A stretch of 13,281 nucleotides of DNA from a virus (lineage: Duplodnaviria > Heunggongvirae > Uroviricota > Caudoviricetes): the IMG/VR virus record IMGVR_UViG_2713896785_000007. The stretch is one strand, 5' to 3'. This document shows positions 1 to 13,281 of this stretch, piece by piece. The translations under genes were made by a program, and so were the position numbers. Numbering within the stretch: the first letter of the stretch is position 1; each line of letters opens with the position of its first letter. Under the pieces are notes generated by a model. It was not told the origin of the DNA, ran no database searches, and worked only from the letters and a program-made list of their open reading frames with translations.

Positions 1-64
1 AAGGGGCACAGGACTATATCCGCACTCAGTGTACTAAGCAGGCTTTTTATTATCCGGAGGATAC

Positions 65-289
65 ATGAAGAAATTACGGATAACCGTAGAACCTTTTCAG
101 GGAACAATTCCGTTCCGTATTTTGCAGCGTGGTCGTGTTCTTGTTGAAGGTTCGTTCAGTGGTAAATGTACGCAATTACACTCCCGGACCTTTCGGGTGA
201 ATGCCACGAATGAAGAGCTAACCGTGGAGTGTACGATGAATGCCGCTAAATGCCGCATGGTATCCGCTGCATTACAGCCAGTGTGTTGA
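65..289 (+). CDS. Hypothetical small protein (74 aa), Cys-rich, no recognisable family
   Basis: Complete ORF with a strong Shine-Dalgarno (GGAGG at 55-59, 5 nt before the ATG at 65). The ATG overlaps the TGA (66-68) of an upstream reading frame that is open from the window edge (ATGA coupling). Lies upstream of the putative cos site, where lambdoid phages carry lysis-distal accessory genes. No family recognised from the sequence. Confidence 0.45.
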   Translation: MKKLRITVEPFQGTIPFRILQRGRVLVEGSFSGKCTQLHSRTFRVNATNEELTVECTMNAAKCRMVSAALQPVC

Positions 290-332
290 GCGACCTTATT
301 ATCCATGCGCGGTATTGTCGCCGTATTCCTGC

Positions 333-382
333 NNNNNNNNNNNNNNNNNNNNNNNNNNNNNNNNNNNNNNNNNNNNNNNNNN
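333..382. other. Assembly gap (run of 50 N)
   Basis: Directly visible as N characters; true length and content unknown. Confidence 0.97.
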
Positions 383-520
383 GGGAGACTCCTCTGCGCG
401 AGTGTGCGGGGATAATCAAAAACGATACACACCGGGGTTTACCGCGTTAACGGAGCGCGGCGTTCTCCCCTCATAGTCGCCAGTCCGGTGCGATGGTGGA
501 AGAAACTGGATTTTGTTGCA

Positions 521-700
521 AATGATAACCATTATCATTTTTGCGGGTCCTCCTGGTGGGGTGGGCCTGAACACGGGGCGGGCGGCGCGGAAAAAGGCGC
601 ATTTTTGTGATTTTATCGTCATCATCATCATGATGGTAACTTGTTGTTTTTAATGCTGTTAGTATTAAAAAGATGATGGTTGTGGTTGTTTTTTGTTCGA
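521..700. other. Putative cos region (cosN-like G-rich element ~571-590, A/T-rich cosB-like segment with lambda-like CGTCAT...TAACTT..TGTTTTTA motif ~617-660)
   Basis: Non-coding stretch ending ~190 bp before the small terminase start, as in lambda. ACACGGGGCGGGCGGCGCGG resembles lambda cosN (ACG|GGGCGGCGACCTCGCGG). Downstream CGTCATCATCATCATGATGGTAACTTGTTGTTTTTAATG resembles lambda cosB CGTCATAACTTAATGTTTTTATTT. Comparison is from memory of the lambda sequence; the exact nick positions cannot be set. Confidence 0.4.
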
Positions 701-775
701 CATCTTTATATGGCGGCATTTCTTTACAAAAAAACAGAGTCACTTCTGTTCTGCGGTTTATGTGGAGGGATGTAA

Positions 776-1252
776 ATGGACGGCGAGCTGAAAAATATGA
801 AGTTAAATATTAATCAACTGGCAGCCCTTTCAGGTCTGCACCGGCAGACTGTTGCCGCCAGAATGGCGGATGTTCCTCTTGCACCAGGCAGTAATGAAAA
901 GAAAAAACTGTATCTCCTGACGGATTTGATAACTTCGTTGCTGGAAAAACCACCATCTTCCGAAGATGAGGATATGGATCCTCACGCTCGTAAGGCATGG
1001 TATCAGTCCGAGCGCGAGCGTCTTAAATTTCAGCATGAAACTGTTCAGCTTGTGCCAGTCAGTGATGTCAGGCGGTCCTTTTCTGTCGTGGTGAAAGCGA
1101 TAGTTCAGGTACTGGAAACCTGGCCTGACCGGCTGGAGAGGGACAGGGGGTGGACTGCATCACAACTGAATGAAGTACAGATTGTGGTTGATGAGATCCG
1201 CGACACACTGGAAAAGGCAGTCATTGACTGTTGTGATGAGGCCGATATGTGA
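776..1252 (+). CDS. Terminase small subunit (Nu1-position; N-terminal helix-turn-helix DNA-binding protein)
   Basis: 158-aa ORF immediately upstream of, and overlapping, the large terminase start (ATG at 1247-1249, TGA at 1250-1252, GTG at 1249). GGAGGG Shine-Dalgarno 6 nt upstream of the ATG at 776. N-terminal segment NINQLAALSGLHRQTVAARM looks like a helix-turn-helix. Acidic C-terminus. Assignment is by position and architecture, not by sequence identity to lambda Nu1. Confidence 0.75.
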   Translation: MDGELKNMKLNINQLAALSGLHRQTVAARMADVPLAPGSNEKKKLYLLTDLITSLLEKPPSSEDEDMDPHARKAWYQSERERLKFQHETVQLVPVSDVRRSFSVVVKAIVQVLETWPDRLERDRGWTASQLNEVQIVVDEIRDTLEKAVIDCCDEADM

Positions 1253-3372
1253 ATCAGGTGAACGAGAGCCATAGCCGCGCATCCGATATCTGGCGCGAAG
1301 TGGCCTCGCTGTTTCGCCCACCCAGCCGGTTACCAGTAGCGGAAGCCATCAGGCGTTATATGCGGGTTCCACGGGGAGCCAATACTTCCGGTCCGTGGGA
1401 GTCATCGCTGACGCCCTATATGATTGACCCCATTAATACATTATCAGCCCGTGAATATGACGCGGTGGTGTTTGTGGGACCTGCGCGAACCGGGAAAACC
1501 GAAGGGCTGATTGATGGCTGGATTGTGTACGGCATCATCTGTGATCCGGCGGATATGCTGGTGGTGCAGATGACTGAGACGAAGGCGCGTGAGCATTCCA
1601 GAACGCGTCTTTCCAGGACGTTTCGCCACAGTCCGGAGGTCAGCAAGCGCCTCAGTCCTTCCCGTAATGACAACAACGTCCACGATAAAATGTTTCTTGA
1701 CGGCTCCTTCCTGAAGATTGGCTGGCCGTCGATCACCGTCTTTTCCTCTTCGGATTACCGTCGTGTGGCGCTGACGGATTATGACCGTTTCCCTGAAAAC
1801 GTGGACGGGGAAGGGGATGCCTTCACGCTGGCCTCAAAGCGTACCACCACCTTTATGTCTTCGGGGATGACCCTGGTCGAGAGTTCACCGGGGCGGGATA
1901 TCACCGATACCAAATGGCGTTGTGGTGGCGCACATGAGGCACCGCCAACAACGGGGATCCTGTCACTGTATAACCGGGGAGACCGCCGCCGGTGGTACTG
2001 GCCGTGTCCGCACTGCGGGGAATATTTTCAGCCGGTGATGGATAACATGACCGGATACCGGAATAACCCGGATTTTGTGGCTGCCGGTCAGGCTGCCCGT
2101 CTGATGTGTCCGCATTGTCGCGGGCTGATTGCCCCTGAGCAGAAACGCGAACTGAATAACCAGGGGATCTGGCTTCGTGAAGGTGAACGGGCGGCGGCGG
2201 ACGGCAGTATCACCGGAACGCCACGAAACTCCCGGATTGCGTCATTTTGGATGGAGGGGCCAGCTGCGGCGTTTCAGACCTGGGAACAACTGATTTTTAA
2301 ACTGCTGGCGGCAGAAGAAGAGTATGAGCGAACCGGCAGTGAAGAGACCCTGAAAGCGGTGGTGAACACCGATATCGGACGACCCTATCTGCCCCGTTCA
2401 GCCACGGAACAGCGTAAAAGTGAACTGCTTGAACAGCGTGCCGAGCCGTTTCCCCGGCGATCTGTGCCGGATGGTGTGCGTTTTATTGAGGCAACGGTTG
2501 ACGTACAGGGCGGTAAAAATCGCCGTTTTGTTGTGCAGATCACCGGATACGGAGAGCAGGGGGAACGCTGGATTGTTGATCGCTACAACATCCGGCATTC
2601 ACTGCGCTGCAGTCCCAACGGTGAAAGTCTGCCGGTTGATCCGGCGGCATATCCGGAGGACTGGGATTTGTTGCTGACGGATGTGTTCCATAAAACATGG
2701 CCGCTGGCTTCTGATCCGGATGTGCGCATGCGTCTGATGGCCATGGCGGTGGATACGGGAGGGGAAGCCGGGGTGACAGATAACGCCTATCGTTTCTGGC
2801 GTCGTTGCCGGAGTGACGGACTGGGCAACAGGGTGTTTCTGTTCAAGGGGGATGGACTTCGCCGTGACAGGCTGATTAACCGAACCTTCCCGGATAATAC
2901 CGGCAGAAGTGCCCGCCGTGCCAGAGCCAGTGGCGATGTCGCGCTGTGGCTGGTTCAGACGGATGCGTTTAAGGATCGTGTAAATAATGCCCTGTGGCGT
3001 GACACACCAGGGCCGAACTATATCCACTTTCCCGACTGGCTGGGGCGGTGGTTTTACGATGAGCTGACCTATGAAGAGCGCGGCAGTGACGGAAAATGGC
3101 GAAAACCGGGCAGGGGCGCTAACGAAGCGTTTGACCTGCTGGTTTATGCGGATGCGCTTGCCGTTCTGCATGGTTACGAAAAGATCCGCTGGCCCTCCGC
3201 ACCGGACTGGGCACAGCGGGAAACGTGGCTCGTCTTCCCGCAGGAGCGTTCTGGTGAAACGGTATCCCCGGAACTGACGGCCGGGGCAGAAAAACGCCGT
3301 CGCCGGAAGAAAAAACTGCGGACGGAGCGTGCGGAAGATAATCCATGGATAACATCAGGAGGCTGGTTGTGA
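1249..3372 (+). CDS. Terminase large subunit, GpA family (lambda gpA-like)
   Basis: 707-aa ORF. Walker A-like motif VVFVGPARTGKTEG. Paired CPHC motifs (WYWPCPHCGEYF ... LMCPHCRGL) resembling the lambda gpA zinc-ribbon region (ACPHCGEEQ). Basic C-terminal tail. Probable GTG start at 1249 with GAGG 7 nt upstream, overlapping the small-subunit stop. Confidence 0.93.
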   Translation: MNQVNESHSRASDIWREVASLFRPPSRLPVAEAIRRYMRVPRGANTSGPWESSLTPYMIDPINTLSAREYDAVVFVGPARTGKTEGLIDGWIVYGIICDPADMLVVQMTETKAREHSRTRLSRTFRHSPEVSKRLSPSRNDNNVHDKMFLDGSFLKIGWPSITVFSSSDYRRVALTDYDRFPENVDGEGDAFTLASKRTTTFMSSGMTLVESSPGRDITDTKWRCGGAHEAPPTTGILSLYNRGDRRRWYWPCPHCGEYFQPVMDNMTGYRNNPDFVAAGQAARLMCPHCRGLIAPEQKRELNNQGIWLREGERAAADGSITGTPRNSRIASFWMEGPAAAFQTWEQLIFKLLAAEEEYERTGSEETLKAVVNTDIGRPYLPRSATEQRKSELLEQRAEPFPRRSVPDGVRFIEATVDVQGGKNRRFVVQITGYGEQGERWIVDRYNIRHSLRCSPNGESLPVDPAAYPEDWDLLLTDVFHKTWPLASDPDVRMRLMAMAVDTGGEAGVTDNAYRFWRRCRSDGLGNRVFLFKGDGLRRDRLINRTFPDNTGRSARRARASGDVALWLVQTDAFKDRVNNALWRDTPGPNYIHFPDWLGRWFYDELTYEERGSDGKWRKPGRGANEAFDLLVYADALAVLHGYEKIRWPSAPDWAQRETWLVFPQERSGETVSPELTAGAEKRRRRKKKLRTERAEDNPWITSGGWL

Positions 3373-3581
3373 GCACAGAAGAAGCCAGAGAAATGATACA
3401 GCGGTACCGTGAAGCGGAAATGGCCGTACTGGAGGGAAAGTCTGTCACCTTCAACGGGCAGCAACTGACGCTGGAAAGCCTTTCTCAGATCCGCGCCGGA
3501 CGTCAGGAGTGGGAACGCAGGCTTGCCGCGATGGTGAGCCGCAGGCGGGGAAAACCGGGATTTAAACTGGCGAGGTTTTAA
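3369..3581 (+). CDS. W: Head-tail joining protein gpW-like
   Basis: C-terminus RRRGKPGF matches lambda gpW RRRGPAGF. A GTG at 3369 is preceded by AGGAGG (3356-3361), giving a ~70-aa protein equal in length to lambda W (68 aa). The longest ORF would start at the ATG at 3345. Overlaps the terminase stop at 3370-3372. Confidence 0.82.
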   Translation: MSTEEAREMIQRYREAEMAVLEGKSVTFNGQQLTLESLSQIRAGRQEWERRLAAMVSRRRGKPGFKLARF

Positions 3582-5083
3582 TGGCAATTATTGATGATGT
3601 GATCGGCGTGTTTTCCCCTAGGTGGAAAGCAGCCAGACTGCGTTCAAGGGCGTTAATCATGGCCTATGAGGCGGTGAAACCGACCCGGACACATAAAGCC
3701 CGGCGGGAAAATCGCTCTGCTGATCAGCTCAGTAAATACGGTGCGGTTTCCCTGCGGGAGCAGGCCCGTTTTCTGGATATCAATCATGACCTGGTGATTG
3801 GTGTGTTTGACAAGCTGGAAGAGCGGGTGATTGGTGCCAGGGGAATTATTGTGGAGCCTCAGCCATTACGAAAAAACGGGGAAATGGCGGCTGAGCTGGC
3901 TGCGGATATCCGCCGTTTGTGGGCTGAATGGTCCGTGAGTCCGGATGTGACAGGGCAGTATACCCGTCCTGTGCTTGAACGTTTACTGCTGCGGACCTGG
4001 CTGCGGGATGGTGAAGTGTTTGCGCAGATGGTCAGTGGTGCGGGAAACGGTCTGGAACGGACGGCGGGAGTGCCATTCTGGCTTGAGGCGATGGAGCCGG
4101 ATTTTGTTCCCATGCGCACTGATGAATCCGCCGGACTGAATCAGGGGGTTTTTCTTGATGAGTGGGGAAGACCGAAAAAATATCTGGTTTATAAAAATTA
4201 TCCGGTCAGCGGCCGGCAGAGTGATACGAAAGAAATCGCTGCCGGAAAAATGATCCACCTGAAGTTCACTCGTCGTCTGCACCAGACGCGAGGCTCATCC
4301 ATGTTATCGGGGGTGCTGATGCGGATCAGTGCCCTTAAGGAGTATGAGGATGCGGAACTGACAGCGGCGCGTATTGCTGCGGCGCTGGGACTGTATATCC
4401 GTAAAGGTGACGGACAGGACTATGAAGATCCGGGGATCAAAGAAACCGAGCGGGAAGTCCATATCACCCCGGGTATTATTTATGACGATTTGCGCAAGGG
4501 CGAGGATATCGGCATGGTCAAATCTGACCGTCCCAATCCCAACCTTGAAACTTTCCGCAACGGCCAGTTGCGTGCAGTGGCAGCAGGCAGTCGTCTGAGT
4601 TTTTCCAGTGCGGCGCGTAACTATAACGGCACCTACAGCGCCCAGCGGCAGGAGCTGGTCGAGTCCACGGATGGTTACCTGATCCTGCAGGACTGTTTTA
4701 TTGGCGCGGTAACCCGCCCGGTGTACCGGACATGGCTGAATATGGTGGTTGCGGCAGGTCTGCTGAAAATTCCGGCGGATGTGGAGATGAAAACGCTATA
4801 TAACGCGACGTATTCCGGTCCGGTGATGCCGTGGATCGACCCGGTTAAGGAAGCTGAAGCCTGGAGAATTCAGATCCGGGGTGGTGCAGCGACAGAATCT
4901 GACTGGGTGCGTGCCGGCGGGCGCAATCCGGATGAGGTCAAACGTCGCCGCAAGGCTGAAATTGATGAAAACAGCAGACTGGGGCTGGTCTTTGATACGG
5001 ATCCCGTCAACGACAAAGGAGGCAACAGTGCCGGAACTGAACGACAGTATCAGCGCGACACCGAAAGCCAGCATGAAGAATAA
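3581..5083 (+). CDS. B: Portal protein (lambda gpB family)
   Basis: 500-aa ORF in the lambda B position. Start ATG overlaps the W stop (TAATG). Shares recognisable similarity with lambda gpB, including the YEEAE/YEDAE and VxAARIAA region. Confidence 0.93.
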   Translation: MAIIDDVIGVFSPRWKAARLRSRALIMAYEAVKPTRTHKARRENRSADQLSKYGAVSLREQARFLDINHDLVIGVFDKLEERVIGARGIIVEPQPLRKNGEMAAELAADIRRLWAEWSVSPDVTGQYTRPVLERLLLRTWLRDGEVFAQMVSGAGNGLERTAGVPFWLEAMEPDFVPMRTDESAGLNQGVFLDEWGRPKKYLVYKNYPVSGRQSDTKEIAAGKMIHLKFTRRLHQTRGSSMLSGVLMRISALKEYEDAELTAARIAAALGLYIRKGDGQDYEDPGIKETEREVHITPGIIYDDLRKGEDIGMVKSDRPNPNLETFRNGQLRAVAAGSRLSFSSAARNYNGTYSAQRQELVESTDGYLILQDCFIGAVTRPVYRTWLNMVVAAGLLKIPADVEMKTLYNATYSGPVMPWIDPVKEAEAWRIQIRGGAATESDWVRAGGRNPDEVKRRRKAEIDENSRLGLVFDTDPVNDKGGNSAGTERQYQRDTESQHEE

Positions 5084-7052
5084 ATCCTGGTTCAGGATGC
5101 AGGCTGGGGTGCCGGGTGACGCGGATATTTATATTTATGACGAGATTGGTTTCTGGGGAGTTACCGCGAAGCAGTTTGTCAGCGAACTGAATGCTCTGGG
5201 TGATATCACCCACATTAATCTCCATATCAATTCACCGGGTGGCGATGTCTTTGAAGGCATCGCCATTTTTAATGCCCTGAAAAATCAGGGGGCGACCATT
5301 ACCGTGTATGTGGATGGCGTTGCCGCCTCGATGGCATCTGTGATTGCGATGGCCGGTGATACGGTCATTATGCCGGAAAATGCCTTCATGATGATCCATA
5401 AGCCATGGGGATTCAGTGGCGGGGATGCTGAGGATATGCGCAGTTATGCCGATTTGCTGGATAAAGTCGAATCGGTACTGTTGCCAGCCTATGCGCAGAA
5501 AACCGGAAAAACCACCGATGAAATTGCCGCCATGCTGGCGGATGAAACCTGGATGTCCGGTGCCGAATGTCTGGCACACGGATTTGCTGACCAGGTGACA
5601 CCCGCTGTTGAGGCAATGGCATGTATTCAGTCAAAACGTACAGAGGAATTTAAAAAGATGCCGGAATCCATCCGAAACATGATTACTCCGCCACGCAACA
5701 GTGCCCCGCGTGATACCACAGTGACAATCCCTGCACCGGCGGTAACAGAACCATCACCGGTACCGGCAGTGTCTGATGAGGCGACCATTCGCGCCCGCGT
5801 TATGGCAGAACAGAAAGCCCGCATGTCAGGCATTAACGATCTGTTTGCCATGTTCGGCGGTCGCTATCAGACGCTTCAGGCACAGTGCGTGGCTGATCCT
5901 GACTGTTCGCTGGAAATGGCCCGTGAACGACTGCTGAATGAAATGGGCAAGGAGTCCTCGCCGACCAACAAAAATACACCGGCCCATATTTATGCCGGAA
6001 ACGGCAATTTTGTGGGAGACGGGATCCGCCAGGCGATGCTGGCCCGTGCCGGATTTGAAAATGTCGAGAAGGATAACGCCTATAACGGGATGACCCTGCG
6101 TGAATGGGCTCGCATGTCACTGACGGAGCGCGGTATTGGGGTGGCCAGTTATAACCCCATGCAGATGGTCGGGCTGGCGCTGACGCACAGCACCTCTGAT
6201 TTTGGCAATATTCTGCTGGATGTGTCGAACAAGGGGCTGATCCAGGGCTGGGAGGAATCAGAAGAAACCTTCCAGAAGTGGACCCGTAAGGGACGCCTGT
6301 CAGACTTCAAAACAGCGTATCGCGTGGGGATGGGCGGTTTTGGTTCTCTGCGCCAGGTTCGTGAGGGGGCGGAGTATAAATACATCACCACCTCAGATCG
6401 CAAGGAGACCATTGCACTGGCCACTTACGGGGAGATTTTCTCCATCACCCGCCAGGCCATTATCAATGATGATCTGAATATGCTGGTGGACGTGCCGATG
6501 AAGATGGGGCGTGCGGCGAAGGCAACGATTGGTGACCTGGTCTACAAGGTGCTGACGGATAACCCGAAACTGTCCGACGGTAAGGCGCTGTTCCATGCCG
6601 ATCACAAAAATATTGCCACCGGGGGGATCTCCGTTTCCGGACTGGATGCGGCCCGTCAGATGATGCGCCTGCAGAAAGAAGGCGATCGTGCCCTGAATAT
6701 CCGTCCGGCCTTTATGCTGGTACCGGTGGCACTGGAGACGGTGGCGAACCAGACCATCAAATCGGCCAGTGTGAAAGGGGCGGATGCAAACGCCGGTGTC
6801 ATTAACCCTATCCAGAACTTTGCTGAGGTGATTGCAGAAGCGCGTCTTGATGCGGCAGACCCGAAAACCTGGTATCTGGCGGCGGCACAGGGCACTGACA
6901 CCATTGAAGTGGCCTGGCTGGATGGTGTGGACACGCCATACATTGATCAGCAGGAAGGTTTCACCACTGACGGCATTGCCACAAAAATCCGTATTGATGC
7001 CGGAGTGGCACCACTTGACTGGCGCGGGCTGGTGCGTTCGTCGGTGGCCTGA
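5028..7052 (+). CDS. Fusion protein: ClpP-like (S14) serine protease domain + linker/scaffold-like segment + HK97-fold major capsid protein domain
   Basis: Reading frame is open from 4881. Likely start is the GTG at 5028 (AAAGGAGG at 5015-5022) or the ATG at 5073. N-terminal domain carries ClpP-type catalytic motifs (GVAASMASVIAMAG with Ser nucleophile; MMIHKPWG with His). A Pro/Ala/Thr-rich linker follows (~5690-5800). C-terminal ~300 aa occupy the major capsid position. Domain call for the capsid part is by position and size, not by a motif I can name. Confidence 0.88.
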   Translation: MPELNDSISATPKASMKNKSWFRMQAGVPGDADIYIYDEIGFWGVTAKQFVSELNALGDITHINLHINSPGGDVFEGIAIFNALKNQGATITVYVDGVAASMASVIAMAGDTVIMPENAFMMIHKPWGFSGGDAEDMRSYADLLDKVESVLLPAYAQKTGKTTDEIAAMLADETWMSGAECLAHGFADQVTPAVEAMACIQSKRTEEFKKMPESIRNMITPPRNSAPRDTTVTIPAPAVTEPSPVPAVSDEATIRARVMAEQKARMSGINDLFAMFGGRYQTLQAQCVADPDCSLEMARERLLNEMGKESSPTNKNTPAHIYAGNGNFVGDGIRQAMLARAGFENVEKDNAYNGMTLREWARMSLTERGIGVASYNPMQMVGLALTHSTSDFGNILLDVSNKGLIQGWEESEETFQKWTRKGRLSDFKTAYRVGMGGFGSLRQVREGAEYKYITTSDRKETIALATYGEIFSITRQAIINDDLNMLVDVPMKMGRAAKATIGDLVYKVLTDNPKLSDGKALFHADHKNIATGGISVSGLDAARQMMRLQKEGDRALNIRPAFMLVPVALETVANQTIKSASVKGADANAGVINPIQNFAEVIAEARLDAADPKTWYLAAAQGTDTIEVAWLDGVDTPYIDQQEGFTTDGIATKIRIDAGVAPLDWRGLVRSSVA

Positions 7053-7074
7053 TAACCGCGTTATCACAATCACT

Positions 7075-7093
7075 GCCCGAAAGGGCTTTTTTT
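7075..7093 (+). terminator. Putative intrinsic terminator downstream of the capsid gene (GCCC-GAAA-GGGC stem-loop + T7)
   Basis: Short GC stem with a GAAA tetraloop followed by TTTTTTT, 23 nt after the capsid stop codon. The stem is only 4 bp, so it is probably weak or leaky. Confidence 0.4.
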
Positions 7094-7139
7094 ATGCCTG
7101 AAAAACAGCCCCACAGGGGCTGTCCGGAGAAACAGCATT

Positions 7140-7466
7140 ATGGCGAAAAATTTTGTACAGGACGGTACCACCATTGAACTGGTGAATGCCGGAGATCAGA
7201 CCATCCTGAGCGGTGCTGCGGTGGTGGTCGGCAGTATGGTGGCCGTGGCCATTACCGATATTCCTGCCGGTGAGGCCGGTGACGGTTTTGCCGAAGGCGT
7301 GTTCCTGCTGCCCAAACAGTCTGCTGACGACATTCAGTCCGGCGCGGTGGTTTATCTGAAGGACGGGGTTGTGCAGCTGGCTGCAGACGGTGCGGTGGCA
7401 GCGGGGGTAGCCTGGGAAAATGCCCCTGCAAACAGCGCCACTGTGGCGGTAAAAATCAATGTCTGA
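7140..7466 (+). CDS. Small head protein, DUF2190-like (putative head decoration/cement protein; lambda D position)
   Basis: 108-aa Gly/Ala/Val-rich ORF directly after the capsid gene, same size as lambda gpD (110 aa). Sequence character matches the DUF2190 proteins found after capsid genes in lambdoid prophages. Family call is from memory and not verified. Confidence 0.65.
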   Translation: MAKNFVQDGTTIELVNAGDQTILSGAAVVVGSMVAVAITDIPAGEAGDGFAEGVFLLPKQSADDIQSGAVVYLKDGVVQLAADGAVAAGVAWENAPANSATVAVKINV

Positions 7467-7740
7467 TCTGTTTACGCGAATGTGTTGCCGGATGGACGTG
7501 GCGACCGTTCGGGTGATGGGCAAACAGGCGGAGATTAACGGCGTCGTGTACGACGTGATGCCGGAGGAAGAGTCCGCGGAGATGGGGGCGCTTTCGGGCA
7601 GCCAGTTGTCACTGGTGGTGTTTTCAGCCCGGTACCGTCCGGCCCGTCATGATGTTGTTGTGTTTGCGGGGCGCACACTGACGGTGACCCGTTATGACAC
7701 GTACAACGGTAAACCCCGGATTTTTGTCGAACAGGAATGA
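7459..7740 (+). CDS. Head-tail connector / head completion protein (FII-like position)
   Basis: 93-aa ORF overlapping the preceding stop (ATG at 7459, TGA at 7464-7466) and the following Z start. Assignment is by synteny between the head genes and gpZ; similarity to lambda FII is weak. Confidence 0.6.
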   Translation: MSDLFTRMCCRMDVATVRVMGKQAEINGVVYDVMPEEESAEMGALSGSQLSLVVFSARYRPARHDVVVFAGRTLTVTRYDTYNGKPRIFVEQE

Positions 7741-7742
7741 GT

Positions 7743-8366
7743 ATGGCAATAAAAGGTCTGGCGCAGGCCATGAAAAATCTGGATGCAATTGATCGCCGTG
7801 CCGTTCCCCGGGCCTCTGCCACGACACTGAACCGCGTGGCGGGGGCCATTATTGCGAAAACGGCCTCTTCAGTTGCCAGGGAGCTGGCCGTTCCCCGTCG
7901 TCTTATCCGTGCCCGCATCCGGTTAAGTCCGGCACGACCGGATAAGGTTTACGCAAAGGTTTACATCAATACCGGCAACCTGCCCGCCATCAAACTGGGG
8001 GAGGCCCGCGTTCGACTTTCCCGCAGAAAACGGAGAAAGAAAGGACAGCGTGCGGCCCTGAAAGGGGGCGGCAGTGTGCTGATTGTGGGGAAAAGACGGA
8101 TCCCGGACGCCTTTATCACCCGGCTGGCTAACGGACGCTGGCATGTGATGCAGCGTATGCCGTGGGCATCATCATCCACCGGCGCGGACAGCAAAGGGAG
8201 GCCGAAACGCCACCGTCTGCCGATCGAAGTGGTGAAGATTACGACTGCCGGACCGCTGGCAGAAACCTTTGAACGTGAACGGGACCGGATGTACCGGGAA
8301 AAATTACCGGCGCAGATGATGAAAGCCATGACGCATCAGTTACGCCTGGTGCTGAAAAGAAAATGA
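7743..8366 (+). CDS. Z: Tail completion protein gpZ
   Basis: MAIKGLAQAMKNL... aligns with lambda gpZ MAIKGLEQAVENL.... Shared motifs SRRKRRKKGQR and LKGGGSVL.VG.RRIP.AFI..L.NGRWHVMQR. The ATG at 7743 corresponds to the lambda start; the longest ORF begins at 7737. Confidence 0.92.
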   Translation: MAIKGLAQAMKNLDAIDRRAVPRASATTLNRVAGAIIAKTASSVARELAVPRRLIRARIRLSPARPDKVYAKVYINTGNLPAIKLGEARVRLSRRKRRKKGQRAALKGGGSVLIVGKRRIPDAFITRLANGRWHVMQRMPWASSSTGADSKGRPKRHRLPIEVVKITTAGPLAETFERERDRMYREKLPAQMMKAMTHQLRLVLKRK

Positions 8367-8378
8367 CTGGGAGGGTGT

Positions 8379-8777
8379 ATGAAACACCGTGAAATACGGG
8401 CGGCAGTTCTGTCTGCCCTGAAAGAAAATATTTCTGAGAGGGTGAGCTGGTTTGACGGTCGCCCGGTTTTTATTGATGAACAGGAACTGCCTGCTGTTGC
8501 TGTTTACCTGACAGATGCGTCTGCTGCTGACGAGTTCGTTGATGAGGGAACCTGGGAGGCGACACTGCATATTGAGGTTTTTCTCAGGGCAAAAGAACCG
8601 GACTCGGCACTGGATATGTGGATGGAAGAAAAAATTCTTCCTGCGCTGGAGGCAGTTCCCGGGCTCAGTGCATTACTGCTGAAGATGAATCTTCAGGGGT
8701 ATGACTACCGCCGGGATGATGAGTTTATGATGTGGGGATCGGCAGATCTCCTGTGGAAAATTACCTACGAGATGTGA
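8379..8777 (+). CDS. U: Tail terminator protein gpU
   Basis: 132 aa. MKH.E.RAAVL.AL ... FDGRP ... PAVAVYLT ... ELHIEVFL ... GYDYRRDD ... ITYEM matches lambda gpU (131 aa) along its whole length. GGGAGGG Shine-Dalgarno upstream. Confidence 0.93.
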   Translation: MKHREIRAAVLSALKENISERVSWFDGRPVFIDEQELPAVAVYLTDASAADEFVDEGTWEATLHIEVFLRAKEPDSALDMWMEEKILPALEAVPGLSALLLKMNLQGYDYRRDDEFMMWGSADLLWKITYEM

Positions 8778-8784
8778 GGACGAT

Positions 8785-9455
8785 ATGGCAACACCAAATC
8801 CCCTTGAGCCGGTAAAAGGTGCCGGTANNNNNNNNNNNNNNNNNNNNNNNNNNNNNNNNNNNNNNNNNNNNNNNNNNNNNNNNNNNNNNNNNNNNNNNNN
8901 NNNNNNNNNACCGGGCAGGGGCAGAAGTCTGCAGGAGATACCAGTTTTACGCTGGCCTGGAAACCGGGAGAAGAAGGTCAGAAAGGGCTTATAGGCTGGT
9001 TTGAAAGTGGGGATGTGCGGGCCTATAAAATCCGTTTCCCAAATGGCACGGTGGATGTGTTCCGTGGCTGGGTCAGCAGTATCGGTAAGGCCGTGACGGC
9101 GAAAGAAGTGATCACCCGCACGGTGAAAGTCACTAACGTGGGTAAACCTTCTGTAGCGGAAGAACGCAGCAAAATTACGCCGGTCAGTGCGATTAAGGTG
9201 ACGCCGACATCCGGTACGGTGGCAAAAGGGAAAACAACCACCCTGACGGTTTCTTTTGAGCCGGAAAGTGCAACAGACAAGACGTTCAGAGCGGTTTCCG
9301 CCGATCCGTCGAAAGCCACCATTAGTGTGAAAGATATGACAATTACGGTAAACGGCGTGGCGACAGGTAAGGTGCAGATCCCTGTGGTGAGCGGAAATGG
9401 TCAGTTCGCCGCAGTGGCTGAAGTCACCGTTACTGAAGCGGGCGCTGCAGGGTAA
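8785..9455 (+). CDS. V: Major tail protein gpV (interrupted by an assembly gap at 8827-8909)
   Basis: N-terminus [14 protein letters not shown] matches lambda V MPVPNPTMPVKGAG. After the gap, [17 protein letters not shown]...[42 protein letters not shown] is near-identical to lambda V. C-terminal Ig-like (Big_2) region ends [17 protein letters not shown]. The frame changes across the N run because the gap length is arbitrary. Confidence 0.9.
8827..8909. other. Assembly gap (run of 83 N) inside gene V
   Basis: Directly visible as N characters. Confidence 0.97.
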
Positions 9456-9468
9456 ACGGAGGTAATAC

Positions 9469-9891
9469 ATGTTTCTGAAAACAGAACAATTTGAATATAA
9501 CGGTGTGTCCGTCACGCTTTCCGAATTGTCTGCGCTGCAGCGGTTTGATTATATAAAGTTTGTTTCAGACGCAGAACAACAGGAGACAACGAAGCATGAT
9601 GTCGTGCACATTAACCAGCGATATCTGGAAACGGCATCCCTGCTTGTGGCGATGTCGCTATGGCATTCCCATTCCCTCAAAGGCACTCTGGCCTCTCCGG
9701 AGACAGAGATGCAGCAGATCCGCCGTGAAGTGATGCTGGGATGGCCTGCTGATGCACTGAATCAGGCAACGAACCGGGTGCTTTATCTTTCAGGTATGCT
9801 GGATAACCGGCACGATGCCGATCCTGAACCAACCGGGAAAACAGAAGCGACTGAGCCGGTAACATCAAAAAAGCATTCGAAGGCGAGCTGA
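9469..9891 (+). CDS. G: Tail assembly chaperone gpG
   Basis: 140 aa, the same length as lambda gpG. MFLKTEQFEYNGVSVTLSELSALQR... matches lambda G MFLKTESFEHNGVTVTLSELSALQR.... GGAGG Shine-Dalgarno upstream. Confidence 0.93.
   Translation: MFLKTEQFEYNGVSVTLSELSALQRFDYIKFVSDAEQQETTKHDVVHINQRYLETASLLVAMSLWHSHSLKGTLASPETEMQQIRREVMLGWPADALNQATNRVLYLSGMLDNRHDADPEPTGKTEATEPVTSKKHSKAS
9867..9873 (+). promoter_or_regulatory. Programmed -1 ribosomal frameshift slippery heptamer A AAA AAG (G to G-T)
   Basis: The heptamer AAAAAAG sits in the X XXY YYZ register of the G frame, 5 codons before the G stop. The -1 frame is open from this point to 10226 and encodes a gpT homologue. Confidence 0.8.
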
Positions 9892-10226
9892 ACTTTGTCC
9901 TGAAACTGGCGCGTGAGATGGGGAGAGCCGACTGGCGCGCCATGCTTGCCGGGATGACATCCACCGAATATGCCGACTGGCGACGTTTTTACTGCACGCA
10001 TTATTTTCAGGATACCCAGCTGGATATGCATTTTTCCGGGCTGACGTACGCCGTACTCAGCCTGTTTTTTTGCGATCCGGATATGCATCCGGCGGATTTC
10101 AGCCTGTTCGCTCCGGAGGCAGAGGAAGGGCAGGCGGAGACGCCGGACGAAAATGATGTACTGATGCAGAAGGCGGCGGGCCTCGCCGGTGGAGTCCGTT
10201 TCGGGGAGGAGGGAAGGAGGTTGTGA
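9873..10226 (+). CDS. T: gpT portion of the G-T tail assembly chaperone fusion (expressed by -1 frameshift from G; fusion spans 9469-10226)
   Basis: The -1 frame encodes ...EMGRADWRAMLAGMTSTEYADWRRFY.THYF.D..LDMHFSGLTYAVLSLFF.DPDMHP.DFSL...DVLMQKAAGLAGGVRFG, matching lambda gpT. There is no independent start with a ribosome-binding site; the in-frame ATG at 9918 is internal. Confidence 0.85.
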   Translation, partial: AFEGELNFVLKLAREMGRADWRAMLAGMTSTEYADWRRFYCTHYFQDTQLDMHFSGLTYAVLSLFFCDPDMHPADFSLFAPEAEEGQAETPDENDVLMQKAAGLAGGVRFGEEGRRL

Positions 10227-10269
10227 CAGTTATTGATGGTATCAGAGGACATTTCAGGAGGTGACCACG

Positions 10270-12915
10270 ATGGCAGGTAATTTTGCCGATCTGACAGCCG
10301 TGCTGACACTGGATTCTGCCCGTTTTTCTGAAGAGGCAGCGCGGGTAAAAAAAGAGCTGGGTGAAACCAGTGCGCTTGCTGATTTGATGTCCGGGAAAGT
10401 CAGTCAGTCTTTCAGAAAACAGGCTGATGCTGCTGAGCAGAGTCTGAGCCGACAGGCGCTGGCTGCACAAAAAGCCGGGATATCAGTCGGACAGTATAAG
10501 GCTGCCATGCGCACACTGCCCGCACAGTTCACGGATATTGTCACTCAGCTTGCCGGTGGTCAGAATCCCTTCCTTATCATGCTGCAGCAGGGGGGGCAGA
10601 TCAGCGATTCATTCGGTGGACCGCTCAGCCTGCTTACCCTGCTGAAGGAGGAACTTCTCGGGATCAGGGATGCCTCTGAATCATCAGAGGAGTCGCTGTC
10701 AGATACGGCAAATGCACTGGCTGAAAATGCCCGGAATGCCGGTGAGCTGGGACGATTTATGTCGGTGGCCCGTGTGGCGGCAGGTGGCGGGGTTGCCGTA
10801 CTGGCCGCGCTTGCTGCCGCCGCCTGGCAGGCAGAGCAGGCTGACCGGGCCTTATTGCGTTCACTGACCCTGACCGGAGGGGCTGCTGCCACCACAACGG
10901 CAGAATTGTGGAAAATGGCCGGGGTGATCAGCGATGAAGCCGGTGGTGGTATCAGACAGGCGGCAGAAAATCTGGCCCGTCTGGCAGAAAGCGGGAAATA
11001 TACCGCCGGGCAGCTACGGATCATGGGGGAAACCTCTCAGAGATGGCTGCAGACGGTGGGGGACGATGCCGGGAAGGTGGAAAAAGCCTTTGAAGGGATT
11101 GCAGCAGATCCGGTGAAGGCGCTGGCCTCCCTGAATCAGCAGTATAACTTCCTGAGCGTTTCCCAGTTACGCCATATTGATGAGCTTGAGCGCACGAAAG
11201 GTAAACAGGCTGCGGTGACGGAGGCGATGTCCCTGTTTGCGGATGTCATGAATGCACGTCTGGAGCAACTTGATAAAGCGGCCACGCCGGTGGAAAAAAT
11301 CTGGGACGATGTTAAAACCTGGACTTCTGACGCATGGGCATGGATAGGTGATCATACACTGGGGGCACTCAGTCTGATCACTGACGTGGTGGCCGGAACC
11401 GTTGAACAGGTGAAGCTGCTGCTTGTGCAGGGGGATCTGGCGCTGGCTGAATTTATTCAGTCAGCCTGGGAAACGACAAAGAATGTGCCCGGCGTTGGTG
11501 CGTTGTTTGGTGAACTGGCAGAAGAGAACCGCGTATTTATTGAGAAAACAAAACGTGATGAACTGGCGCTGAGAAAATCCATTGCGGAACGGGATGCGCG
11601 TATACGCCAGGGGGAAATGGGGTACATCAACCGTTCGCGTGCAACAGGCGTCAGCAAAGGTCCGGGGCAGCAGGAAGCCGTCAGCCGTCTGGCTGAAGAG
11701 CTGACAGGTAAAAAGCATACATCACCGAAAACGCGCTCTGCCGGGGAGAGGGAAGAGGAGCAGGCAAGAGAGGCTCTGCTTGCCCTTGAAGCTGAGCTCA
11801 GGACGCTGGAAAAACACAGCGGTGCGAATGAGAAAATCAGCCGGCAGCGCCGTGATTTATGGAAGGCGGAAAGTCAGTATGCGGTCCTGAAAGAGGCTGC
11901 CACGAAACGACAGTTATCTGAGCAGGAAAAATCCCTGCTGGCGCATAAAGACGAGACGCTGGAGTACAAACGCCAGCTGGCTGAGCTGGGCGACAAGGTT
12001 GAATACCAGAAACGCCTGAATGAGCTGGCACAGCAGGCGGTGCGGTTTGAAGAGCAGCAGAGCTCGAAGCAGGCCGCCATCAGCGCAAAAGCCCGCGGTC
12101 TCACTGACCGTCAGGCGCAGCGGGAGTCTGAAGCGCAGCGTCTTCGGGACGTGTACGGTGATAATCCGGCTGCGCTGGCGAAGGCCACATCGGCACTGAA
12201 GAACACCTGGTCTGCGGAGGAGCAGCTTCGTGGAAGCTGGATGGCCGGGCTGAAGTCCGGCTGGGGCGAGTGGGCGGAAAGTGCGACGGACAGTTTTTCG
12301 CAGGTTAAAAGTGCTGCCACGCAGACCTTTGACGGTATTGCACAGAATATGGCGGCGATGCTGACCGGTGCAGAGGCAGACTGGCGGGGATTCACCCGTT
12401 CGGTGCTGTCCATGATGACAGAAATCCTGCTTAAACAGGCCATGGTGGGCATTGTCGGGCGTATCGGCAGCGCCATTGGCGGTGCTTTCGGTGGTGGTGC
12501 ATCTGCTTCCTCGGGGACGGCCATTGAGGCTGCGGCGGCGAACTTCCATTTCGCGACCGGAGGATTTACGGGGACGGGCGGCAAATATGAGCCTGCGGGG
12601 ATAGTTCACCGCGGGGAGTTTGTTTTCACGAAAGAGGCAACCAGCCGGATAGGTGTGGGGAATCTTTACCGTCTGATGCGCGGCTATGCGGAAGGTGGTT
12701 ATGTGGGTGGTGCCGGAAGTCCGGCGCAGATGCGGCGGGCGGAAGGTATTAATTTTAATCAGAACAATCACGTGGTGATTCAGAACGACGGTATCAACGG
12801 ACAGGCGGGGCCGCAGCTGATGAAGGCGGTGTATGACATGGCCCGCAAGGGGGCGCAGGATGAGATTCAGGCGCAGATGCGTGATGGCGGCGTCTTTTCC
12901 GGAGGCAGGCGATGA
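10270..12915 (+). CDS. H: Tail length tape measure protein gpH
   Basis: ATG at 10270 preceded by AGGAGG (10255-10260); the longest ORF starts at GTG 10261. The N-terminal ~110 aa and the C-terminal ~400 aa (e.g. LTLQAELRTLEKHAGANEKIS.QRRDLWKAE, TGGFTGTGGKYEPAGIVHRGEFVFTKEATSRIGVGNLYRLMRGYA) are near-identical to lambda gpH; the middle is divergent. Confidence 0.96.
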   Translation: MAGNFADLTAVLTLDSARFSEEAARVKKELGETSALADLMSGKVSQSFRKQADAAEQSLSRQALAAQKAGISVGQYKAAMRTLPAQFTDIVTQLAGGQNPFLIMLQQGGQISDSFGGPLSLLTLLKEELLGIRDASESSEESLSDTANALAENARNAGELGRFMSVARVAAGGGVAVLAALAAAAWQAEQADRALLRSLTLTGGAAATTTAELWKMAGVISDEAGGGIRQAAENLARLAESGKYTAGQLRIMGETSQRWLQTVGDDAGKVEKAFEGIAADPVKALASLNQQYNFLSVSQLRHIDELERTKGKQAAVTEAMSLFADVMNARLEQLDKAATPVEKIWDDVKTWTSDAWAWIGDHTLGALSLITDVVAGTVEQVKLLLVQGDLALAEFIQSAWETTKNVPGVGALFGELAEENRVFIEKTKRDELALRKSIAERDARIRQGEMGYINRSRATGVSKGPGQQEAVSRLAEELTGKKHTSPKTRSAGEREEEQAREALLALEAELRTLEKHSGANEKISRQRRDLWKAESQYAVLKEAATKRQLSEQEKSLLAHKDETLEYKRQLAELGDKVEYQKRLNELAQQAVRFEEQQSSKQAAISAKARGLTDRQAQRESEAQRLRDVYGDNPAALAKATSALKNTWSAEEQLRGSWMAGLKSGWGEWAESATDSFSQVKSAATQTFDGIAQNMAAMLTGAEADWRGFTRSVLSMMTEILLKQAMVGIVGRIGSAIGGAFGGGASASSGTAIEAAAANFHFATGGFTGTGGKYEPAGIVHRGEFVFTKEATSRIGVGNLYRLMRGYAEGGYVGGAGSPAQMRRAEGINFNQNNHVVIQNDGINGQAGPQLMKAVYDMARKGAQDEIQAQMRDGGVFSGGRR

Positions 12916-13241
12916 AAACATTTCGCTGGAAAGTGAAGCCGGATATGGAGGTGAACTCGCAGCCATCGGTGCGTGAAGTGCGTTTTGGTGACGGGTATTC
13001 GCAGCGTATGGCGGCGGGGCTGAATGCTGACCTGAAAACATACCGTGTGACGCTTTCCGTGACCCGGGAGGAGGCCCGGCATCTGGAAGCGTTCCTGGCA
13101 GAGCACGGAGGCTGGAAGGCATTTTTGTGGAAGCCACCCTATGCATACCGGCAGATAAAGGTGACCTGTGCCGGGTGGTCTGCGCGGGTCGGGATGTTGC
13201 GCGTTGAGTTCAGCGCGGAGTTTAAGCAGGTGGTGAACTGA
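12912..13241 (+). CDS. M: Minor tail protein gpM
   Basis: 109 aa, the same length as lambda gpM. MKTFRWKVKP.M.V...PSVR.VRFGDGYSQR...GLNA.LKTY.VTLSV.REEA..LE.FL.EHGGWK.FLW.PPY..RQIKVTCA.WS.RV.MLRVEFSAEF.QVVN matches along its whole length. Start overlaps the H stop (ATGA). Confidence 0.95.
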   Translation: MKTFRWKVKPDMEVNSQPSVREVRFGDGYSQRMAAGLNADLKTYRVTLSVTREEARHLEAFLAEHGGWKAFLWKPPYAYRQIKVTCAGWSARVGMLRVEFSAEFKQVVN

Positions 13242-13281
13242 TGCAGGATATTCACGAAGAAAGTCTGAACGAGTCGGTTAA
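13241..13281 (+). CDS. L: Minor tail protein gpL, 5' end only (truncated by the window edge)
   Basis: MQDIHEESLNESV matches the lambda gpL N-terminus MQDIRQETLNE. Start overlaps the M stop (ATGA). Confidence 0.8.
   Translation, partial: MQDIHEESLNESV

Follow-up and report, generated by a model that had tools for sequence, protein, structure and literature searches.

A conserved accessory gene between Rz and cos of Stx-type lambdoid prophages is predicted to encode a small, soluble β-sandwich protein

The stretch of DNA analyzed here (the window; 13,281 nucleotides, IMG/VR record IMGVR_UViG_2713896785_000007) comes from a lambdoid prophage of E. coli and covers its late genes. Their order runs from the end of Rz through ORF 65..289 and cos to the small terminase, the large terminase, the portal, a protease/capsid fusion and the tail genes, with the small terminase of the DUF1441 type at 776-1252 and the large terminase of the GpA type at 1249-3372. 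Window positions 1-800 are 100% identical to E. coli 2013C-3264 (CP027544), excepting a run of N, and positions 1-332 are 99% identical to the Stx2a-converting phage Stx2_95. The frame upstream of the ORF, which ends at the TGA at 66-68, is the 3′-terminal part of Rz, the i-spanin gene (1..68, + strand, translation ending in ...DYIRTQCTKQAFYYPEDT*), and it is annotated as an endopeptidase or 'lysis protein' in the related loci L001 and L004.

ORF 65..289 lies on the + strand, starts with ATG and encodes 74 amino acids, as described in an earlier reading of the sequence alone. The strong ribosome-binding site proposed in that reading is also there, in the form of a Shine-Dalgarno sequence, GGAGG, at 56..60 on the + strand, 4 bases before the ATG, and the Shine-Dalgarno block TTTTTRTTATCCGGAGGAT is kept 5′ of the ORF in divergent alleles. 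Translational coupling to the upstream ORF had been proposed as well, and the ATG at 65-67 does overlap the Rz TGA at 66-68 (ATGA), but the overlap is specific to one lineage. Of 169 related loci, 83 have an Rz that ends at a TAG or TAA, 23 nt before the ORF; in the 65 loci of the window type the ancestral TAG reads CAG, and Rz is therefore nine codons longer (…TKQAFYYPEDT*, window 40-68) and comes to overlap the ORF. Judged by the alleles compared, the overlap is a recent feature. No promoter-like site was found on the + strand of window positions 1-800, and the only terminator-like site on that strand (101-116, 5 pairs) lies inside the ORF, the counts of such sites not exceeding those in shuffled sequences. 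Given that no promoter or terminator of its own is present here, ORF 65..289 is probably transcribed with the lysis genes on the late transcript.

Downstream of the gene, and outside it, is a conserved block at 305..470, which includes the run of N at 333-382. The block is common to phages with and without ORF 65..289 and to phages with differing packaging modules, and part of it is annotated as 'orf48' in VT2-Sakai. We found no Rfam match above noise, no RNA-folding signal (z = 0.12) and no credible ORF in it; Rfam searches of the window and of a gap-free relative likewise produced no convincing hit, PrrF scoring 20.6 bits where its gathering score is 90. The 50 N replace 24 bases (ATTAACAGAGACCGCAGCCCGACA) in the 100%-identical E. 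coli genome and in Stx2_95, so that the run is a placeholder or mask of arbitrary length and not a real 50-bp stretch. The suggestion that more might be hidden in the adjacent gap falls with this result: the gap corresponds to 24 bases in the identical genome and in the 99%-identical phage, and hides nothing. Further 3′ lies cos, recognized from three short matches (ATGATAACCATTATCA at 522-537, CGGGTCCT at 544-551 and ACGGGGCGGGCGGCG at 573-587) that are colinear and equally spaced with cosQ/cosN of lambda. The distance from the ORF to cos is ∼230 window bases, or ∼205 bp with the run of N counted as 24 bp.

Two minus-strand ORFs of this region were considered as genes and rejected: that at 97..432 runs through the N gap, and that at 471..743 spans cos. 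The latter coincides with a RefSeq minus-strand call, WP_100209512 (a 90-amino acid 'hypothetical protein', window 471-743), which crosses cos, contains a run of five Asp and looks spurious. Across the region of ORF 65..289, all minus-strand frames have stops in at least some alleles.

The length of ORF 65..289 is uninformative, because the window contains many spurious ORFs of similar size. That ORFs of this length commonly arise by chance and that all databases label the protein as hypothetical would be in keeping with a chance or decaying ORF that lacks a function, and we therefore examined how the sequence varies among related prophages. The homologous ORF was recovered from 169 loci, representing 39 distinct DNA sequences, of which 32 are alleles of 225 nt. 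Frame +0 is free of stops in all 32 of these distinct alleles, while the other five frames have medians of 2-6 stops. Mean pairwise differences at codon positions 1, 2 and 3 are 6.0, 4.6 and 9.3, respectively, the third position being highest, and divergent ORF alleles give dN/dS of 0.25-0.5 at dS of 0.3-0.9 (Nei-Gojobori). For most of the same locus pairs these ratios are equal to or lower than those of Rz (0.3-0.7). Loss of the ORF in related prophages, or patterns of substitution betraying no purifying selection, had been named as findings that would count against the gene; the ORF is instead kept, with its frame open throughout, and is under purifying selection by both the dN/dS values and the third-position excess.

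One lineage pair departs from this pattern. Between the window or L121 and the P0015 group, dN/dS is 1.5-2.6 (16-18 nonsynonymous and 2-4 synonymous changes), but we did not accept these values as a sign that positive selection separated the clades of the window and P0015, as they are not significant (Fisher p = 0.25-0.6). The same counts and ratios hold for the window or L121 against L155 (the E. coli O55:H7 CB9615 type), whose alleles are otherwise close: the pattern resembles a burst of diversifying change, and on 74 codons it is not significant. The lineage pair with dN/dS above 1 could be cited for decay, but, besides being nonsignificant, it stands against the annotated frame alone being open in all alleles, dN/dS of 0.25-0.5 over dS of up to 0.9, the conserved Shine-Dalgarno block, and, as described below, an HMM family that extends to other genera and a confident fold prediction. 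The selection analysis thus largely refutes a chance or decaying ORF, which we regard as very unlikely, and on the comparative evidence ORF 65..289 is a genuine gene, widely conserved among the lambdoid, Stx-type prophages of E. coli.

The sequence-only reading had recognized no family for the product. This holds for Pfam and NCBIfam, which, like PADLOC, give no match for the protein, but not for PHROGs: residues 1-73 match profile positions 100-172 of PHROG 2571, a family of unknown function, with E = 1.3e-27 and 97.7 bits. A profile search of 1.84 billion representative proteins identified 48 cluster representatives at E ≤ 0.001, mostly of 71-81 amino acids, and the homologs of this length from Xenorhabdus, Yersinia and Salmonella are all assigned to phrog_2571 at the same profile positions. 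The family is distributed over prophages of Escherichia, Salmonella, Yersinia and Xenorhabdus. It also has a long form of ∼280 amino acids (P0065), whose residues 95-162 form the domain, with N- and C-terminal extensions on either side; the PHROG 2571 profile covers these members too, and is 291 columns long because it includes them, whereas the window protein is the bare domain. In an alignment of 25 family sequences the near-invariant positions are M1, K2, V6, F17, Q21, G33, K34, Y43 and V45. A PDB sequence search with the family profile returned only noise (α-crystallin at E 0.2-0.7), and a literature search on the family, the RefSeq protein and lysis-cassette or accessory genes found nothing.

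Among 5426 complete E. coli genomes, 1244 carry the gene, in as many as 6 copies each, and the exact window protein is found on at least 1000 contigs. Its annotation is 'hypothetical protein' in every record listed, including that of the 100%-identical CP027544 locus (WP_032313457). At one related locus, L171, two family paralogs occupy a single Rz-cos slot: a 68-amino acid short form (4429-4635) directly after Rz and a long form of ∼286 amino acids (4968-5861), with a phrog_10235 ORF between them. The C-terminal part of this long form contains a Walker-B-like motif, VVIIDDVE.

The product of ORF 65..289 is a basic protein of 8.3 kDa with a pI of 9.8. We detected no signal peptide, lipobox or membrane segment in its 74 residues, and the N-terminus is not hydrophobic (maximum Kyte-Doolittle value of 0.8 in a 15-residue window); having no hydrophobic segment, the protein is predicted to be soluble and cytoplasmic.

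It had been suggested that six Cys in 74 amino acids could indicate a small metal-binding or redox protein. The translation contains four (C35, C56, C63 and C74), still 5.4% of residues, and within a narrow circle of relatives the idea has some appeal, since an alignment of 14 homologs from E. coli and Salmonella shows no variation at C35 and C56, and many close homologs also carry C38, which forms a CxxC with C35. These two are the only invariant Cys in that set, though; C38 is missing from the window protein itself, and C63 and C74 are missing from Salmonella-type alleles. Across the 25-sequence family alignment there is no conserved Cys column: C35 is usually replaced by A, T, V or S and C56 usually by H, sometimes by L, Y or W. 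A consistent ligand set, which usually comprises four Cys/His, is not conserved across the homologs, and no zinc or redox family matches the protein. The lack of a conserved Cys column means that metal binding or redox activity is not a trait of the family. The conservation pattern already disfavors a small Cys-rich metal-binding or redox protein, and we consider such an assignment exceedingly improbable.

Structure prediction followed by a Foldseek search had been recommended as a check. AlphaFold2, using 14 sequences, produced a confident all-β model with six strands and one short helix (pLDDT of 87.9 and pTM of 0.71), and the protein is accordingly predicted to be a single small β-sandwich, without an active site that could be recognized. 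Foldseek searches of this model against the PDB and BFVD returned no hit at E ≤ 0.001 (best E about 0.09-0.17) and only generic β-sandwich matches. These include LecB/PA-IIL, CBM6/35/36, the hemocyanin C-terminal domain, the FN3-like domains of lambda J and XepA of PBSX, all with sequence identities of 3-16%, and the likeness of the ORF product to free-standing modules of the lectin or CBM type is at the level of a common fold and not of a family.

The position after the lysis cassette and before cos had been noted as one that often carries accessory genes, and comparison with related phages bears this out: the gene in it is genuine, and its cargo varies between relatives, where it encodes TonB_C, DUF3950 or KilA-N/ORF11CD3 proteins or a weakly Acb2/Tad1-like ORF. 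The clearest evidence that ORF 65..289 is itself optional comes from 106 Stx phage records of the VT2-Sakai type, which match the window over positions 1-31 only and break off inside Rz. The alignment with VT2-Sakai resumes at ∼base 305, at ATGCGC.GTAT.GTC.CCGTATTCCTGC. The stop in homology at base 31 and the resumption at ∼305 define a clean indel of ∼273 bp that contains the ORF; the segment present or absent (32..304, + strand) comprises the new Rz tail, the Shine-Dalgarno sequence and ORF 65..289, and is missing in VT2-Sakai-type Stx phages. A 9-bp direct repeat, TTATTATCC, brackets the ORF at 47-55 and 296-304, its right copy forming the right edge of the indel relative to VT2-Sakai. We considered and rejected a target-site duplication as its origin, since the left copy lies inside the indel boundary and ∼0.2 such repeats are expected by chance (a rough estimate for a region of this size); the repeat may be a coincidence or a microhomology that recombination left behind.

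Beyond this indel, homologs are found in several genomic settings. In E. coli and Salmonella, the gene follows Rz beside packaging modules of three unrelated kinds (DUF1441 with GpA, HNH with Terminase_2, or Nu1 with GpA). At L163, L167 and L169 the homolog instead lies between the Q antiterminator and the holin gene, the position that stx occupies in Stx phages, and at L189 it is directly upstream of the DUF1441 small terminase gene. A Yersinia homolog is located in an early accessory region beside ParDE, from which it follows that late expression is not universal in the family. Taken together, these comparisons indicate that ORF 65..289 is optional, mobile cargo of the late operon.

Of the properties by which morons are recognized, the gene combines presence/absence polymorphism (the indel seen in comparison with VT2-Sakai and a further 105 Stx phage records) with a deviating base composition (47% GC against 55% for the window), but no promoter and terminator bracket it in the window. 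It thereby resembles bor of lambda and other late-region morons, which likewise are optional, occupy the slot between Rz and cos and have a lower GC content than the neighboring structural genes. The bor gene, which is expressed in lysogens, lies on the opposite strand and its product is a lipoprotein; ORF 65..289, in contrast, is codirectional with the late operon, its product lacks a lipobox and a signal peptide, and neither a promoter nor a terminator belonging to it alone is present in the window. A tblastn comparison of ORF 65..289 with the Rz-cos region of lambda gave only noise (E > 1), so that neither the lipobox signal peptide nor the sequence similarity expected of a Bor-type outer-membrane lipoprotein was found. 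Nor does the gene have the properties of an Rz1-type o-spanin, which would be a lipoprotein encoded in or overlapping Rz: the product has no lipobox or signal peptide, and in relatives Rz1 (PF06085) is called separately within Rz.

In Xenorhabdus (L169, 3699-3941), an 80-amino acid ORF directly after Rz has a weak Pfam hit to Acb2_Tad1_hairpin, a family of anti-CBASS/anti-Thoeris sponges. By analogy, this weakly suggests that the slot after Rz can host counter-defense cargo of similar size. The analogy of Acb2/Tad1-type sponges with ORF 65..289 is positional only and involves no relationship in sequence or fold; Acb2 and Tad1 are not β-sandwiches of the kind predicted here.

Examination of the distant homologs revealed a second gene. 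At 10 loci, a conserved ORF of 68-71 amino acids comes 8-82 nt after the family gene; examples just 3′ of distant homologs are at L150 (5265-5471), L152 (5227-5397), L163 (6319-6534) and L169 (1736-1951). This partner belongs to phrog_4280, again a family of unknown function, and bears the motif DPDNxGxVLGWxVVxxxPWxLxGVYA...GSxRxGxDDF. Searches with it gave nothing in NCBIfam, PADLOC or the PDB and, in Pfam, nothing above the curated cut-off; PADLOC searches at E ≤ 1 gave no hits for the ORF product, for three of its homologs or for the partner. The pair occurs in two different genomic slots and in three deep branches of the family, namely an E. coli/Salmonella group with 60-63% identity, Salmonella P0082 and Xenorhabdus P0070. 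In four of four partner contexts, a G+C-rich hairpin that has a T run is found 22-40 nt beyond the partner stop, and, from these loci, gene 1, gene 2 and the terminator seem to have formed a compact unit in the older arrangement. In the clade of the window (70-100% identity), gene 2 and the terminator have been lost and gene 1 has been kept: of the 180 loci that could accommodate the PHROG 4280 partner, 170 lack it, as does the window, and no remnant is found downstream.

This architecture raises the possibility that ORF 65..289 is the surviving half of a PHROG 2571 and PHROG 4280 module, either toxin-antitoxin-like or a defense or exclusion pair, in which case the window copy might be an orphan that neutralizes a related partner elsewhere, or might be decaying. 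Two adjacent genes each encoding ∼70 amino acids, conserved with their terminator in three deep branches and two slots, would fit such a module, and the slots also carry ParE, HigB and ParDE modules. The two adjacent, coinherited small genes expected of a type II toxin-antitoxin-like system are, however, not present in the window, and neither protein matches PADLOC, Pfam or NCBIfam. An obligate pair also does not fit the partner-less clade, which is the most widespread and has dN/dS of 0.3-0.5 between its sub-lineages; purifying selection on gene 1 in the absence of its partner argues for a function that needs no partner and against membership in an obligate toxin-antitoxin pair. We accordingly view the surviving half of a two-gene module as an unlikely description of ORF 65..289. 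In a bolder form of the idea, the ORF would be the first gene of an undescribed mobile cassette (PHROG 2571, PHROG 4280 and terminator) that travels among the cargo slots in the late operons of lambdoid phages and carries a new counter-defense or superinfection-exclusion function, and the partner-less version, having spread through prophages of Shiga-toxin-producing E. coli (STEC), would be streamlined and still functional; this we offer as a speculation with little probability on its side.

We instead propose, as the reading we hold to be fairly probable, that ORF 65..289 is a late gene of Stx-type lambdoid prophages whose product is a soluble β-sandwich, carried as optional mobile cargo and acting as a dispensable binding modulator. 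The late transcript, antiterminated by Q, would carry the gene together with the lysis genes, and translation would use the Shine-Dalgarno sequence of the ORF itself, with additional translational coupling to Rz through the ATGA overlap in the window lineage. Given a product of 74 residues, the lack of conserved catalytic or metal-ligand residues and a fold typical of generic binding modules, its action is most likely noncatalytic. Late in infection, the protein would then attach to a cytoplasmic partner of host or phage origin and might serve as a dispensable modulator, for example a counter-defense or exclusion factor. With low confidence, we describe it as a late-expressed, nonenzymatic binding protein. 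Counter-defense is usually needed early in infection, and a late-expressed gene is an unusual place for it.

The persistent linkage to the lysis cassette could alternatively reflect a role in lysis. An accessory factor or regulator that tunes the holin, endolysin or spanin would explain why the gene travels with this cassette and is cotranslated with Rz, but several observations make this a rather doubtful proposition. The protein is predicted to be soluble and cytoplasmic, while Rz, as a spanin, is almost entirely periplasmic; the coupling to Rz arose by recent loss of a stop codon and is not conserved; close Stx phages with the same Rz end do without the gene; and some homologs sit away from lysis genes. 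The structural match to XepA does not help, its score being no better than those of dozens of unrelated β-sandwiches.

A further candidate role is that of an accessory of the virion or of DNA packaging, such as a cos-binding or decoration protein. The gene, however, assorts independently of three packaging and head modules, is missing in phages with the same head genes and lies between Q and the holin gene in other phages, and this role is in our view extremely unlikely.

ORF 65..289 is thus an ordinary phage accessory gene, one among thousands of conserved small phage ORFs, and what had first drawn attention to it, a Cys-rich metal protein with more to be found in the gap, does not hold. RefSeq already listed the sequence as a hypothetical protein, and PHROGs already contained the family; the present analysis corrects the cysteine count, shows the content of the gap to be trivial, and adds a confident fold, an analysis of selection, the boundaries of the indel and the paired-cassette architecture in relatives. 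The gene is part of the late operon of Stx-type prophages and is found in about a quarter of complete E. coli genomes, and if its product turned out to be a counter-defense, exclusion or lysis-tuning factor, this would make a small addition to the understanding of how such prophages spread and are induced.

One further observation concerns the prophage as a whole. In CP027544, the closest complete genome, RefSeq marks the portal, protease/capsid fusion and tape-measure genes as pseudogenes. In the window, the portal (3581-5083, 500 amino acids) and tape-measure (10261-12915, 884 amino acids) ORFs are unbroken, and the window prophage may therefore be more intact than its CP027544 relative.

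Follow-up and report, generated by a model that had tools for sequence, protein, structure and literature searches.

Lambda-like phages are defined by 12-base 5′ ends similar to those of lambda (PMC4669245), and the mechanism of the lambda packaging site has been described in terms of cosQ, cosN and a cosB arranged as R3-I1-R2-R1, with R3 at bp 50–65 (PMC9026076). Across the lambda-like phages cosQ is highly conserved, the right half of cosN (bp 7–12) is variable, and Gifsy-1 is listed among the members of the group (PMC4669245). Related phages whose small terminase subunit belongs to the DUF1441 family include cdtI and LLS; the cohesive end of LLS was deduced from the similarity of its large terminase and from the analysis of mEp213 by M. 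Feiss, not from measurement (PMC12315714). We compared these systems with a stretch of 13,281 nucleotides, here called the window, from a Caudoviricetes record of the IMG/VR collection.

The segment of the window at about 545–705 is very probably a lambda-style cos site of a lambdoid (Stx-phage-like) prophage, working as lambda's does. This reading is drawn from homology combined with conserved anatomy, from the adjacent terminase genes and from the ends of related phage records, and on this comparative basis we infer the protein binding, the exact nick positions and the activity of the window's own copy. The site belongs to the DUF1441/gpA terminase group of lambdoid phages, a kind already well known, and by comparison of sequences it appears to be an otherwise ordinary lambda-style cos whose only oddity is a cutting core 2 bp shorter than in almost all relatives. 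A preliminary description had proposed a probable cos site at this place, and the comparative evidence supports that proposal, since cosQ, cosN and cosB of lambda type precede a gpA-family terminase; the description had spotted cosN and cosB and overlooked cosQ and an AT-rich palindrome upstream of it. A cos site here would fix the left end and the packaging origin for a prophage type that is common in pathogenic E. coli genomes, and would be of use in delimiting virion genomes and in predicting which terminase packages which co-resident prophage.

The window runs from lysis genes through the cos stretch to the terminase, portal and head genes. The cos strings are contained in a stretch of ~490 bp without a convincing gene, 3′ of a 74-aa ORF (65–289). 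This stretch is followed on the plus strand by the gene for a small terminase subunit of the DUF1441 family (776–1252; Pfam PF07278, 3.8e-48; PHROG 141 'terminase small subunit', 6e-66) and by that for a large terminase subunit of the lambda gpA family (1249–3372, also plus strand; Pfam GpA_ATPase, 1.8e-81, and GpA_nuclease, 6.2e-84). Beyond these lie an ORF for a lambda-family portal protein (3581–5083) and a ClpP-protease/capsid fusion in a single 723-aa ORF (4881–7052); a prohead-protease/coat fusion of the same type has been described for Gifsy-2-like heads in the paper on LLS (PMC12315714). Over positions 383–800 the window is 95–99% identical to VT1-Sakai and the Stx2 phages, with 98.6% for prophage VT1-Sakai (Sp15 of E. 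coli O157 Sakai) and 95–97% for several Stx2 phages, and it is 100% identical to the chromosome of E. coli 2013C-3264. CP-1639 differs more from the window: it matches only the first 264 nt of this query, at 92% identity, its cosB is of another kind, and its small terminase shares 78% identity. Of 5426 complete E. coli genomes, 1962 contain at least a part of this query, frequently more than once, and 396 cover at least 80% of it.

The heptamer GGGTCCT at 545–551 on the plus strand is identical to lambda cosQ (lambda 48473–48479). In lambda-like cos sites this 7-bp element stands ~23 bp upstream of the top-strand nick; the distance to the predicted nick at the ACG/GGG junction is 24 bp in the window and 23 bp in lambda. 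The pattern GGGTCCT-N21-ACGGGGCGG matched the window once, at 545–581 and with 0 mismatches, against an expectation of about 0.01 matches in dinucleotide shuffles even with 2 mismatches allowed. Pairwise alignment to the lambda cos region, which the preliminary description had put forward as a check, gave a local score of 38 for positions 500–790, compared with 19.1 ± 2.2 (maximum 29) in 1000 shuffles; this tile scored highest of the whole window, and its best-aligned block consists of the AT-rich palindrome and cosQ. Together, the pattern and alignment statistics exclude chance as the source of the lambda resemblance. They also bear out the earlier comparison of a G-rich element to lambda cosN: the element, ACACGGGGCGGGCGGCGCGG, lies exactly at 571–590, and its left half ACG/GGGCGG is identical to that of lambda.

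The AT-rich palindrome is a perfect 9-nt inverted repeat, AAATGATAA-CCA-TTATCATTT, which occupies 520–540 without a defined strand and ends 4 bp upstream of cosQ. The lambda string GATGATAATCATTATCAC aligns with it at an equal distance from cosQ. Many cos regions of the DUF1441 type carry AAATGATAATCATTATC at this position, and the palindrome is conserved in many family loci; it may contribute to the side of cos at which packaging terminates. It may also resemble a Fur box.

Phage PhiR5_1 shares positions 383–551 with the window, up to and including cosQ, at 94–95% identity. Past the shared block PhiR5_1 reads ...GGGTCCTTTCCGGCATATGGACCCGTTACG GGGCGGCGACCT CGCGGGTTTTCGCTATTTATGAAAATTTT, which is the canonical lambda cosQ/cosN, and then continues into Nu1 and A, whereas the window diverges directly after the identical GGGTCCT and reads CCTGGTGGGGTGGGCCTGAACACG GGGCGGGCGGCG CGGAAAAAGG. 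Because PhiR5_1 has a canonical cosN at the homologous spot, the G-rich element of the window fills the cosN slot. More widely, this block of 170 bp is ~94% identical between DUF1441-terminase phages and Nu1/A phages with a true lambda cosN, the latter including PhiR5_1, PhiR12 and many Stx1 phages. Its homology stops exactly at cosQ, so that cos forms a mosaic boundary. The block itself gave no Rfam hit and no folding signal.

A broader comparison was made with 80 loci, which an alignment of DUF1441 small terminases had served to fetch from one-genome-per-species contigs. A shared cos architecture was found upstream of the DUF1441 gene in 69 of the 80, in diverse Gammaproteobacteria from Enterobacterales to Halomonadaceae. 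It begins with a cosQ-like heptamer, followed by a spacer of 21–25 nt whose last four letters are C(A/G)(C/A)G; CGCGG comes next, set off from this flank by exactly 12 nt in 67 of the 69 loci, and the architecture continues with GGAAAA(A/C)GGCTAGTTTT, a CAT/CAC-repeat block and, in a subset, an IHF consensus. The heptamer is GGGTCCT in 36 loci, AGGTACT in 32 and GGGTCCC in one. AGGTACT appears to be a second type of cosQ: it occurs in Proteus, Providencia, Morganella and Buttiauxella, among others, at cosQ's distance from cosN and about 180–260 bp upstream of the small terminase. When 18 representatives were aligned with MAFFT, two further conserved blocks emerged, one inverted and of AAGATGTCGAA type, the other direct and of GTTCA(C/T)CATC type.

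Among phages, a tblastn search with the small terminase matched 56 records. Among them, cdtI, mEp460, mEp213/LLS and yong2 have the layout of the window: cosQ, a G-rich spacer ending in CACG, cosN, CGCGGAAAA(A/C)GGC..TTTTT, (CAT)n at bp ~45, an IHF consensus at bp ~62, an inverted GATG.. block and a direct TTCA.CATC block. Their terminase pairs are homologous to that of the window, with small subunits 50–58% identical. The window departs from them in three respects: it has 2 nt more between cosQ and CACG, its cosB carries a variant set of repeats of its own, and it has 10 nt (GGGCGGGCGG) between CACG and CGCGG where they have exactly 12 (for example GGGCGGCGCGCT, GGGCGGGAGCGT and GGGCGGGAGCGG). 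The cos of Gifsy-1 is probably of the DUF1441 type as well.

We place the cosN core of the window, CG/GGGCGGGCGGCG/CG, at 574–589; it is strandless, and its left half ACG/GGGCGG is found unchanged not only in lambda but also in LLS, cdtI and mEp460. With moderate confidence, we predict that the top strand is nicked between 575 and 576 (N1) and the bottom strand between 587 and 588 (N2). The resulting 5′ cohesive end would be the 12-mer GGGCGGGCGGCG (576–587, plus strand), which is our best guess for the overhang. It shares 7 of 12 nt with lambda GGGCGGCGACCT, six of them filling the left half (6/6), and the flanking ACG is identical too. A 12-nt stagger after ACG keeps CG on both flanks of the 16-bp core CGGGGCGGGCGGCGCG and leaves 10 of its 16 bp rotationally symmetric, the same figure as for the lambda cosN core, compared with 8 of 14 bp for a 10-nt stagger. 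The shorter alternative would place a 10-nt end at 576–585 (plus strand), ahead of the conserved CGCGG, and an overhang of 10–11 nt is possible: the 10 nt between ACG and CGCGG can alternatively be read as 12 nt followed by CGG alone, a right flank unlike the CGCGG of lambda. The distances from nick to R3-like block and from cosQ to CGCGG fit both a 12-nt and a 10-nt overhang within ±1 bp and do not discriminate between them. The caution voiced earlier that the cohesive end may be non-canonical was justified, as the right half of cosN is unlike lambda's and the core lies 2 bp below the family norm. In a full-text literature search with the candidate cohesive-end strings, only unrelated papers were among the matches listed.

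To the right of cosN, a conserved spacer, CGGAAAAAGGCGCATTTTTG (588–607, plus strand), aligns with CGCGG(A/G)AAA(A/C)GGCTAGTTTT in nearly all family loci. The DUF1441 group is marked by a spacer GGAAAA(A/C)GGC..TTTT, a CAT block at bp 44–51 and an IHF site at bp 62–64, and the window correspondingly has GGAAAAAGGCGCATTTTT at 589–606, (CAT)4 from bp 45 and an IHF-like site at bp 62. The R3-like candidate site for the small terminase, GTCATCATCATCAT, includes the (CAT)4 and spans 618–631 on the plus strand (bp 43–56 of the predicted left end), where it matches the family position; the start of the CANCANCAN block in the window, bp 45, falls within the bp 44–51 at which this block starts in 61 of the 69 family loci. 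The putative I1-like IHF site, TAACTTGTTGTTT, lies on the minus strand at 637–649 (bp 62) and differs at 1 position from the complement of the WATCAANNNNTTR consensus; I1 of lambda, TAACTTAATGTTT at bp 74, departs from the consensus at 2 positions. In the family the exact consensus YAANNNNTTGATW occurs on the top strand at bp 62–64 in 19 of 69 loci, and a version with 1 mismatch occurs within bp 46–110 in 18 more. The string CGTCAT...TAACTTGTTGTTTTTAAT that the preliminary description had likened to cosB is indeed present, at 617–654, and aligns with lambda bp 69–97, the part that holds the I1 IHF site, which marks it as the I1 equivalent.

Two further candidate repeats lie beyond the IHF-like site. 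The R2-like repeat GATGATGGT (complement ACCATCATC) is found on the minus strand at 672–680, inverted relative to R3, and aligns with the conserved AAGATGTCGAA block of relatives. The R1-like repeat TTCGACATC is found on the plus strand at 696–704, in direct orientation; relatives have GTTCACCATC or GTTCATCAC at the aligned position, and their R2 block is its reverse complement. It forms an inverted-repeat pair with 666–675 (R2/R1). An independent repeat search returned the inverted repeat 620–640 versus 658–678, corresponding to the R3/R2 pair. The short motif nYCRWCATC accordingly occurs three times, at 618–626, 672–680 and 696–704, as direct, inverted and direct copies at family-conserved positions. 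With the IHF-like site in the place of the bend, these repeats would follow the R3-I1-R2-R1 order of lambda: direct, bend, inverted, direct. The sites so designated are candidates, their assignment as R3, R2 and R1 being based on short repeats. By this assignment, lambda and the window have in common an IHF-like site TAACTT..TGTTTTT between a direct and an inverted repeat, whereas the repeats of the window are of CATC type and unrelated to the R sequences of lambda. Lambda R1 is located around bp 150, and the R1-like repeat of the window, at bp 121–129 by our own assignment, is nearer.

The terminase genes agree with this anatomy. The small terminase gene had been put about 190 bp downstream of the site, and its start codon at 776 is 200 bp past the predicted first base of the cohesive end at 576, compared with 190 bp in lambda; a start 90–200 bp after cosN is what an adjacent gpNu1/gpA-type terminase would show. 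The large subunit (1249–3372) clearly belongs to the gpA family and is the enzyme expected to nick cosN. For the small subunit (776–1252), which is of DUF1441 type, similarity to lambda Nu1 is confined to the level of profile and fold. BLASTP gave no alignment between the two, and in hhalign a shallow small-terminase profile was not significant against Nu1 (probability 2.5%), though colinear over the HTH. The small terminase matches PHROG 57, that of Nu1, at 1.8e-10 over almost its full length, and Nu1 matches PHROG 141 at 5.6e-08. The AlphaFold model of the small terminase (mean pLDDT 76) has an N-terminal strand-helix-helix-wing-helix (winged-HTH) domain, for which the highest-probability PDB match is the gpNu1 DNA-binding domain 1J9I (probability 0.91, with an E-value of 0.28 that is not significant; rmsd 2.7 Å over 53 columns). 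On these reciprocal PHROG cross-hits and the fold match, we consider the small subunit a distant homologue of Nu1.

The ends of related phage records point to the same junction. The record of phage cdtI ends in ...GGGTCCTTCCGGTGGGGTGGCCTGCCACG and begins with GGGCGGGAGCGTCGCGGAAAAAGG, and is therefore cut exactly at the homologous position. That of phage LLS begins there with GGGCGGCGCGCTCGCGGG and is annotated with a '5′ extended single-strand cohesive site GGGCGGCGCGCT'. Both phages encode DUF1441-type small terminases. DNA of Sp15 (VT1-Sakai) has been recovered from DNase-resistant particles (PMC2669165), and the cos region of Sp15, 98.6% identical to that of the window, carries a 16-nt form of the core. 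Phage ASU11 (vB_EcoS_ULI-O80_Stx2d) is infectious, and its particle DNA was sequenced from a Nextera tagmentation library and assembled with Unicycler (PMC9751135). The ASU11 record (ON416862.2) is colinear with CP-1639 except that exactly 44 bp over cosN are missing (...GGGCC[TGAACACGGGGCGGGCGGCGCGGAAAAAGGCGCATTTTTTGATT]TTTATGG). A tagmentation library that had lost the ends of the molecule would give such a gap, which makes it suggestive, not proof, of an end at this place; it could also be a genuine deletion or an artefact of editing. Among the 138 close phage matches to 383–800 none was split at cos, and physical ends were not evident either from where the IMG/VR matches sit in their contigs.

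Two other phage records are also damaged at cos. The record of mEp460_4F5 begins 5 nt before the junction, and its cosN is 3 nt shorter than that of mEp460 itself; we took this for an assembly artefact and did not count it in favour of short cores. In the Ayreon record a piece of the small terminase gene is joined to the spacer in place of cosQ/cosN, and it is uninformative. Like the gap in ASU11, these look like end-of-molecule assembly artefacts.

By analogy with lambda, packaging at this site would proceed as follows. The small terminase (776–1252) would bind the CATC-containing repeats R3 (618–631), R2 (672–680) and R1 (696–704), in direct, inverted and direct orientation, around an IHF-induced bend at 637–649 between R3 and R2. 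The complex of small terminase and IHF would anchor the gpA-type large terminase (1249–3372) on cosN (574–589), where it would make staggered nicks, and the DNA would then be packaged rightwards into the head genes. Packaging would terminate at the next cos of the concatemer and would require cosQ (545–551). The left end of the virion DNA would accordingly be a 5′ overhang starting at 576, most likely the 12-mer GGGCGGGCGGCG.

The length of the core is the feature in which the window stands apart. Spacing between the left flank, C(A/G)(C/A)G, and CGCGG is exactly 12 nt in 67 of the 69 family loci, 10 nt in the STEC lineage of the window and 11 nt in VT1-Sakai. To survey core lengths, we collected 74 matches to the left flank of the window on 72 IMG/VR contig stretches. 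The 15-nt core of the window was found in 51 of the 74, ahead of several distinct kinds of cosB; a further 13 have the form of VT1-Sakai, which carries one additional G (GGGCGGGCGGGCGCGG, 16 nt); six have GGGCGGACGGCGCGG; and other 16-nt forms or a 12-nt form occur in single matches. Measured as distance to the A-run, the lineage of the window has 15, 16 or 12 nt against 17 in the canonical form. The cosN core of the window recurs unchanged in Stx2_112808 and CP-1639. Variation in length between 12, 15 and 16 nt is what a weakly constrained G/C tract prone to slippage would be expected to show.

A core 2 bp short between conserved flanks could impair or alter cutting. We hold it doubtful, yet worth stating, that the cosN of the STEC lineage has lost 1–2 bp of an otherwise fixed 12-bp spacing with the consequence either that the terminase, acting as a molecular ruler, keeps its stagger of 12 nt although the right flank has changed, or that it leaves 10–11-nt ends unable to anneal with those of co-resident lambdoid phages. 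Ends of 10–11 nt, if real, would constitute a natural packaging or annealing barrier and a natural experiment on how gpA-type enzymes set their stagger; in any case the shortened core is a small, testable oddity for studies of terminase nick positioning.

In a more severe form, the shortening would have turned the site into a decayed relic, the 2-bp loss in cosN having inactivated cutting so that packaging from the site is lost or inefficient. This is the alternative to be taken seriously, though we consider it improbable. The constancy of the 12-nt spacing in the family, the coexistence of 12-, 15- and 16-nt variants within the lineage of the window and the severely deleterious effect in lambda of even a 3-bp change in cosN–cosB spacing (PMC9026076) all speak for decay, as does the fact that many STEC prophages are defective, while Sp15 needs help from other prophages (PMC2669165). 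However, the 15-nt form is the majority form, and its retention ahead of several diverged cosB and small-terminase types argues for selection. It is also present in Stx2_112808, the closest relative (98% identity) of an infectious phage (PMC9751135), and Sp15 DNA with the 16-nt form is packaged (PMC2669165). Moreover, a 12-nt stagger on the short core retains the CG/CG flanks and the 10 of 16 symmetric bp, the R3-like block begins at bp 45 from the predicted nick and so inside the family range, and the terminase, portal, head and tail ORFs of the window look intact.

We give far less credence to the idea that the G-rich element is merely coding sequence of a minus-strand protein gene at 743–471. 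Such a gene has been called by PGAP as a 90-aa ORF across cosQ, cosN and cosB, and it is entered in RefSeq as a hypothetical protein (WP_100209512.1). Nevertheless, VT1-Sakai has no gene annotated at the corresponding place between Rz and the terminase genes, 1-nt indels occur inside the ORF among close relatives, and the open frame across cosN is shorter than 80 codons in 39 of 73 related loci. Distant relatives can be aligned only with numerous indels whose lengths are not divisible by three, and yet their short DNA motifs stay fixed. The RefSeq call at 471–743 on the minus strand is thus probably spurious when judged from these alignments, and recognition of the cos site would help to correct a hypothetical protein drawn over it.

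Equally hard to credit is the idea that, in place of a cutting site, the late transcript has a regulatory element or a structured RNA here (a terminator, a promoter, a riboswitch-like leader or a G-quadruplex): four G-runs at 560–582 and one weak promoter-like match on the minus strand would suit it, but searches gave no Rfam match with E ≤ 1 and no terminator-like site, folding energies were no better than those of shuffles (z = +0.35 and +0.62), and what relatives conserve is cosQ, the flanks and the spacing, not the G-runs as runs. Readings as structured RNA, terminator, promoter or DNA hairpin were rejected after these Rfam, site and folding tests. The four G-runs (GGGG T GGG CCTGAACAC GGGG C GGG) cover the cosQ–cosN spacer and the left half of cosN on the top strand and fit a relaxed G-quadruplex motif, which is not kept in more distant relatives.

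Two minor features lie further upstream. The 74-aa ORF at 65–289 sits between the end of Rz and cos and is absent at the corresponding spot in VT1-Sakai; it matches only the middle of PHROG 2571 (positions 100–172 of 291), a family of unknown function, and may be a gene fragment. Positions 333–382 are a run of 50 N, and in the otherwise identical 2013C-3264 the same flanks enclose 24 nt (ATTAACAGAGACCGCAGCCCGACA), so that the run represents a gap or mask of arbitrary length rather than a one-for-one mask.

Follow-up and report, generated by a model that had tools for sequence, protein, structure and literature searches.

A candidate internal start site in the protease-scaffold-capsid fusion gene of a lambdoid Escherichia coli prophage

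The window analyzed here, a stretch of viral DNA 13,281 nucleotides in length, carries a single reading frame in which a ClpP-like protease is joined to the major capsid protein. This raises the question of whether every shell subunit is made with a protease attached, or whether the gene also directs the synthesis of a protease-free subunit. The initial annotation took the former view and described a self-processing polyprotein in place of the lambda C, Nu3, D and E genes. We identify the locus as a head-shell gene from a lambdoid E. coli prophage with a head of the Gifsy-2 / mEp460 / Stx1-phage type. The polyprotein reading is probably incomplete, as a conserved internal Shine-Dalgarno (SD) sequence and ATG at Met211 suggest that a protease-free scaffold-capsid protein is made as well.

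One reading frame with four parts

The fusion frame has four parts: a ClpP-fold serine protease, a disordered tether, a helical scaffold segment and an HK97-fold capsid domain. These parts and the flanking genes are arranged as follows.

3581–5083, + strand: lambda-family portal protein gene (Pfam PF05136, 2.8e-80), with a 56-nt overlap with the fusion ORF
5016–5030, + strand: SD AAGGAGG (5016–5022), 5-nt spacer and GTG (5028–5030), start of the 674-aa product
5028–7052, + strand: protease-scaffold-major capsid protein fusion ORF, 674 aa, 73.1 kDa (NF045540, PHROG 133)
5088–5609, + strand: ClpP-like (peptidase S14-type) prohead protease domain, residues 21–194, with Ser101, His124 and Glu173 invariant
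5610–5771, + strand: disordered Pro-rich tether, residues 195–248 (AF2 pLDDT <50; 9 Pro in 54 residues)
5772–5954, + strand: helical scaffold (delta-domain-like) segment, residues 249–309 (AF2 helices)
5955–6008, + strand: disordered junction, residues 310–327 (AF2 pLDDT <50), preceded by the helical segment and followed by the capsid N-arm helix 328–341
6009–7049, + strand: HK97-fold major capsid protein domain, residues 328–674, 37.8 kDa
7140–7466, + strand: separate capsid cement/decoration protein, 108 aa (Pfam PF09956 Phage_cement_2, 6.6e-19)

The fusion ORF, a single intact frame of 674 codons plus stop, starts at GTG 5028 and ends with the TGA of 7050–7052, in line with the ORF of about 675 aa first proposed at 5028–7052. 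Its stop-to-stop frame begins at 4881 and overlaps the portal gene (end 5083), such that the GTG 5028 start region sits within the portal gene 3' end. In an alignment of 83 homologs, the GTG 5028 column had the strongest SD signal of all ORF columns and held a start codon in 80% of the aligned sequences. Two other full-length starts were rejected: ATG 5073 had a weaker SD and poorer start-codon conservation than GTG 5028, and ATG 5097, the start in the mEp460 annotation, also fell below GTG 5028 on both counts. A promoter and terminator scan of the + strand from 4800 to 7600 gave nothing convincing, and an Rfam search of the window returned zero matches.

The same uninterrupted ORF was present in the isolated phages ASU11, 1720a-02, mEp460, cdtI and Ayreon, in 2015 complete E. 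coli genomes (coverage at least 80%) and in 80 loci from different gammaproteobacterial species. The initial annotation had named a frameshift or stop hidden by the assembly between the two domains as a possible objection; these copies show that there is none. Among individual copies, that of VT1-Sakai is interrupted by IS629, and in some E. coli contigs a 1-nt frame change fuses the portal gene on as well.

The domains and motifs that had been read from the letters were found where they were placed. The ClpP-type motifs AASMA and MIHKPWG occupy residues 99–103 and 121–127, the Pro-rich linker corresponds to residues 195–248, and profile searches matched Pfam CLP_protease to residues 45–191 (E = 1e-36) and Phage_capsid_4 to residues 384–671 (E = 1e-55), the C-terminal domain having an HK97 fold. 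The codons of the protease triad lie at 5328–5330 (Ser101), 5397–5399 (His124) and 5544–5546 (Glu173), and all three residues were invariant in 56 sequences with identity down to 47%. The domain scored 224 bits against a cutoff of 120 with the equivalog-domain model NF045542 ("head maturation protease, ClpP-related"). As a cellular ClpP orthologue it was rejected, with a best score of 82.5 bits against a cutoff of 249 for NF001368 and 61.5 against 308.6 for TIGR00493. The domain thus has the fold and active-site motifs of ClpP, yet is no ClpP orthologue.

Behind the tether, AF2 placed scaffold helices at residues 251–274, 281–289 and 295–308 (pLDDT 74–88). Together, the part of the tether from residue 211 onward and the helical segment (residues 211–309) make up 99 aa. 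From the structural model, the disordered junction at residues 310–327 is inferred to be the zone of maturation cleavage. A PDB sequence search with the fusion protein gave weak capsid matches only (9jod, 5e-5; Mu gpT-domain entries, 5e-3).

The protein scored 1004 bits against a cutoff of 475 with NF045540 (ClpP-like prohead protease/major capsid protein fusion, Gifsy-2 type), and residues 32–672 aligned to profile positions 2–651 of 652. It has the features of this type, a serine protease of ClpP fold at the N-terminus, its catalytic Ser and His conserved, and, in frame with it, a C-terminal HK97-fold capsid domain. Membership in the second fusion type, NF045541, was rejected (418 bits against a cutoff of 525, with only residues 213–671 aligned). 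Many E. coli genomes carry a PGAP-annotated fusion gene with 100% identity to the window protein; relatives of the gene occurred in 2070 of 5426 complete genomes, with copies in over one third of the complete E. coli genomes. With an NCBI-curated family, cryo-EM of Gifsy-2 in print and this wide occurrence in E. coli, the fusion architecture is already catalogued and not new. The suspicion that it was known from enterobacterial lambdoid prophages was borne out by Gifsy-2.

With respect to lambda, the gene does take the position of C/Nu3 and E, between the portal and head-tail genes. It does not replace D, as had been proposed, since the separate cement gene at 7140–7466 follows directly after the fusion. 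Its product, named "capsid cement protein" by NCBI, is 54% identical to its Gifsy-2 neighbor and was predicted with a pLDDT of 91 (AF2). The best Foldseek matches were capsid decoration chains (TM 0.76–0.78), which matched over the whole length, whereas gpD (1c5e) aligned over 59 columns only (E = 1.0). PF09956 was its sole Pfam match, and a PDB sequence search with this protein returned nothing. The product is a functional counterpart of lambda D and not a member of the gpD family. The head module holds no protease gene besides the fusion ORF. Further downstream, an apparent break in the tail-tube gene (8785–9455) results from a masked run of N.

A conserved start signal in the tether

The proposed internal start falls inside the Pro-rich tether, and translation from it is predicted to give a 464-aa, 50.5-kDa scaffold-capsid protein.

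5643–5660, + strand: proposed internal start, GAGGA (5643–5647), 10-nt A/T-rich spacer and ATG (5658–5660, Met211)

The Met211 column was ATG in 84 of 85 homologous fusion ORFs spanning 45–78% identity. The residues encoded just upstream vary (EE, ED, QE, KD, KE, GD, EN) with the AGGA/GGAG core kept. The codon at −5 to Met211 ended in G in 78 of 78 sequences, a type of count that does not represent independent events as the homologs are interrelated, and this was the sole column among 73 E/Q/K columns to reach at least 95%. The median E/Q/K column had a G-ending fraction of 0.47, and the runner-up was formed by the codons of the SD of the annotated start at GTG 5028. In the window copy, the 10 nt from GAGGA to ATG approaches the upper limit of common spacings.

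Synonymous randomization separated this signal from others in the ORF. The anti-SD duplex energy at Met211 was −6.17 kcal/mol as observed and −3.80 kcal/mol after randomization (2.4 stronger), and three control SD-like columns showed no excess. Met137, Tyr450 and Asp648, which had been flagged as internal starts by a plain anti-SD energy screen, were rejected, since randomization showed that their SD-like signals stem from conserved amino acids (GGD, REG). All 15 of the least-structured 45-nt mRNA windows, out of 673, fell in the same region, at residues 205–221 (z about +3).

Comparison with more distant relatives added to this picture. A divergent clade has no Met at the Met211 column and carries a new SD and ATG 20–50 residues downstream. 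Among fusions with a different N-terminal domain, 22 of 26 keep an ATG, with AAGGA or GAGAGGAA 6–8 nt upstream. An unfused ClpP-like protease, 48% identical, has neither a Met211 equivalent nor the EE pair, and in phage Epona the protease and the scaffold-capsid protein are two adjacent genes, with the scaffold segment in the separate 530-aa capsid gene. Nested protease/scaffold starts have precedents in lambda, HSV-1 and HFTV1. The searchable literature, which does not extend to the primary Gifsy-2 paper, has nothing relevant under the name of the fusion and makes no mention of an internal start in this gene; it may already be known.

The best explanation, and one that we consider likely, is a Gifsy-2-type head-shell gene that gives full-length and internal-start products which are processed after co-assembly. 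The full-length 73-kDa protease-scaffold-capsid protein, translated from GTG 5028, would be the minor species, and GAGGA-N10-ATG at Met211 would yield the 50.5-kDa protein, in which a 99-residue delta-like scaffold arm precedes the capsid domain. Both would co-assemble through their common capsid domain, and the full-length copies would bring a limited number of proteases inside the procapsid, a job that falls to the common C-terminus in lambda C/Nu3 and in UL26/UL26.5 of herpesviruses. Once the shell is built, the protease would cut itself away along with the tether and the scaffold arm, with the cut probably in the disordered 310–327 junction, to leave a mature shell protein of about 38–40 kDa. 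Expansion would then let cement-protein trimers bind, as reported for Gifsy-2.

Alternative readings of the locus

We weighed this two-product reading against one in which the 674-aa protein is the only product, and every subunit carries protease and scaffold in cis and self-processes. This alternative is unlikely, though less so than the two below. The frame is continuous, no column has a stronger SD than the annotated start and, by a rough volume estimate made by hand, 415 copies of the 327-residue internal extension would fit in a T=7 procapsid. Pro212 is invariant and as conserved as Met211, suggesting a protein-level constraint, and there are hints that some of the Met211/Pro212 conservation could come from a protein-level role of "MP", for example in cleavage or docking. 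Intragenic SD-like motifs can also serve as ribosome pause sites. With a single product, candidate roles for Met211/Pro212 and the purine-rich codons would be a protein motif, or a ribosome pause giving the protease domain time to fold ahead of the linker's emergence. Such roles do not sit easily, however, with a constraint on synonymous positions that goes beyond the amino acids, with the joint relocation of SD and ATG in the divergent clade, or with a location where the mRNA of the ORF is least structured, as is typical around translation starts. The motif is also missing from the unfused protease homolog.

It is very improbable that the protease domain is a relic without catalytic activity, kept only as additional scaffold, with maturation cleavage left to a host protease or absent altogether. 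In favor of a relic, Glu takes the third triad position, as opposed to Asp in ClpP, and all true-ClpP NCBIfam models scored far under their cutoffs. Against this, Ser101 and His124 lie in canonical AASMA and MIHKPWG motifs and are invariant together with Glu173, the NF045542 cutoff was passed, and the head module has no other protease gene. That the fusion is an artefact or pseudogene, in which loss of a stop codon or misassembly joined two genes in a decaying prophage, has a negligible chance of being correct: prophages of this type are often defective, as with IS629 in VT1-Sakai, and the portal-adding frame change does occur in some E. coli contigs, but the fusion is intact in the plaque-forming phages mEp460, cdtI, Ayreon and ASU11, its frame is kept at 45–78% identity in 80 species or more, as well as in the 2015 complete E. 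coli genomes, and a curated NCBIfam model exists for it.

Relation to known head-assembly systems

The closest known system is Gifsy-2, for which Effantin et al. (2010, Virology 402:355) reportedly used the term "tripartite capsid gene" in a work that included cryo-EM. The Gifsy-2 protein STM1034.3n is 60% identical to the window protein over its full length (696 aligned columns), and the three-part layout and an internal "EEFxxMP" element are common to both genes. Gifsy-2 and a Salmonella locus have the gene order of the window, with a lambda-family portal upstream and the cement protein, a PF13856 protein and gpZ/U/V/G/T homologs downstream. Fusion of the prohead protease and coat genes in Gifsy-2 has been noted before (PMC12315714). 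There is no difference in kind between the two; the window carries the E. coli (STEC-type) allele of the gene family. The cryo-EM concerned Gifsy-2 and not the phage of the window.

The gene occupies the same late-operon position as lambda C/Nu3/E/D, among lambda-family terminase, portal and tail genes, and both encode a trimer-type decoration protein downstream. Should the internal start prove real, the two would share the nested logic of C/Nu3, and the fusion would be a nested arrangement like that of lambda instead of a departure from it. At the level of sequence, the signs of a candidate in-frame internal start with its own ribosome binding site, as in C/Nu3, are strong: the conserved ATG, the SD maintained at synonymous sites, the open mRNA and the relocation of the signal as a unit. 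The components themselves differ. Lambda E is a separate gene, whereas the capsid protein of the window is in frame with protease and scaffold; the lambda protease is of family S49 and that of the window is S14-like, with SppA models far under cutoff (TIGR00706, 27 against 155). The capsid domain is of the Phage_capsid_4 / Mu gpT type, unlike that of lambda, and the cement protein belongs to PF09956 whereas its lambda counterpart belongs to the gpD family.

The proposed internal product would have the same layout as HK97 gp5, with a 99-residue, largely helical arm in front of an HK97-fold domain. The HK97 delta domain has 102 residues. Neither HK97 gp4/gp5 nor the window has a separate scaffold gene. 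The gp4 protease is of the HK97/herpesvirus type, whereas the protease of the window is ClpP-like and fused upstream in frame, and where HK97 uses chainmail cross-links, the shell of the window phage is probably stabilized by the cement protein, by analogy with Gifsy-2.

In HSV-1 UL26/UL26.5 and HFTV1 gp17/gp17.5, an in-frame internal start gives an abundant scaffold product alongside a rarer protease-bearing full-length protein (bioRxiv 10.64898/2026.09.13.751334). Their common C-terminal part is scaffold only, whereas that of the window gene would comprise scaffold and shell protein, and their internal starts have been demonstrated experimentally whereas that of the window is a candidate.

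Fusions of the NF045541 type, such as that of Ralstonia phage YO135_4, have a scaffold-capsid module homologous to that of the window (33% identity over residues 204–668), the same downstream cement gene and the same internal ATG with SD. Their N-terminal domain is unrelated in sequence to ClpP and has no Pfam match. Across these two unrelated protease fusions, we regard it as reasonably probable that the "fusion" would be a nested gene pair, with the 464-aa protein as the bulk shell subunit and a minor full-length protein in which the capsid domain acts as an address label, so that a set number of proteases is incorporated in the shell.

If true, the internal start would explain how a protease fused to the shell protein avoids delivering 415 proteases per head. 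For annotators, thousands of prophages, Shiga-toxin phages included, would have a second product in need of a name, and the principle of lambda C/Nu3 and UL26/UL26.5 would be extended to a case in which the common part is the capsid protein itself.

Domain architecture of the fusion gene

The protease-scaffold-major capsid protein gene (window 5028-7052) occupies a single ORF whose product has 674 residues (73.1 kDa). The full-length protein most likely starts at GTG 5028; across 83 aligned homologous ORFs, this column had the strongest anti-Shine-Dalgarno (SD) pairing of all columns and held a start codon in 80% of sequences. The initial annotation had placed the ORF and its two protease motifs correctly, as well as the proline-rich linker. 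Protein features are listed by residue, with domain limits from an AlphaFold2 model (mean pLDDT 75.9; input alignment of 56 sequences, 47-84% identical to the window protein).

4881 to 7050-7052, plus strand: open frame, ending at TGA
5016-5022, plus strand: AAGGAGG, SD sequence of the full-length start, 5-nt spacer, then GTG 5028
Residues 21-194: protease domain, confidently modelled
Residues 99-103: AASMA motif
Residues 121-127: MIHKPWG motif
Residues 195-248: disordered segment containing 9 prolines
Residues 251-274, 281-289 and 295-308: three helices
Residues 310-327: disordered junction
Residues 328-674: capsid domain, confidently modelled

Pfam matched CLP_protease to residues 45-191 (1e-36) and Phage_capsid_4 to residues 384-671 (1e-55), with a weaker match to Mu-like gpT. 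The NCBIfam model for ClpP-like protease/capsid fusions, NF045540, covered residues 32-672 (1004 bits, cutoff 475), and the protein passed the domain model NF045542, "head maturation protease, ClpP-related" (224 bits, cutoff 120), while falling far under the cutoff of every cellular ClpP model in NCBIfam. PHROG 133 matched end to end. Ser101, His124 and Glu173 were invariant across the 56 sequences; in a pairwise alignment with Thermus thermophilus ClpP the Ser and His aligned with catalytic residues and Glu173 occupied the position of the catalytic Asp. The C-terminal domain matched HK97-fold shells, namely the phiCD508 capsid protein (13.9), encapsulins (13.8 and 12.7), the P. furiosus virus-like particle (13.5), BB3626 (13.0) and the FCWL1 capsid protein (12.4).

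Distribution and neighbouring genes

The fusion architecture is not new and is very widespread. DNA identity of the gene was 99.8% to phage ASU11, 99.7% to VT1-Sakai, 99.2% to phage 1720a-02, 96.6-98.9% to other Stx-converting and related phages, and about 77% to mEp460, cdtI and Ayreon. Matches were present in 2070 of the 5426 genomes of the complete E. coli set, many of which carry 100% identical copies that PGAP annotates with the exact fusion name. A collection of 5.8 billion proteins contained thousands of relatives that carry both Pfam domains, and one scan of species-representative genomes returned at least 570, of which 80 were retained (Enterobacterales, Pseudomonas, Shewanella, Pasteurellaceae, Aeromonas and others). 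The "tripartite capsid gene" STM1034.3n of the Salmonella phage Gifsy-2 (Effantin 2010) is 60% identical over its full length, and the window shares the Gifsy-2 gene order: terminase, small gene, portal, fusion, cement, PF13856 protein and homologues of Z/U/V/G/T/H/M. A published paper (PMC12315714) states that Gifsy-2 has its prohead protease and coat genes fused.

In the Sakai Stx1 prophage, the orthologue (AP000400.1 23239-26576, hit H2; 99.7% identical) is broken by an IS629 insertion and annotated piecemeal as "scaffolding protein", hypothetical proteins and transposase; this prophage is therefore unable to make its own capsid protein. At least 10 protein clusters (within P0071-P0086, E. 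coli contigs) consist of 1158- or 1159-residue ORFs joining portal, protease and capsid, in which the overlap of portal and protease (equivalent to about window 5020-5060) carries a 1-nt frame change that lets the portal read through into the fusion frame ("...DKGGSSA|QRNDRS..." versus "...DKGGSSA|ATKRQE...*" in mEp460). These ORFs may mark a prophage lineage in decay or may be functional.

The following features lie downstream of the fusion ORF.

7074-7092: hairpin GCCC-GAAA-GGGC followed by TTTTTTT, just 3' of the fusion ORF
7107-7123: second hairpin, 7 bp, CAGCCCC-ACA-GGGGCTG
7140-7466: capsid cement protein gene (Pfam Phage_cement_2, 6.6e-19)
9867-9873: A AAA AAG, classic -1 slippery heptamer, read in the zero frame of the gpG-like chaperone gene (9469-9891), whose stop lies 16 nt further on

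The product of 7140-7466, which NCBI also names "capsid cement protein", is 54% identical to the cement neighbour in Gifsy-2. Its AlphaFold2 model (pLDDT 91) best matched decoration chain C of the phiCD508 capsid (TM 0.76-0.78), followed by decoration chains of the solved Sf11, HFTV1, Pam3, T1 and FCWL1 capsids; lambda gpD overlapped it over a mere 59 columns. According to a paper that cites the Gifsy-2 work, Gifsy-2 is one of the phages whose three-fold axes carry a trimeric cement protein. The reading of the ORF as a protease, linker and capsid protein in one was largely right, but not its extension to lambda D: the D-like function is encoded by the separate cement gene, and the fusion therefore replaces only the functions of C/Nu3 and E.

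In the mEp460 record, a rho-independent terminator is annotated where the two hairpins lie; a simple terminator scan missed the first hairpin because its stem is under 5 pairs. If leaky, a terminator here could leave the capsid gene more highly expressed than the genes downstream. Further downstream, the tail-tube gene V seems to fall into two pieces (8785-8994, 9015-9455), and GC over 8501-9000 reads too low, both owing to a masked run of 82 N (8828-8909) within V. Close phage relatives are 82 nt longer at this site, a difference that would restore an intact 753-nt gene. The gpT-like ORF (Pfam Phage_tail_T) runs on in the -1 frame, and A AAA AAG is the predicted site of the expected G-T tail-chaperone frameshift; it differs from the lambda site GGGAAAG, which was not found in the window. 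At the other end, window 1-775 has lower GC (0.44-0.46) and only short ORFs on both strands, none with a Pfam match; it precedes a DUF1441 protein gene (776-1252), which occupies the small-terminase position, and may contain the cos site or the last part of the lysis module.

A putative internal start at Met211

Seven lines of evidence, all from sequence analysis, point to a translation start within the fusion ORF.

5643-5647 and 5658-5660, plus strand: GAGGA and ATG (Met211), proposed internal start

Of 85 fusion ORFs, 84 have an ATG aligned with Met211; the counts here come from related sequences and not from independent observations. Met211 is the sole highly conserved Met across residues 197-355. 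The two SD-forming codons vary by lineage (EE, ED, QE, KD, KE, GD, EN) while the AGGA/GGAG core is kept. Codon -5 was G-ending in 78 of 78 sequences (GAG 60, CAG 13, AAG 5), the only one of 73 E/Q/K-rich columns at 95% or more (median 0.47); the second-highest belongs to the SD of the annotated start, an internal positive control. Anti-SD duplex energy was -6.17 kcal/mol versus -3.80 expected under synonymous randomisation, and showed no such excess at three other SD-like columns (Met137, Tyr450, Asp648). Constraint on this SD acts at synonymous sites. Because Pro212 is as conserved as Met211, the Met211-Pro212 region may also have a role at the protein level. Internal SD-like motifs can instead serve as ribosome pause sites, and the 10-nt spacing after GAGGA is long, which weakens the case for a start.

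Predicted mRNA structure (minimum free energy, 45-nt windows, mean over 83 homologues) favours initiation at Met211: all 15 least-structured of 673 positions fell at residues 205-221 (-3.3 to -4.5 kcal/mol against a mean of -9.5; z about +3), with the annotated start at rank 23. A divergent clade has Ala and no SD at the Met211 column, and carries a new "(E/Q)E(G/D)xDM" element 20-50 residues downstream, with AGAGGGA or AGAGGA 8-9 nt ahead of its ATG; the SD and ATG move as a unit. Fusions of a second type (NF045541; locus L003 1844-3937 and IMG/VR loci L091-L119) pair a homologous scaffold-capsid module with an N-terminal domain of another kind, about 225 residues long and without a Pfam match, and are followed by the same cement gene; an ATG with AAGGA, GAGAGGAA or CAGGAG 6-8 nt upstream was present in 22 of 26 loci. 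Unfused relatives also fit a Met211 start: the ClpP-like protease of Vibrio phage K283 (48% identical) shows "GKAP" at the place of Met211, and in Faecalibacterium phage Epona the protease and a 530-residue scaffold-capsid protein come from two neighbouring genes.

On the simplest interpretation, a scaffold-capsid gene that once stood alone has kept its start, which is still used. The predicted product has 464 residues (50.5 kDa), and its 99-residue arm before the disordered junction is close in length to the 102-residue HK97 delta domain. This conserved, putative internal start is well supported by sequence and is the sole possibly new point on the fusion gene.

Proposed capsid assembly

Full-length and Met211 products would co-assemble through the capsid domain, and the disordered 195-248 segment of full-length copies would keep the protease tethered within the procapsid. 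The protease would next excise itself together with the scaffold arm, probably with cleavage at 310-327, yielding a 38-40 kDa shell protein to which the cement protein would bind once expansion is done. Lambda C/Nu3, HSV-1 UL26/UL26.5 and HFTV1 gp17/gp17.5 follow the same nested protease/scaffold logic, but in the fusion gene the shared part would be the capsid protein itself.

Follow-up and report, generated by a model that had tools for sequence, protein, structure and literature searches.

The locus described here raises the question of how the T-frame product of a lambda-like G-T gene pair is made when the slippery heptamer between the two genes is A_AAA_AAG and not lambda's G_GGA_AAG, and whether such an exchange would alter the ratio of G to G-T. 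The -1 frameshift that yields G-T from lambda gene G was reportedly described by Levin, Hendrix and Casjens in 1993 and by Xu, Hendrix and Duda in 2004, 2013 and 2014. We examined a stretch of 13,281 nucleotides of viral DNA (IMG/VR record IMGVR_UViG_2713896785_000007), referred to below as the window. A first-pass annotation of its sequence had proposed that the mechanism is conserved here with a different, dnaX-like heptamer, and that the difference might change the efficiency of frameshifting.

The window is a lambdoid prophage of the EHEC Stx-phage (Shiga-toxin-type Escherichia coli) type. Over the region from 9400 to 10300 it is 99.8% identical to VT1-Sakai and CP-1639, and several Stx2 phages and ASU11 share at least 98% identity with the same region. 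Related sequence is present in 3631 of 5426 complete E. coli genomes, with identities at the best place ranging from about 60% to more than 99%; the G-T module occupies up to 8 places per complete genome, and 454 of the 5426 genomes have one place that covers at least 80% of the 2-kb query. The gene order, confirmed by Pfam matches, is Z-U-V-G-T-H-M, which sets G and G-T between the major tail protein gene V and the tape measure gene H (Table 1). Gene H has a Shine-Dalgarno (SD) sequence, AGGAGG, with a pairing energy of -11.6 kcal/mol. Two runs of N in the window (333-382 and 8828-8909) are assembly gaps. The second, an 82-N run inside V, replaces 164 nt of relatives, as judged by comparison with an intact relative, and V appears as two out-of-frame ORFs because this run interrupts it; the reading of V as a frameshifted pseudogene was accordingly rejected. 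Elsewhere in the window, a single ORF of 723 aa (4881-7052) follows the portal gene, with whose 3' end it shares about 200 nt, and occupies the place of C, Nu3, D and E in lambda; the ORF may represent a protease/scaffold/capsid fusion.

Table 1. Coordinates of features at the G-T junction of the window, and slippery-site types at the homologous site in relatives
Feature	Position or occurrence	Strand	Details
Gene V, major tail tube protein, upstream neighbor	8785..9455	+	PF16461 and Big_2
Gene G, tail assembly chaperone, 140 aa	9469..9891	+	ATG 9469; stop TGA 9889-9891
G/T overlap, 34 nt	9855..9888	+	bounded by the -1-frame TGA 9852-9854 and the G stop
Slippery heptamer A_AAA_AAG	9867..9873	+	sequence, register, homologous column to lambda and N15, invariant in the clade
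T segment, -1 frame, 117 aa	9873..10226	+	first codon GCA 9873-9875; stop TGA 10224-10226
Candidate downstream RNA hairpin	9882..9950	+	outer stem 9882-9888/9944-9950; inner stem 9907-9914/9935-9942; starts 8 nt past the heptamer
Internal ATG, Met151 of the fusion, "T" start in public annotations	9918..9920	+	no SD
Gene H, tape measure protein, downstream neighbor	10270..12915	+	PF06791 and PF09718; start ATG 10270
G_GGA_AAG at the homologous site	83 of 119 T-anchored loci
G_GAA_AAG at the homologous site	22 of 119 T-anchored loci
A_AAA_AAG at the homologous site	13 of 119 T-anchored loci		L167 included
A_GGA_AAG at the homologous site	1 of 119 T-anchored loci

Both halves of the putative fusion belong to the families of the lambda proteins. 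The G protein matches PF06894 (E=6.8e-34; 116.8 bits against a cut-off of 27) and the equivalog family TIGR01674 (E=1.9e-33; 115.3 bits against a cut-off of 74.45), and its start is preceded by a strong SD, GGAGG, at -10.8 kcal/mol. In the -1 frame, a TGA at 9852-9854 is followed by an open stretch from 9855 to the T stop. Residues 140-249 of the fusion match the gpT equivalog TIGR01715 (E=3.1e-51; 172.3 bits against a cut-off of 77.35), PF06223 is matched at E=4e-12, and the T segment shares 73-84% identity with its counterparts in lambda and other relatives. The first-pass annotation had placed the end of gpG at 9891 and had described the -1 frame as open from the heptamer onward and coding for a gpT homologue; it was right on each point, and there is no stop codon in the -1 frame between 9867 and 9918. 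The predicted G-T product, join(9469..9873, 9873..10226), has 252 aa and the junction peptide ...TSKK-AFEGELNF..., in agreement with the junction (...SKK-AFEGELNF...) proposed in that annotation. The exact G protein is found in at least 982 public contigs, and a collection of 15 billion proteins contained no exact G-T fusion protein of the window's clade. This absence is an annotation gap and not evidence against the fusion.

The T segment ends 27-35 aa before the T of lambda and of most relatives. PGAP flags this short allele as incomplete ("missing C-terminus"), and since the segment is shorter and carries this mark, full function of the fusion is not guaranteed. Around this end (10200-10270), divergence from relatives begins directly after the residues GVRFG, along with the start of H, a pattern that suggests a mosaic module boundary. 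The in-frame residues past the T stop (LLMVSEDISGG) are still like those of lambda MLMTVSEGIAGG.

The heptamer lies in the register required for a tandem slip. Position 9868 opens a G codon, which gives TC_A AAA AAG, the X_XXY_YYZ arrangement that the first-pass annotation had read. Since the TGA at 9852-9854 and the G stop bound the overlap of the two frames, a productive -1 shift is confined to these 34 nt, and AAAAAAG is the sole in-register heptamer within them. There are 12 in-register X_XXY_YYZ heptamers in the 3993 codons of the window's genes, two of them of the efficient XXXAAAG type, so that the 11-codon overlap would contain one by chance with a probability of about 3%, or of about 0.5% if only the XXXAAAG type is counted. 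The bare 7-mer AAAAAAG shows no enrichment in the window (three seen, 2.1 expected); the significance of this copy rests on its register, position and conservation. The only other in-register XXXAAAG heptamer of the window is a G_GGA_AAG at 3434-3440, in a shift-prone register within a small W-like ORF (3345-3581); the -1 frame there is open for 43 codons, to 3565, and the heptamer may be a product of chance. Early in the tape measure gene H there is also an in-register A_AAA_AAA (10347-10353), where a shift would merely abort translation, since the -1 frame meets a stop after 5 codons.

The site is conserved in position among relatives, and its sequence varies in a restricted way. In alignment, the heptamer of the window occupies the exact column of lambda's G_GGA_AAG, and the G stops share a column as well (lambda, GCG GGA AAG TGT TCG ACG GTG AGC TGA; window, TCA AAA AAG CAT TCG AAG GCG AGC TGA). 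The proposal that A_AAA_AAG stands here in the place of the lambda heptamer is supported. We sampled relatives in two ways. Among 80 IMG/VR loci found through G, AAAAAAG was present in all 73 intact relatives of the clade (G identity 86-100%), and the more distant G loci of the same 80 (43-47% identity) carried GGGAAAG. One IMG/VR relative (L069, 1890-1900) has lost both the heptamer and the G stop through a deletion of 31 nt. We considered it as a natural in-frame G-T fusion and rejected this reading: the deletion joins G to the +1 frame, the locus is broken, and the module in L069 has decayed. The second sample, anchored on a conserved DNA motif of the T gene, comprised 119 usable loci with four site types (Table 1), and thus the A-site A_AAG is invariant and the P-site triplet alone varies.

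On a tree of G proteins, the type of heptamer goes with the clade; two lineages carry A_AAA_AAG, that of the window and L167, and their G proteins are only 50% identical to each other. The carriers of G_GAA_AAG include Kluyvera prophages (among L101-L103, L115 and others), and phage N15 (L230, 738-744) has it as well. This heptamer is imperfect, in that tRNA-Glu in the P site would need to re-pair with GGA, and 12 of 21 unique sequences with this heptamer continue with CC, the most shift-prone 3' context reported (PMC5009743). A profile scan of genome contigs with the T alignment gave 24 loci, mostly lambda DNA in unrelated assemblies, together with Kluyvera relatives. Lambda-type junctions were seen on low-coverage contigs labelled Neobacillus, Oceanobacillus, Kitasatospora, Shewanella, Pseudomonas, Enterococcus, Psychrobacter and others (L086-L100, L104, L105 and L107), with a 51-nt junction context letter-identical to that of lambda. 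These are almost certainly lambda DNA contaminating the assemblies.

We consider it very probable that the window's G-T fusion is made by a -1 ribosomal slip at A_AAA_AAG and that the two proteins have lambda-like chaperone roles. Most ribosomes would end G at its TGA and release the 140-aa gpG. A minority of them, probably a few percent, would slip back by one base at the heptamer, with the single E. coli tRNA-Lys(mnm5s2UUU) in the P site on AAA 9868-9870 and in the A site on AAG 9871-9873. Both tRNAs would re-pair with AAA AAA at 9867-9872, and the -1 frame would then be read from GCA 9873 to TGA 10224-10226, giving the 252-aa fusion. In lambda, according to the accounts of Levin et al. (1993) cited in PMC5009743 and PMC3296357, frameshifting at G_GGA_AAG is established and expression of the T frame requires it; in the lambda literature, tail assembly depends on both products, which are made at a high ratio of G to G-T. 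If the analogy with lambda holds, the G part would bind the tape measure protein H, the T part would recruit the tail tube protein V, the low rate of shifting would set the high G:G-T ratio needed in tail assembly, and neither protein would be found in the virion.

Public annotations present T differently. In all seven annotations of the clade that we examined (VT1-Sakai; CP-1639, feature names only; ASU11; 1720a-02; PhiR12_2_star; Stx2_95; and RefSeq/PGAP, for the same allele), T is a separate gene from ATG 9918 and slippage is recorded in none; the one PGAP record examined also flags T as a pseudogene. If T were such an independent gene, the heptamer would be a mere Lys-Lys dipeptide in G, and ATG 9918 is indeed the first start codon in the T frame, 17 codons past the heptamer. 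Its anti-SD pairing, however, is only -2.3 kcal/mol, a value equalled or beaten at 76% of the window's ATG triplets, against -9.5 to -11.6 kcal/mol for U, G, H and M. The conserved T sequence also begins too early for this start: the TIGR01715 match opens at fusion residue 140, 11 residues before the ATG, and the upstream motif F.GEL.F.L.LARE, which lies partly past the G stop, is invariant in six aligned T segments. Where the window has this Met, Kluyvera relatives carry Phe, as does N15, and the first possible T start in the Kluyvera relatives is 25 codons past the heptamer. Together with the dependence of T-frame expression on frameshifting in lambda noted above, these observations indicate that ATG 9918 is probably not an initiation site, and they make an independent T gene very improbable. 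The fusion might instead arise mainly by transcriptional slippage, with RNA polymerase adding one A in the A6 run. An inserted A gives exactly ...SKK-AFEGEL..., and so protein data alone cannot separate this route from a -1 ribosomal shift; runs of A or T are also known sites of polymerase slippage (PMC5009743, PMC3711429). Yet the run here has only six As, and the published cases have more than 7 A or 8 T, with 9 A in Thermus dnaX (PMC3711429). The lambda (GGGAAAG) and N15 (GGAAAAG) sites have only three or four As, and a mechanism conserved at this position must therefore be ribosomal. Moreover, an invariant A-site A_AAG in a fixed register matters for ribosomes and not for RNA polymerase. 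Of the explanations considered, we judge transcriptional slippage the least probable, slightly below an independent start for T.

It is somewhat easier to imagine, and still unlikely, that the signal has been kept intact by descent and is functionless here, either in a defective prophage or with an inactive short T allele. Decay of the module does occur, as the deletion in L069 makes plain, and EHEC genomes hold up to 8 copies of it; the window comes from a draft assembly with gaps, and PGAP's flag on the T allele points the same way. Against this, the short allele is carried by ASU11, for which the record gives mitomycin C induction as the source, and by complete-phage-genome records, namely 1720a-02 and Stx2-converting phages. 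About a third of the loci of the clade have the short allele, and in these G, the heptamer and the T frame are undamaged; the apparent disruption of V is only the assembly gap. On balance the site is real and looks functional.

Near the window's heptamer, stimulators of the dnaX kind are not apparent. We found no SD-like stimulator upstream, the best anti-SD pairing between -20 and -4 being -4.4 kcal/mol on a scale with a window background median of -3.2 and an AGGGAG control at -7.4 kcal/mol. Table S8 of Sharma et al. (PMC4066793) likewise lists an SD for neither the lambda gpG cluster nor the cluster of HK97-like chaperones. No Rfam family, the dnaX frameshift element included, was matched at E<=10, and no compact hairpin was found downstream, where the 60-nt fold has z=+1.72. 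Longer folds include a candidate hairpin (Table 1), with minimum free energy at z=-2.05 in the 90-nt fold and z=-1.19 in the 140-nt fold; the same stems occur in lambda, with z=-2.5. Its pairs are 92% canonical across 60 unique relatives, with one GC<->AT double change, at 9882/9950; as a test of covariation this is weak, being confounded by the high conservation of the T N-terminus at the protein level and by 3' strands that the search pattern had fixed. In the analysis of Sharma et al., the hairpins predicted for the lambda gpG and HK97-like chaperone clusters did not exceed the local average in stability (ddG 0.020 for both; PMC4066793).

The suggestion that the different heptamer may change frameshift efficiency, and with it the G to G-T ratio, fares poorly against published reporter data. 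In E. coli, Sharma et al. (2014) placed each of the 64 heptamers in the same reporter contexts and measured frameshifting (PMC4066793, Table S3). AAAAAAG gave 0.291% without a stimulator, 4.26% with the IS911 stimulators and 39.0% with the IS3 pseudoknot, and the corresponding values for GGGAAAG were 0.277%, 3.80% and 43.0% (PMC4066793). The two heptamers perform so alike that the exchange is unlikely to alter efficiency; A_AAA_AAG itself ranks among the top three heptamers for frameshifting in E. coli (PMC4066793). The heptamer is followed by C in the window and by U in lambda, and a 3' C is reported to be somewhat more shift-prone at an A_AAA_AAG site (PMC5009743). Frameshifting at the lambda G-T site is put at about 4% in the account of Levin et al. 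(1993) cited in PMC5009743 and PMC3296357. By analogy, the rate at the window's site is probably a few percent, near that of lambda, because the values of Sharma et al. match and because an HK97-like chaperone with A_AAA_AAG gave 6-7%. It is conceivable, if doubtful, that the P-site triplet (GGG, AAA or GGA according to lineage), the 3' base and the hairpin at 9882-9950 act together to hold the G:G-T ratio constant from one lineage to another. Tail production in A_AAA_AAG lineages would then be tied more tightly than that of lambda to host tRNA thiolation and sulfur metabolism (the Tus/MnmA/IscS network; Maynard et al. 2012), because both slipping tRNAs in such a lineage are thiolated tRNA-Lys.

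Set beside known systems, the site is an ordinary -1 frameshift (G to G-T) of the lambda family of tail assembly chaperones. It shares with lambda the TIGR01674 and TIGR01715 families, the V-G-T-H order, the equal alignment columns of slippery site and G stop, and an A-site A_AAG read by tRNA-Lys, and the T segment of lambda is 73% identical to that of the window. It differs in the P site, which is GGA/GGG and read by tRNA-Gly in lambda but AAA and read by tRNA-Lys in the window, in the 3' base, in a G part that is only 41% identical, and in a T segment that is 27 aa shorter at the C-terminus. The gp14/gp15 pair of N15 (GenBank AF064539) is homologous to G-T, with a slippery site at the equal position, for which the record annotates the feature "slippery sequence for -1 translational frameshift"; that the heptamer can differ at the lambda G-T site has thus already been recognized. 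N15 differs from the window in its imperfect G_GAA_AAG, where the P-site tRNA-Glu would re-pair with GGA, and in having no internal ATG.

The heptamer of the window is also known from other genes. In E. coli O157 Sakai, ECs_1801 of prophage Sp9 (L229, 15366-15372) encodes a 124-aa HK97-like chaperone with A_AAA_AAG directly before its TAG stop, and the -1 ORF runs on into ECs_1802, which is annotated as separate with a start about 95 nt further on. Like the site in the window, it belongs to a tail chaperone encoded between the major tail and tape measure genes in the same host. Unlike it, the Sp9 heptamer abuts the stop (AAG TAG), and its protein has no detectable similarity to the window's G (blastp E=1.3). 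The Sharma cluster A_AAA_AAG_25 (ECs1801), in which frameshifting is rated safely inferred (PMC4066793), was considered as the home of the window's gene and rejected, since Sp9 ECs_1801 is unrelated and has only the heptamer in common. For the HK97-like chaperones (GeneTack cluster 10), the frameshifting of 6-7% cited above was measured on two genes (PMC3711429); the supplements of Antonov et al. (2013) contain nothing on tail genes. The dnaX gene, to which the first-pass annotation had likened the heptamer, has the identical seven-base sequence and the same tRNA-Lys (PMC5009743), and the comparison holds for these seven bases. It does not extend to the surroundings: dnaX adds an upstream SD-like stimulator and a stable stem-loop, shifts at about 50% and yields a shorter product, whereas the window's site has no upstream SD, no Rfam match and no compact stable stem-loop, its downstream structure is at best weak and long-range, and its shifted product is the longer one. 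The mechanism and the family are already known, as are the facts that the heptamer varies at this site and that tail chaperones use A_AAA_AAG. A search that had the survey of Xu et al. (2004) outside its range gave no paper or record in which A_AAA_AAG is named for the gpG family itself.

The site opens no new question, and its value is mainly practical. It allows a corrected annotation of Stx-phage tail genes in what is a very common EHEC prophage module, and the locus provides a clean test case for frameshift predictors. The real T-frame product is almost certainly the 252-aa G-T fusion, made by ribosomal slippage and missing from public protein sets. For the lambda family of tail assembly chaperones, the locus is another case in which the P-site half of the G-T slippery site varies and the A-site A_AAG is fixed.
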